Positions 1 to 64,000 of a DNA stretch of 64,000 nucleotides are shown one piece after another. The position numbers and the translations under genes were made by a program. This stretch comes from Nitrosopumilus sp. (GTDB taxonomy: Archaea; Thermoproteota; Nitrososphaeria; Nitrososphaerales; Nitrosopumilaceae). Numbering within the stretch: position 1 is the first letter of the stretch; each line of letters opens with the position of its first letter. The stretch is taken from assembly GCA_965238275.1 (NCBI GenBank), contig OZ250186.1, positions 1,696,001-1,760,000 of the forward strand, in the 5' to 3' direction. The notes under the pieces are model-generated. The model saw only the letters and a list, made by a program, of their open reading frames with translations. It was not told the DNA's origin and made no database searches.

Positions 1-679
1 GGCCGGCAAGGCTTCCCAGCGATGCTGCCCCGTCCACGGCGAGTATGGCGCCTGCCCACAGCAGGCCCGCGCCGCCGGCCGTCATCAGGATGGATCTTAC
101 CAGCCCGCCTGCCACTGCCGGCCGCGGGGGTTTGCTGCCAGGCATCCTGCCGTCTGCTGCGGCATCCTCTGTGGCAGTATCTGTCGCGGCCCCGTCTGCA
201 AGCACGTCGACGACCTCCTCCCCCCTCTGCCTGGTGTGGCGGTGCAGAAGAATTGTAGTGGATGCGACGGCTGCAGCAAGCAGGATTGCCCCGTCAAAGA
301 AAGACACGTCGCCGTCTGCCACCAAAAGCACGATCCCGACAGAACAGCCCACGACCACGAGAAACTCTCCCCTGTATTTGCGCCATCTCCCAAACCCTGC
401 GCCCAACATCAGTGCGACGGCGGCAACCATCCCCACGTTTGCCACATTGGAGCCGGCGACATTTCCCAATACCATCCCCGGGTGCGGGTCCAGCGCGGCA
501 ATGCTTGCGGCCAGTTCAGGCGCAGATGTGCCGTATGCAACCACTGTCATGCCGACTACAAACCCGGGCAGGCCAACCAGGCGGGATATTCCCACCGCCC
601 CCCGAATTAGGAGACTGCCGCCAAACACCAGTACGGCAATCCCTCCGGCTGTTACAAGTACGGATAAGAGAGCGTCCAT
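1..679 (-). CDS. Sodium/calcium exchanger family antiporter (YrbG/CaCA-like); runs off the window edge
   Basis: Manual minus-strand translation from ATG 679: MDALLSVLVTAGGIAVLVFGGSLLIRGAVGISRL...VVAYGTSAPELAAS...GNVAGSNVANV. Contains the CaCA alpha-repeat GTSxPE and GSN motifs. Absent from the ORF track because there is no stop inside the window. Confidence 0.9.
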   Translation of the reverse strand, partial: MDALLSVLVTAGGIAVLVFGGSLLIRGAVGISRLVGLPGFVVGMTVVAYGTSAPELAASIAALDPHPGMVLGNVAGSNVANVGMVAAVALMLGAGFGRWRKYRGEFLVVVGCSVGIVLLVADGDVSFFDGAILLAAAVASTTILLHRHTRQRGEEVVDVLADGAATDTATEDAAADGRMPGSKPPRPAVAGGLVRSILMTAGGAGLLWAGAILAVDGAASLGSLAG

Positions 680-1017
680 CAGGATTCACCAAAGAGATTG
701 TAGAGCCGCCTCCCCAATTCTTCACAATACGGGCTGGCTGTAGGATCCCACGATTTCCATTCGCATCCGCAACGTGGGCAATCCCCTGTAAACATGACAC
801 TGTCTGATGGCTGCTGTATATATAAGAGACTTGACTCGCAATTGTACGCGTCCCGGTTTGGCGTAAGGATCTACAAGGATCAGGATCGGTAAGATCATGT
901 GTCCAGTACGAATATCAAGGAAGAAGATGTTAATGACTGGCGGAATCAATTTTCATATAATACGCATATAACTCTAAAGATAAACAGTTATAATCAAACA
1001 AACTTGGTGTTTTTCAT

Positions 1018-3357
1018 ATGTTATATGCCATATGCATTCTGGTTTTGTTGGTGGCAGGCATGGGAGCGAATGCGTTTGCAGACAATCATGCGACCACCGT
1101 TACATTGGAAGATCTGGGGGTGTTGCAGCTGGCCGCACATGACTTGTTTGACGTAAGGAGGGGAGACACAGTGACCCTCGAATCCTCTGTGGATTTTGAG
1201 AACGGGAGACTGGACTTGAGTACGCTGTTTATCAATACGACATCGGGAAATTATTTTGATGACGAGACCGTTGCAAAAGGCGGAGAAGTCAGAAACCGCG
1301 AAAACGTCTTTCTGTTTACAGTATCGGCTGTACTCGGCGAGGAATATCTTGGGCATATAGATTCTGGAGACAGCCGGGAAGTCGCTAGGGAGAAAACTAT
1401 CGGGATGTATCATGAAATGTTTGCAACAGCATACAACAACACGTTTGGTGAAGAAATTCCAGAAAAGCGCAAGGGCCAGGCTACGCCTGACGGAAACACC
1501 GCCTTCAGAACAGTCCACGATTTCTTGCCGGGCAATATTACAGTCAATGGCACAGACACTGCCCTGCTAAGCATACCCCCAAACGTCAGGCTGTCGGATT
1601 CGGACATGATGCAGCAAAGTTCGCCTCTTGATGGGACATTAGACGAGGAGTTTCTTGCAATTGATATCAGCCACCCCGGCGGTCCGATGATTATCGTGAA
1701 TCTGCTTGAGGCTGACCAGACATTTGGCGACCAGTTTGGAACGGAATTTGGCTTTGATGAATTGCTTGAAGAGCTTGTCGATGGGAAATACGATACGGGT
1801 GACAAGGCCATGCATGGGATCAGAAATCTGATCAGCATAGCATATCCTGGCGCATACCAAGACGAAACCCCGAAGCCTAACGCCGCACCGTACCCCGTCT
1901 CCATTGAGACCGGGGAACTTGACACCGTCGTCATGACCATGTCTGAGGACGTACGCAAGCGAGAGACGGAGAACGCCGGATTTAACATATCTGGCATCGC
2001 GTCTGGGCCTTCCATCAGCAACATTACATTATCTGGCAACACAATCACGCTGAGCCTGTCTGCGGAAATGGTTGATTCTGACTCCCCACGGCTGGCCTAC
2101 AACAGCAGCACAGGCAGCATAGCGGATCCCAGCGGCCGGCCCCTTGCAAGCTTTGACAAGCCGGTGAGAAACACCCTTGACACCACGGTCCCGACGGTGC
2201 GTTCTGCCACGATGGACAACTCCGGCACCGTTTACGTCAGGCTGTCCGAGTCCGTCCAACAGGGCCTGGCAGGACCGGGAGACTTTACCGTCAACAACAC
2301 GTCAATTACAGTATCGGAAGTTGGCGTATTCGGATCCACCATAACGCTGGAACTCTCCGGCCCGATACCAGACGACGAGGCCCTGACGCTCAGATATGAC
2401 GGAGGTCCGGGCAAGATTGCAGACGGAAAGGGCAATCTTCTAGGCAGCTTTGCTGACGAGCCGATAAACAAGCAGTCGCGCAAGCGAGTCGCCTTCAAAT
2501 CCGCGCCTGCAATGGATCTTGTCTCCATGCAGTCATTGGGCTATATGGATTCCTTTAACGGTACCACAAATCCGCATGATCCGTATGCGCCCATGACCCC
2601 CATGAATTCAGATGACCAGTTTAACTTTGCAATTGCCATAAACGACAGCCACTACCTGCTGGGCGGCACCCTGAACACGCTGGAACCCCAGACCCTCCTG
2701 ACCGGAGTCCCCAACACCATCATCTTTGCCGTACATGATCATGCAGACATCGCGCACTTTACCCTGTACATGAACCTGCACGGACAGGACACCGACTATC
2801 GGGACAGCGACACATATGTCACGTATGACATGGGCAACATCCGCATAGTCGACCCGCACGATCTCATCGCAGACGCCGCAGTCACCATCAAGACCAACGA
2901 GGCGGATTTGTCAAGACACATAGTCGTGTTTGTCATCACGTTTGAAGACGAGATGGAACAGACCAACCTCGTAGCCAGGACCTGGAACACCGGCGCGTCC
3001 CTGACCATGGTGCGCATCCTCAACGCGTTTGCCGTGTCTGCAGCAGCAGCACTGCCTGATCCGCAGCCTGTACCGTCAGGGGATCCCATGCCAGACAGCG
3101 TCATGGGCGAACCAGAAGACGCCGGGGCCGCCGTCACCATTCCGGATCAGAACGCAGTTGAGATGACAATCCGCGTCTGGTCGGGATTTGAGTTCGGTTC
3201 CGTGACAGACGCGCAGCTGCTTGACGCGTTAGACTTGGAACATGACGGGGACATACCAGTCTGGGTCATGACGGAACTGGGCGTGCTGTGCTCCCAGGGC
3301 TACATCACCGTTGAGGAGTTCACCACTGCCATCTCGTACGTTCTTGCAAGCATCTAA
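1018..3357 (+). CDS. Secreted surface protein with SwmB-like beta repeats and a thaumarchaeal C-terminal IPxW-type domain
   Basis: Signal peptide; two repeats of the form 'ITLxLS...xYxxxxGxIADxxGxxLxSF'; C-terminal 'IPVWVMTELG...ITVEEFTTAISYV'. Confidence 0.7.
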   Translation: MLYAICILVLLVAGMGANAFADNHATTVTLEDLGVLQLAAHDLFDVRRGDTVTLESSVDFENGRLDLSTLFINTTSGNYFDDETVAKGGEVRNRENVFLFTVSAVLGEEYLGHIDSGDSREVAREKTIGMYHEMFATAYNNTFGEEIPEKRKGQATPDGNTAFRTVHDFLPGNITVNGTDTALLSIPPNVRLSDSDMMQQSSPLDGTLDEEFLAIDISHPGGPMIIVNLLEADQTFGDQFGTEFGFDELLEELVDGKYDTGDKAMHGIRNLISIAYPGAYQDETPKPNAAPYPVSIETGELDTVVMTMSEDVRKRETENAGFNISGIASGPSISNITLSGNTITLSLSAEMVDSDSPRLAYNSSTGSIADPSGRPLASFDKPVRNTLDTTVPTVRSATMDNSGTVYVRLSESVQQGLAGPGDFTVNNTSITVSEVGVFGSTITLELSGPIPDDEALTLRYDGGPGKIADGKGNLLGSFADEPINKQSRKRVAFKSAPAMDLVSMQSLGYMDSFNGTTNPHDPYAPMTPMNSDDQFNFAIAINDSHYLLGGTLNTLEPQTLLTGVPNTIIFAVHDHADIAHFTLYMNLHGQDTDYRDSDTYVTYDMGNIRIVDPHDLIADAAVTIKTNEADLSRHIVVFVITFEDEMEQTNLVARTWNTGASLTMVRILNAFAVSAAAALPDPQPVPSGDPMPDSVMGEPEDAGAAVTIPDQNAVEMTIRVWSGFEFGSVTDAQLLDALDLEHDGDIPVWVMTELGVLCSQGYITVEEFTTAISYVLASI

Positions 3358-3717
3358 TGGCCAAAGGCGCAAGCTAGTGCGTTTTACATCACTTTTTTTA
3401 AAAAAACAGGTTTTAGTCCCAAGCGTGATCGTGGGCAGGGCGCACAATCCGCCGAGCAAAGGCATTCAGAAGAGCGTCATGGCGTTACATTGATCCTTCA
3501 ATGAGCGCAGCACCCCGCAGTGCGTGGTCATGGCTTTCGATTATACAAAAAGGCAGCAAAGACCGGGTGCGAGGGCTCACCGGGGTATGGTTTTTCATGG
3601 TGTTTTGTATATTTGGCGCCATGTGCAGGCGGCACGCCCAGTTCGACGTATAACGTTGCTTTGAGTTTGTAAATCCTAAAGGAACGAACGAGTTGCGACT
3701 GCTGGTTGTTTATTTTT

Positions 3718-3747
3718 TGTACTGAATATTTATATTAGTTCAGTACA
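3718..3747 (+). promoter_or_regulatory. Inverted-repeat operator flanking the TATA box of the AbiE-like operon
   Basis: TGTACTGAA (3718-3726) and TTCAGTACA (3739-3747) form a perfect 9-bp IR around TTTATA, about 12 bp before ATG 3760. Confidence 0.6.
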
Positions 3748-3759
3748 GTTACTATACAC

Positions 3760-4533
3760 ATGTTGTACGAACAGATAAGACACGCCCATACCGTCAGGGG
3801 GATGTACCGGATGAGGCACATGTTAGCCCAAAGAAAACGACATGACATGGGTACGAGGCTTAATTATCCCAAGTACAGCAAGCAGTTCTACAGGATCAAA
3901 TCAAAACTTAGGGAAGAGTGCATAATCAGCAACCGCGGGACATTCATAGAGAGTCTCCCAAACCTGCATGTGGCAATGATGCCGCTGCGGGTAAATGGAG
4001 AACAGATCAACGTGCTTGGAAGCAGAATTCCGTACGTCATCTTCTTGGCCCTGATCATGGGCCCACCCCGAAATGCGGGATACTTGGCAAGAAAGTGCAG
4101 TTTTAGCAGAAAGGCAGTATACGACGCCCTGAGGAGGATGGAGGATGCAGGGCTCATACGGATGGATGGCTTCACGGCAACTGCCGATGGCGGTCCTGCC
4201 CGCGCGTGGCTTGCAGGATATCTGAATGCCGTCAAGGCGTGGATCGATGCGCGTGAAGATGCATTTGTTCTGTTTAACACAATCCCTTCGTACGTGGGAG
4301 GTCCACATGCACGCCGCGTTCTGGATTACGAACCCGGAAACACGATGGGTTCGGCTGAGATGCACATATTCACATACGAGCCGTTCCTTGACCTCATAAA
4401 GTCCATTGTACGGGAAAGTCTATACTTTAAGAGGCATCCAAAACCCGTGGTTGTCAAGGTTGCCCACGACAGGCATGCACGATGGGTGGATGGCATACCG
4501 TACCAAAAAGATATCCGAATGGCAGAGGGTTGA
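3760..4533 (+). CDS. Winged-HTH protein, probable type IV TA antitoxin (AbiEi-like partner)
   Basis: HTH 'LARKCSFSRKAVYDALRRMEDAGLI'; lies directly upstream of an AbiEii-like gene. Confidence 0.65.
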   Translation: MLYEQIRHAHTVRGMYRMRHMLAQRKRHDMGTRLNYPKYSKQFYRIKSKLREECIISNRGTFIESLPNLHVAMMPLRVNGEQINVLGSRIPYVIFLALIMGPPRNAGYLARKCSFSRKAVYDALRRMEDAGLIRMDGFTATADGGPARAWLAGYLNAVKAWIDAREDAFVLFNTIPSYVGGPHARRVLDYEPGNTMGSAEMHIFTYEPFLDLIKSIVRESLYFKRHPKPVVVKVAHDRHARWVDGIPYQKDIRMAEG

Positions 4534-4536
4534 GAC

Positions 4537-5421
4537 ATGGGCATTTTCTTCTTCATCAATGACAGTTTGGTAAACCTTGACGACCCGACTGTGATGGTCA
4601 AGGATGAATACCATGAACGTTTTGCAAGAAAGGAATTTTCCCCATTCATTCTCTCTGAGGTGTGTGTGCTGGACATGCTGTACATGATTGATGACATGAG
4701 GGATGGGTACTACAGGGAAAGGCTCAGCCTGAAGGGCGGGTTTTCTGTAAGAAGCGTCGTGCCTCTAGCGGATCACCGGTTTTCGTTTGACGTCGACTTT
4801 GATCCCAACACACGAGGCGGATACACCTACGGGGACGTGTGTGACCTGAAAGCCGACATTACAAAGTATGGAGCGACGAGGGGGTGCAGAACTCCAGTTG
4901 AGATGACCCGAGATGATTCGAGACTGCATTTCATAGAGATCGGGTACAAGAAATCGCTAGGAAGCGGTAACCAGATAAGAGAACCTCCCAAGATCGAGGT
5001 GTGCAAGACTTGTCGTGTATTTGAAAATCCTGTGTCAGGTCCGATCAATACGATGATTGATCTGGGAATTCTGGGGTTGGAGCCTCCCATGATTAACCAC
5101 CTGTCACTTGAGGAACAGTTTGCAACGAAGCTTTTTGTCATAGGATCTACTGCAAGACAGAGAAACCAGTTTGACGCATACGATTCGTTTAGGATATTCA
5201 AGTGCAACAAAATGGACATGAAAAAAGCGCGTAACATCTTTGAGACACTGTGCGAGCGGCGCAACACGAAACTGCACGTGTACGCATCGGAGTGTAGACA
5301 CCAGCTTGACACAATGTTGAAGAATACCAAAAAGAGGGAAAAATTGGAGGATGCAGCGTTTGAAGGAAGCCTTGACTTTGATGCCATGGTAAACACAGTA
5401 AAGTCGTTTTACGATTTTTAG
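4537..5421 (+). CDS. Nucleotidyltransferase AbiEii/AbiGii toxin family protein
   Basis: 'LSLKGGFSV...HRFSFDVDF' matches the KGG...RxSxDxD motif; C-terminal 'LEEQFATKL...FDAYD'. Confidence 0.85.
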   Translation: MGIFFFINDSLVNLDDPTVMVKDEYHERFARKEFSPFILSEVCVLDMLYMIDDMRDGYYRERLSLKGGFSVRSVVPLADHRFSFDVDFDPNTRGGYTYGDVCDLKADITKYGATRGCRTPVEMTRDDSRLHFIEIGYKKSLGSGNQIREPPKIEVCKTCRVFENPVSGPINTMIDLGILGLEPPMINHLSLEEQFATKLFVIGSTARQRNQFDAYDSFRIFKCNKMDMKKARNIFETLCERRNTKLHVYASECRHQLDTMLKNTKKREKLEDAAFEGSLDFDAMVNTVKSFYDF

Positions 5422-5449
5422 ATGCCATTCCAGCATTAACTTGAATCGG

Positions 5450-6419
5450 GTTACGCCTCCTCCCAGATACCAAATCCTGTGCACGGTCACGTTTCCCAGG
5501 TATCCTCCTCCATCCAATTCCTGGTCTCTCGTTATAGTATTCGACGTACTCTGCCAGGCTCCTGCGGTGACATATTTCATCTTCAAGCGTCCTGTGAAAC
5601 CGCTCAAGCTTGCCGTTGGTCTGGGGGTGGTACGGCCTGGAGTTTATCAGCCCTATGCTCAGGTCCAGCAGCTCTGCCTCAAAGGTGGTGGGCTGCCATG
5701 ATCCGGAAGGCGCCTTCATCTTCACGTACCTGCCTGTAGCGCCCACAAAGCATGAGCCGTTGTCTGACAGGATGGTGGCAGGAACGCCGAACTGCCTGAC
5801 TGCATCCCGGAGAACCTTCACAACGTTCTCGGACGTGGCCTCAGTAAACAGACCCACCCCGGTCACGCATCTTGACGCGTCGTCCAGAAAGGTCACCAGA
5901 TTGAGCCCTTTCATGCGCGGATCCTTCATGACATGCCAGTCTGTGTGCCACATGGAGTTGGAATGCCTTCGTTCGTAGCGAACCCACTTTCGTTTTTTGG
6001 ACTTTGCCGCAGACGAAACCACCAGGCCGTTCTCCTTCATTATCCGGTATACCCTCTGGTAACCTATATCATGATTTACCTGCAGGTTCATGGCAGTGCG
6101 CAGCACGCCTTGCGGTTCCCGTCTGCATTCATCCAGCACAAGTCGTACTTCCTCTGGGGATGGTGGCCGTGCAGGCCGGCCGGGACGCTGCGGAGTGCCG
6201 GCAGTACGGAACACGGCCCGCAGCCTGCGGACATGTCTTGGCGTCACGCCGATCTCTGTTGCCACTTCCGTCGTGCCCCTGCCCTTGCCGAGCTGTGCCA
6301 TCGCGTATCTGATGGACTTTGCCGTCAGTCGTTTTGCCATCGTTTTTCTTGATCGGTAAAGGACAAAGTAATCCTTTACGTAACGCTTGATCTTAGGCGG
6401 ACCTAATTTTCGAACCACA
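5450..6419 (-). mobile_element. IS481-family element with an internally deleted transposase (start 6340)
   Basis: rve motifs WHTDW, FLDDASR, LSDNGS and RPYHPQTNGKLERFH. End sequence TGTGGTTCGAAAATTAGGTCCGCC at 6419. The C-terminal 'NWMEED' is out of frame after YNER. Left boundary approximate. Confidence 0.85.
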
Positions 6420-6466
6420 AAAACCGGGTGCAAAGGTTCAATAGAATTGGCGCCCTTTGTCACTGC

Positions 6467-6871
6467 ATGACAGTGGATTCTGCCCTGCTTGACGCTCTGA
6501 TGCGGCCGGACCCAAAACCCGCCCCGAGGTTTCTGCTGCATCTGGACGGCGCCTCGTACCCGATGGAGAATGTCGCCGTTGCAGATTCCCCCACCCCTGT
6601 CAATAGGCCCACGACGCGCGGCGGCGTATACTTTTCAGGCCGGTCCGCCCACCGCATCACCGGGACCGTGCTGGGCACCAACCTTGCGCCGTCCCTTACC
6701 GGAAAGATGCTTGGGCCAAGTACCGACTTTGAGGTGCTCCGGATCGACGCAGAGATTGCCTGCGATGGCAGGCCCGTCCGCCTTGCAATCACTGTCCACC
6801 TTACCAACAGCGTTCAGACTCCGGATTCGATGGAGCTTGGCATGACCATCGTGGGCCTGGAGTCAGCCTAG
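6467..6871 (+). CDS. Conserved thaumarchaeal hypothetical protein
   Basis: ORF from ATG 6467 with '[14 protein letters not shown]'; fits the gene spacing. Confidence 0.7.
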
Positions 6872-7426
6872 CCTGTGGTGCCTGTCGTACCTGTCCCTGT
6901 TCTCCTTGTCTGAGAGGATCTCGTATGCCTCGTTGATCTCGGCCATCATCCCCTCAGAGTCGCCGCCTGCCTTGTCCGGATGCGTCTTCTTTGCAAGCTC
7001 CCTGAACCTCTTCTTTATGTCCTCCGGCGTGGCGTCTGCGGCAACGCCTAAAATCCCGTAATAGTCCGGAAGATCCCCGCTTGCCGCAGCACTGCGAAAC
7101 TCCCTGTCCATTCTGGTGTTCTTCCTGCTGCCAATCTCCTCATAGTCGTCCCCCCAGTCCGAGTGGTACTTTTCATACGTCTTCTCCTTCTTTGACTCGA
7201 GATCCTCCGAGTCGTACGACGTCCCTTTGCGCAGTATGACATCGCGCGCAAGATACAGAAACACCCCGATTACGGCAACTGCAAACCCTCCAAGCAGAAC
7301 GGTCTTTTCAAGATCCGAGACCTCAAGAACCATGTCCGGGGCCTGCCCGGCCTGCGCAAAGGAGACCTGGGCCATCCCTGAAACGGCTATGGACACAAGA
7401 AGAAGAAGAATGACAAAGGCCATCAT
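6863..7426 (-). CDS. Membrane-anchored DnaJ-domain protein
   Basis: 'DYYGILGV...[16 protein letters not shown]...[11 protein letters not shown]' with the HPD motif; two N-terminal hydrophobic segments. Confidence 0.9.
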
Positions 7427-7430
7427 GTGC

Positions 7431-7874
7431 CTACACCAGTCTGAAATCTTCCTTTGCCGTGTCTAGGACCACATGAGTTATGGTATTATCCACATTGGGG
7501 GTTACTGCCAACTTCTTTACAAACCTGCTCAGATCCTCCCTTGTTTTGAATTTTGCTATGATCAGCATGTCTGTGGGCCCGGTAACGTCGTAGACTGCGC
7601 AGACGTTTTCAAGTTTTGCCACGCCGGCCTCGACGTCGATAATCTTGCTCTTCTTGGAGGCTATCTCGATTACCGCCGTCAGGGAATACCCAATCTTCTC
7701 GTAGTCTATGACTGCCGAGTACCTGCTGATGATTCCTGCCCCCTCCATCTTCCTTATCTTGGAGAGTACCGTAGCCGTGGAGACTCCTACCATGTGTGCC
7801 AGCTTTCTTGCAGAGAGCCGCGCATCCGTTGTCAGGTTTTTAAGAATGGTCATGTCCTTTTCATCAAGTTTCAT
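7431..7874 (-). CDS. Lrp/AsnC family transcriptional regulator
   Basis: '[19 protein letters not shown]...[12 protein letters not shown]' HTH followed by RAM domain 'VYDVTGPTD'. Confidence 0.93.
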
Positions 7875-8145
7875 ACCGTATGTATCTTACAAATTTATTT
7901 AAACCTTCGAACAGGCCTGATTTTTGATCCTGACGCCGTGCGGCTTCGTGGCGATGAGGTGCCCGCATCCGGACACGGTTCTTCCCAGTCACGATTCTCT
8001 CCAATACTGGCAAATGGCGAATTCCCCTGAATGCAAGGCCGTGCACCGCTGTTCCAATAAAATATTCCAGAACATGCAGGCGCAGCGGCCTGGGGTCCCG
8101 GGGGCGCAGCCAAAACCAGACTGCATTAAATACGCGTGCGCAGTA

Positions 8146-8382
8146 ATGGTACCTGTGACTGATACATCCGGAATCGTCCTGGAGGGAGAGAGGTGTATCG
8201 AGGCCGGACGGTTTGACGAGGCACTTGATCTCTTTGAGCGGGCGCTTGCCCTCAAACCAGACGATCCCGACCTTTGGAACCTCAAGGGGGTCGCGCTCAG
8301 GGGGATGGGCAGGTACGAGGAGTCGGCACGGTGCTTTGAGCGTTCACTCCGGATAGACCCGCGGGACAGGCACTCGTCCTGA
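8146..8382 (+). CDS. Small tetratricopeptide-repeat protein
   Basis: 'GRFDEALDLFERALALKPDDPDLWNLKGVALRGMGRYEESARCFERSLRIDP'. Confidence 0.85.
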   Translation: MVPVTDTSGIVLEGERCIEAGRFDEALDLFERALALKPDDPDLWNLKGVALRGMGRYEESARCFERSLRIDPRDRHSS

Positions 8383-8448
8383 TGCCGTGCTTGTGCCATG
8401 CCGCCGTCTCATCCATCCCACCACGCTGCCTGGAATGCCGGCCATCTC

Positions 8449-8616
8449 CTAAAATACAGTCACGTCCCCGGGCGCAGGCTCGCGTTCTGACCTTACGTGC
8501 ATCTCGGGATCCTCGTGTGCCGTGCGCTGGTGCTCTCTTAGCCCTTCCAGGTTCTCGAACCCCTCATGGCACAGGTAGCATTTTGGCCGGGATTCATCCA
8601 CAATTGGAAGTACCAT
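8449..8616 (-). CDS. 55-aa C2H2 zinc-finger protein (not in ORF track)
   Basis: Manual translation MVLPIVDESRPKCYLCHEGFENLEGLREHQRTAHEDPEMHVRSEREPAPGDVTVF; pattern C-x2-C-x3-F-x5-L-x2-H-x4-H. Confidence 0.8.
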   Translation of the reverse strand: MVLPIVDESRPKCYLCHEGFENLEGLREHQRTAHEDPEMHVRSEREPAPGDVTVF

Positions 8617-8807
8617 GTGGGGGATGACGCCGGCCGGGTACTTATCCTTTGAGATTTTACTTACGGGGTGCGGTGGTCCTGCCCTTCATGCGGGGGAGGG
8701 GACCCATTCCGTGACGGGCGTGGCCATGCCCCTGCAGTACCCGGTGCAGCCAAATACGCGCAGCCGGGCTTCAAGGATTATATAAAGAACCGAAGGTGTG
8801 ATGAGCA

Positions 8808-9905
8808 ATGTTAAACGGGCTTGCAGGCGACTCGCGTGCACTGGATCGTGCCATCGCCGGAGAGGAGCTCTCGTACAAGGACGGCGTCGAACTGATGAAC
8901 TATGACAACATTCATCTTCTTGGGGCCGTGGGGGACGCGACACGCAGGAGGCTAGTCGGCGACACTGTGACCTTTGCAGCGTCATACTACATGAACTATA
9001 CAAACGTCTGTGCGGCCAGCTGCCAGATGTGCGCGTTTTACAGAAAGGACGGCGCAGACGACGCGTACACGCTGACCCCCGAGGAGATAGTGCAGAGGGT
9101 CGGAATCGCCAGGCAGATGGGCGCCACAGAGGTGCACATAGTGGGAGGGTTCCACCCCAAGCTTCCCCTGGAGTACTACGAGGACATGATGAGGACCATC
9201 AAGGGACAGCACCCCGACCTTAACATCAAGGCCCTTACCGCAGCCGAGATATTCTATCTTTCAAAGCTTACCAAAAACTCCACAAAGGAGATCCTGCGCA
9301 GGCTCAAGGATGCGGGCCTTGACTCGATGCCCGGCGGCGGCGCGGAGCTGTTCCACCCGGACATACGAAAAAGAATAGTCCGCGGCAAGTGCTCCGGACA
9401 GGAGTGGCTCGACGTAATCGGGGAGGCGCACGACATGGGAATCCGGAGCAACGCCACCATGCTGTACGGGCACATAGAGAAGCCCGAGCACATAGTGGAC
9501 CACCTGGTAAAGATACGTGATCTGCAGAAAAAGACCGGCGGGTTCCTCACGCTGATTCCGCTAAAGTTCAGCCTGGACAACACCGAACTTGAGCAGGAGC
9601 ACCTCGTGGATCACGAGTGCTCGTCCGTGTACGACCTGAGGATAATTGCCCTCTCGAGGCTCATGCTTGCAGGCGTCCTTGACAACATATCCGTATACTG
9701 GGTGGCCTACGGCAAAAAGCTCGCACAGGTCGCACTCTCCAACGGCGGCAGCGACCTGGTGGGCACCGCGTTCTCAGAGGAGATCTACCGCGCGGCAGGA
9801 AAACCCACCTCGTCCTCAGTCGACGAGCTGGCAGTAATGGCAAAAGAGATTGGGCGCAGCCCGGCCCAGAGGAACACGCACTTTGGAATCCTAAGGCGCT
9901 TTTAG
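8808..9905 (+). CDS. mqnE: Radical SAM protein, CofH/MqnE family (probable aminofutalosine synthase)
   Basis: 'NYTNVCAASCQMCAF' CxxxCxxC, 'EVHIVGG', 'SMPGGGAE', 'SNATMLYGHIE'; an mqnD-like gene lies nearby. Confidence 0.8.
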   Translation: MLNGLAGDSRALDRAIAGEELSYKDGVELMNYDNIHLLGAVGDATRRRLVGDTVTFAASYYMNYTNVCAASCQMCAFYRKDGADDAYTLTPEEIVQRVGIARQMGATEVHIVGGFHPKLPLEYYEDMMRTIKGQHPDLNIKALTAAEIFYLSKLTKNSTKEILRRLKDAGLDSMPGGGAELFHPDIRKRIVRGKCSGQEWLDVIGEAHDMGIRSNATMLYGHIEKPEHIVDHLVKIRDLQKKTGGFLTLIPLKFSLDNTELEQEHLVDHECSSVYDLRIIALSRLMLAGVLDNISVYWVAYGKKLAQVALSNGGSDLVGTAFSEEIYRAAGKPTSSSVDELAVMAKEIGRSPAQRNTHFGILRRF

Positions 9906-10207
9906 CGCATGTGCCTCTTTACAGACTCTACCTTCTCCTCCATGCTTGTGTCCCTGTCCCTTCTGGAGTCTATCTTGAGCACCACCTCCACCCTGCCCAC
10001 CCCCAGGTTGTGGACGACCTCCATCATCCTGTCTGTGGCCTCGTGTATGGCGCCCATATCCTCTGACTCCAGGACCGTCCCCATGGGGTTGATCTCGTAC
10101 CTGAGGCCGTCCATGCCCCGTATGGACTCTATCGCCTTTGCGACGTAAAAGCCCACGCTGGCATCCTTTGTGGCCATGGGGTATATGCTGATCTCGGCGT
10201 GTATCAT
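9902..10207 (-). CDS. MTH1187 family thiamine-binding protein
   Basis: 'AEISIYPM...YEINPMGTVLE...LKIDSRRD...MEEKVESV'. Confidence 0.88.
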   Translation of the reverse strand: MIHAEISIYPMATKDASVGFYVAKAIESIRGMDGLRYEINPMGTVLESEDMGAIHEATDRMMEVVHNLGVGRVEVVLKIDSRRDRDTSMEEKVESVKRHMR

Positions 10208-10933
10208 GTGGATTGTTGCGTCATGGGGGTTTTTCAACATTCCCGATGCCCTTATGAATCCAAATTTGGAAGGCGATAGACATAGCAGGGGTACCACCGA
10301 GACCAACCTTGCGCTTGTCGTAATGATATATACCAGCTAGGCTGATTAATCTCATGCAAGAAATCCAAGCTGGACCTGATTTGGTCGTTCCACAACACAG
10401 GGAATTTTACCGGAAGGTTGCGGAGATCTTGGAGATGGTTAGGGAGAAACCCCTAGTTGATGGCGAGGTTGAGGTACTAGAGGGCATAATGGCAGACCTA
10501 GAGGCAGGCAAAACATCACCGTCTGGCTAGATCCCTCCTTCTTTCTTTCAATCTGGACTCTCGTATTTATTCTTGGTATCCAGTCATTTGCGTACGCCCG
10601 CATTTCTGCATAGATGCGTAGGCGTTCATCAATCTTTTCAATTGTATCTGGATCGTCCGTGTCAGAAAATATGTCAGTATCGTCTCCTGCCAATATATGC
10701 AACGTCCACTGATGCGTTAAAAGCAATTTGAAACTCAAACAGGTGGATTGGGGCGGATTCCTCGAAAGGAAAATGATTTTTGGTATCTGTGTAGTTTTTT
10801 GATCAAATGTTGAACTCCATATCTACAATCAGAAAATCCGCGTCTGTCTAATTTTTTAAAACTATTTTTGATCACTTGATCGAGTTTTTCTCTCCATCCT
10901 AATTTTTAGATCATTGTTGCCCACGGTTTGCAT

Positions 10934-12415
10934 ATGTCTGATGATAATTCCGAGTCAAGGATTGCAAAACTGGAGGAAAAAGTGGGTGTGATGGCAGAGC
11001 AGATGGCCGAAAAAGACCGGCAGATGGCCGAAAAAGACCGGCAGATGGCCGAAAAAGACCGGCAGATGGCCGAAAAAGACCGGCAGATGGCCAAACTCGC
11101 TGATCTTTACGCTGCCGCCCTCAAACAGATCCAGGATCTCACGGCAGAGTTGCAGGAGGCAAAGGGCATCATATCGGCTGCCGTTGCAAGGAGCATCGGC
11201 GCAAAACCGGACAAAAAGACCGGCAGTACCCGGCGCCGCGCAAAGGGCAAGGGCAAGGGCAAGGGCAAGCCAAGTGACCACAAACGCACGGGCCTTGCGC
11301 GTCCTGAAAGAATAGACGCAGAGGAGACAGCAGATCCGCACACGTGCGGCAACTGCGGCAGCTCCGACCTCTCAGAATGCGTGTCCACGTACACAAAGGT
11401 GGTAAGGGAGGCTGCCAAGACGGAACTAAAGCACATCAAGGTGACAGTAAAGAGAAGGCGCTGCAGGAACTGCAAGAAGACCGTGTCCGGCAGGACCCCG
11501 CTGGCACTGCCAAACTCCAGGTACGGGATCAACTTTATGATAATGATGGTCATCCTCCGGCTGCACGGCATGTCAGACCTCAGGATATGCCAGATTGTCC
11601 TGCTAACGTACTCTGCAAGGATCACGGAATCTGCGATAAACCGCATGGTGTGCAGGATGGCCCGGGAGCTCGGGCCGCTGTACGAGAAGATCAAGGAGGA
11701 GGTAAGAAACTCGCCTGCGATAAACGGGGACGAGACGACCTGGCGCGTCGACGGCACAAACTATTGGCTGTGGGTGGCTGTAGCCAGGTACGCCGTAATC
11801 TACGAGGTGCACCGCCACAGGAACTCGAAGGTTCCAAAAAAGATGCTCGGCAAGGACTATCCCGGATGCGTCACGTCTGACTCGTGGGCCGCGTGGAACG
11901 TCATCGGATCCGAACACCAAAAGTGCCACCTTCATTACGCCCGGGACATCAAGGACACCCTGAAATACAAGAATCCCGGCTACGACTACAAGCGTCACGC
12001 AAGGACGCTGCGCGCGATACTGTGGGACTCGCACATCGACGGCGCCGTTCCGGGAGGAGCCGAAGCACTGGCAGCAAAGAAGAGGCTGGATCGTCGCATC
12101 GCGTCACTTATCGGCAGGCTCGAAAAGGACCGCGACTGCAAGCACTGCAACAGGATGCGCAAGAGGCTGGTGCGGGAGGGGGATCACCTGTTTGCGTTTC
12201 TGGAGACAGACGGCGTCGAATACCACAACAACCGGGCAGAGCGGGCCATCAGGCCGTGCGTCATCCTGCGCAAGAACAGCAACGGGAGCAGGTCAAAAAA
12301 GGGCGCAGATGCCATTGCCACGCTGATGAGCATCAAGCAGACATGCAAGGCAAGGGGAGATGATCTTGGCACGGTCTTACGCGAGGGCCTGACTCCACGT
12401 CAAAAAACTGCATAG
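10934..12415 (+). CDS. IS66 family transposase
   Basis: N-terminal coiled coil, zinc finger (CGNC...CRNC), 'NGDETTW', 'TSDSW', 'CHLHYARD', 'NNRAERAIR'. Confidence 0.93.
   Translation: MSDDNSESRIAKLEEKVGVMAEQMAEKDRQMAEKDRQMAEKDRQMAEKDRQMAKLADLYAAALKQIQDLTAELQEAKGIISAAVARSIGAKPDKKTGSTRRRAKGKGKGKGKPSDHKRTGLARPERIDAEETADPHTCGNCGSSDLSECVSTYTKVVREAAKTELKHIKVTVKRRRCRNCKKTVSGRTPLALPNSRYGINFMIMMVILRLHGMSDLRICQIVLLTYSARITESAINRMVCRMARELGPLYEKIKEEVRNSPAINGDETTWRVDGTNYWLWVAVARYAVIYEVHRHRNSKVPKKMLGKDYPGCVTSDSWAAWNVIGSEHQKCHLHYARDIKDTLKYKNPGYDYKRHARTLRAILWDSHIDGAVPGGAEALAAKKRLDRRIASLIGRLEKDRDCKHCNRMRKRLVREGDHLFAFLETDGVEYHNNRAERAIRPCVILRKNSNGSRSKKGADAIATLMSIKQTCKARGDDLGTVLREGLTPRQKTA
11000..11092 (+). repeat. 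21-bp tandem repeat (CAGATGGCCGAAAAAGACCGG x4) encoding QMAEKDR heptads
   Basis: Seen directly; the second IS66 copy has only two units. Confidence 0.95.
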
Positions 12416-12949
12416 ACGCACGTAGGCATGGAGTTCAACATTTGATCAAAAAACTATACAGTTACGATTTTTGCATGTTTACACAATAACCCACTCTTTC
12501 CTTTTTTTTAATTTTACAAGAGCGATTCTTCTGCAAATTCAGTTGATGGACAGAATTACCGCCCAAATGCGACATTGCCCGCCGATACTGTGATTTCATG
12601 ACAAACGACAGCCCTTGAGACATATGCTGTCCATCTGTCGTACTTTACCCCCTGCAGATCCAGAAAAACAATGACAAAACAGTTGAGCCATCGTGTCGTA
12701 TGCGGCACACAGACACATCCTACCTCTTCTCTTACAGTCACTGTGTCACGTGCCCTGTCTGACAGCCTCTGGTCAGCCATCCGGCTTGTTGCTGGAACTC
12801 ATCTCATTTGGGCAACCTGTCCTACCCGTACGGTGCATTTGAAAACATCACATTGATCTTCAATGCATTCCAGGATCAAGATTTTTCGGTTGCAAAACGG
12901 TACCTGTTCGCATCCTCATGAGTGAAACGTTATGCCGCCTATTACGCAG

Positions 12950-13228
12950 TCACTCTGCGGCAGTCTTTTTTTCAATCTTTTTGGCGCTGTTTCGTCTTCT
13001 TGCGCCAAAGCTTACCAGCACCAGCAGGAACCCCACCCCGATCAGTATCCCTGACAGGGTGTTGTAGTCCTCTATCTCCTGCTGTGCTGTCCGGAGATCG
13101 ATTATCTCCTCTTCTGTCATCCCCGTGTGTCCTGCTGGAATCGAGGCCGAAAGAAGGGTAGTCAGGATCACCCCTACAGTTATCATTGCAATGCCTCCCC
13201 CAAGGATCCTCTTGTCTACAAGAACCAT
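12950..13228 (-). CDS. Small two-TM membrane protein
   Basis: Two hydrophobic helices and a basic C-terminal tail. Confidence 0.75.
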   Translation of the reverse strand: MVLVDKRILGGGIAMITVGVILTTLLSASIPAGHTGMTEEEIIDLRTAQQEIEDYNTLSGILIGVGFLLVLVSFGARRRNSAKKIEKKTAAE

Positions 13229-13318
13229 GATGCCTGTCTACACTCCCACCGTATATTAGAAATTTTCCATGTCCAACCGTTCATTGGGCATCAGAACTTC
13301 GGATATACGCCGCATCCG

Positions 13319-13609
13319 CTAAAAGCCCTCAGGCGGCTTTTGGACAAACACGTTGCAGACAAGCACGTCGGTCTTGGTGTCCCTGTACTGCACGTTGCAC
13401 GAGACAAACCTTCCGCGGAGCGTCCGTTCCAGCTGCTCCTGCGTGGTGTCCTGGTACTGCGGCTGGTCAGGGTCGTCAATCTTTGCAACCACTACCCTCT
13501 CGGTCTTTCCGTACTCGTCCTTGTTGTCCTTTCTGACGTGGCTTACGAGCATCTCAAAGGTGTCGCCTGTAAGTATCCTGACCACAGGGCCGCCGATTCC
13601 GTCTCCCAT
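13319..13609 (-). CDS. Thermonuclease (SNase)-like small protein with a divergent active site
   Basis: 'VVRILTGDTF' resembles VxxVxDGDT; 'IDDPD' resembles IDAPE. Confidence 0.55.
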   Translation of the reverse strand: MGDGIGGPVVRILTGDTFEMLVSHVRKDNKDEYGKTERVVVAKIDDPDQPQYQDTTQEQLERTLRGRFVSCNVQYRDTKTDVLVCNVFVQKPPEGF

Positions 13610-13629
13610 GCCTCACTCTCCACCCCATA

Positions 13630-14460
13630 TCATGACTGCCTGGCCATGCTCAGCTCAAAGTCGGGAACCAAACCCCCCTTGCGTGCCATCTCAAACATCT
13701 TCCTGATGGATCTCTCCCCGGACTCTTTCATGTTGACTGTGACCTGGTTTACGTACATCTTTACAAACCGCCCAATCAGCTCGCGCGGCTTGCCCCTGGA
13801 GTACTGCATGGCATAGTCCAGCGCATCCTCCACGTGCTCAAGGCCGTACTCTATTGATTCCTGAAGGTACCTGTCAAACCTTGCTATGGTGTCTGCGCCC
13901 AGTTCGGTCCTCATTACGTTTATCCCGAGTGGCACGGCAAGTCCGCCGGTCGTGTCATTCCACCACTCCCCGACATCGAGGATCTTCTGGACGCCTTCCT
14001 GCATGTGCGACAACTGGGTCTCGTGTATCGCAAGGCCGGCATCCACGTCCCCCCTCTTTACGGCCTCTGGAATCTGGTCAAAGCCCATCTCCACATACTC
14101 GAATCTTCCAATCATAAGCTGGAGCAGCAGAAACGCAGAAGTCATCCTTCCGGGCACCGCGATCTTGCGCCCCCTTACCTCGTCTAAACTCATCACGTCT
14201 CGTCCTATGAGGATTGGACCGTAATTCAGCCCAAAGCTTCCGCCGCTTCTCAGGACAGTGTACCCCTTGATGTACGCGCAGGCGTGGACAGAGACTGCCG
14301 TGACGTCAAGGGACGGACTCTTGGCACCCCGGTTCAGGCTCTCGATGTCCCCGATTACATGCTCCACTTCAAACCCCGGGGACGGGACGGCGCCTGTCAG
14401 CATGCCATAAAACATGAATGCGTCATCTGCGTCAGGCGTGTGCCCTACAGTTATCCTCAC
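13630..14460 (-). CDS. mqnD: MqnD-like 1,4-dihydroxy-6-naphthoate synthase
   Basis: 'GHTPDADDAFMFY', 'GGSFGLNYGP', 'IAVPGRMTSA', 'IHETQL', 'MYVN'. Confidence 0.88.
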   Translation of the reverse strand: MRITVGHTPDADDAFMFYGMLTGAVPSPGFEVEHVIGDIESLNRGAKSPSLDVTAVSVHACAYIKGYTVLRSGGSFGLNYGPILIGRDVMSLDEVRGRKIAVPGRMTSAFLLLQLMIGRFEYVEMGFDQIPEAVKRGDVDAGLAIHETQLSHMQEGVQKILDVGEWWNDTTGGLAVPLGINVMRTELGADTIARFDRYLQESIEYGLEHVEDALDYAMQYSRGKPRELIGRFVKMYVNQVTVNMKESGERSIRKMFEMARKGGLVPDFELSMARQS

Positions 14461-14621
14461 AACCGGATTTGAGACTGAATTAATAAAAACCAATCCCCGA
14501 AGGCATCATAACCCTGTGTGCCTCGATCAAAACATTCAGAAGGTGTCGCTCATAGACCGGCCGCATCGGAGCCGGTCACCGGAAAGATGCATCTGAGAGG
14601 ATAAAACAGGATCCAATGAAG

Positions 14622-16064
14622 TAGTTTGTTGCACAACCCTGCCTAGAATCACCCCACTCCTGTGGCCTTGGGCATTCCTGCAGGCAGAATCTGCCGGACA
14701 TGCGGGAGACAAGAATAGTGTATGTGCATGTGGCCACTGCAGGTTGACAAAAATCCGCCAAAACCGTCAATTTTTTTGCCCAAAAGGTACAAAGATCACC
14801 CTACCCCCACATGTACGTGGCAGATGTAGAGGATGCCGGCGGGAAGAAATCCAGGCTCCACATAACCCATTCCCAGAACGACGCGAGGTACATAGAACAG
14901 GGAATGTTGCTGTTCCTGGCCCCCGATCCGGATTCTGCCAAGGATCTTGCCAGGATGAACAAGAAGAAAAACGGGCGCCCTTTTGACTACTCCGAGTTGA
15001 CCATAATGGCAATCGCCGGGGTGAGGTACAAGCTCAAGCTCGCGTACCGGCCCTGCGAAGGATTGGCGATAAGTGCCCTGGGGGAGGGGGATGCCCCGGA
15101 TCACACCACGCTGTGCAGGCGAATCAACAAGATGAATGTCACAAGCGCGGAGGGATGCGTGGAGGTAAGGAGCAAGGGGAGCATCATGCGGCTGATCCCT
15201 GACGGCACGGGACTGACGCCTTCCACGCGCAGCGACTGGATGCGCCACAAGCACAAGGTAAAGCGGGGCTGGATCAGGCTGAGCGTCATGATCGAGCACG
15301 ACACGCAAAAGATCGTGGCATTCAAGGTGACTGACGAACGCACGGGAGATTCTCCGCAGTTTGAGGGCCTCTTGGAGGACTCGCTGGAGTGCCTCGGAAT
15401 CGACGCCGGCAGGCTCTGCAGGAACGCCCGGCAGGGGGGAGGGTCGGCTGACAAAAAGGACCCGGCACAGTCCCCGTCATCTGACAGGAAGGGCCAAGGG
15501 GATCGACAACCCCAGAGGGAGTCAGACGTGATCGAACAGGCAATCAATGCCGCAAGCACGGCTGGGAATCTGGAAGAATCCGTCATAGCCGTCTTGGGTG
15601 ACGGAGGATATGACACCCGGAAGATCCACTCGCTGTGCAAGAATCTCGGGATCTACTCGCTGATCAAGGTACGCCAGAATTCCAATTCCAGATCAAATGG
15701 CAAGGGCCGGGCGCGCGCCCTGGCTGCGCAGGATCAGCTGTGCGGCAGCAAGCACGGGCCCAAGGAACTTTCCGCACTGGACGCCGACGAGCGCTCCAAG
15801 AACCAAAAGGAATGGAAACGGAAGGTAGGCTATGGCCGCCGGTGGCTTGTAGAGATAGTATTCTCCGCGTTCAAGAGGCGGTTTGGCGACTTTGTGATGG
15901 CCAGAACCATGAAGAACATAATCAACGAGATCGGAATCAAGGTCAGGATATACAATGAACTGCTGGACGTGGCACGGGAGGCAATCATGAGGGCGTAGGA
16001 AGGGTGGCAGTACTGGCAGTACTTCCCCACGTCCATGGGTTCGACGAGGTTGTGCAACAAACTA
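14622..16064 (+). mobile_element. Complete IS5-family (IS903-like) insertion sequence
   Basis: Perfect 17-bp TIR TAGTTTGTTGCACAACC; 8-bp TSD CAATGAAG at 14614-14621 and 16065-16072. Confidence 0.92.
14811..15998 (+). CDS. IS5 family transposase
   Basis: 'GRPFDYS', 'PDHTTLCRR', 'IPDGTG', 'GDGGYD', 'YGRRWLVEIVFSAFKRRFG'. Confidence 0.92.
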   Translation: MYVADVEDAGGKKSRLHITHSQNDARYIEQGMLLFLAPDPDSAKDLARMNKKKNGRPFDYSELTIMAIAGVRYKLKLAYRPCEGLAISALGEGDAPDHTTLCRRINKMNVTSAEGCVEVRSKGSIMRLIPDGTGLTPSTRSDWMRHKHKVKRGWIRLSVMIEHDTQKIVAFKVTDERTGDSPQFEGLLEDSLECLGIDAGRLCRNARQGGGSADKKDPAQSPSSDRKGQGDRQPQRESDVIEQAINAASTAGNLEESVIAVLGDGGYDTRKIHSLCKNLGIYSLIKVRQNSNSRSNGKGRARALAAQDQLCGSKHGPKELSALDADERSKNQKEWKRKVGYGRRWLVEIVFSAFKRRFGDFVMARTMKNIINEIGIKVRIYNELLDVAREAIMRA

Positions 16065-16318
16065 CAATGAAGATCAAAGGGGATTCCAAACAAGATCATT
16101 ACCCTGAGGATACTCATGTCCACCACCGGCATAGGCGTGAAAGTACGAAGCTGTTTACAAATTCGTGCCTAGAAATAATCGGAACCTGAACATGTATCCA
16201 TGCGTAGAATTAACAAGGATTTCATGTGTTTTTAGCATGGTGGGGGACAGCATCTGCTGGGCGGTGTACGATACAAGTTTCAGATCCATCTTATATAATT
16301 GAGATTCATATCAAAGAC

Positions 16319-16528
16319 ATGGGCCAAAAGGAGGACTATAGCATCCTAATCAAAAAAGACGGCAAATTCCATGTCGGTTATTGTCTGGAGGTACCCCAAG
16401 CCAGAGGTCAGGGTAATACCCGACAGGAGGCAGTGACAGACACCAAAAAGGCAATCATACTATGCAAGTCCTATCTTGAGGATAAAAAGAAGGATTTGGC
16501 ATCAAAGATAATCACCGTGTCACTTTGA
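16319..16528 (+). CDS. hicB: HicB-like antitoxin (short form)
   Basis: 'HVGYCLEVPQARGQGNTRQEAVTDTKKAI'; overlaps hicA. Confidence 0.85.
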   Translation: MGQKEDYSILIKKDGKFHVGYCLEVPQARGQGNTRQEAVTDTKKAIILCKSYLEDKKKDLASKIITVSL

Positions 16529-16740
16529 GCCTTCCCGTTGTGGGATACAGGGAAACGCTAAAGGTGCTGCGAAAAAGAAATTTTTATCCCGTCAGGCAGA
16601 CTGGAAGCCATATCATAGTTGAAAACGGTGTAGGGTTGTGGACTTCCATCCCCAGAAAAAAAGAGCTTGGAAAGGGGTTGCTGTTACAGATAATCTCCGA
16701 TTGTGGGCTGACAAAAAAAGAATTCATCGAATTGCTGTAA
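16525..16740 (+). CDS. hicA: HicA family toxin
   Basis: 'FYPVRQTGSHIIV...IPRKKELGKGLLLQIISDCGL' with the GSH motif. Confidence 0.88.
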   Translation: MSLPVVGYRETLKVLRKRNFYPVRQTGSHIIVENGVGLWTSIPRKKELGKGLLLQIISDCGLTKKEFIELL

Positions 16741-17250
16741 CTGATTGGGAATTCCTTGCTCCATAGGCGTACTGAAAAATATCAAAGCCTGTATGCAGTG
16801 TCTGAACGGTCTGGTCAGTCTGCACCTGTCATCCACTTCCCTCACAAAGCATACCTGTTTTTTCATGGGGATTGTCCCTGCTACATCCGGATGGACATCC
16901 TGATGTCGCCTCTGGGAGTCCTGTATCCTTGGTAGGCAGGCAGACACTCATCGGTACCCTGACATGCATGGGGGGGCAGGGGCTGCTGGGATGGTGCGTT
17001 CTGTGTTGTATGGCAGCCATACCCTGAACCACTACATCCGATCCCCTCCAGATACAGTATCTGCCGCATGCGGGGCTGGCCATGACTGGGTATTGTCTCC
17101 AGAATCCTGTTTGCCATGAACTGCTACACATACCGAACACTACGATGGCTGGATCAGAAATCCCAAGACGGGTTCAGGCATTGCAGGTTCTGAACCCGAA
17201 CATGCCGTCGTGGCAGTCCCTCTAATATATCTCGGGAATAGTACCACCGT

Positions 17251-18156
17251 GTGAAGACCGTCGAGGCATACCGGCAGGAGATCAGGCTGCAGCCCGAGTT
17301 TCTCAAGTCGTTTGGGATGCAAAAACCAATACCTGCAGACGAGCAGGAGGGATGCGTCTTTTCGGGAAGCGGGGATTCCCTGGCCTCTGCGATGCTTGCA
17401 GAATCCCTCTCCGGGGGGCTCGTCAGGGCAATGGACCCACTGGATCTGTCCCGGAACAGGACCATGGCGCGCTCAAAGCATCCGTACATCGTCTCCATAT
17501 CCGGAGAGACCGTGGCAGGAGTCCGGGCAGCCAAACTCGCAGGAGACGCCACTGCCATCACCGCCAATCCCCAAAGCAGGCTTGCTTGTGCCTCAAGGGA
17601 CACGATACTGCTAGAGTTTCCCGGCAGCGGCGTATTCACCGCAGGAAGCATATCGTTTCTGGCAAGCGCCCTTACCTGCATCTCCCTGGTGAGGCGTTTT
17701 CGGATGCCCGACCCCGGGGAGCTGTTCCTGAGGGCAGAGTCCGATGCGGCAGGCGCGCACATCTCGGGACGCCCCTACATCCTGGGAGGCCAGTCTGCAT
17801 ACCCGCTTGCAATGTACTGTGCGGCAAAGCTCTATGAGACTGTCGGGCATGATGCGCACTACTCCCGGACAGAACAGTTCTCGCACATGGAGCTCTTCTC
17901 TGCGGGGAGGGGGGACACCGTAATACTGCTTGAAGGACGAAACAGGCACAACCGGACCCTCGCCGACGGCCTCCGGGACGCGGGAATCAACGTGGTTCAT
18001 CCCGATGTCCCGTCAGGTGACATACGGGCCGTGATATATCGCACGTTTTTTTCACAGCTGCTCTCGCTGCGCCAGGCAGAAGCCGAAGGCAAAAGCGAGT
18101 GTCATTTTGTCACTGCCAGGGATCTTCGCAGCATCAGCAACCACATGATATACTGA
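17251..18156 (+). CDS. SIS-domain sugar isomerase
   Basis: 'FSGSGDS', 'VSISGET', 'ITANPQSRLA', 'AAKLYE', 'EQFSHMELF'. Confidence 0.85.
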   Translation: MKTVEAYRQEIRLQPEFLKSFGMQKPIPADEQEGCVFSGSGDSLASAMLAESLSGGLVRAMDPLDLSRNRTMARSKHPYIVSISGETVAGVRAAKLAGDATAITANPQSRLACASRDTILLEFPGSGVFTAGSISFLASALTCISLVRRFRMPDPGELFLRAESDAAGAHISGRPYILGGQSAYPLAMYCAAKLYETVGHDAHYSRTEQFSHMELFSAGRGDTVILLEGRNRHNRTLADGLRDAGINVVHPDVPSGDIRAVIYRTFFSQLLSLRQAEAEGKSECHFVTARDLRSISNHMIY

Positions 18157-18273
18157 GCGGTGGTGAGTTTGTGGGTATGTGATTTGGCGATCCATATGAT
18201 TTTCTGCCAATGTCGCTTTCAGGCCTTTCCAATGCGATGTACTTATTTACTATTCTGATGAACAAGATATACT

Positions 18274-20031
18274 GTGTATAGTGCATTGGGAATAATTGCA
18301 GTGATTGCAGTCAGTCTAGCAGGCACTGGGGCGTATGCACAGGATTATTCAGGGGATTCGGCAGAGTCCACCCTTGAGGGAATAATCGAGATAGGCGCGC
18401 TGGTTCCAGTTACGGGCGACGCCTCTGGCCATGGCGAGGACATCAGGATTACCATAGATATTGCAGAGGATGATTTTAACAGATATCTTGAGGAAAACGG
18501 AATCGATTGGAGGCTCAATGTAGTCGTAGAGGATACGGCATCCCAACCCGTTATAGCACTTGAAAAGGTGACAAGCTTTAGTGCAAAGGGCATCAGCGCC
18601 GTGGCCGGACCGTACTCGAGTTCCGAGCTGCGCAATATCAAGGGATACGCAGAGAGCAACAACATGATGCTAGTCAGCTACTCCTCCACGGCTCCTTCCC
18701 TTTCCATATCTGGGGACAGCGTATTCCGGTTCGTGCCAGATGAGACAAAACAGGCGCCGGCGATTGCCAGGTACTTTTCAGAAGTCGGCATTACAAACCT
18801 GATTCCGATATGGAGAAATGACGAGTGGGGCAACGGACTGATAGATGCCGTAAGGTCGGAGTTTACTGATATCGGGGGCGTAATGGATGAAGGGGTGACG
18901 TACAATCCTGATGCAATCGAATTCTCCTCCGAGGTCTCGCTGCTTGCCGAGATAGTCGAGGAGCACGTAGCTGAAGTTGGCTCAGACAAGGTTGCAGTCG
19001 TAATCGTAACCTTCAGCGAGATTACACCCATCGCGCAATCCGCGTCACAGTACGACTCGCTGTCGCAGGTACTCTGGTTCAGCACGGATACGGTCGTAAA
19101 CGACGCAGAGCTAAAAAATGATCCCATAGCCCAAAGGTTCTTCAACGAGTCGGGGTTGGTCATAACCGCGTATGCCTTATCCTCAAACCCGGTATCGGAG
19201 AGGATCAGTGCGCAGGCAGCCGAGATCAACGGCAAGGTTCCGAACACATACGCGCTCTCTGCGTACGATGTCATCTGGGGACTCGGACTCTCGATACTTG
19301 AGGCAGACTCGACGGAGGCAGACGCCATCACGTCCGTGCTGCCAACCGTGCTGGAGGATTACTCGGGGGCTCTTGGAACGATACTCCTGAACGATGCAGG
19401 CGATCTGGCCCAGGCCACCTACGACATATACAACGTGAAGGAGCATGTATGGACGCTGCTCGGGTCATACGACTCGGCGTCTGACTCGCTGGTATTTGTA
19501 GAGGAAGCTGGGATGGACGATGCCATGCCGGGTGATGATGAGGATGTTGTGACTCCTGATGATACCACGCCAGATGATACCACGCCAGATGATACTGTCA
19601 CTCCTGACGACGGAGGCGGATGCCTGATTGCGACTGCCGCGTACGGCAGCGAGCTTGCGCCGCAGGTACAGTTCCTGCGCGAGATCAGGGACAACTCGCT
19701 CCTCTCTACGGCATCGGGCATGTCGTTCATGACAGGATTCAACCAGTTCTACTACTCGTTCTCTCCTGTAGTGGCAGACATTGAGAGGGAGAATGCAGTG
19801 TTTAGGGACGTGGTTAGGACGGCGATAACTCCCGGGGTATACGCGCTGAACATAATGGTGCTTGCAGATCCGGGATCAGAATTCTCCGTCATCGCATTTG
19901 GCCTGCTCTCAATTGCGGCCGTGGCAGGAATCTACGTGGTAGCGCCCTTGCTTGTGGTTCACGCAGTTGCCAGAAGGATAAGGAGAAACAGGCGCAGCCT
20001 GGAGAACCGACAAACCTTGCCTGAGTATTAG
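18274..20031 (+). CDS. LivJ-like substrate-binding protein with C-terminal CFI-box-CTERM domain
   Basis: 'IGALVPVTG', 'SSTAPSLS...VFRFVPD', acidic TPDD linker, 'GGGCLIATAAYGSELAPQVQFLREIRD'. Confidence 0.88.
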   Translation: MYSALGIIAVIAVSLAGTGAYAQDYSGDSAESTLEGIIEIGALVPVTGDASGHGEDIRITIDIAEDDFNRYLEENGIDWRLNVVVEDTASQPVIALEKVTSFSAKGISAVAGPYSSSELRNIKGYAESNNMMLVSYSSTAPSLSISGDSVFRFVPDETKQAPAIARYFSEVGITNLIPIWRNDEWGNGLIDAVRSEFTDIGGVMDEGVTYNPDAIEFSSEVSLLAEIVEEHVAEVGSDKVAVVIVTFSEITPIAQSASQYDSLSQVLWFSTDTVVNDAELKNDPIAQRFFNESGLVITAYALSSNPVSERISAQAAEINGKVPNTYALSAYDVIWGLGLSILEADSTEADAITSVLPTVLEDYSGALGTILLNDAGDLAQATYDIYNVKEHVWTLLGSYDSASDSLVFVEEAGMDDAMPGDDEDVVTPDDTTPDDTTPDDTVTPDDGGGCLIATAAYGSELAPQVQFLREIRDNSLLSTASGMSFMTGFNQFYYSFSPVVADIERENAVFRDVVRTAITPGVYALNIMVLADPGSEFSVIAFGLLSIAAVAGIYVVAPLLVVHAVARRIRRNRRSLENRQTLPEY

Positions 20032-20130
20032 TGGATGATCTGACTAGCCGTGCACAGATGTCTGTTGATCCTTGCCTGTCTATAAATTCAGTGTCATAAA
20101 ATAAGTTTTTATAGCCTAATGAATTATTAT

Positions 20131-20400
20131 ATGACACTGAAAATGAACAGGACGGCAATACGGCTACTGCAACAGGTTGATGGCGGGGTAACGGATGCGG
20201 CCGAACTGAGGCGCAACCTGGGAATAAGCGGTTCGCATTTCAACCGGCTGGCAAGGACTCTGACTGGGCAGCAGTATCTGGATCGGAGCGGGGAAGTACT
20301 GACGGCAGCTTTGAACCCAAAATACGCACTCTTTAGCAAGGTTGCAAGACGGTACGACATGCACGCCATACTCGGCAGCTCGAACGAGGGGTTTTGTGCC
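20131..20400 (+). pseudogene. Truncated winged-HTH protein
   Basis: 'AELRRNLGISGSHFNRLARTLTGQQYL'; protein-like sequence is lost after about 20390. Confidence 0.5.
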
Positions 20401-20689
20401 TGCAAGCAACATTATTCCAGGCAACCTTACGGTAACTTCCGAGTCAGCTCCACCATCCGGGGGCATCGTCGACAAGCACGCCGTCTGGAGCGTGAATGAT
20501 GAAAATTCCCCCCACTGGAACCTGGAGACGATCCCGAACCCCACTGGCTACTGGGTGCCGATCATCGACACGGACGGGTTCGCGTCGCGTATGGCAGATG
20601 CTGCAGGTGACACCGTGCGGAAGAAGAGCGCGTCCGACGACTTCGGAACCGTGGTCAAGACGGAGAAAGGCAAGATCGTCCTCTTTATT

Positions 20690-21375
20690 CCGGCAATGCG
20701 GTTCAGCATCGTCTCAAGCACGACCGTGTCAGTCGTGCGGTTGGAAGTGATTCTGCAGGACAGTATGATCTGCAGTCCCAGCATCACCGTCACGTGCCAC
20801 TTGAGGTACCTCTTTACCCTTTTTGGGACAAATTCGTGCCTGGCTTTGTCCGGCCTTTCGGCTGTTTCGTACCTGCCCGTCTCCACTCCAGTGCTGTCTG
20901 CGGCCAGTATCCCTTCAGTCGCGCCGGCCGCCTCCATGCATTGGCGCGCAGTCTCCGTCAGGATTCGTTCCAGCCACGGGATTGGAATTGTTTCGAGGAA
21001 TCGCGCTATCGTCGAATGGTCCGGAACCGGCTCATGCCACGGAAGGTTCCATCCGGGCGCGCAGTTTTGCGCGTCCCTGGATGCGAGGCCCTCAAAGATC
21101 ATGATGGTGCATACGCAGGTCATCTTCTCTACAGAGTGAATTCTGGGTCTTCCGCGTCTGCCCTTGCCTTGTTTTGCAGGCGGTGGGTTCTTCATTACCA
21201 AAGACACGATGGTTTTTATCAGAAAGTCGCGTTCTGTTGTGTGTGCCCTGTGATAACTATTCCAGTAGCTAGCCCTTCTCTTGTGTTTCATTGAAGGGGG
21301 GCACACTTTATGATCCTTAGCAGGTATGAGTCAAATGTGCGCGATCACACGCTCAACGTGATTTACGCGACAGCC
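20690..21375 (-). mobile_element. Truncated IS5/IS4-type transposase with one terminal repeat
   Basis: 'RGRPRIHS', 'PDHSTIARF', 'AADSTG', 'YLKWH'; C-terminal half missing; end GGCTGTCGCGTAAATC at 21375. Confidence 0.8.
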
Positions 21376-21376
21376 T

Positions 21377-21510
21377 ACTTCCGAACACTACGAGACGTTG
21401 GAGAACCTGACTCATGCGGTGTCCGAGTATTTCAGGACGTGTTCAATCAGGCTTGACATCTACAAGTTCCTGTACCGCTGCGTATGAAGCAAAATTTTCA
21501 CTGATCGTTA
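21377..21510 (+). mobile_element. 3' remnant of a probable IS630-family transposase
   Basis: Reads TSEHYETLENLTHAVSEYFRTCSIRLDIYKFLYRCV* (stop 21487), resembling IS630 C-termini (YxxLxxLxxAVxxYF). Confidence 0.5.
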
Positions 21511-21527
21511 CTCTGGGATGTGCCCTC

Positions 21528-24500
21528 TCAGTTGGCAGCGCTGACGGTGTAGGACTGGTCGGAGCCTGAGGGGGTGAGGCTGGACAGCGGGTTGTTTGCA
21601 GAGTCCGTGATGTCGTTGTCTTGGGTTACGTCAAGATTGTACATGCCTGCCTGGGAAGAGTCTACCGTGACATAATACTGGCTGCCGGAGCCCGTCACGG
21701 ACGTGATGGGGTCGACGCCCTCGCCTAACGCAAGGGACCAGCTGTTCAGGGTGCCTTCATCGCCGTTATAGTCGTCATGGATTCGCAGCTGCCAGTCGCC
21801 GTTGATCGAGACGCCTCCAAAGTCGGGAGTGTATGTCGCGACGATGTCGCGTGACGAGCCGCCGGTGCGGTTGTGGAGAGTCTCGGTAGTGCCGTCAGGC
21901 GCGATGAGCTGTACCAAAAGATCGCCTATGTAGGTGTGTGTGATGTTTACAGATACAGACACCGATGCGGCAATGGCAGAATCAGAGACGGCGATCGTGT
22001 CTGCCTTGCTAACGTTAAACGGTACAAAGAGGGAAGGCGCGCTGGACGAACGTCTGGGAGCCCGCACCAGGGCTGCCCGGGGACAGCCCAAAGTCGTCAG
22101 TGCCCACGCCGGTCACGGTCTCGCTGAAGGCCAGAACTGGAGCGTGTCACCCAGTAGCCTGCGTTGCAGGATCGTACCTCGTGATGGATGTGACAGATGG
22201 GGCCGAGTCTACGACGGTGACTGCGGTTGTGGAGAGTCTCGGTAGTGCCGTCAGGCGCGATGAGCTGTACCAAAAGATCGCCTATGTAGGTGTGTGTGAT
22301 GTTTACAGATACAGACACCGATGCGGCAATGGCAGAATCAGAGACGGCGATCGTGTCTGCCTTGCTAACGTTAAACGGTACAAAGAGGGAAGGCGCGCTG
22401 GAATACGTGAACGTCTGGGAGCCCGCACCAGGGCTGCCCGGGGACAGCCCAAAGTCGTCAGTGCCCACGCCGGTCACGGTCTCGCTGAAGGCCACCTTGA
22501 ACTGGAGCGTGTCACCGTCAGTAGCCTGCGTTGCAGGATCGTGCCTCGTGATGGATGTGACAGATGGGGCCGAGTCTACGACGGTGACTGTTCTGGTTAC
22601 CTGGGTGGCAGAATTGCCAGCGTCGTCTGTACACGTAAAGGTCACCTCGTATGCCTGGGCAACGTTGGTGTTCACGTCGTTGGACACGGCGATCCGAGAC
22701 GAGATGTCGCCGTCGGTGTCGTCTTCACACGTTGCACCATCGTCAACGTACGTTGTGCCCACGCCCACGCTTACTGCAGACTGGCCCACAAGCGTGATTA
22801 CCGGCGGTGTGTCGTCGAATGGGGCCGTGACGGTGTAGGACTGGTCGGAGCCTGAGGGGGTGAGGCTGGACAGCGGGTTGTTTGCAGAGTCCGTGATGTC
22901 GTTGTCTTGGGTTACGTCAAGATTGTACGTGCCTTCATGGAAAGAGTCTACCGTGACATAATACTGGCTGCCGGAGCCCGTCACGGACGTGATGGGGTCG
23001 ACGCCCTCGCCTAACGCAAGGGACCAGCTGTTCAGGGTGCCTTCATCGCCGTTATAGTCGTCATGGATTCGCAGCTGCCAGTCGCCGTTGATCGAGACGC
23101 TTCCAAAGTCGGGAGTGTATGTAGCGACGATGTCGCGTGACGAGCCGCCGGCGCGGTTGTGGAGAGTCTCGGTAGTGCCGTCAGGCGCGATGAGCTGTAC
23201 CAAAAGATCGCCTATGTAGGCGTGTGTGATGTTTACAGACACTGACACCGATGCGGCAATGGCAGAGTCAGAGACGGCGATCGTGTCTGCCTTGCTAACG
23301 TTAAACGGTACAAAGAGGGACGGCGAACTGGAATACGTGAACGTATTGGAGACGGCGGCGCTTGGGCCGTCAGGGGACAGCCCAAAGTCGTCAGTGCCCA
23401 CGCCGGTCACGGTCTCGCTGAAGGCCACCTTGAACTGGAGCGTTTCGCTGTCAGTAACCTGCGTTGCAGGATCGTACCTCGTGATGTAGGTAATGGTAGG
23501 CACTGTTTCAGAAGATGGATTGACCTTGATGCTGGCGGAAATAGATGGCTTTACGTCAAGTCCAATCGTGCGTATATTTGCAGTGTCGGCAGTTATTGTT
23601 ATGTCATATCTGGATTTAGTAGAATAGTCAGAGACGGAATTGAGGACAAGCCGTCCGTCCGTGATTGTAAAGTAGCTAGCGTCCGTACCTGTAATGTTGT
23701 AATTGTCAATACCTGTATCAAACCCTACCAGTGTTGATATGTCAGCGACTGATGTTTGGCCGTTATCAACTGACGTATCTTCCAGAACAATAAACCACGA
23801 TCCCAGATTCCCATCGAATTCGATGGCATTGTCGAACATTTCAAGCATACCATAATGGTGGGTTACAGAAGAGACGTCCCAGTTGGACAGGTCGCTGTTG
23901 AAGGAGCTGGCGCCAGCGAACATGCTTAGCATGCTTGTCACGGAGGAGACGTCCCAGTTGGACAGGTCGCTGTTGAAGGCAGTGGCGCCAGCGAAAGTAG
24001 GTCATGCGTTACTTTGGGTCCCAGTTGGACAGGTTTGAAGGAGCTGGCGTCGAATATGTTGCAGACTGGATTTGAGAGACGTCCCAATTGGACAGGTCGC
24101 CTGGTGAATTCTTGAACATGTGGCGCCGGGTTGGAGCGATAGATGTAGGGGTATCATCTGCCTCCATGTTACTTTGGATATGCGTCCCAGTTGGACAGGT
24201 CGTTGGTTGCTGGTGAAGAAACGTTCCAGGTCGCTGAGGCAACAGTAGTGGCTATTGGCGAAGGGCCATGTAACGCAGACTGGTCAGTCTTTGAGATGCC
24301 ACAATGTGGTCTTATAGACGCAATTGGACAGGTCGCCGTGGTGAAGAAGTGGGGAATTCTTGAACATGTAGGTCACGCGCGGGTTGGAGGATAGATTAGG
24401 GGTATCATCTGCCTCATATTGCATGTTTACTGTGCCACGGAGCATGTATGACATATCAGACCATGCGGTGTCTCCCCACTGATCTAGGGATATGAGCAAT

Positions 24501-25132
24501 TTAGGGGAATCGTTGGTTGTAACAGGATCGGTATAGTGAAAATAGAAACGTTCCAGGTCGCCTGAGATTGCAACAGTAGTGGTTATTGGCGAAAAGGGCC
24601 GGGAGTGTATATAACTTTTAGACACCTGCCCGCTTTTGGTGACGTTCTGTGCGGCACTGCCATCCCCCCAGTCTATTGACACCTGGCCTCCGGATGCCAC
24701 GTCAATGTGGAATCTTATAGACGCGTAACGGTACTGGGACTGATCTGTAGGTGCTCCAGTAATATTCCACGTGGTGACAAAAGAAGAAGTGTCAGATACT
24801 TGTGCATACGCCTGTGGTAGTAGCATCGAATACACCTCCGCATCTGCCAGGCCAGGCCAGTTATAGAACGGGGGATGTGGCAGCTGAGACGTAATCCGTA
24901 ATTAGTCGTTAGGCACAAAGTGGGAATAGATGCTAGGCACGAAATGACCCAAAACTGCCTATTACGGATTATGTCTCTGGTTCGTCTCTGCCTGCGAGGC
25001 CTCATCGTAAGGTCCTGCCAGCAGTCCAAACATCAGCACCGCACCCAACAACACAGCATATGCGATAGGCCTTCTGCGTGACTTGGAGCTGCGACTCTCC
25101 CCACAGTATGAAGACAAGCTAATATCAAGCAT
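21528..25132 (-). pseudogene. Disrupted large surface protein: DUF285/BspA-type repeats, cadherin-like domain, three proprotein-convertase P-domains, DUF5011/Ig domain
   Basis: 'FNSDLSNWDVSSVT' repeats; three copies of 'VNITHTYIGDLLVQLIAPDGTT...GDWQLRIHD' (one incomplete); 'DTPPVITLVG...DDGATCEDDTDGD'. Signal peptide from ATG 25132. Broken by a MITE and by frameshifts near 22.1 kb and 24.0-24.3 kb. Confidence 0.85.
24887..24976. mobile_element. 90-bp MITE, copy 1
   Basis: TIRs AGACGTAATCCGTAAT / ATTACGGATTATGTCT (15/16); 3-bp TSD CTG; identical to 42241-42330. Confidence 0.92.
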
Positions 25133-25437
25133 TCAGCAAATTCTACAAAATCGCATATAACTAGATACGGATCAAAGATTTTACACCTCCTGTAGGGTGT
25201 GTGTGAACTCAGGTCCGTTCCTAAAATTTGGCCTCCTGCGTATCAGATTAGACCATGCATCTTCATTGATCACGGGATCCGAGGATTCTCGTGAGAAATT
25301 CAGACATCTCGCTCCTGCGAAAGGAAGTGGCAAAGGTGGTGGTCGAAAACATGAATCTTCAGAAGAAGATGGCCAAGAACGAGGCCGAATACACCAAGAA
25401 GATAACGCTCCTCGAGTTGAAAGTCGGCCGCATAGTG

Positions 25438-25836
25438 CTGGTCTTTTTGTCCGGTTTTGCGCCGATGCTCCTTGCAACGGCAGCCGATATGATGCCCTTT
25501 GCCTCCTGCAACTCTGCCGTGAGATCCTGGATCTGTTTGAGGGCGGCAGCGTAAAGATCAGCGAGTTTGGCCATCTGCCGGTCTTTTTCGGCCATCTGCC
25601 GGTCTTTTTCGGCCATCTGCTCTGCCATCACACCCACTTTTTCCTCCAGTTCTGCAATCCTTGACTCGGAATTATCATCAGACATATGCAAACCGTGGGC
25701 AACAATGATCTAAAAATTAGGACGGAGAGAAAAACTCGATCAAGTGATCAAAAATAGTTTTAAAAAATTAGACAGACGCGGATTTTCTGATTGTAGATAT
25801 GGAGTTCAACATTTGATCAAAAAACTACACAGATAC
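25438..25836 (-). mobile_element. Truncated second copy of the IS66 element (left end plus transposase N-terminus)
   Basis: Near-identical reverse complement of 10783 to about 11220; same TIR, ending at 25836. Confidence 0.92.
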
Positions 25837-25871
25837 GAATGATTTAATACCAGAGTTTTAGGCTGTGCGAT

Positions 25872-28064
25872 ATGGTCAAGTTCAAGTCCACCGGGGAAGT
25901 TCTTAAGATCATCAAAAACAAGGACCAGATCAGGAACTTTGGGGTAATAGCCCACGTGGATCACGGCAAGACCACCATGAGCGACAGCCTTTTGGCATAC
26001 TCTGGGATAATAGCGCCCTCTGCTGCCGGAAAGGCGCTTGCGATGGACTTTGACAAGGAGGAGCAGCAGAGGGGAATCACGATATACCAGGCAAACGTCA
26101 CGCTGCACTTTTCCCAGGAGGACAGGGAATACGTGATTAACATGGTAGACACCCCCGGGCACGTGGACTTTAGCGGAAGGGTCATTCGGAGCCTCAGGGC
26201 AATCGACGGGGCAGTCGTGGTGTGCGACGCAGTCGAGGGGATAATGACCCAGACTGAGACTGTGACCAGGATGGCCCTTGAGGAGCGGGTCAAGCCGGTG
26301 CTCTTCATAAACAAGGTGGACCGCCTCATAAAGGAGCTCAGGCTCACCCCCGAAAAGATGCAGCAGCAGCTGGTCGATGTCGTCTCAAACTTCAACCAGC
26401 TTATCGATACATATGCAGAACCCGAGTACAGGGAGAAGTGGAAGGTCGCCATCCAGGACGCCAGCGTGACGTTTGGCTCTGCCAAGGACAGGTGGGCCAT
26501 CAACATTGATCTTATGAAGAAGCGGGGGATCACCTTCAAGGATGTCATAGACGCCTACGAGAACGGGACGGTCCCAGACCTGGTGGAGAAGGCCCCCCTG
26601 GCTGATGCCGTACTGGGAATGGTCGTAAAGCACCACCCCGCGCCGCACGAGGCGGTAAAGTACAGGATTCCCCAGATATGGAAGGGGGATCTCGAGTCGG
26701 ACATCGGAAAGGCGCTTCTTTCATGCAGCGACGAGGGGCCGACCATAATGATGATAGTCAACATGGTGCTGGACCCTGCCGCGGGTCCTGTCGCAATCGG
26801 CAGGCTGTTTTCTGGCACCATCCGGGACGGCCAGACGATCAACATAATCGACGAGAAGCGCGAGGGGCGAATCCAGTCTGTAAACTTTTTCATGGGAAAC
26901 CAGAGGGAGCAGGTGGGCCAGCTTGGCGCCGGAAACATCCCCGCGCTGCTCGGGCTGACCGAAGCCCGGGCCGGCAACACGATATCTTCAGTCAAGGGCA
27001 TTCCGATGTTCGAGGGGGTAAAGTACGTCTCAGAACCAGTAGTCCAGGTGGCAGTCGAGCCAAAACACCCCAAGGACCTGCCCAAGCTGGTGGAGGTGCT
27101 GCGGCAGCTGACCATAGAGGATCCCAACCTGGTGGTAAAGATAGATGAGGAGAGCGGCGAAACCATAGTGGCAGGCATGGGGGTGCTGCACCTGGACGTG
27201 GCGACGCACCGGATCCAGGACGCCAAGGTGCCCATAGTCACCTCGGAGCCGCTGATCAACTACAGGGAGACTGTCAAGGCCTCATGCGAGCCTGTAATGG
27301 CAAAGTCGCCCAACAGGCACAACAAGATCTTCATGAGAGTCGAGCCCCTCGAGCCTGAGATTGCACACATGCTCAGGACCGGCGAGATAAGCGATCTCAA
27401 GGACAAGCAGATAGTCTCCGACCTGCTAAAGGGAGCCGGATGGGACACTGACACCATCAAGAGGGTGATGAGGTTTGACTCTCGCGGCAACGTCCTGATA
27501 AACGGGACCAAGGGTGTCCAGTTCGTCCAGGAATCCACCGACTCTATAAACTCCGGGTTTGACGACGTAATGAAGGAGGGCCCCCTGTGCAGGGAGCAGA
27601 TGAGGGGCTGCAAGTTCATCTTTACCCATTTCGTTCCGCACGAGGACACCGCCCACAGGGGACTCTCCCAGCTGGGCCCTGCATCCCGCAGGGCGTGCAT
27701 GGGGGCGCTGCTCACCGCGGGAACCGCCGTGCTCGAGCCGATGCTGGCAGTGGAGGTGCGCGTCCCGACTGACCTGGTCGGAAACGTGGCGACTGTCCTG
27801 TCAGGCAAGCGCGGCAAGGTTCTTGACATGGTCCAAAAGGGCGCATCAAGCATCATTACAGGCGAGATTCCTGCATCCGAAACCTTTACGCTATCTGACG
27901 AGATGAGGGGCCAGACTGCGGGGCGCGCGACATGGAACACGTCGTTCAAGGCGTGGACTGAGATTCCAAAGTCCCTGCTGCAGACGGCAATCTCTGACAT
28001 CAGAAAGCGCAAGGGGCTTGCGCCCAGCCCGCCTGTAGTAGGCGAGTTCATCGACAGGGAATAA
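25872..28064 (+). CDS. fusA: Translation elongation factor aEF-2
   Basis: 'AHVDHGKTT', 'RGITI', 'DTPGHVDF', 'NKVD', diphthamide loop 'HEDTAHRG'. Confidence 0.99.
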   Translation: MVKFKSTGEVLKIIKNKDQIRNFGVIAHVDHGKTTMSDSLLAYSGIIAPSAAGKALAMDFDKEEQQRGITIYQANVTLHFSQEDREYVINMVDTPGHVDFSGRVIRSLRAIDGAVVVCDAVEGIMTQTETVTRMALEERVKPVLFINKVDRLIKELRLTPEKMQQQLVDVVSNFNQLIDTYAEPEYREKWKVAIQDASVTFGSAKDRWAINIDLMKKRGITFKDVIDAYENGTVPDLVEKAPLADAVLGMVVKHHPAPHEAVKYRIPQIWKGDLESDIGKALLSCSDEGPTIMMIVNMVLDPAAGPVAIGRLFSGTIRDGQTINIIDEKREGRIQSVNFFMGNQREQVGQLGAGNIPALLGLTEARAGNTISSVKGIPMFEGVKYVSEPVVQVAVEPKHPKDLPKLVEVLRQLTIEDPNLVVKIDEESGETIVAGMGVLHLDVATHRIQDAKVPIVTSEPLINYRETVKASCEPVMAKSPNRHNKIFMRVEPLEPEIAHMLRTGEISDLKDKQIVSDLLKGAGWDTDTIKRVMRFDSRGNVLINGTKGVQFVQESTDSINSGFDDVMKEGPLCREQMRGCKFIFTHFVPHEDTAHRGLSQLGPASRRACMGALLTAGTAVLEPMLAVEVRVPTDLVGNVATVLSGKRGKVLDMVQKGASSIITGEIPASETFTLSDEMRGQTAGRATWNTSFKAWTEIPKSLLQTAISDIRKRKGLAPSPPVVGEFIDRE

Positions 28065-28104
28065 TAGGGTCCGCCTCCCCACCCCTCCCGAATACACCAC
28101 CACT

Positions 28105-28458
28105 CTAGTTTGCCTTCTGCCGTGCCAAAAGAAGATTGACCTTCTTTAAGACATCATCAACAATGTGACTGGCGGCATGGCACCTGAAACTGGCATTTCG
28201 TGCTCGCCAGTCTAGGTTCTTTATATGATCTGCCAGAACCACACCAGATACAGGACTTGAGAGTGGAAGATGTACCTCAAACGGATATCCCTTGATCTGG
28301 GACGTAATGGGACAAAAGAGTGCCAAACCGGTCCACCTTGTTATAAGAACACGGACTCAAGACCAAGGCTGGGCGACGACCCGCCTGCTCGTGTCCAGAC
28401 TGAGGCGTAAAATCCAGCCAGACAATATCTCCTCTTTCGGGGAGATATTCCGGTTCTA
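28105..28458 (-). pseudogene. mazF: MazF/PemK toxin, decapitated by an insertion and frameshifted
   Basis: 'EYLPERGDIVWLDFTPQSGHEQAGRRPALVLSP', then one extra base near 28334, then 'TGLALFCPITSQIKGYPFEV...VLADHIKNLDWRAR'. Confidence 0.9.
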
Positions 28459-30124
28459 TAGTGAAAAGCGAAAGTTCGTGCAATTTTTTGAGATCCTTTT
28501 TAAGAAAATAAATCCCAACTACAGGTATGATTGTCAGTAAAATCATCAAGATAACACAATCTCGGGAACTGTCACGCAAGATCGTGAAATGCTCCCGGGA
28601 AACAGACATCATTTACGACATGACAATCATGATGAAACTTGCACACTCACGGATCACACAGTTTGATGTCAACAACCTGATAACAGGATGGCGCAGGGAA
28701 TTCGGCCTGACCAACAGCGTCCGCATGCATGAGGCCGCCTCAAAACAGGCTTTCCAGGCGGCAGTCAAATTCCGCAAGGCAAACCGGCTCAAGCACAACA
28801 AGCGCATCTGGCGCAAGAAGCAGATCAAGCTGGGGAAAAAGAAGACGTACAAGCACAATCGGTGGACCGAGCCGTCCAGCCTGATGAGGCGCGGCAGGAA
28901 AACAACCAGGCTGCGCTCGCTGAATTCACGCGCAAAGCCAAAACTGCGAGACAGTGGAGCGGTATTTCTGCCCGGACTCGGGGAAGCAAGGCCACGCACG
29001 AAGGTTCCAGAAGGCAGGCTCGTGTCATTCCAGATGATTGACACCACAGGCAAGGTCACGCGTAAGACCAAGGATGGTGATCGCGAATTCAAACTGCATT
29101 TGCAGATAGAAGTCCCAGACCCCGAACCCGCGACAGGCGGTGGCGGCGGCGGATGCAAGGCAGGGCTGGATCTTGGAGTCAGGCACCTTGCGGCAGTCGC
29201 AGACGAGCATGGGAACGAAAAACTGCACAATGTCCCCGGAGGCTGCAAGAGGCATGACGGCGACAGGATTGATCAGCTGAAATCACTTAGATCAAGATGC
29301 CATGCAGGCTCCAGAAGATGGAAAGAGATCGGCCGCAGGATAACGCATGAATTGAAAAAGATATCAAACAGGCAAAAACACAACGAGGCCGACATTGCCA
29401 GGCGGATAACAAAAGGACTGTCCGTATTGTTCTTGGAAGATCTGGATTTGACCAGGATGAGGCGATCCTGCGGGGCGGCTTCAAAGACGGGGTTGAACCG
29501 CGAGATGGCCTATTCCAGAATGGGCGAGTTCAGGATCCAGCTTGAATGGCAGATGAAAAAGAAAGGCGGAATTTCAAGACGCGTGGAACACGCACATACA
29601 AGCCAGAGGTGCGCTGCCTGCGGGGTAGTGGACAAGAAATCCAGGAACGGCGAATCATTTGTCTGCGTCTCATGCGGATGGTGCCACCATGCCGACAAGA
29701 ACGCGGCAAAAAACATTTTGGATAATGACTGTCTCCATACGGAGGAGACTGGCGGCCAAGCCCACGGGAATCGTGGAGGCACCATTGCGAGGTGTCGAGG
29801 TCGTCACAAGGCGCGAGGATCACGGATCGGATGGTTCTGGAATTCTCGCTCATAAATTTTTGATTTTCTGGTGCGATGCAGCTCGAGATGTGTGTTTATG
29901 TTCTTCATTGGAATCCAAATCAAACTGGGCATCGTCTGCATCTTGGTGCGTTATATACCAGCAATGAAAAACATATTCGCTCATAAATTTTTGATGCAAC
30001 AGCCGTCTCAGGTCGGCTTGGATCCGACAACGACGACAATATTGGAAGGTCTGACAGAGCGCCGGAAAGAGCATCAGGACACGCTACAGAGAGATCTGTT
30101 TGCACGAACTTTCGCTCGCCGCTA
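28459..30124 (+). mobile_element. Non-autonomous TIR-bounded element carrying only tnpB (IS630/Tc1-mariner-like ends, TA duplication)
   Basis: TIRs TAGTGAAAAGCGAAAGTTCGTGCAA / TAGCGGCGAGCGAAAGTTCGTGCAA (21/25, 17-bp perfect core); TA at 28457-58 and 30125-26; removing it restores the mazE stop and mazF start. Confidence 0.88.
28527..29855 (+). CDS. tnpB: TnpB/Cas12f-like RNA-guided endonuclease
   Basis: RuvC-I 'GLDLGV', RuvC-II 'LFLEDL', zinc ribbon 'TSQRCAACG...CVSCG', RuvC-III 'ADKNAAKNI'. Confidence 0.92.
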   Translation: MIVSKIIKITQSRELSRKIVKCSRETDIIYDMTIMMKLAHSRITQFDVNNLITGWRREFGLTNSVRMHEAASKQAFQAAVKFRKANRLKHNKRIWRKKQIKLGKKKTYKHNRWTEPSSLMRRGRKTTRLRSLNSRAKPKLRDSGAVFLPGLGEARPRTKVPEGRLVSFQMIDTTGKVTRKTKDGDREFKLHLQIEVPDPEPATGGGGGGCKAGLDLGVRHLAAVADEHGNEKLHNVPGGCKRHDGDRIDQLKSLRSRCHAGSRRWKEIGRRITHELKKISNRQKHNEADIARRITKGLSVLFLEDLDLTRMRRSCGAASKTGLNREMAYSRMGEFRIQLEWQMKKKGGISRRVEHAHTSQRCAACGVVDKKSRNGESFVCVSCGWCHHADKNAAKNILDNDCLHTEETGGQAHGNRGGTIARCRGRHKARGSRIGWFWNSRS

Positions 30125-30273
30125 TACCATTCTTCGTTGCCTTGTGATGGGCCGGTATCCTGTTCAGGGTGGATGTTGTCAGGTTCTATACTGGTCAAAA
30201 TGTCTGCCAAGTCATTTATTTTCTGGTGCGATGCAGCTCGAGATGTGTGTTTATGTTCTTCATTGGAATCCAA
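30125..30273 (-). pseudogene. mazE: MazE-like antitoxin C-terminal region; stop codon split by the insertion
   Basis: 'DLADILTSIEPDNIHPEQDTGPSQGNEEW' matches the MazE C-terminal pattern LxxLLxxITPxNxHxExDxGxxxGxExW. No AbrB N-domain visible. Confidence 0.75.
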
Positions 30274-30632
30274 ATCAAACTGGGCATCGTCTGCATCTGC
30301 TGGTGCGTTATATCTTTTACATGTCAGATCTTACATATATGCATAATTCGTGTTGGTATGGCGTTGTCCATACCTTCGTCAGAAAACCACTGATAATCTT
30401 AAAGATCATTAGCATCATGCATCGGAAAGGTTTTGGATCACCGATTCTGCCCTGCCCGGAATCCCTGCGGAGGCCGTGGCTTGCATGACGGTTCCCCCCT
30501 TGCCAGAAGCTCCAGTGTGTACCCCGGCAGGAGTTCACCTTCCATGGTACATGCAGGGAGGGTAGGGGGCCGCAGCAGCGCCATACCACGCACCCCCAGG
30601 TTATTTATTCAGGTACATCCGGTTACTACACC

Positions 30633-30863
30633 ATGGGACTGCTGTACACAAAGTTTTACATGGATTTTGAGAGCGAGGAATGGGACCAAATCTCCAACAA
30701 CCCCCTAATATTCCAGACAGTCAAGGACGGCGTGTCCCTTGAGATCGAGGACACGTCCCACAAGTCATACCGGCTCAACTTCAAAAAGGGCGGGCGGCTC
30801 AATATGTTTCGGGTCACCGGCAAGTTCAGGCTTACGTGGGATGACGGGGATGTCCTGGAATGA
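30633..30863 (+). CDS. Conserved hypothetical protein
   Basis: Clean 76-aa ORF overlapping the next gene (ATGA). Confidence 0.75.
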   Translation: MGLLYTKFYMDFESEEWDQISNNPLIFQTVKDGVSLEIEDTSHKSYRLNFKKGGRLNMFRVTGKFRLTWDDGDVLE

Positions 30864-31144
30864 CTGCTGCTGCAGAACCGCCGCACAACCCGGCAGGCGC
30901 ACCACGGCGCCTACCCTCCCTGGAGCGGCAGGCCCGAGACGCGCTGCGCGGCTTTGATGGTACCCCTGCAGACGAGTTCCTTGGAATCATCAGCCAGATT
31001 CTGCCAAGCCTTCGCAGCGGCCTCACATCCGAATACCTCCGGGGCAAGATCCAAAAGATCCAGGCAGTCTCCGATGCAGCCGAAAGAAAACGCCTCTGCA
31101 GGGCGCTGACCCCGTACCTTGACTGGTACCTCCAGGGACTATGA
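30860..31144 (+). CDS. Hypothetical protein
   Basis: Helical ORF ending 'LTPYLDWYLQGL'; coupled to the upstream gene. Confidence 0.7.
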   Translation: MTAAAEPPHNPAGAPRRLPSLERQARDALRGFDGTPADEFLGIISQILPSLRSGLTSEYLRGKIQKIQAVSDAAERKRLCRALTPYLDWYLQGL

Positions 31145-31567
31145 AAACTGCCCCAGCCTCTCCAGCGCGGTACCGATGGATGCCAGGTCGCCTTCTGCCT
31201 CCCTCATGTCCCCCACAAGTTCCACAAAGTAGTCGTATCCGGAGTCCCGTGCCTTGAGGATGTCTGCCTCATAGCACGAAAGCGACTTTTTCAGAAACGG
31301 CACCTCTCCCCTCAGCTGGTCCATCTGCCTGGTGCCGTCCAGGCACTCTTGGATGGCCAGGACCGCCTCGTTGATCTTCGGGATGGTCTTTGCCGCCTGC
31401 TGGACCAGGACCGGCCCAAACATGGCTGCCGCACTCTTGAGCTCCGGGCTGCGTCCTATGGTCCTTAGCCTCTTTTTGTAGTGGTGCAGCGATTTGAGCA
31501 CTATCCGGTACCCGCCCTCGTCCTTGAGGTAGATTGCGCCAATCCATGCCTTCTCCTCCTCTGACAT
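31139..31567 (-). CDS. Conserved hypothetical protein
   Basis: 'WIGAIYLKDEGGYRIVLKSLHHYKKRL'; host-like codon usage. Confidence 0.75.
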   Translation of the reverse strand: MSEEEKAWIGAIYLKDEGGYRIVLKSLHHYKKRLRTIGRSPELKSAAAMFGPVLVQQAAKTIPKINEAVLAIQECLDGTRQMDQLRGEVPFLKKSLSCYEADILKARDSGYDYFVELVGDMREAEGDLASIGTALERLGQFS

Positions 31568-31744
31568 TTCACTGCGGGTCTGTCTCATCATTATAAATTT
31601 GGTTGCGTGCTGCAATGACCCGGATGGGTTATTGCTGCTGTTCCCATGTCATCTGGTGCCGGCCCGTACGGGAGCCTGCCGTGCCGGAGCCTTCCTGCGG
31701 ATGCGCCTGCACCAACCCGTGCCGCGGCCGTCCCCCTCCCACCT

Positions 31745-31963
31745 TCAGACGCCTTCCTGCAGCGGAGGCGTGTTCCGCCTTATCAGGTGCAGCATGATGC
31801 CTGCAATGAACACCCCGATGCCGCTCAAGCCGATAAACGTGCCTGCATTCTTGACAAATCCCAGAATCGGCTCCGTGTGGCCCCGCTCTATGGGATAAAA
31901 CATGGCCAGCCCCGCCGCAAACATGATAATTCCCGCCATGATGACTGCAGTCTCTCCCTTCAC
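31745..31963 (-). CDS. Small two-TM membrane protein
   Basis: Two hydrophobic helices. Confidence 0.75.
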   Translation of the reverse strand: MKGETAVIMAGIIMFAAGLAMFYPIERGHTEPILGFVKNAGTFIGLSGIGVFIAGIMLHLIRRNTPPLQEGV

Positions 31964-32147
31964 ACCATGGATGCCCCGCCCCGACTAATAACAGTGCACG
32001 TGCTGCCTGCATCCTGATCCGGGCACATCGCAGGCAAGCGAACCGCCGATTCCCAAACAAGAAGGCGCGTACCGGCGCGTCTGCGCCTCAAATACGGGGG
32101 AATGACGCATGGCAATTTTTTAAATATGGCCCCATCAAACGAATCCC

Positions 32148-32429
32148 ATGCGGGCCATATGGAACGACGTCGTGATTGCAGAAGGAAGCGACATAGTCGA
32201 CCTTGACGGGACAAAGTACTTTCTGCCCGGGGCCATCAGGACGGAATACTTTGCAAAGAGCCAGACCACAAGCGTCTGCGGCTGGAAGGGGATGGCCAGC
32301 TACTACTCTGTCACCGTAAACGGAAAGACCAACAGGGACTGCGCATGGTGCTATGCAGAGCCAAACGATGCGGCCAAAAAGATCAAGGGCAGGATCGCGT
32401 TCTGGAACGGCGTGCGCATCGAAGGCTGA
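32148..32429 (+). CDS. DUF427 domain protein
   Basis: 'AIWNDVVIAE...CGWKGMASYYSV...AWCYAEP...IKGRIAFW'. Confidence 0.9.
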   Translation: MRAIWNDVVIAEGSDIVDLDGTKYFLPGAIRTEYFAKSQTTSVCGWKGMASYYSVTVNGKTNRDCAWCYAEPNDAAKKIKGRIAFWNGVRIEG

Positions 32430-32591
32430 TTCGGCACATCCCGGCAGTCCGGGGACCTGCGGGGCCTGGCGCGTGATCCTGGCTGCGGCTGCCCCTTGGT
32501 ACTGTGATGTCTTGGAGGCCCTCCGGCGTGGATCTGCCGCACCTGCATATTTTGATAGCTTATATTTAGTCTGTAATCCTCCCAAAAATAC

Positions 32592-32969
32592 ATGTCAGTT
32601 CCAAAGCCAAATCTCCTGAAGATCGTCGAGGACGTTTTGGATCTCAGTCCGGAGATGAGGTTTGTTGCAATCATCGACCCGAAGGGCAACGTGCGCGAGG
32701 CCATCATGAAGGAAGGAAAGACCAACCTCAAGTCCCAAAAGGAGCAGGAGCACTTTTGCATGCAGGTGGCGCAGAGGCGTGCAATGCGCAAGGAGTTTGA
32801 CAAGTCGCTTGGCAAGGTCAGGTACGTCCATGTTGAAAGGGAGCGCATATCGCAGCTGGTCGTGTACACGAAGCGAAACATCATCTATTTCACGACAGAG
32901 GCAGAGATGCCGCCTGTCACGGTGTCCCGCCTGATAACCAAGGTAAAGAAGATCGCCTCGACTATCTAG
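32592..32969 (+). CDS. DUF6659-like (roadblock-fold) thaumarchaeal protein
   Basis: 'MRFVAIIDPKG...RKEFDKSLGKVRYVHVERE'. Confidence 0.75.
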   Translation: MSVPKPNLLKIVEDVLDLSPEMRFVAIIDPKGNVREAIMKEGKTNLKSQKEQEHFCMQVAQRRAMRKEFDKSLGKVRYVHVERERISQLVVYTKRNIIYFTTEAEMPPVTVSRLITKVKKIASTI

Positions 32970-33040
32970 CAAACCATTAGATAATGCAGGCGCCATGAGT
33001 GATGCTGTTGGTTCCGCACAAGTACCTCGGGGATTCAAAG

Positions 33041-33364
33041 ATGTTCGAGTATGACAGGCACTACAGGGAGTGCCAGCATTCGGGCAGGCCGTTTATCAGG
33101 GCAAAGACAAGTCCCGCACACGGAAGGTACCACGTGCAGATGGACATGGCGCCGTGCGACAGCCACCGCCGCCTGTCGCCGCGCCAGCAGGCCGCGATAC
33201 AAGAGATGTTCGAGGCGGAGGCGGACTTTGTAAAATCGCGTCTTGGAGCATCCGAGGGATTCTCCATAGGCCCAGAACTGGTGTGGTTTGACGGCATGTC
33301 CCCTGAGCACCTGGATGCGCTGTGCTGCAGGCTGCATGATATTGTGCAGGGCGGCGTGGACTGA
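33041..33364 (+). CDS. Hypothetical protein
   Basis: Plausible ORF filling the gap between neighbouring genes. Confidence 0.6.
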   Translation: MFEYDRHYRECQHSGRPFIRAKTSPAHGRYHVQMDMAPCDSHRRLSPRQQAAIQEMFEAEADFVKSRLGASEGFSIGPELVWFDGMSPEHLDALCCRLHDIVQGGVD

Positions 33365-33439
33365 GCGGGACCGGCCCGCACGATGGCTTTAGTTTGTGGT
33401 CTTGCCTGGATCCTGCGTACCGGCAGCAGTATGTGTCTG

Positions 33440-33685
33440 TCAGTTGACAGGATCTGCTTCTGCGTCCCACTCCTCTGGCGTGACGTCTGGAAACATCTTC
33501 CTTATCCTGTCAAGATCCTGCTCCATGGCCCTGATCCTTCCGTCAAGGTGGCTCCTTATGGTGGGGTCTCCCTCGGTTCCCATCTCCTGTCTGATATCCG
33601 AGATGGTCCTGCGCAGTGACATGTAGTATGCCATGTGATCCCTTTTTGACGCCTCTGAGGCATCATCATCCTTGTCATTCTCCAC
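33440..33685 (-). CDS. Hypothetical coiled-coil protein
   Basis: 'HLDGRIRAMEQDLDRIRKMFP'. Confidence 0.65.
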   Translation of the reverse strand: MENDKDDDASEASKRDHMAYYMSLRRTISDIRQEMGTEGDPTIRSHLDGRIRAMEQDLDRIRKMFPDVTPEEWDAEADPVN

Positions 33686-33992
33686 AATCGGCAGTATGCC
33701 ATTGGTGGTTAAGTACCTGACGCCTGCAGGGGCGGTATTTCACAGGACATGTCTGCCGGTCCTGGCAGACTGCATGACCCTGCGCACGCATGACGTCACG
33801 CGTGGCAGCATCCGGAAACGGCACTGCACTGACAGGTGCTGCGCTGTTCCAGGACACCTCAATCCTTTCATGTCTGGTGATGCATTTTTGATTTTGGCGG
33901 CAGCCTGCAGGTGGCCAGTATGTGATGCGCCCGTCCGCCCGGACAGGACATGTCCAAACATGTTAATACCAAGCAGCCTGCAAACTGCGCGT

Positions 33993-34274
33993 ATGGACGC
34001 ACTGCTTGACGAGATGTATGACGGCTTTGACGACAAGATTAACGGCCTCGGCCTCAAGTGCAAGGCGTACAGCGTCAAGAAGCTCTTGATTCAGGGCCAT
34101 CCGCTCAAGACTGACTATTCTGTGATCAGCTATGTCAAGGACAACGGCATGGTGCTGATTACAGAAGATGTTGAAAACGGCAAGGCGTGCGAGGAGAATG
34201 ACATCCCATGCATACTGATAAACCGCGATGTCATACTCGACGCCATGGTGGAGCAGCTCAAAAAGTACTGCTGA
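33993..34274 (+). CDS. DUF5615-like PIN-domain protein
   Basis: 'ALLDEMY...DYSVISYVKDNGMVLITED'. Confidence 0.75.
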   Translation: MDALLDEMYDGFDDKINGLGLKCKAYSVKKLLIQGHPLKTDYSVISYVKDNGMVLITEDVENGKACEENDIPCILINRDVILDAMVEQLKKYC

Positions 34275-34427
34275 TCTGCAGGACGCATCATCCGGATCTG
34301 AATGTAGTCACATGGTTGCAGCCTGCGCGTTCAGATGTGAAACCCTGGCAGGCATCGCCCCTGCAGTCACTGGGAGGCCCAGCGGGTGCTCTATGTCGTC
34401 AGCAGCACGAACCGGGCTGTGCGCCCG

Positions 34428-34568
34428 TCAGATGCCCTTTACCAGTAAGTCATTGACGGCCTTGGAGTAGCTGCATCCGTTGTTGCTATCCTGTATTGTC
34501 CTGGCCTGGTGCTGCCGCACCTTGCGATCCAGATCATCACTGATCATGATTGTAACTCGTCTTGTCAT
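34428..34568 (-). CDS. 46-aa ribbon-helix-helix-like protein, paralogue 1 (not in ORF track)
   Basis: MTRRVTIMISDDLDRKVRQHQARTIQDSNNGCSYSKAVNDLLVKGI. Confidence 0.8.
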   Translation of the reverse strand: MTRRVTIMISDDLDRKVRQHQARTIQDSNNGCSYSKAVNDLLVKGI

Positions 34569-34614
34569 ACGTCACATGTGTTGTTTCATTATTTATACCA
34601 GAACCGCCTTTTAC

Positions 34615-35144
34615 AAGGGCACTGCGACGAGATACATTTCAAGATTCGCAGGGAGGCGCGGTGGCTTTTTGCCGTCATGGACGGCGCCAGCAGGTTCATA
34701 CTGTCCCATGACGTGTCTGCGACAAAACTCAACTACAATCCCGCTCCCCTGTTTGCAGCCGCAAGGAATCTGGCCGGAACCGCCCCGTGGGTGCTGGCCA
34801 CAGACGGCCTGCAGGCGTTTTGTCCTGCCGCACGCAGGGCGTTTTGGAGCCACAACAGCTTCATGCTGGTCCACGTCCGGGAGATTCACCTGAGGAACCG
34901 CTTCAGCCATAACAACAAGCACGAGAGGCTTAACGGCGAATTCAGGGATCGCATCAAGACAGTCCGCGAATTCGGGACAGAAAGCCCCGCGCTGGTGCGG
35001 CTGATGATCGTCCACCACAACTTTTTCCGCCCCCACGGCGGCATTGGCAAAATGACGCCTGCAGGGGCTGCGGGGATCATCATATCGGGAACAGACAAGC
35101 AGATCACCCTCATCAGCAATGCGGCAGCAGTGCACGCAGCCTAG
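34615..35144 (+). mobile_element. IS6-like DDE transposase fragment (N-terminus missing)
   Basis: 'CDEIHFKI...WLFAVMD...RFILS', 'TDGL', 'NNKHERLNGEFRDR', 'HNFFRPH...TPA'. Confidence 0.8.
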
Positions 35145-35640
35145 GCGGACCCTGGCGCGATGGACGTGCAGTCAATGCATGCCATGGCAATTACCGGGAT
35201 TGTCCGTCACGGCGGGGCAGACGTTCATCAGAAGATCATGGTTTGATGGGAATGGGATGATGGCGTGTAAAACATGCAAGTGAATCTGGAGAAGATCCTG
35301 AATTTGTGCCACCAACCGGTGATGCAGGAGAACCAACGCCAGACAGCCCTTGTATGAAATCTGTCTGGCATACCTGCCATCTTCTGCAATCCACACACAT
35401 GCCGGTGCCGCCGTGGCAGGAAGCGCATACTGATGGTGGGACTGACAGACTATGCAGGATCGGTTTTCTTCCGGCATGGCGGAATGGCATGGCGGAATGG
35501 CCTGTTGGGCATGTGTGTTGATTTCAGCCGGTCGTGGATTTTACCGGTTCGGCATCTCCGGGTACACGGCAAAACCAATACCATCATCGCAGCCCGGAAG
35601 AAAACCAATCAATGCATGAACGAACCAGATGGCACGCCTG

Positions 35641-35781
35641 TCAGGTGCCCTTTGCCAGCAAGTCATTGATAGCCCTGGAGTAGCTGTATGCCTTGTTGGT
35701 GTCCTGTATCGTCTTGGCCTGGTACTGCCGCACCCTGCGATCCAAATCATCACTGATCATGATCGTGACTCGTTTTGCCAT
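35641..35781 (-). CDS. 46-aa ribbon-helix-helix-like protein, paralogue 2 (not in ORF track)
   Basis: MAKRVTIMISDDLDRRVRQYQAKTIQDTNKAYSYSRAINDLLAKGT. Confidence 0.8.
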   Translation of the reverse strand: MAKRVTIMISDDLDRRVRQYQAKTIQDTNKAYSYSRAINDLLAKGT

Positions 35782-35948
35782 GGAATACGTAAGTCATTTT
35801 TAATATTTATACAAAACCCGTCTTGGATTGCAGTGGTTCAGGGGCGTGACACGTTGATGACAATATCACTCACGTCCAAATCCTGTGCATGACGCGCCTT
35901 GGGGTCCATTTGCCTCCACATTGGATGAACCATGACACCATGTGGCGG

Positions 35949-35979
<31 letters not shown>

Positions 35980-36016
35980 AACTCTCCCCTTATACCATTT
36001 TGGGACATATCCGTCC

Positions 36017-36163
36017 ATGATGTGCAATCATTGCGGAATGGACAGGTGTGAGAGCGGTGTGACTGTATGTGAATCATGCATAAGCGACGGGTGGTGCGAC
36101 GACTGCGGCAAGAACAGGCAGGCCGGGTATGCATCGCAGTGCAAATACTGCTTTCTCAAGTGA
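36017..36163 (+). CDS. Small Cys-rich protein with four CxxC motifs
   Basis: MMCNHCGMDRCESGVTVCESCISDGWCDDCGKNRQAGYASQCKYCFLK. Confidence 0.55.
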   Translation: MMCNHCGMDRCESGVTVCESCISDGWCDDCGKNRQAGYASQCKYCFLK

Positions 36164-36356
36164 TCATGCAGCAGATGATACTGCCACGAGACACGCCGCT
36201 ATTCGGCATTTAGGGGACGGAGCTTGGCGCGCGCCACGCAGGATGCAGGGGGAGAGAGGACCAGAACAGCCTGATGGAATCTTTTGGGTAATCGGATCGG
36301 CATGTCATGTCCGATATGCGATGTAAATATTTAAGATAGTTAATCATGGAACTGAC

Positions 36357-36593
36357 ATGGGAAAAGTAATCATAATAACTGAATCCGTATTGGCGTGGTG
36401 CGACAACTGTGAGGCGGAATTCACGCCCAGGATAGTGCGCAAGATCCATACCTGCCCAAAATGCAGAACAGCCGTGCTTGGAGCCGAGGACGTGCCGCTT
36501 CGCGGCCCGGGCGTGCACAAGGTGATTAAAAAGACGATCAAAAAGGCAGACAGAGCCAGTGCCGTGATCAGCAAAAAGCCTGCCTCCAAATAG
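36357..36593 (+). CDS. Small zinc-ribbon protein, paralogue A
   Basis: CDNC...CPKC; AT-rich promoter upstream; paralogue at 36867. Confidence 0.75.
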   Translation: MGKVIIITESVLAWCDNCEAEFTPRIVRKIHTCPKCRTAVLGAEDVPLRGPGVHKVIKKTIKKADRASAVISKKPASK

Positions 36594-36866
36594 GCCAAGG
36601 GACGTCTTGGGTTTTTGTTGGAATCGTGCGTGGACTGCATCGTACGATGGTTAGGCTCTGCGCCCTGGCAGGATGGGACAGGAAAAACCATAGAGGATGC
36701 AAAAGCAAGACAGTGCCCGGTGTAATTTTTTTGTGCCGCCCGTGCCGGGTTCATGTACATGCCCCCTGTTGCAAAACGGATGAAATCCACAACACGGATG
36801 ACTGTGTACCGTGTTTGTATTAGTTATTTATTATAACTATTTAAGTTAGTCACGTACAAACGATAC

Positions 36867-37064
36867 ATGGGAAAGGTAACTATAACCACCGAATCGGTTC
36901 AGGCGCACTGCGAGGCATGCGGAAAGGACTTTACCCCCCGGATAGTGCGCAAGATCCACACCTGCCCGAACTGCCGGACCGCCGTTACCGGGGCAGAAGA
37001 CGTCCCGCTTCGCGGTAGCCGCGTTGGCAGGGTGGTTGGCAGAAGGGTAGAGACCGCGCAGTAG
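36867..37064 (+). CDS. Small zinc-ribbon protein, paralogue B
   Basis: CEAC...CPNC; shares 'FTPRIVRKIHTCP' with paralogue A; T-run terminator follows. Confidence 0.75.
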   Translation: MGKVTITTESVQAHCEACGKDFTPRIVRKIHTCPNCRTAVTGAEDVPLRGSRVGRVVGRRVETAQ

Positions 37065-37139
37065 CCGGAGTTTTTTTTTGTAATGCCGGCTGCGCGCTCT
37101 GCATTGGTGTAATCAGGCTCGCTGCCCGGCCACATCAGA

Positions 37140-38012
37140 TTCCCCACTGGTAATAACACACCTGATCGAGGACGGCGTAATCAGCCTCGAGTTTGCAGCG
37201 TACGTCTGGATGCTGATAGACGTCACGCCGTTCCTGCTGATAGTCGGCGAGACCGGCAGCGGCAAGACCACGCTGATAAACGCCCTCATGTGCCTGTCGG
37301 ATCCGCGCATGCACGTCATGGTGATTGAGGATACCCGGGATCTGAGGATGCCGCCTACTGGGCAGAGTACAACATTGCAGTCGAGGGAGGCGGCGGCAGC
37401 GGCAGCTCCAAGGGGAGTAATTCCGTACAAAAGGGCACCAGCATGATGGACCTGGTCCGCATGGCCCTTCGAAAAAAACCGCATTTCGTGCTGATAGGGG
37501 AGGTTCGGGGCGAGGAGACGCGGGAGATGTTCCAGGGAGCAGTATCCGGCCACGGGGCCATGACCAGCTTTCACGCAGCCGGGGTGCCAGAGGCGTTTGC
37601 CCGACTGAGATCCGAGCCCATCAACATCACTGACAACCAGCTGATGAACCTCTGGGGAGTGCTCCACATCAGCAATCTAAAGACACAGTCAGGCCAGACT
37701 GCCAGGCGCATGCTGACTTATGCCGAACTGTACGTGGACGGGGACGACGGCAGGATACGCCACCAGACAGTCTTTGGGTACGACCACAAGACAGACACGA
37801 TCATGCCGCGCAGCAGCGCCGAGATCATCAACAACAGCAGGAGGATCCGATACGCCGCCGACAGGTTCGGGGTGCAGGACATCGCAGCCGAACTTGACCG
37901 GCGCAAGGAGCTGCTGCAGGAGTGCATTGATGCCGGCGCCTACACGGTGCGGGAAGTCTTTGACGTCACGTCCCGATGTTATGACCATGCCAGCCCCGCG
38001 GACCGCCCCTGA
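37140..38012 (+). pseudogene. Type II/IV secretion (VirB11/FlaI-like) ATPase, N-truncated and frameshifted
   Basis: Walker A 'GETGSGKTT' and 'VIEDTRD' in one frame; 'ALRKKPHFVLIGEVRGEE...GHGAMTSFHA' in another. Confidence 0.85.
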
Positions 38013-38108
38013 GCCAAAATAATCCCATCATGCTTGTCCGGTGTTTTTGTATGTGTATATATCATAAAGCAATATAATATTTATATAGATTAGTGCCGTA
38101 CAATAACC

Positions 38109-38870
38109 ATGAAACGAACCAAGAAATCATACAGGGAAGTCATGGGCGATCTTTTGGAGTCATTCAAGAGCGGCGATCTGCCTGAGGCGGTCGCAAGGAC
38201 GTACATTGACTTTCCGGACGTGCCGTGCGCAAGGTATTCTGTCGTGAACAGGCTCTTGATTATGTTTGCCCGGACGGGCGACGCGCGGGGGTACAGGCAG
38301 TGGGAGAAGGCGGGGCGCCGCGTCAAGAAGGGCACCAAGGCGTTTTACATATTCGTGCCTAAAATCGTCCCCCGAAAGAACAAGGACGGGGAGGAAGAGA
38401 CTGCATGTACGGGATTTGCGATGGTGCCGATGTTCAGGTACGAGGACACCGAAGGCCAGCCGCTTCCGGAGCATGCGCCGGTGACAATCCCGCCGCTCGT
38501 GGATGTGGCAAGGAAGGCGGGAATAGGCGTGACGTGGGGGAGAAGCACCCGCGGGGAATACGGGTACTTTAGCCCGGGCTCGAACCAGATTAACCTCTCA
38601 AGCGAGGATCCGAATGTATTCTTTCACGAGCTGGTTCACGCGTACGACAACAAGACTACAAAGCTCAAGGGTGGACAGGATCCCGTGCAGGAGTGCGTGG
38701 CAGAGTTTGGCGCATGCGTGCTGGCCAGGGTCTTTGGAATCCGGGTGGACAAGTCGTCTTACGACTACATCAAGGCGTACAACGGGGAGGTCCCAAACAT
38801 GTGCCAGAGGGTGCTGACGAGGGTAGACAAGATAGTCCGGACGATCCTCAAAGACAACGAATCGGCCTAG
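38109..38870 (+). CDS. ArdC-like ssDNA-binding antirestriction protein with zincin domain
   Basis: 'YSVVNRLLI...GYRQWEKAGRRVKKGTKA', 'FFHELVHA', 'ECVAEFGA', 'SYDYIKAY'. Confidence 0.85.
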   Translation: MKRTKKSYREVMGDLLESFKSGDLPEAVARTYIDFPDVPCARYSVVNRLLIMFARTGDARGYRQWEKAGRRVKKGTKAFYIFVPKIVPRKNKDGEEETACTGFAMVPMFRYEDTEGQPLPEHAPVTIPPLVDVARKAGIGVTWGRSTRGEYGYFSPGSNQINLSSEDPNVFFHELVHAYDNKTTKLKGGQDPVQECVAEFGACVLARVFGIRVDKSSYDYIKAYNGEVPNMCQRVLTRVDKIVRTILKDNESA

Positions 38871-39388
38871 GGCCATTTCCTTTCCTTTTTATACCAAACA
38901 ATTTTCACGTGCGTGGACACAGGTATGGAAAGACAGGGGACTGAAATCCGTGTTGGTGCTTGGCGCGTGCTTGTTTGCAGCCGGTCTGTTGCTGTACTGC
39001 TTGATCTGAGTACTGAAAATCGTTAGGCCGTTTCCCTGGGTTCTCATACGCGGGAGATTTCACGCGTTCATGTCCAACATGGCTCGGGTAAATTCCAGCG
39101 GTCTGATCACCAAAATTTACCAGAGCCCGCGGCAAGAGGTGGGTTGTGGAATCTGCCTTCAGGGGGATGTTCTGAGGGCATCCGTATTCGTTGAAATGGA
39201 TTCAGGAAGTCAATCTCAAGGTGACCGCGTACAACAAGCTGGTAAACATTGGAGCAGGTAAAATGTAGGACCAGGCGGATCCGGCACAAATCTTGTCAGA
39301 CCCTGCTGAATCATGCAACAAGCTGCCAGATTCGGTGTTGTCCACATTTTGATAATCCCGCTCTATTTCACATTATTTTTGGCTCATT

Positions 39389-40219
39389 TTGGCATCCCAA
39401 ATCCGGATTCTGAGGGGGCTTTTGGTGTTGACAGGTTTACGATTAGTCGCTTTTGAGCCATTTTCATCTGGTGGTGCATGGCATCGGCTGGAACCGGAAA
39501 CCGGCATTCTGCCCCTACCGGATGTCAGGGTGTGCCATTTTGGATCAGAGCTGGGAAAGACGCAGGAGACTATCCGGGGGATAGAGGCCGGCGAAATTGA
39601 GGATGACGGAATCGGTGGCTGGAAATTACTGGAGGAGGCAGAAAAGAACAACCTGGAATGCGCCAGGACGATGCCGTTTGTGCGCTCGGCCAAGGTCCCG
39701 GCCCACATACAACTCGCACACGTCTGGAACGACTGTTACTATGACGAGAAGAGGAAGATATTTGCCACTTTCCGCAGGTTCCCTAACGGCGTGGGTTGTG
39801 AGACGCGCGCCAAACAGGACCAGCCAGGTTATGACGGAGAAGGGATGGCCTTTGGCTGGAAAGATGTACGGTTCAGATACGGTTATCCAACAGTAACGGC
39901 AAATGACAAAAAGGGCCTTTATTGCAGCAGCATGCTGTGCACAATGTCTGAGGAAATGATAACAGACGATCTTGTGATATCGCTGCTTAGGCTTCATGAT
40001 GATTTGGGCAGATCTGATTTGGATACGGTCTACTACGAGACTGAGGCAAAGCGATGGATCGGCGGCAGGTTCTTCAAACTCACGGACGCAGAACGCAGGA
40101 TCGGCCTAAAGTATTTGGCGTGGCTCCAGGCCACGAACAATCCCGACATCCCGTGGACCAGGCCAATGGAGTTCATCCGGCTTGACGAAGAAGAAGAAGA
40201 AGAAACGGTCGTGGCATAG
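39389..40219 (+). CDS. Hypothetical protein (start uncertain)
   Basis: Long ORF with protein-like composition; no family recognised. Confidence 0.6.
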   Translation: MASQIRILRGLLVLTGLRLVAFEPFSSGGAWHRLEPETGILPLPDVRVCHFGSELGKTQETIRGIEAGEIEDDGIGGWKLLEEAEKNNLECARTMPFVRSAKVPAHIQLAHVWNDCYYDEKRKIFATFRRFPNGVGCETRAKQDQPGYDGEGMAFGWKDVRFRYGYPTVTANDKKGLYCSSMLCTMSEEMITDDLVISLLRLHDDLGRSDLDTVYYETEAKRWIGGRFFKLTDAERRIGLKYLAWLQATNNPDIPWTRPMEFIRLDEEEEEETVVA

Positions 40220-40596
40220 GGCAGAATACACGCGCCGGTTTGGCATGTTATTTCAAGTTTGTCCAACCCAGTTCAGGTCCGTCCAATCGCTTGTGCATCA
40301 AGGGCGTTAGTACCATGCCGTCCTCGGCTGCTGCCCTGAATTCGTTTGCGAGTTCAAGCAGTCCCTCTTTGCTGGAACGGTTCGGCTCGGATCTGCAAAC
40401 CCGATCATGCAGAATACCCTACTCCGCCATGAGAACGATTTGAATGGAGGTTTTGTAATAAATCCGATTTTTGTTCACGGATTTACGTTCCGTGCAGGAA
40501 TTCCTCAGCGACAGGACTTCGGTGTTGCATATACGGATTTACGTTCCTGGAATTTCACGGCAGTCTCTTTATAACGCGCACTTTGGCACGTCTGTT

Positions 40597-40932
40597 CTAA
40601 ATGTATTTTTCCCCTTTTTGCCTGGTGGTGATGTCGACTACGTCATCCATTGTAGAGATGAAAATCTTACCGTCGCCCGGCGATCCAGTATGCGCAGCAT
40701 CTGCAATTATCGACACTACCTCGTCTGCCTTGGCGTCCTCAACGGCAACAAAAAATGTCAAAACATCATTGTATCGTTCGATGTAGCGTCCTAGTCCCGG
40801 TTTGATCTTTCTGGGTCCTTTTCCGCGACCCTTTGCAGAGGTTACGGTAAGCCCGCCAATTCCTGCTTTTTGCAGAGCGTCCACAACGTCTTTTTCCTTG
40901 GATGCGTGAACTATCGCGTCTATTCTTTTCAT
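40597..40932 (-). CDS. P-II family nitrogen regulatory protein
   Basis: 'MKRIDAIV...GLTVTSAKGRG...AHTGSPGDGKIFIS'. Confidence 0.93.
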   Translation of the reverse strand: MKRIDAIVHASKEKDVVDALQKAGIGGLTVTSAKGRGKGPRKIKPGLGRYIERYNDVLTFFVAVEDAKADEVVSIIADAAHTGSPGDGKIFISTMDDVVDITTRQKGEKYI

Positions 40933-41017
40933 GTTTTTTCTTGCAAGTATGGGTTAAAAAGCTTAGTTTTTTCAGGATTCTACGATGGGCTTTTAAAGAA
41001 AACTCCATCCTAGGGCG

Positions 41018-41842
41018 ATGACTCCGTGGAAAAAGGCCAAGCGAACGGACTGCATGCTCTCGTTTGCCACCGTGAGGTACTGGCTGGGACAGCTGAACGA
41101 GTGCGGAATCAAGCACGATATCAAGATTCCAATAAACACCAAGGACGTCTACCTGTACCACCTAACCACGTTCAACGAATGGCTGGCAGGGCGCGAGTTT
41201 GACGTGCGGGTGCAGACAGTAGTCGACGGCAGGATAGTCCGCAAGACGGTCCAGAAATCGTTTAAGCACGTGGAGGAACTGCTGTACTTCGGGGAGGACG
41301 AAAACACCAAAGATGTCAGGAAGATCATAAGCCAGCATCTGGTAGCTCCGCAACACAAGCACCTGAAACGCGCCACAAGGACCGTCATATGTTCGGCGAT
41401 AAAGTCGTATTTTGACGCGCACGACGTGTTCACGAACGTCAAGGTTAACGGGCGCAAGAACAGCGAGGCGGAATTCGCCGACGAGCCGGGGCTTGACATC
41501 ACGGAGTTCTACAAGATGATGACGGCAGGCAAGATAAACCCCCTGACGTGCGCCGTGATGATGGTAAAGTTCCAGGCGGGGCTCGATTCGAGCACGCTTG
41601 CAGACAGGTTCAATTTTTACGCATACAAACAGATAGCCGAATACTGTGGAACCCCCGACCATGAAAAGTGGGATCTTGAAAAGTGCCCCGTCCCGATAAG
41701 GCTGAGGCGCGTGAAGACCACCGTCAAGTACACTACGTTCATCGATCGCGATGCGCTGTCAGCGCTCAAGGACTACTTGGTGTGGAAGGAGGGATTACAC
41801 GGCCCGCACGATCCCGAAGGTCCATTGTTCACTACCATCAGG
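41018..41842 (+). pseudogene. Tyrosine recombinase/integrase-like gene truncated by IS481
   Basis: 'AIKSYF', 'VMMVKFQAGLD', 'RRVKT...TFIDRDALSALKDYL...PLF'; the C-terminal catalytic boxes are absent. Confidence 0.7.
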
Positions 41843-42996
41843 TGTATTGTAACGAAATTATGTCCACCTATTCTTCGACGCACCCTGCATGACTTCATTA
41901 GGCTGCACCGATCAGGACGACCAATGCCGACCAAACTTGATGATGCCAAAATCAAGTACGTCATCCGCGAGAAGAAGAAAGGGACATCCAACACAAAGAT
42001 AGCAGACGGTGTGGGGATAAGCACCCGTCATGTGCGCCGCCTCTGGTCCCTGTACGAGGCGACAGGATCATTACCTGTCATCAAGAGAAATTCGCAGGCA
42101 GACCAGCTGCCAAGATATCCGATGAGGATGTCAGGCGGGTGCTGGATGCGTATGGGAACGAGGGTGCTGGTGTGGGACGTGTTGCCAAGGCACTGAGGCA
42201 TCAAAACATAAGCGGGCGGACCGTATACAAGGTGATGAAGAGACGTAATCCGTAATTAGTCGTTAGGCACAAAGTGGGAATAGATGCTAGGCACGAAATG
42301 ACCCAAAACTGCCTATTACGGATTATGTCTAAGGAACACGGGTTGGTGGAACCGTGCCCCACCAAATCAAAGAAACGCAAGTGGGTAAGGTACGAACGCC
42401 TTCACTCAAACTCCATGTGGCACACGGACTGGCACGTGATGAAAGACTACCGCATGAAGGATCTGAACCTGATCACGTACTTGGACGACGCCTCAAGATG
42501 CGTGACAGGGTTTGGCCTGTTTGATGAGGCTACCGGCCAGAACGCCGTGCAGGTGCTCAGGCAGGCCGTCCAAGCATTTGGCGTCCCGTCATCCATCCTG
42601 TCCGATAACGGTTCGTGTTTTGTGGGAGTTCGAAGGGGCACGCCAAAGGGATCCTGGAGACCCACCATCTTTGAAAACGAGCTGTTGGATCTTGACATAC
42701 ACCTAATCAACTCCAGGCCATACCACCCCCAGACCAACGGCAAGCTAGAGCGGTTCCACCGAACCATTAAGGACGAGGTAGGACGGCACGACAGCTTGGA
42801 AGATTTCATCACATTCTACAACGAGAGACGATTGCACTGGTCACTTGACATAGATAATTGCCAGACGCCTCTCAAGGCGTTCCATGACAAGGCAGCAGAC
42901 GAATCCACAAGAGCTACCAACCCAAACTGGATGGAGGCGGATGTCCATGGATAAACAGCCACCAAAGGGGGGCGGACATAATTTCGTTACAATACA
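41843..42996 (+). mobile_element. IS481-family element; transposase (41924-42954) frameshifted and interrupted by a MITE
   Basis: Perfect TIR TGTATTGTAACGAAATTATGTCC at both ends; rve motifs WHTDW, LDDASR, SDNGS, PQTNGKLERF. Confidence 0.93.
42241..42330. mobile_element. 90-bp MITE, copy 2
   Basis: Identical to 24887-24976; 3-bp TSD AAG; removal restores 'VMKEHGLV'. Confidence 0.92.
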
Positions 42997-43048
42997 CCTA
43001 CAGTTTTCCCCCCTCAGACTTTATCTATTACCGGAACGCCACACCATC

Positions 43049-43296
43049 ATGGAGAGTTGCGACCGGCGCGTCCGGGCATACAAGAATGGAAGAACCCTTG
43101 AGCAGTGCCGCGACATTGCCGAATCAATGAACCCCGGATTCAAGGTACAGATAGAGCAGAATGGCCGCGTCCTGTGGAGTGAGATACTTGCGCAGGCGGA
43201 TCATGACGAGCTTGTCTACAAGTTTACGCTAAAGTTTCTCAGGCGCGACGGCTACGACATCGGCAACTACAAGACCCCCGAGGTAAAGCGGTTTGC

Positions 43297-43300
<4 letters not shown>
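43049..43300 (+). CDS. Conserved hypothetical protein
   Basis: 'CDRRVRAYKNGRT...YKFTLKFLRRDGYDIG'. Confidence 0.75.
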
Positions 43301-44118
<818 letters not shown>

Positions 44119-44166
44119 GCCTTGTACTCTGCCCCGGTCTGATTAAATCCTATCTTGCATGGCTCC

Positions 44167-45993
44167 TCAGCTTAGCCGCGGGACAAAGATGTAGATGATT
44201 GCAATTATCTCCAGCCTCCCAAAGATCATCAGGAATCCCAGGTATATCTTGGTTGCCGGATCCGTCTCCGAGTCGATGACCCCGGCTGAGAGTCCGCCCG
44301 TGGTGATGACCCCCACTGCCTCGAGGAATGCGTCCTGGTATGGCACGTTCTCTATGGCTGCAAGGTGCACCCCCGTGACTGCCGAGATTATCAGAAAGAG
44401 CCCCAGTATGATGCTGGTTGATACGATCTCCTTTCTTGTCTGGTCTTCAAGGCTGCTCCATCCGGACCTTTTAAGCGCCCGGAATGCGTCCCTAAAATGA
44501 AAGAGCCTGAATATCTTCAGCCCCCCGGCAGTGGAGAACCCGCAGCCCCCTATAATCATGAGGATGACAAGTATCAACTGCGCCGGCCCCCCGAGCCCTG
44601 CAAGGCTCTCCAGCTGCAGGCCCGCAGTGGTGCTTGCAGATACGGTGAGAAACGCGCCGTCCAGCGGGTCGATACCGGAGATGGCCATGAACAGGAGCAG
44701 CGCGCCGCCCAGTATTGCAAAGTACGTCAGGACCTCCCTGCCAAGCTTTGGGGCAAGGAACTTTTTTCTTACAAACGCATAGTGGAACGTAAACGGCAGC
44801 GCGCCCAGGATCATCGCGCCCATCAGCACCACGTACTCCTGCCACATCAGGCCTTCAAGGATCGTCGATGACGGGACAAACCCCCCGGTGGCAAGCGTGC
44901 TCATTGCCAGCGAAAAGTCGTCAAGAAGGTTCCCCCTGCCAAGTACAAACAGCAAAAGCGCCACTATCACGATGTACAGGGCAAAGATGACTGTGATGGT
45001 AAGGAAGAGCTCCTTCATGTGGAGCGTCTTTCCGGATATGAACCCGCGCATGGACTGCAGCTTTGACTCGGGATAGAACGCAGTGATTACCAGGTATATG
45101 AAACTCATGCCCCCGACTAGCTGCGTGTAACTGCGATAGAATGTAAAGCTCTGCTGGAGTTCCTCCGGGTTCTCAAAGAGCGATATTCCTCCGGTGGTAA
45201 ACCCTGCAGCGCTTGAAAAGAACGCGTTTCCAAACGTCTCCACGCTGGTGTCATCGTCGGGAAAGACGTACAGGTACGGCACGGTTCCAAAAAGCGACAG
45301 AAGAAAGAGGCTTGCAAAGACCAGGATGGATGCCTGCTGCAGGTTCAGGCTTGACTTTTCGCCATACGAGTTCAGAAAGAATCCCGTGACAAGCAAAAGG
45401 ACGGTAGTCAGGTATATTCCGGTGGCAATGGTGGTATCCTCAAGTATGGTTGCAACGATTGCAGGAACAAGCAGCAGGACGCCTGCAAACTGCAGCACAA
45501 AGCCAAGGTTGCCAAGCACTGCCTTGACCGGGGGGCTCAGGAGCCTTGGCGGGATTGCAATTGCGTCCCTTATGGCATTTGCAATGGTCGCCTCAAAGAT
45601 CATCCCGACGATCTCGTCCTTCTTTGAGAGGACCGGCAGTTTTCTGACATTGTTCTTCTTCATCGTGTCCAGTGCCTCCTTGAGTGTGGATTTTTCGCCG
45701 ATTGTGATTAGCGGGGTGCTCATGACATCCTTCAGGATGGTGGTCTCGGCATAGACTGTCGCGTCACTTACCTTGCTGAGGATGTCATCGTCGGTGACGA
45801 TTCCAATGGGGGTGCCCTGCCTGTCTGTGACTATGACGTCGTCCCTTTCATACCTGCGCAGCAGCCTGGCAGCAGTCCTTGTCAGCGTCCCCGAGGGCAG
45901 TTTCAGTACATCCTTGTCCATGTACTCCCTCACATGCTTGTTTCGGACGTAGGATATGGCCCGCTCCGGGTTTGTAGACAACAGGGTATCCAC
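44167..45993 (-). CDS. trkH: TrkH-family K+ uptake protein with an N-terminal CBS pair
   Basis: CBS domains followed by pore motifs 'AGFTTGG', 'TLATGG', 'STTAG', 'ITTGG' and 'LMIFGRLE'. Confidence 0.9.
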   Translation of the reverse strand: MDTLLSTNPERAISYVRNKHVREYMDKDVLKLPSGTLTRTAARLLRRYERDDVIVTDRQGTPIGIVTDDDILSKVSDATVYAETTILKDVMSTPLITIGEKSTLKEALDTMKKNNVRKLPVLSKKDEIVGMIFEATIANAIRDAIAIPPRLLSPPVKAVLGNLGFVLQFAGVLLLVPAIVATILEDTTIATGIYLTTVLLLVTGFFLNSYGEKSSLNLQQASILVFASLFLLSLFGTVPYLYVFPDDDTSVETFGNAFFSSAAGFTTGGISLFENPEELQQSFTFYRSYTQLVGGMSFIYLVITAFYPESKLQSMRGFISGKTLHMKELFLTITVIFALYIVIVALLLFVLGRGNLLDDFSLAMSTLATGGFVPSSTILEGLMWQEYVVLMGAMILGALPFTFHYAFVRKKFLAPKLGREVLTYFAILGGALLLFMAISGIDPLDGAFLTVSASTTAGLQLESLAGLGGPAQLILVILMIIGGCGFSTAGGLKIFRLFHFRDAFRALKRSGWSSLEDQTRKEIVSTSIILGLFLIISAVTGVHLAAIENVPYQDAFLEAVGVITTGGLSAGVIDSETDPATKIYLGFLMIFGRLEIIAIIYIFVPRLS

Positions 45994-46114
45994 GGTTGCG
46001 GATTTTAAATAATTTGGGGTTGGGAGTCTGCAGCGTCATGCAGCATGGGTTTGTGCCCGAACGGGGTGCCTCTGTGTGAATTATGCTTATAAGCATTGGG
46101 GGTGGAATTCTGTC

Positions 46115-46540
46115 ATGGATATCGACCAGGTCCAGGAGCCTGACTACGAGTCTGTGCGGATTGAATACGTCGGGTTCGTCGATCCGTATGCAGTGGAGGG
46201 ATTGATCATCCTCAAGACCGATGACGGAAGGGAATTTCACATGAGGGCGTTTTCAGGCGAGGTTGCAAGGCACATGTCGGGTTTTGGCAGTGCCGAAGGC
46301 GAGTCCGTCCCGTCAGTATACCAGATGATAGAGGAGATCTGCGAGGAGAACGAGCTGGTGCTGGTAAAGGTAAAGATTTACGAGAGCGGCCAGGTGCTGC
46401 GGGCAAACCTCTACTTTACAGGCAGAAAGGACATGGTGCTGCGCAACTATCGCGCCTCAGACGCAGTCGCGCTGGGGGCATTTTACAACATTCCGATACT
46501 GCTCAGAAAGAACCTCCTCAGGGTCAGTACGGACGCATGA
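46115..46540 (+). CDS. Bifunctional nuclease family (DUF151) protein
   Basis: 'LVKVKIYE...RASDAVALG...PIL'. Confidence 0.8.
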   Translation: MDIDQVQEPDYESVRIEYVGFVDPYAVEGLIILKTDDGREFHMRAFSGEVARHMSGFGSAEGESVPSVYQMIEEICEENELVLVKVKIYESGQVLRANLYFTGRKDMVLRNYRASDAVALGAFYNIPILLRKNLLRVSTDA

Positions 46541-47014
46541 TGCCTGCCGGGTTCAGGCAGGCGTGCCGGTTTTATGGCACCATCACACCAAAATCCATTG
46601 CCGCCCCTGCGGCCTGAATTGCAGGCGTCTGCAAAAAACCACAGCGCTGATGCACAAGATCAGATAAAATCACGCATTTGTCGTACTCGTGCATATTGCG
46701 TGGAAAATATTACCGCTCATCGGCATCTGTCTCCGTCTGCAGGCACGGGCAGGAGCACCCCTGCAGGATTGCATTACACAAGCGCACCATTTTACGTCCA
46801 TCTCTGATGTATTCCAGGGCAGTGTCATCGCATGCCGGATGGTCCGGCAGATTAACAGGTTTGTCAATGTACTATTTTATACCACACTTAACAATTGGCA
46901 TATCTGATTTTCCTGCAAGAGTGATCATCCGGTATTCGCTTAAATATGATCAACGCAAACAAATAACCTAGGAAGATAAATTAGGTATAAATACTGAATG
47001 TGTGTAATTATAGT

Positions 47015-47155
47015 ATGGCAAGAAGAGTTACGATCATGATTCAAGATGATCTGGATAGAAAAGTGCGCCAATACCAGGCCAAGATGATACAAAGTAGCAA
47101 CAAATCATACAGCTATTCCAGGGCTGTCAATGACATACTAAAGAAAAACATCTAA
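47015..47155 (+). CDS. 46-aa ribbon-helix-helix-like protein, paralogue 3 (not in ORF track)
   Basis: MARRVTIMIQDDLDRKVRQYQAKMIQSSNKSYSYSRAVNDILKKNI; TATAAA about 25 bp upstream. Confidence 0.82.
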   Translation: MARRVTIMIQDDLDRKVRQYQAKMIQSSNKSYSYSRAVNDILKKNI

Positions 47156-47635
47156 AATAATCCAGCATCAGACTGCATTGTGGTGATCAAAAGACCGTGC
47201 CAGATAGTTTGGTTTTCTGACGGCAGATTGGGAAATCTCCGGATTGAATCCGGGAAATCCGCGATACCCTGAGTGGAAACTGCGCATGTGCAAAATTTTT
47301 TGTGACATTCTGAAACCGGGGGGAGGGAGGGATCTGATGCAGTCATTCCCCCGGGATTGGGATGTGGCAAGTCTGGAATATCCGAAATTTGGCTAGCAGT
47401 GGCACAACTGGATATGAATTAAATCCGGAATGTGTCAGTATTGCACGTGCATGCCGCCTCAAAAGGCTGCGGGGTCTGCACGGTGTTGGGTTTGGCAGGC
47501 TCAATTTTGCACATGCCCCCGCAGCATAGAACGACGTGCCTGATTTGGTTCGGTTGTATGCTGCGGATGCAAACTCTTTTTTTGAGCCCGCCGTTTTGTA
47601 TCTGCGTGGGCAGGACAATATTCATCAAGGAGATA

Positions 47636-47863
47636 ATTGCAATCCTCAAAAAACCCGAATTCTGTCCCAGGTGTATGAAGAGTGACCGGCTAGAGGAGGG
47701 TGTAGTCCGGGAGGAAAGGACCGGGGGCAGCACCCTTTTGTGCACCAGGTGCGAGGCGCTGACGGTGGTTACAAACCAGAACATCAGGCGCGTGGAGCTC
47801 TCATCAAGCCGGGGGGACGTGATAATGCTCAAGGAGCCGCATCTCATCAGAAGGGTGGGCTGA
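47636..47863 (+). CDS. Small zinc-binding protein (start codon uncertain)
   Basis: 'KPEFCPRC...LLCTRCEAL...LKEPHLIRRV'. Confidence 0.65.
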   Translation: MAILKKPEFCPRCMKSDRLEEGVVREERTGGSTLLCTRCEALTVVTNQNIRRVELSSSRGDVIMLKEPHLIRRVG

Positions 47864-48065
47864 GGTTTCAGGATGCAGTAATATAGGATAATGCCCGGAC
47901 GCTAGGTGCTGATGATTATCTGACAACCTGCTGATGCGTGATGAGTTTGCCGAATTATGAAGCACGGGATTCCAATGGCGTCATTGCGCCTGTAATGGTT
48001 TGGTGCCAAGCCGGTTTGGCTGGCTTGTGCGGTTAACTGACGAATGGTTATATCATGTCCAGCCA

Positions 48066-48251
48066 ATGTGTGTTGTGGTCTGGTACTATATCGCAATTGG
48101 GATTGCCGCAGCCGTAATCATCAAGCTTGCCATTCCGTATATCCGGCGGAGATACGTAGATAACGATGGTGCCGTGGCGTGCCCCGTATGTGGCAACCGA
48201 TACACTAGGAATGAGGGGCCGTGCCCCAAGTGTGGCGTGGGCGGCAGATGA
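48066..48251 (+). CDS. Small membrane-anchored zinc-ribbon protein
   Basis: TM helix followed by CPVC...CPKC. Confidence 0.65.
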   Translation: MCVVVWYYIAIGIAAAVIIKLAIPYIRRRYVDNDGAVACPVCGNRYTRNEGPCPKCGVGGR

Positions 48252-48460
48252 CGGCCGGATGCATCCAGTCGTGCACGCTTGGTTTTGGTTCTTCCCTGTG
48301 CAGGGATGCTGCACAACCCAACTGCAGATCATGCGCATGGGATTTCAGGCAGATGACGGCCGGATGCATCCAGTCGTGCACGCTTGGTTTTGGTTCTTCC
48401 CTGTGCAGGGATGCTGCACAACCCAACTGCAGATCATGCGCATGGGATTTCAGGCAGATG
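48243..48460. repeat. Perfect 105-bp tandem duplication
   Basis: Units start at 48243 and 48348; the 8-bp GGCAGATG recurs at 48243, 48348 and 48453. Confidence 0.95.
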
Positions 48461-48511
48461 TGGTACTAATCTGGAATAACATTTTAAAGCAAAAAACGCG
48501 GTTTTCCTGAT

Positions 48512-49246
48512 ATGGCAGAGATCACCCTTGCAATTGCCGCACTTGCGGGTCTGGGATCCTTTGTGGCACCGTGCATCCTGCCCATGATTCCTGCATTCAT
48601 TGCGTATATCTCGGGAACCACCCTCTCGGATCTGAACCAGAGCAGGGGCTCTGGAACAGTCACGATAAACAGGACAAACATCATACTAAACTCAGTCTTT
48701 TTTGTGGTTGGGTTCTCAGTCGTGTTCTCGACGCTTGGCGTGCTGATCAACAGCGTTCTTTCAACGTCCACCGGGGAGATAGTAGCGGGGCTCAACCAGG
48801 CAGGCGGCGTCATAATAGTAGGGTTTGGAGTGTTTCTGCTTTTGTCAACCAAGATCAACAAGCTCAACATGGAAAAAAAGTTCTTCCCAAAGAGGTCCAA
48901 GGCAAGCTATCCAATGTCCTTTGTGTTCGGGCTTGCATTTGCCGTGGGCTGGACCCCGTGCGTGGGACCCATACTGGGCACCATACTGACTCTTGCTGCA
49001 ACCACTCCCTCTGTCGCATTCAACTTGCTACTGGTTTATTCGCTGGGGCTTGGAATACCATTCATACTGATAGGCGTGTTCTATTCCAGGGCAAGCAGGC
49101 TGATCCGCTCAATGAGCAAGCACCTAAAGTACTACAACGTGATTCTGGGGGCATTCATAGTGCTGCTTGGAGTATTGGTGTTTACAAACCAGCTTGCATA
49201 CATTGCAAACTTTCCACTTCTCAACGAGCTGTTGTTCCTAGGGTGA
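48512..49246 (+). CDS. ccdA: CcdA/DsbD transmembrane disulfide-reducing protein
   Basis: 'SFVAPCILPMIP', 'GWTPCVGPIL', 'YSLGLGIPF'. Confidence 0.93.
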   Translation: MAEITLAIAALAGLGSFVAPCILPMIPAFIAYISGTTLSDLNQSRGSGTVTINRTNIILNSVFFVVGFSVVFSTLGVLINSVLSTSTGEIVAGLNQAGGVIIVGFGVFLLLSTKINKLNMEKKFFPKRSKASYPMSFVFGLAFAVGWTPCVGPILGTILTLAATTPSVAFNLLLVYSLGLGIPFILIGVFYSRASRLIRSMSKHLKYYNVILGAFIVLLGVLVFTNQLAYIANFPLLNELLFLG

Positions 49247-49256
49247 TGATGACGAT

Positions 49257-50384
49257 ATGAAGCCAGAACTCAGAACCCCGCTGATACTTGGAATAGTCAT
49301 TGTGACTGGAATAGGCGCCATGAGCCTCATCTTTTCTGCCTACGACGAGCAGGTTGCAGCACCGGATGCAAGCCTGACAGGAGCGGACGGCACCGCAGGC
49401 AGCGCCCTTTTAACCATCGACAAGTCGGGGTTCAAGACGGCACCGGGGATTGTCGGGATTGCAGACTATATCAACACGACTCCTGAGGCCCTGGCACAGG
49501 AGATGGAAGGCAAGGTGGTCCTGTATGACATATGGACGTACAGCTGCATCAACTGCATCAGGACCCTTCCGCACATTACGGCATGGGACGACAAGTATGC
49601 AGAGCAGGGGCTGCTGATAGTGGGGATTCACAGTCCGGAGTTTGAGTTTGAAAAGGATCTCAACAACGTGCAGACGGCAGTGGCCAAGCACGGGATAAGC
49701 TATCCGGTGGTGCTGGATAATGACAAGGAGACATGGAAGGCATTCGAGAACCGCTACTGGCCAAGAAAGTACATTGCAGACCACGAGGGGTTCATCAGGT
49801 ATGATCACATAGGCGAGGGCGCCTACCAGGAGACTGAAAGGGTCATACAGCAGCTGCTAAGGGAGAGGTCAGCGTCGCTTGGAGTCCAGACTGCCTCAGC
49901 CACGGGTCTGGTTGATGTTGACGAGTTTGAGCATACGCTGTTTCGTACCCCCGAGCTGTACTTTGGGTACTACTTTGCGCAGGGCAGGAGCCAGATTGGA
50001 AGTCCGGAGGGATTCAGTCCCGGAAACACCGTAACGTACTCTGAGCCGGATGCGGTGAACCTGCACAAATTTTATCCGGTAGGGGACTGGACAAACCTCT
50101 CAGACAGCATGGAGCTGGAATCTGAGACCGGCGCCATCAAGCTTCGATACAACGCCAAGGAGGTAAACATTGTCACCGAGAACAGCGCAGAACTTGAGAT
50201 ATTTCTGGACGGTAAGCCGATCCCGCCGGAGCTTGCAGGGGCCGACATCACGTCAGGGAACATCCTGAACGTGGAGGAGCCGGACCTGTACAATATCGTG
50301 TCTGGGGATTCCAGTTCGGAGCACCTCCTGGACATCAGGGTCAGCGGCCAGGGATTCCAGATATTTACGTTCACGTTTGGATGA
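49257..50384 (+). CDS. Membrane-anchored redoxin (DipZ-like)
   Basis: 'WTYSCINCIRTLP', 'GIHSPEFEFEK', 'NRYWP', 'TPELY', C-terminal 'FTFG'. Confidence 0.9.
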   Translation: MKPELRTPLILGIVIVTGIGAMSLIFSAYDEQVAAPDASLTGADGTAGSALLTIDKSGFKTAPGIVGIADYINTTPEALAQEMEGKVVLYDIWTYSCINCIRTLPHITAWDDKYAEQGLLIVGIHSPEFEFEKDLNNVQTAVAKHGISYPVVLDNDKETWKAFENRYWPRKYIADHEGFIRYDHIGEGAYQETERVIQQLLRERSASLGVQTASATGLVDVDEFEHTLFRTPELYFGYYFAQGRSQIGSPEGFSPGNTVTYSEPDAVNLHKFYPVGDWTNLSDSMELESETGAIKLRYNAKEVNIVTENSAELEIFLDGKPIPPELAGADITSGNILNVEEPDLYNIVSGDSSSEHLLDIRVSGQGFQIFTFTFG

Positions 50385-50521
50385 TGCGTATTGGATGGCA
50401 CCCATGCCGTCTTGCGCTATGATTGCAGCAGGTACTGGCCGGTGCGCAAGACGGGGCTTTTGGTTGCATGCGCGTCTGCCTGCTCCATTCTTATTGGAAA
50501 GCGGCCAAGCCGTGGCAGCCT

Positions 50522-51139
50522 ATGCGTTTTGATATTGGGATAATTGCCCAGGTGGTGACATCCCCCAACTCTGCGTTTGCGCGCCTCTGCGGCGACCCGG
50601 ACGCATACATGGGACAGTCAGTGGCGGTGTTCCTAGTCGCATCCATCCTCGGGGCAGTCATCGTGGTACCATACGAGATCATCCATGGGCATGCAGGCGG
50701 ATCAAGCTGGGCCCCATTCCTTGTCAACATGACGTCCGTACTGGTAAGCGGGGTAGTCTCCGTGCTGGTCGTGCACCTTGCAGGACGCAGGTTCGGCGGC
50801 AGCCATGACTGGAGACAGACGTTCGTGACGCTGTTCCACGTGCACATGCTGCTTGTGGTGGCGTCTGCAGCCGTCGGGGTGATATGGGTCGCAGTGCCCC
50901 CGTCGGACATGCGCCATTTGATGCTCGCCTTTGAACAGGGCATTGAGCTTGCTCTTGCGTACTATGCCATAGTGGTCGCAGTCTCGGCATGGATCATAGT
51001 CCTGTCTGTAAAGGCGATAAAGGTGGTGCACTCGTTTGGAACGGCCAAGGCGTTCGGGCTGCTGGTTCTGGCCGTGGCTGCCGCATACGCTGCCACCGTG
51101 CCTTTTGATCTCAGCATGCCGCTTGTTGCGGGCCCGTAG
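50522..51139 (+). CDS. Yip1-family membrane protein
   Basis: 'VVTSPNSAF', 'LAGRRFGG', five TM segments, 'AIKVVHSFGTAKA'. Confidence 0.75.
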   Translation: MRFDIGIIAQVVTSPNSAFARLCGDPDAYMGQSVAVFLVASILGAVIVVPYEIIHGHAGGSSWAPFLVNMTSVLVSGVVSVLVVHLAGRRFGGSHDWRQTFVTLFHVHMLLVVASAAVGVIWVAVPPSDMRHLMLAFEQGIELALAYYAIVVAVSAWIIVLSVKAIKVVHSFGTAKAFGLLVLAVAAAYAATVPFDLSMPLVAGP

Positions 51140-51384
51140 CCAAGACTGTGGCAGCGATGCTTAATTGTGCCACGGCAGGTTGTCTCCACCATGGTACGTA
51201 ATTCCTCCCAGCCGAAGTCTGACAGATGCGTCTTCTGATCAGTGATCCTGTATGCCCCGCAATGAGAACACCAAAGACGGAAAAGATACCGGCAGCGTTA
51301 CGAACTTGCAAAGTCGAGTCGTTTCATCTGAACGGAGGATTGATCGATGTAATCGGGAGAACCCGTGCCCACATCCGAAAATCG

Positions 51385-51456
51385 GTAACCGGGTGGGTGT
51401 AACTGCACCCTGCTGTAACTGCAGTTACATGATGCATGGTAACACACCGGTTTAAA
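51385..51456 (+). promoter_or_regulatory. GTAAC repeat/palindrome array and TATA box upstream of the ESCRT-III gene
   Basis: GTAAC at 51385, 51399, 51415 and 51439; perfect palindrome TGTAACTGCAGTTACA at 51414-51429; TTTAAA at 51451. Confidence 0.55.
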
Positions 51457-51490
51457 GCAAATATTTCAAGATAACCTGAGGAAACCAAGA

Positions 51491-52147
51491 TTGTTAAGCA
51501 ATTCCTGGAACAGGACAGAAAAAGAGAGCATCTCCCAGAAAATGATGGGCAGGGTAAGACCTGAAGAACCATTAAAGAACAGGATTGATGTTGCGCAGAA
51601 AAAGCTGCAATTCCAGATCTCAAAGCTTGAGAAAATCGGTGAAAAGTTGCAAATGAAACATGATGTGATCTTCGAAAAGATCGTCCAAGCGCAGAAAAGC
51701 AACAGAAACCGGTATGCTCATGCTTATGCAGGAGAGCTGGCGCAGGTACGCAAGATGAAGAACATGATCAGCGGCGCAAGATTGTCCATGGAGCAGATCA
51801 GGCTCAGACTGGATACTGTTTCGGAGTTGGGAGACGTAGTAGTAACTCTCAGCCCATGCATGTCGATCATCAAGGGCCTCAGTCCGTCGTTGAGCGGGAT
51901 TATGCCAGACGCGAATGCATCCATGCAGGGTCTGTCCCAGATTCTCGGCGATGTGATGGCTGACTCCTCGATGAATCTCGGAAGTGACATAAGCGTGGAT
52001 ACTGGGAGCAACGCAGACACGCTTGCAATCCTGGAAGAGGCACATGATGTAATTGCAGGCCAGACAAAGTCTGCAATTCCGGATGTCCCAGACAGCCTCA
52101 AAGGGCAGCGCGTTGACAGGATGCGCGGCTCGATACAAGAGGCCTGA
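51491..52147 (+). CDS. ESCRT-III/Snf7 family (CdvB-like) protein
   Basis: 'PLKNRID...YAGELAQVRKM...MEQIRLRLDTVSELGDVVVTLSP...ILEEA'. Confidence 0.92.
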   Translation: MLSNSWNRTEKESISQKMMGRVRPEEPLKNRIDVAQKKLQFQISKLEKIGEKLQMKHDVIFEKIVQAQKSNRNRYAHAYAGELAQVRKMKNMISGARLSMEQIRLRLDTVSELGDVVVTLSPCMSIIKGLSPSLSGIMPDANASMQGLSQILGDVMADSSMNLGSDISVDTGSNADTLAILEEAHDVIAGQTKSAIPDVPDSLKGQRVDRMRGSIQEA

Positions 52148-52150
52148 ATG

Positions 52151-52492
52151 TCAGGGAGACGGCTGATCACCGCTTCTCTGGATCAGGGCCTTTTTTATTC
52201 TAAATATGGTGGGATAGCTGTATCCGCGCCTGCGGTAGTTTGCAATCATGATCTTCCAGTTCTTCAGCCTCCACCGGGCCTGCTCGGCGGTGACTGAGTG
52301 GACCTCCTTTTGGATTATGCTCTTTCGTCCCACCCTTAGGGTCCCTGCGTCCTTTGCAGACCACCTGTTTCTTGCAAACTTTAGCCCCGCCAGAATCTCG
52401 TCTAGCGGCATCTCCCCAAAGTATTTTTGCAGATCCCTCATCTGGGAGTCGGTGGGCTTTTCTGCTACCGGAAGCCGTATGGTATCCTTCAC
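52151..52492 (-). CDS. Conserved hypothetical protein
   Basis: 'LKFARNRWSAKDAGTL...WRLKNWKIMIANYRRRGYSYPTI'; start uncertain. Confidence 0.7.
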   Translation of the reverse strand: MKDTIRLPVAEKPTDSQMRDLQKYFGEMPLDEILAGLKFARNRWSAKDAGTLRVGRKSIIQKEVHSVTAEQARWRLKNWKIMIANYRRRGYSYPTIFRIKKALIQRSGDQPSP

Positions 52493-52726
52493 AGGATTAT
52501 CTGGACCGCACCCACTTAATAGAATCACGCCTTTTCCCCCGGCACGGCGCCCTGACGGGATGCCTTCCGGTGTGGCTATGCCCGAACGCCAGGGTATGGA
52601 TTGTCCGGGCATGCCGGGGGACGGTGCAGGTTTCCCCAAGAACAGGGTATTTACGGAGGCTGCCAGGTTCGCATCCAGGCAGACGGGACATGCGACAATT
52701 TTATAGGGTCCTGTGGAATTCATTGC

Positions 52727-52846
52727 ATGGGTCGACTTACCAAGATTCTTGTGCTGGTTCCCCTGACTGCCTTTGGGGTTGTGATACTGGGGTTTGGGAT
52801 GTACCTGACTCTGTGCAAAAACTCCAACATCCCGCTTGACTGCTGA
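52727..52846 (+). CDS. Small single-TM protein
   Basis: MGRLTKILVLVPLTAFGVVILGFGMYLTLCKNSNIPLDC; TTTATA about 25 bp upstream. Confidence 0.5.
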   Translation: MGRLTKILVLVPLTAFGVVILGFGMYLTLCKNSNIPLDC

Positions 52847-52966
52847 TGCCGGTCTGCAGACGGACGGACGGACGGACGGACAGTCGGATACTGCATGGTC
52901 AAAAATGCGCGTGGTTTGGCCACATCGGCATGTCCGGATGCAGCAGGCAGTGGTGGATTCCCACGC

Positions 52967-53404
52967 TTAATCTGCAGCATCCTGAACGGTGACGGTAAAT
53001 GTCCCCCGGACGTTGGAATTCTGCAGGTTCCGTATCATCTTCCTTGGAATGGCATCTGAGGCCCCGTCACAGCGTATGGCAAGCGTCCTTGGGCATGTGA
53101 AGCTGCTGGTCCTGATCACAATGTCATGCTCATCAGACAGTTCAAGGTCGGGATGCCCGGACCCGTTCACGACAAACTCCGAGTCCCCAACCCGGATGGA
53201 GATGGCAACGCGCGCGCCGGTACTTCTGAGCATGGCCTTCATCTCGTCAGGCAGGCCGGCGCATCCTGATGCGGCCCCGACCCCGACGATGCAGTCGCCC
53301 TGCAGGGTCAGGTACGGCTCCCTTGTAATCTCTATGGTTCTGCCGTGCAGTGATCTGATGTTTGGGTGCCCGGAGAAGGGTATCTTAAAGTGCATGTACG
53401 TCAA
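52967..53404 (-). CDS. DUF371 domain protein
   Basis: 'GHPNIRSLHGRTIEITRE...GDCIVGV...DIVIRTS...RTLAI'. Confidence 0.92.
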   Translation of the reverse strand: MTYMHFKIPFSGHPNIRSLHGRTIEITREPYLTLQGDCIVGVGAASGCAGLPDEMKAMLRSTGARVAISIRVGDSEFVVNGSGHPDLELSDEHDIVIRTSSFTCPRTLAIRCDGASDAIPRKMIRNLQNSNVRGTFTVTVQDAAD

Positions 53405-53410
53405 ACTGGC

Positions 53411-54289
53411 CTAGAGGTACCTTTTGTTCTTTTTGATGTAATATTTCATAAACCACTTTACAAAGAACATTTCGTCATTGTTTAGTTGCGATTTTTCCAG
53501 TGAACCAAAGTATGACCTCCTGTCCCTGCTTTCAATCAGCATGGGTGGGCATCCGTGCCTGATCAGCAGGCAGTTCATGATCATTCTGGATATCCTGCCG
53601 TTCCCGTCTGCAAACGGGTGAATCGACACGAACGCATAGTGTGCAAGGGCCGAGAACTCCACGGGGTTTCGCGGTTCTTCCTTGTCCAGCCACTCAAAGA
53701 ACATTTTGATCCTTTTTGGAATCTCAAAAGACGGCGCAAACTCTATCTTTGGGTTCGTTATCACCCCCACCGTATGGCGTCTGAATGCTCCTGCCTCGCC
53801 AATCTTTGTCTGGCCGAATACTTTGGCATGCCACCTTTGAACTTCCTCTACTGTAATCCCGGGCGGCGTCCTTGCAGTTACCAGATCCATGAACAACTCA
53901 TAATGTCTCTTCGTCTCGATCGTGTCTGTGTTTGACTTTCTTGCAGGGGTCACGCCGTGGACCAGCAAGTCGTTTGTGTCTGCCCTGCTCAGGGCAGAAC
54001 CCTCCATCCTTTGCGTGTTGTAGGTAAACGCGATGCCAAAACTCTCAAAATTCTTCAATTTTATCGATTCTTCAATTCCGGCATTCTCCTTCCCGTAGTT
54101 TCTGATGATCTCTTCTGTCTTTCTGTCCCATTCGTGCCGGAAGAACTCCCTTTCAAGCGTTCTTTTCCGCTCCTTGATGTCCTTTGGTATCGTCCTGCCC
54201 AGGTATCTCTTCATGGATCTGCCGCCTGATTGGTGGACTAGATAATAGAACGAGGTATTCCCCTTTTTCTGGCAGATCACGTTGGCCAT
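53411..54289 (-). CDS. Fic family protein
   Basis: Fic motif HPFADGNGRISR; inhibitory-type 'TQRMEGS'. Confidence 0.92.
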   Translation of the reverse strand: MANVICQKKGNTSFYYLVHQSGGRSMKRYLGRTIPKDIKERKRTLEREFFRHEWDRKTEEIIRNYGKENAGIEESIKLKNFESFGIAFTYNTQRMEGSALSRADTNDLLVHGVTPARKSNTDTIETKRHYELFMDLVTARTPPGITVEEVQRWHAKVFGQTKIGEAGAFRRHTVGVITNPKIEFAPSFEIPKRIKMFFEWLDKEEPRNPVEFSALAHYAFVSIHPFADGNGRISRMIMNCLLIRHGCPPMLIESRDRRSYFGSLEKSQLNNDEMFFVKWFMKYYIKKNKRYL

Positions 54290-54812
54290 GACTTGGTAGG
54301 TATTTGATATGTTATAAATTTTGATAAAATGTAAAAAATAAATACCTACCAACCAACTGCCGCTGCGACACGCCGCAACAGCACGTTTTTTCTCAAGCCG
54401 TCTTGTTTCGTATCCCGTTTCCCGCCGTGTGGCTTTGCCAATGTCGTTGGTGCAGCAAGCAGTATCATGTCCACATTGGCCGCATCGGAATTGGACAGTG
54501 TATGCCATCGTGAAAAGATGATTCAAAGTCTCAAGAAGGTGAACTCTGTCGTGCTCACGGTACTTTGCGTCTGTCACAACCACAAGGCCGCATCTTGGAC
54601 TGAATGGTAAGCCCCATCGAGGTTGCCGGCATTCATAAGAGTATGACAACAAATGGGTTACGCTTATCCAGAGCGCCGCAGAGTGTGCATAAAATGTTGC
54701 AAAAAACTATCCTAAAAACAAGGATCCACCCCAATCCGATGTTTTATTGTGCGGGGCAGGCACGTTGACTGCAAAAGTTCCGACTTTTATATCGGATTGT
54801 GCATACCGCCAT

Positions 54813-55478
54813 ATGGGAGGATCCTATCTCTCCGAGTTCAGATTTACAATACAGGGTGAAAGGCGGTGCATACTGGGCCCGCCGGGGCATGACGGCAAGA
54901 CTGTTCTGGTGGGAGGGCACAAGGTTGTAAATCTCGGCAAATCGAGCCCGTGGCAGAAGGACAGCCGCGTGTTGTACAGTTATACAAAACCCGAACCGAT
55001 AAGGTTCTCGTTTACCAGATCCCGCAACGAGTGGGGCGTGATCGGTCCGAAGGGACACGAGGGCATGACGGTGATGGTAAGGAGAAGGCATGACGGGTCC
55101 ACCCGCGTAAAGCTTGGTGTTGTCTGGGAGATTAGGAGGAGCAGGGCGGTATACTCTATTGCCGAGAAGAGCAGCGAAGCTACAAAAAACCAGATCGGAT
55201 ACATCGAGTCCATGGCCTACCAGTTGGAGGCGTGCAGTCAGTTCACGCCGCCTGACACCATGTATATCCGCAAGGAGTACGCCCAGGCAGAACAGATGAA
55301 TCCGCAGGAGATAGCAGCCGGAACCAGGGCGCGGATCAGGCGCGGCATCATGTTCCATGAGGCCGGCGATCTCATAGAGGAACTGCAGTACTATGTCTCC
55401 ATGATACCTGGAACCGGCAAACGAAAAAAATCCGACTACAGGAGGCCCGTACCGGAACCCGAGACCACCAGGGATTAG
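54813..55478 (+). CDS. Hypothetical protein with an internal repeat
   Basis: Two copies of FxFT-x6-(I/V)(L/I)GPxGH(D/E)GxTVxV. Confidence 0.7.
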   Translation: MGGSYLSEFRFTIQGERRCILGPPGHDGKTVLVGGHKVVNLGKSSPWQKDSRVLYSYTKPEPIRFSFTRSRNEWGVIGPKGHEGMTVMVRRRHDGSTRVKLGVVWEIRRSRAVYSIAEKSSEATKNQIGYIESMAYQLEACSQFTPPDTMYIRKEYAQAEQMNPQEIAAGTRARIRRGIMFHEAGDLIEELQYYVSMIPGTGKRKKSDYRRPVPEPETTRD

Positions 55479-55755
55479 ACGCGGCCGCCGTCATTGCGGG
55501 CGGCGCTCGTGAAGCTGTCCATCACTTGGCTTGTAAATAACTGGCATGTCATCCCGCACGTTTCACGCGTTTGCCTTGTTCTGCGGGATTTCAGCGGACG
55601 GCTTGATCCCCCGGCGTCTGCGGTCCCGCAAAATCGCGTGTCTGGCACGATCATCCTGCATGTGATCTTTTGTCATTTGGTCCAATACCAAAAACAAACT
55701 CGACTTCTTTTCTACCGGCATTATTTTGTTCCAAAAGCCTGCAGACAATCCCGGG

Positions 55756-57681
55756 TTACCGTTGTGAATGGCGTGATCGCGCGTACGCGTGGATCTTGAA
55801 TCCTACCAAGACAGGCGCCGCTACATACATTCCCAGGTTGAGCGCGATGACTGCCATGCCGAGTCCCAAAACCCCCGCCTCAGAGCTCTCGTCTGCGAGT
55901 GTCATAATGGACAGCGTGGCCAGCATTGGCGCGATGAATGCCCGGACTGCCTCGCGAAATATCGGGTTTTCCCGTTCTGCGTCTGCTATCACGGGTGAAA
56001 ACGAGTAGTATATCTGGTTGAATCCGGACATGAATGATGCCCCTGCCGCGGTGCTCATTACCGTGCCGTCGCGGATCTCCCTTAACATCTGGACTTGGGG
56101 CGCAAGCTCGCTGCCGTATGCGGCAGTCGCAATGAGGCATCCGCCACCATCATCCCCATCATCATCATCATCACCAGCATCTGGGATGCATATGCCATCT
56201 TGCATGACGGTGCCGGGATCACACTCCTGTTCGGCTTTGGTGTCCGGATCCGCCATCACGGGTACCAGGCCCAAATCCGAAACGTACGTTCCTATGCGCT
56301 CCCATCCGGCTGATCTTATTCCCCACACGGCGTAGCTGGCCTCAGCAGAGTCGCCTACATCATTTAGAACTATGTTGCCCAACGCACCTTGGTAATCTGA
56401 GACTGCCAGTGGAATCTGTCTTTTAATCTCCTCAAAACCTCCGTCCCCGGCTGCCTCTATTGCAAGGCCAAGCGTCCATATTGAGTCATAGGAGGCGTAC
56501 GTGTAGACGTTTGGGGTATCCACAATCCTCGAATCCGCAGACAGACGTGCGTTTAGCTGCTGGTATCTCTGGCTTGTCTGGTCTTCTGCAAATATGCACG
56601 CGGTAAAGTTGACATCCTGCATGAACTGGAATATCACCGGATCATCCACAAGGGAGTTGCTCAGTACGTTGGCATCGGATCCTATCCAATTTACGGTATG
56701 TAACACCGGATGGGCAGCGGCTCTCTGCATAAAGTCGGCAGTCTCAGCAGCCCCGACATACAGTACTGCCACCTTCTCACTGCCGTGGCTGTCCACGTAC
56801 ATTTGCACCTTCTCGCGCAGTTGCTCCGTCAGGGCATCAAAGGCAGCATCGTGACAGTTGTCCTCATCACACAATGGATAGCTTCCCAGATCATCCACCG
56901 TACCTCCAAGTTCCCCAAACTTTGCCACCGTACTATCATGCAGTCCGTTGCCAAACGGCCCGTCCCTCCAGACAGAGATCAGCACCGTCTTTCCATTATC
57001 CCACAACAGGTTGGAAATTACCGGTCCGTGAAGAGCGTCATCTGGAGCCATGCGGAACACGTTGTCCCCCTCAAATGCAAGTGATGGGGAAGTAGAGCAG
57101 CAGCTGACAATCAGCATGTCGTTGGCATCAGCATAGTCTTTTATCATGCTGACCCTGGAGCTTGCAGACGGTCCGGATATGAATTGGACGCCATCATCAT
57201 GAAGCGACTTTACCAAATCCAACGGGTCTGCCGAGGGTGCGGCAGTGTCCCTAACATCCAAGTCCAGCCTCCATGATGCGCCGCTTGCCTCAAGATACTT
57301 GTTAAAGTCTTCAATGGCAAGCTCTGTGGCGACCTGCCTGTGGATGCCTGCCCCGTCGGGCCTGCTCACGGGTACGAGTGCCCCTATGGTGATGATCTCT
57401 GCATCCTCTTCGTTTATCATCTCGGATGTGGCGTCGTGCTTGCCGTCGTCCGGATCACCTGCCACGTCGGGTTCCGTATTTTCGGCTGCATCAGCATATG
57501 GTACGGGATTATAGTAGGTATCAAGAGTGTCTCTTTGCAGTTCCTCCGGCGCGGCTCCCTCGTCGGGGTGCAGGTCAAAGATCATGGTGTCGACGTTTGT
57601 GCCCTGACTTGCAAAAGAGTAACCGGTACTGAGAAGAACGGCCACAGACAGCATGACAAAGAAAAGGGCGTTTAATTTCAT
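55756..57681 (-). CDS. LivJ-like substrate-binding protein with CFI-box-CTERM domain (paralogue of 18274)
   Basis: 'IGALVPVS', 'CSTSPSLA...VFRMAPDD', 'GGGCLIATAAYGSELAPQVQMLREIRD'. Confidence 0.88.
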   Translation of the reverse strand: MKLNALFFVMLSVAVLLSTGYSFASQGTNVDTMIFDLHPDEGAAPEELQRDTLDTYYNPVPYADAAENTEPDVAGDPDDGKHDATSEMINEEDAEIITIGALVPVSRPDGAGIHRQVATELAIEDFNKYLEASGASWRLDLDVRDTAAPSADPLDLVKSLHDDGVQFISGPSASSRVSMIKDYADANDMLIVSCCSTSPSLAFEGDNVFRMAPDDALHGPVISNLLWDNGKTVLISVWRDGPFGNGLHDSTVAKFGELGGTVDDLGSYPLCDEDNCHDAAFDALTEQLREKVQMYVDSHGSEKVAVLYVGAAETADFMQRAAAHPVLHTVNWIGSDANVLSNSLVDDPVIFQFMQDVNFTACIFAEDQTSQRYQQLNARLSADSRIVDTPNVYTYASYDSIWTLGLAIEAAGDGGFEEIKRQIPLAVSDYQGALGNIVLNDVGDSAEASYAVWGIRSAGWERIGTYVSDLGLVPVMADPDTKAEQECDPGTVMQDGICIPDAGDDDDDGDDGGGCLIATAAYGSELAPQVQMLREIRDGTVMSTAAGASFMSGFNQIYYSFSPVIADAERENPIFREAVRAFIAPMLATLSIMTLADESSEAGVLGLGMAVIALNLGMYVAAPVLVGFKIHAYARSRHSQR

Positions 57682-57806
57682 AGGATTTCTTAAACAGTGT
57701 TAGAATAATAAGTTTTGAGGCACGGGGGATGGACGGGTGATCTGACAAAACAAGATGCGCACTAGACAAAGCCACGTTAAAACAGTACGAAGAGGTCTCA
57801 GTAAAC

Positions 57807-58055
57807 ATGAGCAGTGGAGCTAAGATGGACGGATTGGGACGCAAGGAAGAAGCGTTCAAGTTCTACTCACAAGCCACGAGTGTGGTCGAATCGATACTGG
57901 GATGTGATATCCCTGACAATGTTCGCGAGGTGTATGCCAACAGGCACGGCTTGTTGAGCGACAGGATTGAGACGTTGCGTACTGAATGCTCCAAAGGCTC
58001 TGTTAACTCCCATGTGTTACGGGCATCCAAACCTGTTGATGTCATGTGTTGGTAA
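57807..58055 (+). CDS. Possible stand-alone MIT-like domain protein
   Basis: 'GAKMDGLGRKEEAFKFYSQA...LSDRIETLR'. Confidence 0.45.
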   Translation: MSSGAKMDGLGRKEEAFKFYSQATSVVESILGCDIPDNVREVYANRHGLLSDRIETLRTECSKGSVNSHVLRASKPVDVMCW

Positions 58056-58305
58056 TTCGTCTGATCTGGTCCAGTTTGGATTAGTCCAGTGATTTTTTAA
58101 AGATTTGCGGACATGTCCGGTGTAAATCTGGGCATGTCCGTGCCTGATCCGGCCGCTCTGTTCCCCAGGCAGAACAACATCAGCGGTTCTGCATCCTTTA
58201 TGGGCTTGACATCTTCAGGCGAGAGATTCACGCCTCCAGAGGGTCGGTTTTGCTACAAAACGCATTACCAAAACATAAATTAAACTTTCAAAGAGTCATA
58301 CCCGT

Positions 58306-59043
58306 ATGCTTCCTGCACAGCAAGGTTATGACAGAGCCATTACGGTATTTTCCCCTGACGGGAGGCTCTACCAGGTAGAGTATGCAATAGAGACTGTGCG
58401 GAGGGGAGCCATCGCAATCGGCATAAAATGCAGCGAGGGAATAGTCATTGCAGTCGAGGAGAGGCCGCGGAAGCTCCAGATATCCAAGATAGCCCAGAAG
58501 ATATTCCAGATTGATGATCATGTAGGCGTGGCAGCTGCCGGGTACATTCCGGATGCGCGCAGCCAGGTGGACAATGCGCGGTTCTTCTCGCAGAGCAACA
58601 AGATGATCTACGACGAGCCAGTCGAGGTGGAGACCATAGTGAAACATCTGGCAGACCAGTCACAGCAGTACACCCAGTATGCCGGAGTGCGTCCGTTTGG
58701 AGTGGCGCTGATTCTTGGCGGGGTGGTGGCAGGCAAGCCGCAGCTGTTCCTGACTGATCCCAGCGGGACATACATATCGTACAATGCAATTGCCATAGGA
58801 TCAGGCTCGGACAGGGTGACTGACTTTTTGGAGGGTGCCTACGGCGAGGATCTGACCCTAGAGTCTGCATCCGTTCTGGCAGCCGCGGGAATATACCTCT
58901 CAAGCGAGGATCGGGAGGGGACTGACCACATCAGGATGGCACACGTCAGGGCCGACACCGGCCTTTACGGACTCGTACCTGACGAGGAGATTGTCAAGTA
59001 TGCGCAGCAGGCCAAGGAAAAGTATCCGCATGATAAGAACTGA
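58306..59043 (+). CDS. psmA: Proteasome subunit alpha
   Basis: 'YDRAITVFSPDGRLYQVEYA', 'RPFGVA', 'TDPSG'. Confidence 0.98.
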   Translation: MLPAQQGYDRAITVFSPDGRLYQVEYAIETVRRGAIAIGIKCSEGIVIAVEERPRKLQISKIAQKIFQIDDHVGVAAAGYIPDARSQVDNARFFSQSNKMIYDEPVEVETIVKHLADQSQQYTQYAGVRPFGVALILGGVVAGKPQLFLTDPSGTYISYNAIAIGSGSDRVTDFLEGAYGEDLTLESASVLAAAGIYLSSEDREGTDHIRMAHVRADTGLYGLVPDEEIVKYAQQAKEKYPHDKN

Positions 59044-59064
59044 CTGCGGAGATGCCGACGCGTA

Positions 59065-59880
59065 TTGAACCTGTCTGTCGCAATTCCAGAATCTGCACTC
59101 TCTGATGAGTCCCTCAAGATAGACAAGACGCGGAAGGTATCATTAATTGCAAGGGCGTGCGCCATATTCCGCGTCGGCACCATATACGTGTACAGGGACG
59201 GCGCGGACGGCGACGGGGCCCTTCTTGCAACCATACTCAGATACCTTGAGACGCCGCAGTTTCTTCGAAGAAGGATGTTTCCGATGGTGAATGATCTAAA
59301 GTTTGCCGGAGTACTCCAGCCGCTGAAGATACCAAGCCATGTCACCCCGGCAGACCCCAAAAAGATCCAGACAGGCGACATCAGGGAGGGGATAACGGTG
59401 GCTGCAAGGGGCAGAAGCTTTGTGGACGTGGGCATTAACCGCCTGATACCGCTGCAGGGAAGGATGCCCACGGGCAAAAGGACGACTGTCAGGTTCAAGG
59501 AGGGGTATCCGAGCCTGGTCGCAAAGGAGATTGGCAGGGACGAGACGGGCCAGTACTGGGGGTATTCTGTGCACAGGAGGGCCGGCCTGTACCAGCTGCT
59601 TGCAGAGTGGAAGGGCAGCATCATAATAACATCAAGGAGGGGCAAGACGGCTGCAGGCTCAAGCATTCCCACTACGGGAGGAGGGGAGGCGCCTGTCCTG
59701 GTGGTCTTTGGATCCCCCGAGAGGGGGGTGCACGAGATCCTGGGAGGCAGCATGAAGAGGGTGCAGAATGCGCGGGTGCTTGACTTTTTTCCCGGCCAGG
59801 CAACCCAGACGGTACGGCTCGAGGAGGCAATGCTAGGGGTGCTTGCCGTACTGAACATGCAGGGGAATGGCAATGCCTGA
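59065..59880 (+). CDS. SPOUT-family RNA methyltransferase (DUF171)
   Basis: 'IARACAIFRV', 'YLETPQFLRR', 'VVFGSP', 'PGQATQTVRLEEA'. Confidence 0.92.
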   Translation: MNLSVAIPESALSDESLKIDKTRKVSLIARACAIFRVGTIYVYRDGADGDGALLATILRYLETPQFLRRRMFPMVNDLKFAGVLQPLKIPSHVTPADPKKIQTGDIREGITVAARGRSFVDVGINRLIPLQGRMPTGKRTTVRFKEGYPSLVAKEIGRDETGQYWGYSVHRRAGLYQLLAEWKGSIIITSRRGKTAAGSSIPTTGGGEAPVLVVFGSPERGVHEILGGSMKRVQNARVLDFFPGQATQTVRLEEAMLGVLAVLNMQGNGNA

Positions 59881-59989
59881 GCAGAAGACGTTTTTGCTTC
59901 TGGCACTGGGGATGGGGGCTGCAGGCATCATTATTGGCGCAGTCACCATTATGGATATCATTGCAGGAATCAACGCGACAGGCCCGTGA
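59873..59989 (+). CDS. Small hydrophobic protein
   Basis: MPEQKTFLLLALGMGAAGIIIGAVTIMDIIAGINATGP; overlaps the upstream stop. Confidence 0.45.
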   Translation: MPEQKTFLLLALGMGAAGIIIGAVTIMDIIAGINATGP

Positions 59990-60111
59990 ACAAAAACTAG
60001 ATCATCCCAAGGCATGCCTGCGTGGTGTGGGTTGCCGCAGTCAGTAACTTGTTCGGATTGGAATTGCGTGGCAACCCTGAGGTGGTGATTCCACGGACGG
60101 GATGCAAACGG

Positions 60112-61038
60112 CTATCCTGCAGCATCAAGCAGCGACTCGAAGACTGAGTACGGCTGAGCCCCTGCCACCTTCTCCTCCTCCTGCCCGTCAGACGAGATTA
60201 TCAGGAATGATGGGGTGGTGCTCACGCCATGTGCCTTTGCATCTGCAGTGTTGCTGAGCACCCGCTCCTGATACTTGCCAGAGTCCAGGCACTCGCCAAA
60301 GAGTTCCGTGTCAAGTCCAAGCTCGGAGGCAAACCCCTTGAGGTTCTCCACCGAGGCCCAGCCGCCATCATAATCGGCAGCCTGGGACGTGTACAGCTTG
60401 TCGTGGTACTGCCAGTACATCCCCTGGTCCTCTGCGCAGTACGACGCCTGGGCGGCGCTGCGGGAGTCGTCCCCGATGAATGCAATGTCGACAAAGACCA
60501 AGTTGGCCTTTCCTGTCTGGATATAGTTTTCGGATATGTCAGGCTTGGTGTTGGTGAACCATTTCTTGCAGTTGGGACACTGGTAGTCGCCAAACTCCAC
60601 TATCGTTACTCCGGCATCTGGGCTTCCCTGTACGGGGGATTCGGTCTCAGAAAATGCCTGAATGTGCACATTCCCCACTAGGGTGCCGTCGTCGTCCTGC
60701 TGCTGCTGCTGCTGCTGCACCCCGCCACCATCCCTCAGATTGGCGTTTTCTGCCTTCAGGGCCGCGTTCTCCTGCTGCAGGTCCTCGACTGTCTGCTCCA
60801 GCTCATTAATCCTGCTTGACTGATCAGTCTGGATGACCCCTGCGCCCACCAGAAACTCGATGGCGCCTATCAGGTCTGCATCGCTTACCTGCTCGTCTGT
60901 CCATGACTGGAACAATCCCTTTATCCATCCGGGTATTCCGGCATCTTGGGAGTATGCCATTCCGGCTGCGCCCCCAAGCGCCAAGACCCCTGCAAGTCCA
61001 AGGAGCAGTGCGCCCCTCCGAGTGCCGTACACATTCAT
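60112..61038 (-). CDS. Secreted DsbA-family thioredoxin-fold protein with an N-terminal IPxW domain
   Basis: 'EFGDYQCPNC', 'GVSTTPSF', 'GAQPY'; 'IPGWIK...W...VSDADLIGAIEFLV'. Confidence 0.9.
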   Translation of the reverse strand: MNVYGTRRGALLLGLAGVLALGGAAGMAYSQDAGIPGWIKGLFQSWTDEQVSDADLIGAIEFLVGAGVIQTDQSSRINELEQTVEDLQQENAALKAENANLRDGGGVQQQQQQQDDDGTLVGNVHIQAFSETESPVQGSPDAGVTIVEFGDYQCPNCKKWFTNTKPDISENYIQTGKANLVFVDIAFIGDDSRSAAQASYCAEDQGMYWQYHDKLYTSQAADYDGGWASVENLKGFASELGLDTELFGECLDSGKYQERVLSNTADAKAHGVSTTPSFLIISSDGQEEEKVAGAQPYSVFESLLDAAG

Positions 61039-61370
61039 CACAGGGTAATTGGCAGGCGTGTTTTTATGTTTGACTGATTGCCCAGCATCAGGCAGGCACG
61101 GGGGGATTGGATGCAAACGGCTGGTGGAGATAACTTCCGCACAATACTTCCGATGTTTTCATCGCGTATGCGTTTGCCGAGGCAGGATACGCAGGTATCG
61201 GGATTGACGTAGCAATCAGAAAAGGGATCATCCTGCAGGATATAATCGAGCCTTGAAGGAATGCAGGATCCGGATGCGGTTCTGGCAGAAGAGTGGGTTA
61301 ACCTTAAAAAATATTGCAGTTAACGATGTTCTGCGATGGTTTAATAGTAGGATGCCAAGTGCGCCATGTC

Positions 61371-62363
61371 ATGGGTGCAAGAAAGAACCACCAGCCCCGC
61401 AGGGGAAGCCTTGCGTATTCGCCGCGCGGGCGCGCAAAGAGCATGGAGGCCCGGATAAGGGCGTGGCCTGATGCAAACTCGGACAAGCCGCAGATTCTTG
61501 CACACTGCGGATTCAAGGCCGGATGCGTGCAGGTGGTAAGTATTGATGATCGTGAAAAGACCCCCAACGCTGGAAAGCAGCTTGTCAGTCTTGGAACAGT
61601 TTTGGTTACCCCCCCGGTGGCCATACTGGGAATAAGGGGATACTCCAATGGGCACGAGGGACGGCATGCAGAGTTTGACGTGTTTGCCAAGGACATCCCC
61701 AAGGAGCTGGACAAGAGCATGGAGAGGCGCACTGCAGGAAGCACCGCAGATGGCGCAGCAGCCAGGCTGGGAAGGATTCACGAGATATTTGCCATACTTG
61801 CAGTATCCCCAAGGGCCGCAGGCATGGAGCAGAAGAAGCCGTACATATTTGAGGCGCTTGTCAGCGGCGGCACCATACAGGAGCAGTTTGCGTACCTGCA
61901 GGAACTTTTAGGCAAGGAGATTAGGATTGACCAGGTATTTGAGACGGGCACCACCGTGGATGTTGCAGCCATCACCAAGGGCAAGGGATGGCAGGGCGTC
62001 ATACAGCGATGGGGGGCAAAGAAGAAGCAGCACAAGTCGCGCAAGACCGTAAGGGAGATTGGCTCGCTGGGGCCAATATCGCCGCAGAGCGTCATGTATA
62101 CTGTTCCCAGGGCAGGCCAGATGGGATTCCACCAGAGGACAGAATATGACAAGAGGATAATGATTATGGGAAACTCGGAGGATGATTCCATACGAATCAA
62201 CCCTGACGGGGGCTACAAGCACTTTGGCCTGGTAAGGGGCGACTTTGTCGTGCTAAAGGGGTCTGTTCCGGGGACGTACCGCAGGCTGATAAAGCTCAGG
62301 CGCCAGATCAGGAACGCTCCTGCCCGGACAAACAAGCCGCGCATTCTGGAGGTAGTGGTATGA
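61371..62363 (+). CDS. rpl3: 50S ribosomal protein uL3
   Basis: 'PRRGSLAYSPR', 'GFKAG', 'TKGKGWQG', 'RAGQMGFHQRTE'. Confidence 0.98.
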   Translation: MGARKNHQPRRGSLAYSPRGRAKSMEARIRAWPDANSDKPQILAHCGFKAGCVQVVSIDDREKTPNAGKQLVSLGTVLVTPPVAILGIRGYSNGHEGRHAEFDVFAKDIPKELDKSMERRTAGSTADGAAARLGRIHEIFAILAVSPRAAGMEQKKPYIFEALVSGGTIQEQFAYLQELLGKEIRIDQVFETGTTVDVAAITKGKGWQGVIQRWGAKKKQHKSRKTVREIGSLGPISPQSVMYTVPRAGQMGFHQRTEYDKRIMIMGNSEDDSIRINPDGGYKHFGLVRGDFVVLKGSVPGTYRRLIKLRRQIRNAPARTNKPRILEVVV

Positions 62364-63172
62364 AGGGGACAGTACACAGGATTAACGGAGAAAAGGACAG
62401 GGAGATAGAACTTCCGCTAATCTTTGAGACGCCGTTCAGGCGCGAGCTCATACACAAGGCGTACGTGAACCTTGACTCCCACAGGTTCCAGCCCCAGGGG
62501 AGGCATCCCACTGCGGGAACGGACGTGGTGGCAGACACCAACGATCCGCCAACAGGGCGCGGCATCTCCCGTGTGGCAAGGGCCCGCGGAGGCGGAGGCG
62601 GAAGACAGGGCCAGGGCGCAGAGGTGGCATCCACCCGCGGAGGACGGCAGGCACACCCGCCAATAGTGGAGAGGGTGATATACAAGAGGCTCAACAAAAA
62701 GGAGAACAGGCTGGCACTGTGCTCGGCAATCGCAGTCACTGCATCCAGGGACATGGTAGAGTCACGCGGCCACAAGGTGGGCGGGGTAGTCTCGTTTCCG
62801 GTAATCGTATCTGACGAGGTGGAGGCAGTCTCCAAGGCATCCGAGGCAGTCAGGGTGCTTGAGGCGCTGAACCTGTATCCGGACGTACAGAGGCTGGAGG
62901 CGCGAAGGGCAAGATCCGGCAAGTCCTCCCTGAGGGGAAGGGTCAAGAAGGTGGGAAGGAGTGTGCTGTTTGTGGCAGCAGATGCATCAAACATTTCAAG
63001 GGCCGTAGGCGCCCTGCCGGGAGTGGAGGCAAGAAGCGTCGAGGACCTGAGCGTGCTTGATTTGGCGCCGGGCTCTGATCCGGGACGGCTCGTAGTGTAT
63101 TCTGAATCCGCAATTAATCGCATTGGAGGGATACAGTCAAGGCATCTTGAGGTAATGGTGAGAATGGCATGA
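62360..63172 (+). CDS. rpl4: 50S ribosomal protein uL4
   Basis: 'QPQGRHPTAG', 'GRGISRVAR', 'GGRQAHPP', 'LAPG'. Confidence 0.98.
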   Translation: MKGTVHRINGEKDREIELPLIFETPFRRELIHKAYVNLDSHRFQPQGRHPTAGTDVVADTNDPPTGRGISRVARARGGGGGRQGQGAEVASTRGGRQAHPPIVERVIYKRLNKKENRLALCSAIAVTASRDMVESRGHKVGGVVSFPVIVSDEVEAVSKASEAVRVLEALNLYPDVQRLEARRARSGKSSLRGRVKKVGRSVLFVAADASNISRAVGALPGVEARSVEDLSVLDLAPGSDPGRLVVYSESAINRIGGIQSRHLEVMVRMA

Positions 63173-63435
63173 ACGTGGATCAGGCAGTCAGGATTATAAT
63201 AAAACCGCACATTACAGAAAAGACCTTCGAGATGGTCCAGCGCGACGGCAAGATATGCTTTATTGTCGAAAGGTCAGCGACCAAGCCGCAGATAGCAGAG
63301 GCCATAAACGTACTGTACAAGCAGAACGTGTTGGATGTAAACACTGCAAGGACCATATACGGAAAGAAGGCCTTTGTAAAGTTTGAAAATATTGAAAAGG
63401 CGACGCACCTTGCCACGGACATAGGAATGCTATAA
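63169..63435 (+). CDS. rpl23: 50S ribosomal protein uL23
   Basis: 'PHITEKT...VNTA...KKAFVKF'. Confidence 0.97.
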   Translation: MNVDQAVRIIIKPHITEKTFEMVQRDGKICFIVERSATKPQIAEAINVLYKQNVLDVNTARTIYGKKAFVKFENIEKATHLATDIGML

Positions 63436-63473
63436 TATGGAACGCAAAGATCGTAGGATTGGAGGTATTTGAG

Positions 63474-63869
63474 ATGGTAAAGGAGTTCTTGTACAGGGGT
63501 ATCCCCAAGGAGGAACTCGAAAAGGTCCCACTGGACAGGCTCTTCCAGCTGTTCAATGCCAGGCAGAGAAGATCCCTTACCAGGGGCATTACAGACGGCA
63601 AGCGAAAGCTGATAGGCGAGATAAAGGCCGCAAGGGCAGGCACCCTGAAGGGCCCAATCAAGACACACCTGCGGGATCTCATAGTGCTGCCAGGCATGGT
63701 GGATGTTACAGTAAACGTATTTTCAGGAAAGGAGTTTGTCCCGGTACTGATAAAAACCGAGATGATAGGACACTATCTCGGGGAGTACGTGATAACCAAC
63801 AAGAAGGTATCCCATGGGGCCCCCGGAGTGGGCGCCTCAAGATCAAGCCTCTACGTCCCGTTGAAGTGA
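63474..63869 (+). CDS. rps19: 30S ribosomal protein uS19
   Basis: 'KTHLRDLIVLP...MIGHYLGEY...HGAPGVGASRSS'. Confidence 0.98.
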   Translation: MVKEFLYRGIPKEELEKVPLDRLFQLFNARQRRSLTRGITDGKRKLIGEIKAARAGTLKGPIKTHLRDLIVLPGMVDVTVNVFSGKEFVPVLIKTEMIGHYLGEYVITNKKVSHGAPGVGASRSSLYVPLK

Positions 63870-63874
63870 TTGTG

Positions 63875-64000
63875 ATGGGAAGGTTCGAATATGCGTTTCA
63901 GGGTTACGATCCTACAAGGCATGTCCGCGCCTCCATAAGGGAGAGGCCCATATCGCACAAGCATGCCCGTGAGATTGCAGTGGCCCTGAAGGGGATGACT
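63875..64000 (+). CDS. rpl22: 50S ribosomal protein uL22 (partial)
   Basis: MGRFEYAFQGYDPTRHVRASIRERPISHKHAREIAVALKGM...; follows rps19. Confidence 0.93.
   Translation, partial: MGRFEYAFQGYDPTRHVRASIRERPISHKHAREIAVALKGMT

Follow-up and report, generated by a model that had tools for sequence, protein, structure and literature searches.

A defective copy of a TnpB-only insertion element with IS630-family ends, probably mobilised in trans, in an ammonia-oxidising archaeon

TnpB is usually viewed as a homing aid of scarless ‘peel-and-paste’ (Y1) or serine-recombinase transposons. Elements of the IS200/IS605 family lack inverted ends, produce no target duplication, require the Y1 transposase TnpA and insert 3' of a fixed target of 4–5 nt, and IS607 elements combine a serine-recombinase TnpA with TnpB and use a fixed crossover dinucleotide that gives no true duplication. 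The locus described here, in which tnpB lies alone between terminal inverted repeats with TA on both sides, raises the question of how an RNA-guided nuclease serves a TA-duplicating DDE transposon, and with it whether a TAM can be read from a duplicated target. The pairing of TnpB with DDE cut-and-paste transposition is rare in prokaryotes, and sections of a 2026 review ask why (PMC13565253). The stretch that we analysed (64,000 nucleotides; the window) comes from the single-contig genome (2.2 Mb, 99.92% complete) of an ammonia-oxidising archaeon, a Nitrosopumilus sp. Our reading, which we consider highly probable, is that positions 28459–30124 of the window are a damaged member of a family of non-autonomous insertion sequences that have IS630-family ends, carry only TnpB and a putative omegaRNA scaffold as cargo and are moved in trans.

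The inverted-repeat arms (28457–28483 and 30100–30126, 27 nt each with the TA) are 85% complementary and were the longest of three inverted pairs found when positions 27800–30800 were scanned. A preliminary description of this DNA had reported inverted repeats with TA at both sides, and re-reading of the sequence confirmed this: the 25-bp left end (LE, 28459–28483) and right end (RE, 30100–30124) are identical at 21/25 positions with a perfect core of 17 nt, and TA abuts both element ends (28457–28458 and 30125–30126). Its statement that tnpB is the only gene of the element was also correct. The features are as follows.

28105–28456, minus strand: body of mazF (PemK family), from the PemK profile on two frames and tblastn with a sister MazF
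28457–28458, no strand: left copy of the target duplication, TA, preceded by C at 28456; from empty paralogous sites
28459–28483, plus strand: left terminal inverted repeat (LE), TAGTGAAAAGCGAAAGTTCGTGCAA, from the inverted-repeat search and copy comparison
28527–29855, plus strand: tnpB, 442 aa, from the ORF list, Pfam, alignment to solved TnpBs, and a structural model with Foldseek
29735–30124, plus strand: omegaRNA-like region, from RNAalifold on an alignment, with coordinates converted from copy c02
29844–30008, plus strand: patchwork insert of 165 bp that replaces 11 nt, GAACAATTCGA; from the repeat search and copy alignment
30100–30124, minus strand: right terminal inverted repeat (RE), read on the minus strand as TAGCGGCGAGCGAAAGTTCGTGCAA, from the inverted-repeat search and the copies
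30125–30126, no strand: right copy of the target duplication, TA, from the flank table of the copies
30127–30273, minus strand: ORF of 49 codons upstream of mazF (earlier ‘mazE’), from the ORF list; no Pfam family
30215–30313, plus strand: source of a copy of about 97 bp inside the element (direct repeat, 99% over 84 nt)

A search for other copies by blastn, against the complete 2.2-Mb genome, returned about 22 full-length copies, 97–98% identical, with differing flanks, and the inverted ends are therefore not a product of chance. The high copy number together with this level of identity argues for recent mobility rather than for a fixed host gene. The standard copy is 1,511–1,514 bp long, so that the size of 1,666 bp given originally is true of the window copy, with its 165-bp insert, and not of the family. 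The flanking dinucleotides are TA/TA in 19/22 copies and TG/TG in one (c20), the LE tip being displaced by a nested insertion in the other 2/22. At paralogous empty sites for copies c07 and c19 the flanks are contiguous with exactly 2 nt between them. Together with the TG/TG copy, these two sites prove that 2 bp of target are duplicated; they are also stronger proof of the element boundaries, which had previously been confirmed from the mazEF junction. That the duplicated dinucleotide follows the target fits a staggered cut and does not fit a fixed crossover core. Three other readings of the junctions were considered and rejected: an IS605-like one (target CTATA, no duplication), since the paralogous empty sites have 2 nt and not 4; one in which the element includes both TAs and nothing is duplicated, which the same 2-nt sites rule out; and a serine-recombinase crossover, for which there is no Resolvase match and with which the TG/TG copy and an AA/AA copy of the IS630 element do not agree. 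Copy c19 (7,382 bp) was also considered as a composite TnpB + DDE transposon and discarded, as it contains a nested unit of 5.9 kb with its own 58-bp inverted repeats. Beyond the dinucleotide itself, the left TA is preceded by C at 19/19 scorable ends in this genome and at 8/8 in sister genomes, and the right TA is followed by G in 9/22 copies (12/30 when sister genomes are added). In 12/22 copies the standard ORF is terminated by the right TA together with the base behind it (TAG in nine, TAA in three).

The window copy sits between a MazF toxin pseudogene and an upstream ORF, and the element severs mazF from its own start codon (30130–30128). The preliminary description had restored an overlapping mazE stop and mazF start by removing the element. 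The mazF start is upheld, as the restored N-terminus (MVEPEYLPERGD) agrees with MazF of a sister genome, and the stop of the 49-codon ORF comes back only when the element and one TA are removed. The remainder of that picture has to be qualified: mazF is itself frameshifted near 28330–28338 (tblastn with the sister MazF; the PemK profile matches at 1–35 and 38–108 on two frames), and the 49-codon ‘mazE’ matched no Pfam family, its presumed identity as antitoxin being based on position. The closest sister genome lacks the entire mazEF stretch here and offers no comparable allele as an orthologous empty site. The contigs of two further data sets (X1, an independent run, and X2) contain occupied junctions only and none that skips the element, although contigs cannot show absence.

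As tnpB is its sole gene and no DDE transposase is encoded, the element is non-autonomous at best and not a strict IS630 member. Profiles for the two enzymes that normally accompany TnpB, Y1_Tnp (PF01797) and Resolvase (PF00239), gave 0 matches in the whole host genome and 0 in 5/5 TnpB-bearing relatives, that is in 6/6 genomes with the host, and DDE_3 (PF13358) gave 34 matches in the whole genome, belonging to several IS630 subfamilies. The candidate partner is an intact IS630 element of 1,092 bp (genome positions 1873255–1874346) with TA flanks and a 354-aa ORF that scores 175 bits with NCBIfam transpos_IS630 (cut-off 100) and has Pfam HTH and DDE_3 matches. Compared with the 3' end of this partner, LE is identical at 19/25 and RE at 21/25 positions, so that it is a partner of the sort that the preliminary description had proposed to look for; LE matches the partner 5' end at 17/25, and it should be noted that the partner's own two ends are only 19/25 alike. 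Other IS630 ends that were compared are identical to the TnpB-element ends at 15–17/25, and a genome-wide search for 25-mers with four or fewer mismatches to either end returned, besides copies of the family itself, just the partner 3' end and two left ends standing alone. In a sister genome, C precedes the duplicated dinucleotide of the partner at 10/10 5' ends and 25/29 3' ends (35/39), and the dinucleotide is TA in 35/39, with one copy flanked by AA/AA; the target of the partner is thus of the CTAG type. We had also considered the invariant left C of the TnpB element as the imprint of a TAM, and rejected this as the autonomous IS630 element shows the same C at 35/39 ends, with no TnpB needed. 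After that comparison only the right-side relaxation stays without an explanation: G follows the right TA at 9/22 ends versus 25/29 for the partner (Fisher p 0.001; 12/30 versus 25/29, p 0.0004), so that use of the same transposase is not a sufficient account of the flanks. Trans-mobilisation of a non-autonomous element by an IS630 transposase, as the preliminary description had proposed, is nevertheless well supported on the evidence of the 2-bp duplication, the transposase census, the partner ends, the C before the left TA as in the target of the IS630 element, the lack of short copies consisting of inverted repeats only and the RNA described below.

A related explanation, which we regard as unlikely, is that the element was moved by a DDE transposase other than that of the 1,092-bp element, from another IS630 subfamily or from a partner since lost. 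The several subfamilies among the 34 DDE_3 matches would provide candidates, the named partner is single-copy in the host genome as against about 22 TnpB elements, a partner-rich sister genome (94 matches at E ≤ 1e-20) has just one, degraded, copy of the TnpB element, and the right-side target preferences are not alike; weighing on the other side are the 25-mer scan, in which the named element's 3' end was the only hit besides the family and solo ends, and the poorer agreement of the other IS630 ends compared.

The 442-aa ORF of the window copy matches Pfam Cas12f1-like_TNB (E 2.2e-16) and OrfB_IS605 (E 3.6e-11), and PF07282 and PF01385 were above cut-off in both the window copy and a standard copy. 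With NCBIfam the protein scores 125.9 bits for guided_TnpB (cut-off 100), the closest named subtype being IS607_TnpB at 91 bits, far under the cut-off of 350. An alignment with TnpBs of solved structure shows the RuvC motifs (GLDLG, LEDL, HADKNAA) and, between RuvC-II and RuvC-III, the zinc ribbon (CxxC...CxxC); among 14 sequences of the family and its relatives D216, C363, C366, C381 and C384 are invariant and D391 nearly so. An AlphaFold2 model has a mean pLDDT of 77.5 (high confidence for residues 1–403, pLDDT below 50 for 404–482) and its best Foldseek match is ISDra2 TnpB (8h1j, E 2.8e-17), with the mimivirus Fanzor2 ranked eleventh. The protein is TnpB by sequence, by its RuvC D-E-D triad and C4 zinc ribbon, and by predicted fold, and RNA-guided cleavage is predicted for it. 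The triad and zinc ribbon noted originally are thus present, but 442 aa is the length of a truncated form: the standard ORF has 481–482 codons and spans nt 69 to the final base of the element, and 14/20 examined copies are open for 474–492 codons through that last base.

The last 240–250 nt or so of standard copies, which correspond to the omegaRNA-like structure, fold as a sense-strand RNA with strong covariation (alignment A1, RNAalifold). The 56 pairs are 98.9% paired, compensatory changes were found in 16/56 as compared with 1–4 in slid controls, the structure was matched by 0/500 shuffles, and its invariant G-U pairs are compatible with the sense strand only. The inner half of the right end takes part in the last helix, so that RE doubles as the 3' strand of this helix and as the last codons of the standard ORF. 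When one standard copy and one sister copy were compared with Rfam at E ≤ 1 there was no match. We regard the region as a putative omegaRNA scaffold, and the covarying 3' structure supports the description of the element as RNA-guided. One RNA-library contig extends from the ORF across the right end and 230 nt into the flank, which is a weak hint of read-through; as the same runs show no depth over the adjacent EF-2 gene, such contigs may be DNA carry-over. The depth of these contigs over the element, with none over its flanks, is likewise not taken as a sign of expression.

These data also bear on whether TnpB might be a domesticated or regulatory protein and not a homing nuclease, with the copies spreading as passengers only. 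Inactivated and repurposed TnpBs are on record in sections of Altae-Tran et al. (2023, PNAS, PMC10691335), but we consider this very improbable here because the family and its relatives retain the catalytic D, E and D and all four cysteines of the zinc ribbon, the RNA scaffold shows the constraint seen as covariation, and copy number and identity point to recent mobility.

The window copy departs from the family standard. A 1-nt insertion near 29789–29790 alters the C-terminus of its TnpB, and the 165-bp insert then cuts the ORF; the insert consists of 19 nt of an end of IS-B (another IS630 element of the genome), the copy of about 97 bp of 30215–30313, and TA plus about 56 nt of an IS-B-like end. 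It is unique to this copy (1/24 3' regions compared), is present at single-copy depth in the contigs of the independent run (X1 bin 24.7 versus about 25 in the flank), and takes the place of the 3' arm of helix 7 of the RNA scaffold. The window copy is therefore defective, having lost one scaffold helix and the normal TnpB C-terminus; RuvC and the zinc ribbon of its TnpB are whole. The two copies of TCGCTCATAAATTTTTGAT that flank the 97-bp copy were considered as a repeat-spacer-like array, and this was rejected as the repeat is part of the end of a different IS630 element, of which there are at least 11 copies.

Related TnpB-only elements with IS630-type ends are present in two sister genomes, with sister families of 1,479–1,481 bp (55–57% amino acid identity) whose ends match the IS630 ends of their own genome at 20–21/25 positions. 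The architecture is the same in all family members in the three genomes, down to 49–57% amino acid identity, no TnpB of the family occurs without these inverted ends, and no composite TnpB + IS630 element was found in the three genomes examined. A second family of TnpB-only elements with inverted repeats exists in a different genus of the archaeal family to which the host belongs; eight other TnpB loci of the host showed no convincing inverted ends in a crude seed-based scan, which is no proof that ends are absent. The preliminary description had named, as the case that would count against it, a tnpB unit of the IS200/IS605 or IS607 type that has ends of its own and is nested in an older, short IS630 MITE, and this alternative, although TnpBs in the literature are mostly in units of those types and IS607_TnpB is the nearest NCBIfam subtype (91 bits, below cut-off), is largely refuted and hardly credible given that 0/25 inward-facing end pairs lie less than 1,490 bp apart, that the ORF (from 68 nt inside the left end to the last base) and the RNA structure fill the element into its right end and so leave no room for separate inner ends, that the architecture is shared by three genomes, that Y1 and serine recombinases are absent from 6/6 genomes, and that the empty sites have 2 nt and not a 4–5-nt target without duplication.

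With an IS630-type, trans-mobilised element as the preferred reading, the following cycle can be proposed. The DDE transposase of the partner IS630 element, or of a near relative, would bind the ends in trans and, by cut-and-paste, insert the element at (C)TA sites. With transcription reading through the right end, the RNA would gain flanking DNA as its guide, and TnpB with this RNA may then cleave the emptied donor site, where a TAM ending in the left-flank C + TA would be followed by the right flank; recombination with the sister copy would rebuild the element. Such cut-and-restore homing by TnpB has been shown for IS200/IS605, and homing after DDE cut-and-paste excision would be an extrapolation from that work and from reviews of Fanzors.

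Rather doubtful, in our judgement, is a further-reaching interpretation in which a thaumarchaeal TnpB/omegaRNA module was joined to an IS630 backbone independently of the published IS630-linked branch of bacteria and giant viruses, with the two systems interlocked. If it were true, RE would serve at once as transposase binding site, as one side of the final RNA helix and as the end of the tnpB reading frame, the stop codon would come from the TA duplication, the C-TA target of IS630 would have been turned into a TnpB TAM, and the strict left C with the relaxed right base would be a footprint of TnpB-dependent retention and not of the transposase. Together with the second family in another genus, this would make these archaea a natural model for the adaptation of OMEGA nucleases to DDE transposons, a step thought to lead to Fanzors. 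As a study system the host offers a complete genome that encodes neither kind of TnpA, a TnpB-only family with many copies and recent activity, a candidate helper for it, and proven empty sites, and the families of sister species supply covariation for the guide-RNA scaffold.

Compared with known systems, the element resembles IS630/Tc1-mariner in its 25-bp inverted repeats, its TA duplication, the C before its left TA, as in a C-TA(-G) target, and an ORF that enters the 3' inverted repeat (the helper ends in ..CKNF and a stop, and TnpB reads ..CTNF.. in the same frame), but differs in having no DDE transposase and a relaxed right-flank G. It shares with the IS1341 group of IS200/IS605 a tnpB-only content, a 3' omegaRNA-like structure and multiple copies, and is unlike that group in its inverted ends, its 2-bp duplication and the lack of a Y1 gene in the genome. 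IS607 provides the nearest NCBIfam TnpB subtype and a fixed junction dinucleotide could mimic its crossover site, but serine recombinases are lacking in 6/6 genomes and the duplicated dinucleotide differs between targets, being TG/TG in c20 and AA/AA in one copy of the helper. Fanzor1 and its guide RNA, according to sections of PMC10530073 and PMC13565253, occur in DDE transposons of the Mariner/Tc1 and other types, some of them non-autonomous, so that a TnpB-family nuclease with a guide RNA in cut-and-paste DDE elements is common to both; the archaeal element differs in its prokaryotic host, its compact TnpB-sized protein and a first Foldseek match to a bacterial TnpB. The same portion of the review (PMC13565253) reads the 5' duplication as part of the TAM, and a TAM that includes the duplication would fit the invariant C-TA of the archaeal element, where the TAM is a prediction. 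A loose literature query brought up no paper joining TnpB with a thaumarchaeal name, a weak negative. The closest precedent is in sections of Altae-Tran et al. (2023, PNAS, PMC10691335), which describe TnpBs inside IS630-type transposons whose ends are symmetrical, solo TnpBs bounded in the same way that are presumed to be moved in trans, and a large ‘DDE-6’ branch, with giant-virus members, in which TnpB is encoded alongside a DDE transposase of the IS630 family and an additional HTH protein. As far as those sections describe them, these share with the archaeal element the IS630-type symmetrical ends around TnpB and a TnpB 3' end 250 bp or less from the transposon end; in contrast to DDE-6, no composite was found here, the helper that we presume is an ordinary IS630 element of 1,092 bp that lacks TnpB, and the organism is an ammonia-oxidising archaeon. 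As TnpBs within IS630-type transposons and solo TnpBs bounded in this way have been in print since 2023, the element is not a new kind and introduces no new principle; it is a well-documented new archaeal case of a known but rare kind, and such hybrids are now documented among the mobile elements of ammonia-oxidising archaea.

The genome that carries the TnpB element (G000) is a single contig of 2,216,668 bp with 52.7% G+C and no N, and the host organism is an archaeon, with an archaeal-type EF-2 gene (ending at window position 28064) and one archaeal amoA (386 bits). It is a small and very IS-rich genome with several IS630 subfamilies, and its 34 TnpB zinc-ribbon matches are divided between this family (about 24) and other TnpB families (about 10). 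The features of the locus are as follows.

28105–28456, minus strand: mazF (PemK family), severed from its start codon and also frameshifted near 28330–28338
28457–28483 and 30100–30126: inverted arms of 27 nt, 85% complementary (repeat search)
28459–28483 and 30100–30124: element ends by direct reading, flanked by TA on each side and 21/25 identical, the core being a perfect match over 17 nt
28527–29855, plus strand: sole long ORF, 442 aa, with Pfam matches to Cas12f1-like_TNB and OrfB_IS605
29844–30008: 165-bp patchwork insert that replaces 11 nt inside the element

These features confirm the IS630-type ends and TA duplication reported for the TnpB element in the preliminary description. On the minus strand the element splits a 49-codon ORF from the PemK/MazF gene, whose start codon lies to the right of the element; the 49-codon ORF upstream of mazF gave no match in the Pfam search. 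The boundaries had been argued from reconstruction of the mazE/mazF junction, and this holds, the restored MazF N-terminus aligning with a sister-genome MazF from residue 2. In the closest sister genome the whole mazF/49-codon-ORF stretch that follows EF-2, up to the next gene, is missing. Across the 22 copies in the copy table, TA/TA flanks were found in 19 and TG/TG flanks in one (c20), and in two the left tip is displaced by a nested insertion with the right TA kept. The flanks of copies c07 and c19 are in repeated DNA, and each copy has two empty paralogues in which the left and right flanks adjoin, separated by exactly 2 nt (TG for c07, AA for c19). What was inserted is therefore TAG...CTA with a 2-bp duplication; the 2 nt in the empty paralogues rule out both insertion beside CTATA in the manner of IS605 and an element to which the two TAs belong.

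Searching the genome with the element (blastn) gave about 22 full-length copies of 80–99% identity, plus fragments, and multiple insertions are recent. The standard copy is 1,511–1,514 bp long. Of 24 3′ regions that were compared, 23 have a segment of 11–26 nt in place of element positions 1386–1550 of the window copy, and in 16 of them it is precisely GAACAATTCGA; only the window copy has 165 bp at that place. This insert is real: its bin depth in run X1 is 24.7, close to the roughly 25 of the single-copy flanks, whereas the repeated element reaches several hundred. The insert is made up of 19 nt from the end of another IS630-family element (IS-B, about 1,185 bp, at least 11 copies), an approximately 97-bp copy of window 30215–30313, which is DNA 91–189 bp past the right end, and TA plus about 56 nt of a diverged IS-B-like end. 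A normal IS630 insertion is ruled out because the insertion point lacks a TA; the insert looks like the fossil of an IS-B insertion junction (at the TA of 30311–30313) of which the element received a copy, perhaps when a break was repaired with filler DNA. Relative to other copies, a single additional base near 29789–29790 also shifts the frame of the window copy ahead of the insert, and the insert then ends the ORF. Copy c19 (L025, G000:C1:883121–891502) is interrupted by 5.9 kb of inserted DNA that has 58-bp inverted repeats of its own (L025 1395–1452 and 7203–7260). This insertion contains several ORFs, one of them for a 400-aa DDE_3 protein, and is itself nested with other repeats. Copies c09 (G000:C1:2146756–2148266) and c14 (828591–830104) have both lost the 14 outermost nt of the left end to one identical sequence, which occurs five to six times in the genome; probably another IS entered both copies at one and the same position, or a single event was later duplicated.

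The ends might belong to a short IS630-type element into which a tnpB unit had been nested, and TIR-only copies together with tnpB elsewhere lacking TIRs would then be expected. The 51 end cores in the genome form 25 neighbouring inward-facing pairs, of which 17 span 1,490–1,666 bp, one spans 7,382 bp (c19, with its nested insertion) and seven, separated by more than 11 kb, are unrelated neighbours. None of the 25 pairs is shorter than 1,490 bp, and there are therefore no TIR-only copies; nor was the TnpB of this family ever seen without these ends.

Family searches in which the positive controls matched gave 34 DDE_3 matches in the genome (99.92% complete) but no Y1_Tnp and no Resolvase match, and these last two were also absent from five TnpB-bearing relatives. 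A genome-wide scan for 25-mers with at most 4 mismatches to one or other end of the TnpB element recovered the family copies, two solo left ends and one further site, which is the 3′ end of a candidate helper element.

Genome 1873255–1874346: helper element, 1,092 bp, with TA flanks and a 354-aa ORF
Helper 3′ end against TnpB element right end: 21/25 identical
Helper 3′ end against TnpB element left end: 19/25 identical
Helper 5′ end against its own 3′ end: 19/25 identical

The helper ORF has HTH domains and DDE_3 (Pfam) and scores 175 bits with NCBIfam transpos_IS630 (cut-off 100). It terminates inside its own 3′ repeat (..CKNF*), and the TnpB ORF reads ..CTNF.. in the same frame. The helper (L024, G000:C1:1873200–1874370) lies inside a (GTA)n microsatellite, where many C-TA-C/G-TA-G sites are available, and a related-end fragment is found 254 bp upstream, at 1873001. 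Movement in trans by an IS630-type transposase, as originally proposed, is supported by the architecture, the 2-bp duplication, the helper-like IS630 element and the lack of Y1 or serine transposases in these searches, and we consider a TnpB-only element mobilised in this way to be the probable explanation. Helper-type IS630 elements are abundant in the sister genome G296 (94 matches at E ≤ 1e-20), which has one degraded TnpB-element copy, whereas G000 has one helper and about 22 TnpB elements; these inverse abundances may reflect transposase competition or different histories.

A CTAG/TA target is classical IS630 behaviour. At the fetched loci of the IS630 element in G296 the duplicated dinucleotide is TA at 35/39 ends and is preceded by C at 10/10 5′ ends and 25/29 3′ ends. 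In the TnpB element the left TA follows a C in 19/19 scorable G000 copies (and in c05 on inspection), but the base after the right TA in 22 copies is G in 9, C in 9, A in 3 and T in 1. Right-side G at 9/22 differs from 25/29 for helper-type IS630 (Fisher p 0.001), as does 12/30 when the sister genomes are added (p 0.0004), so that the right-side difference is real: the left C is invariant in both the TnpB element and the autonomous IS630 (loci L077–L115, G296), and right-side G is relaxed only in the TnpB element.

In standard copies the ORF begins at nt 69, and in 14/20 copies (c18 and c19 excluded for their nested insertions) it stays open through the last base of the element. Its last codon within the element is CTA, and the following codon, made up of the duplicated TA and the first flank base, is TAG or TAA in 12/22 copies; without such a stop the ORF continues into the flank (503 aa in c02, for example). 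The AlphaFold2 model (14-sequence alignment) is confident for residues 1–403, with pLDDT below 50 for 404–482, and the best Foldseek hit was ISDra2 TnpB (E 2.8e-17), followed by another TnpB and Cas12f; mimivirus Fanzor2 ranked eleventh. The DNA coding for the protein tail is conserved at the nucleotide level above the coding average. RNAalifold on 14 elements of three genomes, aligned over their final 250 nt, gave a conserved structure of 56 pairs in 11 helices, with 98.9% of cells paired (35–47% in slid controls) and 16 pairs changed on both sides (1–4 in slid controls). Neither these figures nor the covariation score were reached by any of 500 shuffles, although it should be noted that the sequences are related, so that the shuffle figures are not probabilities and the weight rests on the slid controls. 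Several invariant G-U pairs are compatible only with the tnpB sense strand, and in the last helix GAAAG is paired to CTTTC within the right inverted repeat. On this comparative evidence the structured 3′ RNA, which has no match in Rfam, looks like an omegaRNA-like scaffold; in the window copy the 3′ arm of helix 7 is replaced by the insert. Contigs of two metatranscriptome libraries from one study cover the element, one extending from the ORF across the standard GAACAATTCGA and past the right end into 230 nt of another copy's flank. This coverage hints at expression, but the adjacent EF-2 gene has no depth in these libraries and the contigs may come from DNA carry-over.

The same layout is found in relatives. 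G017, of the same genus, has TnpB-only elements of 1,479–1,481 bp (55–57% aa identity); their ends are TACTGACGCGCAAAAGTTCCTGCAC and TACCGACGCGCAAAAGTTTTTGCAG, they are flanked by TA, and in 6/6 a C precedes the left TA. G017 also has a third subfamily (49% aa), and the degraded copy in G296 is at 74% aa. The sister-genome TnpB ends are 20–21/25 identical to IS630 ends of their own or the window's genome. In a class sample of 301 genomes this TnpB has a match at E ≤ 1e-10 in 21, and the close family (at least 49% aa) is confined to G000, G017 and G296. The family is narrow in a search of 5.8 billion proteins also, with about 25 clusters at ≥46% identity and then a gap to ≤34%. A second TnpB-only family (33–39% aa identity) occurs in G227, from another genus of the same archaeal family, where no Y1 or serine transposase was matched. 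Its inverted ends are different (GGGAATTAYATACAAAAGTACA, with TA outside), and the 39 end matches are mostly paired about 1.45 kb apart (L032 1005–2434; also L030, L034 and L035); one pair spans 641 bp and may be a deletion derivative.

In the mechanism we propose, the helper IS630 transposase would move the TnpB element in trans, and transcription reading past the right end would allow the flank to supply the guide. The TAM may include the left C-TA; the analogous case is that of Fanzors, whose 5′ duplication belongs to the TAM according to a 2026 review (PMC13565253). TnpB could then cut the emptied donor site and recombination restore the element, on the model of IS200/IS605 (bioRxiv 10.1101/2023.03.14.532601). 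TnpB in IS630-type elements is already known as a kind from Altae-Tran et al. (2023), who describe six branches of TnpB linked to DDE transposases, each of them with inverted terminal repeats and one of them (DDE-6) with IS630 transposases, an HTH protein and symmetrical ends, and also solo TnpBs with nearly identical ends and presumed movement in trans (PMC10691335); the 2026 review repeats these findings and calls DDE association rare in prokaryotes (PMC13565253). The present case adds an archaeal, high-copy and strictly TnpB-only family, accompanied in its genome by a plain IS630 candidate helper and with empty sites that are proven; its ORF and its RNA scaffold both extend into the inverted repeat, the target duplication supplies a stop codon, and the target is asymmetric between left and right.

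Follow-up and report, generated by a model that had tools for sequence, protein, structure and literature searches.

The 3' ends of a family of TnpB-only mobile elements in Nitrosopumilus sp. share a covarying RNA structure of ten helices, which is probably the scaffold of a TnpB omega-RNA that takes its guide from the flanking DNA and serves the homing of the element after excision. The elements possess inverted ends of the IS630 type. One copy lies in the window, i.e. the complete stretch of 64,000 nucleotides analysed here, and its positions 30009-30126 correspond to the 3' half of the scaffold; all coordinates given below are those of the window, and features lie on the + strand unless stated otherwise. 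A sequence-only reading of this DNA had placed a candidate omega-RNA scaffold through the right inverted repeat, starting at 29996. Its course through the right end is upheld by a strand-specific, covarying structure that reaches to 9 nt or less from the end, but the structure starts near 29732, inside tnpB, and not at 29996. The scaffold reading applies to the element family rather than to the window copy, which is damaged by a foreign insert and a frameshift.

The TnpB-only, IS630-type element occupies positions 28459-30124, with a TA on either side (28457-28458 and 30125-30126). Its left (28457-28483) and right (30100-30126) inverted repeats, TA included, comprise 27 nt and are 85% complementary. 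The four mismatches are located at positions 6, 8, 9 and 10 counted from the outer end, in agreement with the earlier statement that they cluster in the outer bases, and G+C is higher at the right inverted repeat than at the left, so that the description of the right end as GC-rich holds as well. The same difference between left and right is present in those ends of the source genome that match either terminal sequence with 0-2 mismatches. The only long ORF inside the element (28527-29855) is tnpB, and a DDE (DDE_3) transposase of its own is lacking; the element is therefore non-autonomous. Ends follow the pattern TA-TAG..CTA-TA throughout, with the exception of one TG and one TG-type variant. 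For the copy at 883619-891004, two paralogous empty sites were found with identical flanks 2 nt apart (AA there); as filled sites read TA..TA, these 2 nt fit a 2-bp TA duplication, and one of the two TAs is host-site sequence. Orthologous empty sites were not found in a search of one intact copy with 600-nt flanks against 71 genomes of the genus, in which matches occurred in the source genome and in the related genome G076 alone and were confined to the element interior.

On the left, the element adjoins a mazF-like (PemK) gene (28105-28456, - strand), which is frameshifted near 28300-28326 and consists of two ORFs in different frames, matching positions 1-35 and 38-108 of the PemK profile. 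On the right follows the C-terminal remnant of an upstream antitoxin-like ORF (mazE, 30127-30273, - strand), which ends in ..NEEW and has no Pfam match. With a single TA the junction reads ..GAATGG-TA-GAACCGG.., by which the upstream ORF gains a TAG stop and mazF an overlapping ATG. The stop of mazE and the start of mazF that a single TA restores agree with one TA belonging to the host site; the mazEF pair itself is decayed.

The source genome, a single contig of 2.2 Mb, contains about 24 copies of the element, with 22 left ends and 24 right ends detected by BLAST. All right ends terminate in ..CGCTATA except for one in ..CTATG (23 and 1 of 24, respectively), and intact copies are 1492-1534 nt long. 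The window copy possesses two lesions. An extra G (1-nt insertion) near 29789-29790 brings the tnpB tail out of frame. Furthermore, the canonical 11 nt GAACAATTCGA, which form the 3' strand of helix 7, are swapped for 165 nt (29844-30008) that are unique to the window copy and inside which the tnpB ORF terminates. In this foreign insert, a copy of window positions 30215-30313 (97-99%) lies between two partial left ends, both from an unrelated IS of the IS630 family (about 1260 nt, at least 11 copies).

In the window tnpB encodes 442 aa, against about 482 aa in intact copies. The window ORF contains the RuvC D/E/D motifs (RuvC-I/II/III triad) and a CxxC..CxxC zinc finger/ribbon, and matches the Pfam families OrfB_IS605 (PF01385, 3.6e-11) and Cas12f1-like_TNB (PF07282, 2.2e-16). 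Solved TnpB chains (8bf8/8exa and 8h1j) are matched at about 5e-9, besides Cas12f and related chains; the two best structure-chain matches are an AI-designed RNA-guided nuclease and a chain named 'Transposase', and the alignments to both span the GLDLG, LEDL and HADKNAAKNI motifs; the zinc-ribbon motif CxxC..CxxC is likewise covered by the alignment to TnpB-type chains. Relatives with homologous 3' ends occur in the genomes G280 (74% protein identity) and G076 (49-57%, several subfamilies). The protein search yielded 24 clusters at 46-95% identity and then none above 41% (over a fifth of the query); judged by these identities, the TnpB of the element forms a narrow clade. Inverted ends are clear in one of four more distant TnpB loci (L028), and a search of genome contigs for related loci recovered one locus, which probably stems from the same genome as G280.

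Conserved structure among homologous 3' ends, which the sequence-only reading had suggested looking for, is present in 35 ends from three genomes. These 35 distinct ends (20 from the source genome, one from G280 and 14 from G076) were aligned in 304 columns; the window copy and one copy bearing a 44-nt duplication were left out. Of the 54 pairs predicted by RNAalifold, 19 show double-sided changes. The refined structure comprises 53 pairs in 10 helices, again with 19 pairs changed on both sides, and extends in intact copies over about 240 nt from the interior of the tnpB 3' end to the right inverted repeat.

Mapped onto the window through the alignment columns, the scaffold is divided into a 5' part (29732-29843) and a 3' part (30009-30126). 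Helix 1 (29732-29736/29741-29745) is followed by helix 2 (29750-29756/29800-29806), which encloses helix 3 (29762-29764/29774-29776) and helix 4 (29778-29783/29791-29796). Helix 5 (29810-29813/30060-30063) encloses, together with helix 6 (29817-29821/30048-30052), helix 7 and helix 8 (30012-30016/30024-30028); of helix 7, the window copy has kept the 5' strand (29828-29837) and lost the 3' strand. Helix 9 (30069-30072/30114-30117) encloses helix 10 (30086-30090/30095-30099), and positions 30118-30126 form an unpaired tail. Helix 9 consists of GAGC paired with GCTC, the latter being bases of the right inverted repeat, and its second pair is A-U in 27, U-G in four, G-U in three and C-G in one of the rows. 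Through helix 9 the outer part of the right inverted repeat is joined to the scaffold, and this pairing may be the reason why the outer bases of the right end are unlike those of the left in every copy.

An alternative partner for UGGCGGC, the final 7 nt before the 3' TA, is preferred by single-sequence folding; it was dropped for helix 2, as the alternative pairing has zero double-sided changes and 23 of 245 cells unpaired. In 96.4% of cells, CAAG and CUUG (columns 74-77 and 185-188) are paired in a possible pseudoknot, which displays no covariation.

Of the 1854 pairing cells of the alignment, 97.2% are paired, against 90.1% in shuffles, and sliding the 3' partners by 1-3 columns lowers pairing to 34.5-48.7%. 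Double-sided changes occur in 149 cells, compared with a shuffled mean of 42.6, and the covariation score of 0.310 (0.174 in shuffles) is reached by none of 500 shuffles. Such changes affect five of the six pairs of helix 4 and seven of the nine pairs of helix 7, the sequence of which is rewritten across subfamilies with pairing kept in 96.5% of cells. G-U pairs amount to 212 of the 1854 cells (summed by hand), or 11% of the paired cells; since they would become A-C mismatches on the opposite strand, the structure belongs to the tnpB-sense RNA. The 35 rows are not independent, because they come from only three related genomes, yet the slid controls retain the relatedness of the rows and still collapse.

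The structural support derives from the comparison of copies rather than from the window sequence by itself. Single-sequence folding of positions 29856-30145 yields z = +0.92, with 166 of 200 shuffles folding equally well or better, and an intact copy reaches a weak z = -1.83. A covariance model built from the 3' 163 positions of the structure scores 176-185 bits on 19 copies of the source genome and 91-169 bits on G076 copies, and was matched in two of 151 genomes sampled from the family. On the window copy the model scores 98 bits, skips helix 7 and misplaces the 5' strands of helices 5 and 6. With this score, the missing 3' strand of helix 7 and the frameshifted tnpB tail, the RNA of the window copy itself is probably impaired, and it is doubtful that this copy still yields a working guide RNA. 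Rfam 15 contains nothing relevant for window positions 28000-30700, the only hit being SECIS_1 on the opposite strand (E = 0.6), and gave no match at E <= 1 for four loci with intact copies.

Two of the hairpins described earlier from the window are part of the conserved structure. GTCGG..CCGAC (30012-30016/30024-30028) is helix 8, the second pair of which is U-A in 17, C-G in 11, U-G in six and unpaired in one of the 35 rows. ACAGA-GAGA-TCTGT (30086-30090/30095-30099) is helix 10 and present in all 21 rows of the source genome and G280; the 14 G076 rows possess a CCGG..CYGG stem at its place, one register off and with a 5-nt, non-GNRA loop. The hairpin AGCCG..CGGCT (30001-30018) has to be abandoned, as its 5' arm (30001-30008) belongs to the foreign insert, and it also competes with helix 8. 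Likewise, the stretch before the right end, which had been described as non-coding, is so in the window copy only by virtue of the 1-nt insertion and the insert; in 14 of the 22 paired copies of the source genome, the tnpB frame (474-493 aa) is open to the final base of the element.

The flanks of the element differ in a one-sided manner. A C immediately precedes the 5' TA in 33 of 33 copies from three genomes, namely in all 18 copies of the source genome with an intact left end and in all 15 G076 and G280 copies. Of the 44 right ends, only 18 have the mirror base, a G after the 3' TA. At position -3, T occurs in 15 of the 18 copies of the source genome, and A or G in 13 of the 15 G076 and G280 copies. 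The eight ends of four IS630 copies of the source genome, described below, have C in four cases. These flank-base tallies are hand counts, and the C tally omits four copies of the source genome whose left ends are replaced or truncated; one of these also shows C if shifted by one base. A one-sided flank motif is expected from a TAM, and C-TA plus the base or two before it (N-N-C-T-A) is the likely TAM as predicted from these flanks, represented in the window by the left-flank TTC and the 5' TA (28454-28458). The TAM-like left flank of the sequence-only reading is thereby confirmed as a sequence signature. With this motif the element would spare itself, because the right flank is preceded by ..C-T-A-T-A when the site is filled and by ..N-C-T-A when it is empty. 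Past the right end, flanks are all different (24 of 24 right ends in the source genome, 20 of 20 in G076), and the predicted guide of the window copy, 16 nt long by assumption (30127-30142), corresponds to the mazE 3' end read on the opposite strand.

Five RNA runs contain part of the stretch, and four of them, from two studies, were compared by means of contigs only, which possibly include DNA. The canonical form, which has the 11 nt in place of the insert and lacks the extra G, is represented by contigs in each of the four runs (depths 3-153). Contigs across the right end occur in three runs (X1, X2 and X5) of both studies; they carry no end or strand information, and DNA carry-over is possible. 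In X2 one contig (record 8) extends from 28626 past the right end and 230 nt into a different flank, and in X1 another (record 7) begins within the inverted repeat and continues beyond. Record 12 of X5 (canonical form, depth 3) terminates at 30142, 16 nt past the end, in a window-like flank, and is a weak hint only at the guide length. The unique flanks 28091-28455 and 30128-30515 are nearly uncovered by the X1-X3 contigs, a gap that points neither way.

A genuine RNA structure might also have a role other than that of a guide scaffold, such as stabilising or regulating the tnpB message from the 3' part of the mRNA, e.g. for a frame without internal stop. The 14 of 22 copies of the source genome without a tnpB stop within the element would suit such a role, as would RNA-library contigs that are continuous from tnpB through the right end (record 8 of X2). 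However, the structure agrees with known TnpB guide RNAs in size, in strand and in its position, which extends from the 3' end of tnpB to that of the transposon, the invariant C in the left flank alone would be left unexplained, and G076 keeps the structure although its tnpB frame stops about 30 nt before the element end. We therefore regard a role confined to the message as unlikely.

It is quite improbable, moreover, that there is no functional RNA and that the conservation reflects the coding of a C-terminal TnpB tail together with a transposase-binding inverted repeat. The conservation is in part protein-coding or due to GAC-repeat slippage, since the tnpB frame, open as described, covers the scaffold wholly or for the most part and the lengths of indels there are multiples of three; in addition, residues of the tail are partly common across genomes (GRLEPDN.., R.DR.P.RA). 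Against coding as the sole cause stand the 149 cells that vary on both sides with pairing intact, helix 7, which is rewritten between subfamilies and still forms a near-perfect hairpin, a covariation score above that of 500 out of 500 shuffles, and the slid controls with only 35-49% of cells paired. We know of no need for conservation of this degree in a tail after RuvC-III.

The usual carriers of TnpB genes are IS200/IS605 elements, the ends of which act as DNA hairpins, and by this association the helices might be read as single-stranded DNA hairpins for transposition; this is very improbable, given that the genome lacks a Y1 transposase, that the element is bounded by inverted ends and a TA duplication, that 11% G-U among paired cells suits RNA and one strand only, and that the structure has no counterpart at the left end.

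Membership in IS200/IS605 itself is ruled out by the inverted ends, the TA duplication and the absent Y1 (HUH) TnpA. A search for the Y1 transposase (PF01797) gave no match in the 99.9%-complete genome, and the control search was positive in six of 14 known genomes. DDE_3 (IS630-family) matches above cut-off number 32, all elsewhere in the genome. Among the IS630-family elements, G000:C1:1873253-1874349 and three further copies (about 70% identity) possess the ends TATA[G/C]TGACG..CAAAAGT.., which closely resemble the ends of the TnpB element; with the ends of the G076 TnpB elements, they match over the first 19-20 nt. The likeness of the inverted ends to genomic IS630 elements, together with the lack of a Y1 transposase, points to mobilisation in trans, and the mover is probably to be sought in the IS630-family DDE transposases encoded elsewhere in the genome.

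The favoured interpretation, an omega-RNA scaffold with a flank-derived guide, implies the following course of events. A transcript containing the ten helices would be produced from near 29732 in tnpB to the right inverted repeat, and read-through transcription past the 3' TA would supply the guide, in the window CCATTCTTCG.. from 30127; the ends of the mature RNA may differ from these positions. Excision by an IS630-family transposase would leave a donor site consisting of left flank, C, TA and right flank. TnpB loaded with the RNA would then recognise C-TA, with the preceding base or two, as TAM and the right flank as target. It would cut the empty site, and repair from the sister copy would reinstate the element.

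In ISDra2-type TnpB, the RNA overlaps the tnpB 3' end, reaches the right end of the element and takes its guide from the flank, and the TAM lies in the left flank. The IS200/IS605 elements of this type possess subterminal hairpins and cause no target duplication, and restoration after excision has been proposed for them. The present element shares the RuvC nuclease core (by its matches to 8exa and 8h1j), the overlap of the putative RNA with tnpB and its reach to the right end, as well as a predicted flank guide, a candidate TAM in the left flank and a proposed restoration. It differs from the ISDra2 type in its inverted ends and TA duplication, in a genome without Y1 TnpA, in a scaffold of about 240 nt without Rfam match, and in low protein identity (E about 5e-9). 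Part of this biology is touched on in the abstract of bioRxiv 10.1101/2023.03.14.532601.

IS630-linked TnpBs with symmetrical ends form a large branch ('DDE-6') in Altae-Tran et al. 2023, PNAS (PMC10691335, here and below with respect to part of that paper). Besides tnpB, DDE-6 loci encode an HTH protein and a DDE transposase; giant-virus genomes contain several of these loci. The same source reports solo TnpBs whose ends resemble those of elements with a transposase, which suggests that they are mobilised in trans, and a distance of at most 250 bp between the tnpB 3' end and the transposon end, read as space for a guide RNA. Likened by description, the present element agrees with DDE-6 and solo TnpBs in a TnpB between symmetrical IS630-type inverted ends. 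It differs in carrying tnpB alone and in its occurrence in an ammonia-oxidising archaeon, and it adds a covarying RNA structure and a flank motif, neither of which was found described for that branch in the part of PMC10691335 considered. TnpBs linked to IS630, solo TnpBs whose ends agree with theirs, and a short distance from the tnpB 3' end to the transposon end are already known from that source; new is an archaeal member with a covariation-supported scaffold and a TAM predicted from its flanks.

Fanzor1 occurs in eukaryotic Tc1/mariner and other DDE transposons, where the TAM includes the duplication on the 5' side and the scaffold that on the 3' side (section 6.2 of PMC13565253, as is all that follows from this review). 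The present TnpB likewise lies within a TA-duplicating, DDE-type element, and the same geometry of TAM and scaffold is proposed here. In contrast to Fanzor1, it is archaeal, compact (about 480 aa) and nearest to prokaryotic TnpB and Cas12f by sequence. The 3' end of its scaffold is paired upstream through helix 9, whereas the Fanzor1 3' end is described without a pseudoknot in that section (PMC13565253).

That tnpB has a guide RNA at its 3' end is to be expected, so that the finding is in itself ordinary, and the copy in the window is damaged. Its value lies in a compact (about 480 aa) TnpB from a mesophilic archaeon, the scaffold of which is defined by covariation and the TAM of which is predicted as N-N-C-T-A, and in a TA-duplicating IS630-type element that is found together with candidate partner transposases within one genome. 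The family may thus offer a tractable prokaryotic model for the cooperation of TnpB/Fanzor nucleases with DDE transposons, a question treated as open in section 6.2 of the review (PMC13565253). According to the same section, the benefit of a homing nuclease is less obvious with a cut-and-paste DDE transposase, because the latter already breaks the donor site. The C before the 5' TA, invariant on the left (33 of 33) and without an equally constant mirror base on the right (18 of 44), leads us to suggest, tentatively, that the TAM of TnpB rather than the DDE transposase sets where these IS630-type elements persist, and that the family might be a working prokaryotic counterpart of Fanzor1 in Tc1/mariner. 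If this is true, homing by guide RNA would pay even for cut-and-paste DDE elements.

Four IS630-family elements (DDE_3) lie outside the window on the single contig of the same genome (G000:C1:1873253-1874349, 1281862-1282965, 2123842-2124945 and 276860-277962). The tnpB-only elements have inverted ends very similar to theirs, and one of the four contains an open frame of 358 aa. The four are candidate transposases for the TnpB elements in trans.

The tnpB frame lacks an internal stop codon in 14 of the 22 copies in this genome, e.g. L002:1572-3019. The final two bases of the element are TA, so that a stop codon is completed only if the flank begins with A or G, as it does at 14 of the 24 right ends. 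Translation of stop-less copies with any other flanking base would be predicted to continue into host DNA.

The window copy alone carries a 165 nt insert (29844-30008), replacing the 3' strand of helix 7 of the predicted guide-RNA scaffold. The insert is a patchwork of three pieces, in which two partial left ends, both from one IS of the IS630 family, enclose a copy of downstream DNA. Its middle piece is a 97-99% copy of window positions 30215-30313, i.e. DNA 200 nt downstream of the TnpB element, and the junctions fall within short A/T-rich look-alike stretches. The insert may be a product of repair or template-switching. The TnpB copy at L022 (G000:C1:883500-891100) is itself a landing pad, with an interruption of ~5.9 kb that contains IS5/Harbinger-like (DDE_Tnp_4), IS66, IS6/rve-like and IS630 (DDE_3) transposase genes. 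The L013 copy (G000:C1:196566-198110) possesses a 44-nt tandem duplication spanning scaffold helices 3 and 4, and a tnpB frame shortened to 453 aa.

The host toxin-antitoxin pair around the TnpB element of the window is decayed. Its mazF-like gene (window 28105-28612, minus strand) is split across two frames, and the upstream antitoxin-like ORF (window 30127-30273, minus strand), for which no Pfam match was found, has ~66 codons left before a stop. The entire mazEF-plus-TnpB island (window 28064-30596) is absent from record 1 of the RNA-library contigs X1. This contig comes from a relative of ~91% identity, and only 62 letters of other sequence separate positions 28063 and 30597 in it; the island is therefore variable between strains.

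A TnpB of 33% identity in genome G207 (L028:1005-2434), from a different genus within the family, is flanked by inverted repeats of 29 nt that are 90% complementary. Clear inverted ends were not found at the three other distant TnpB loci checked. The L028 arrangement suggests that TnpB elements with inverted ends may be more widely spread in this archaeal family.
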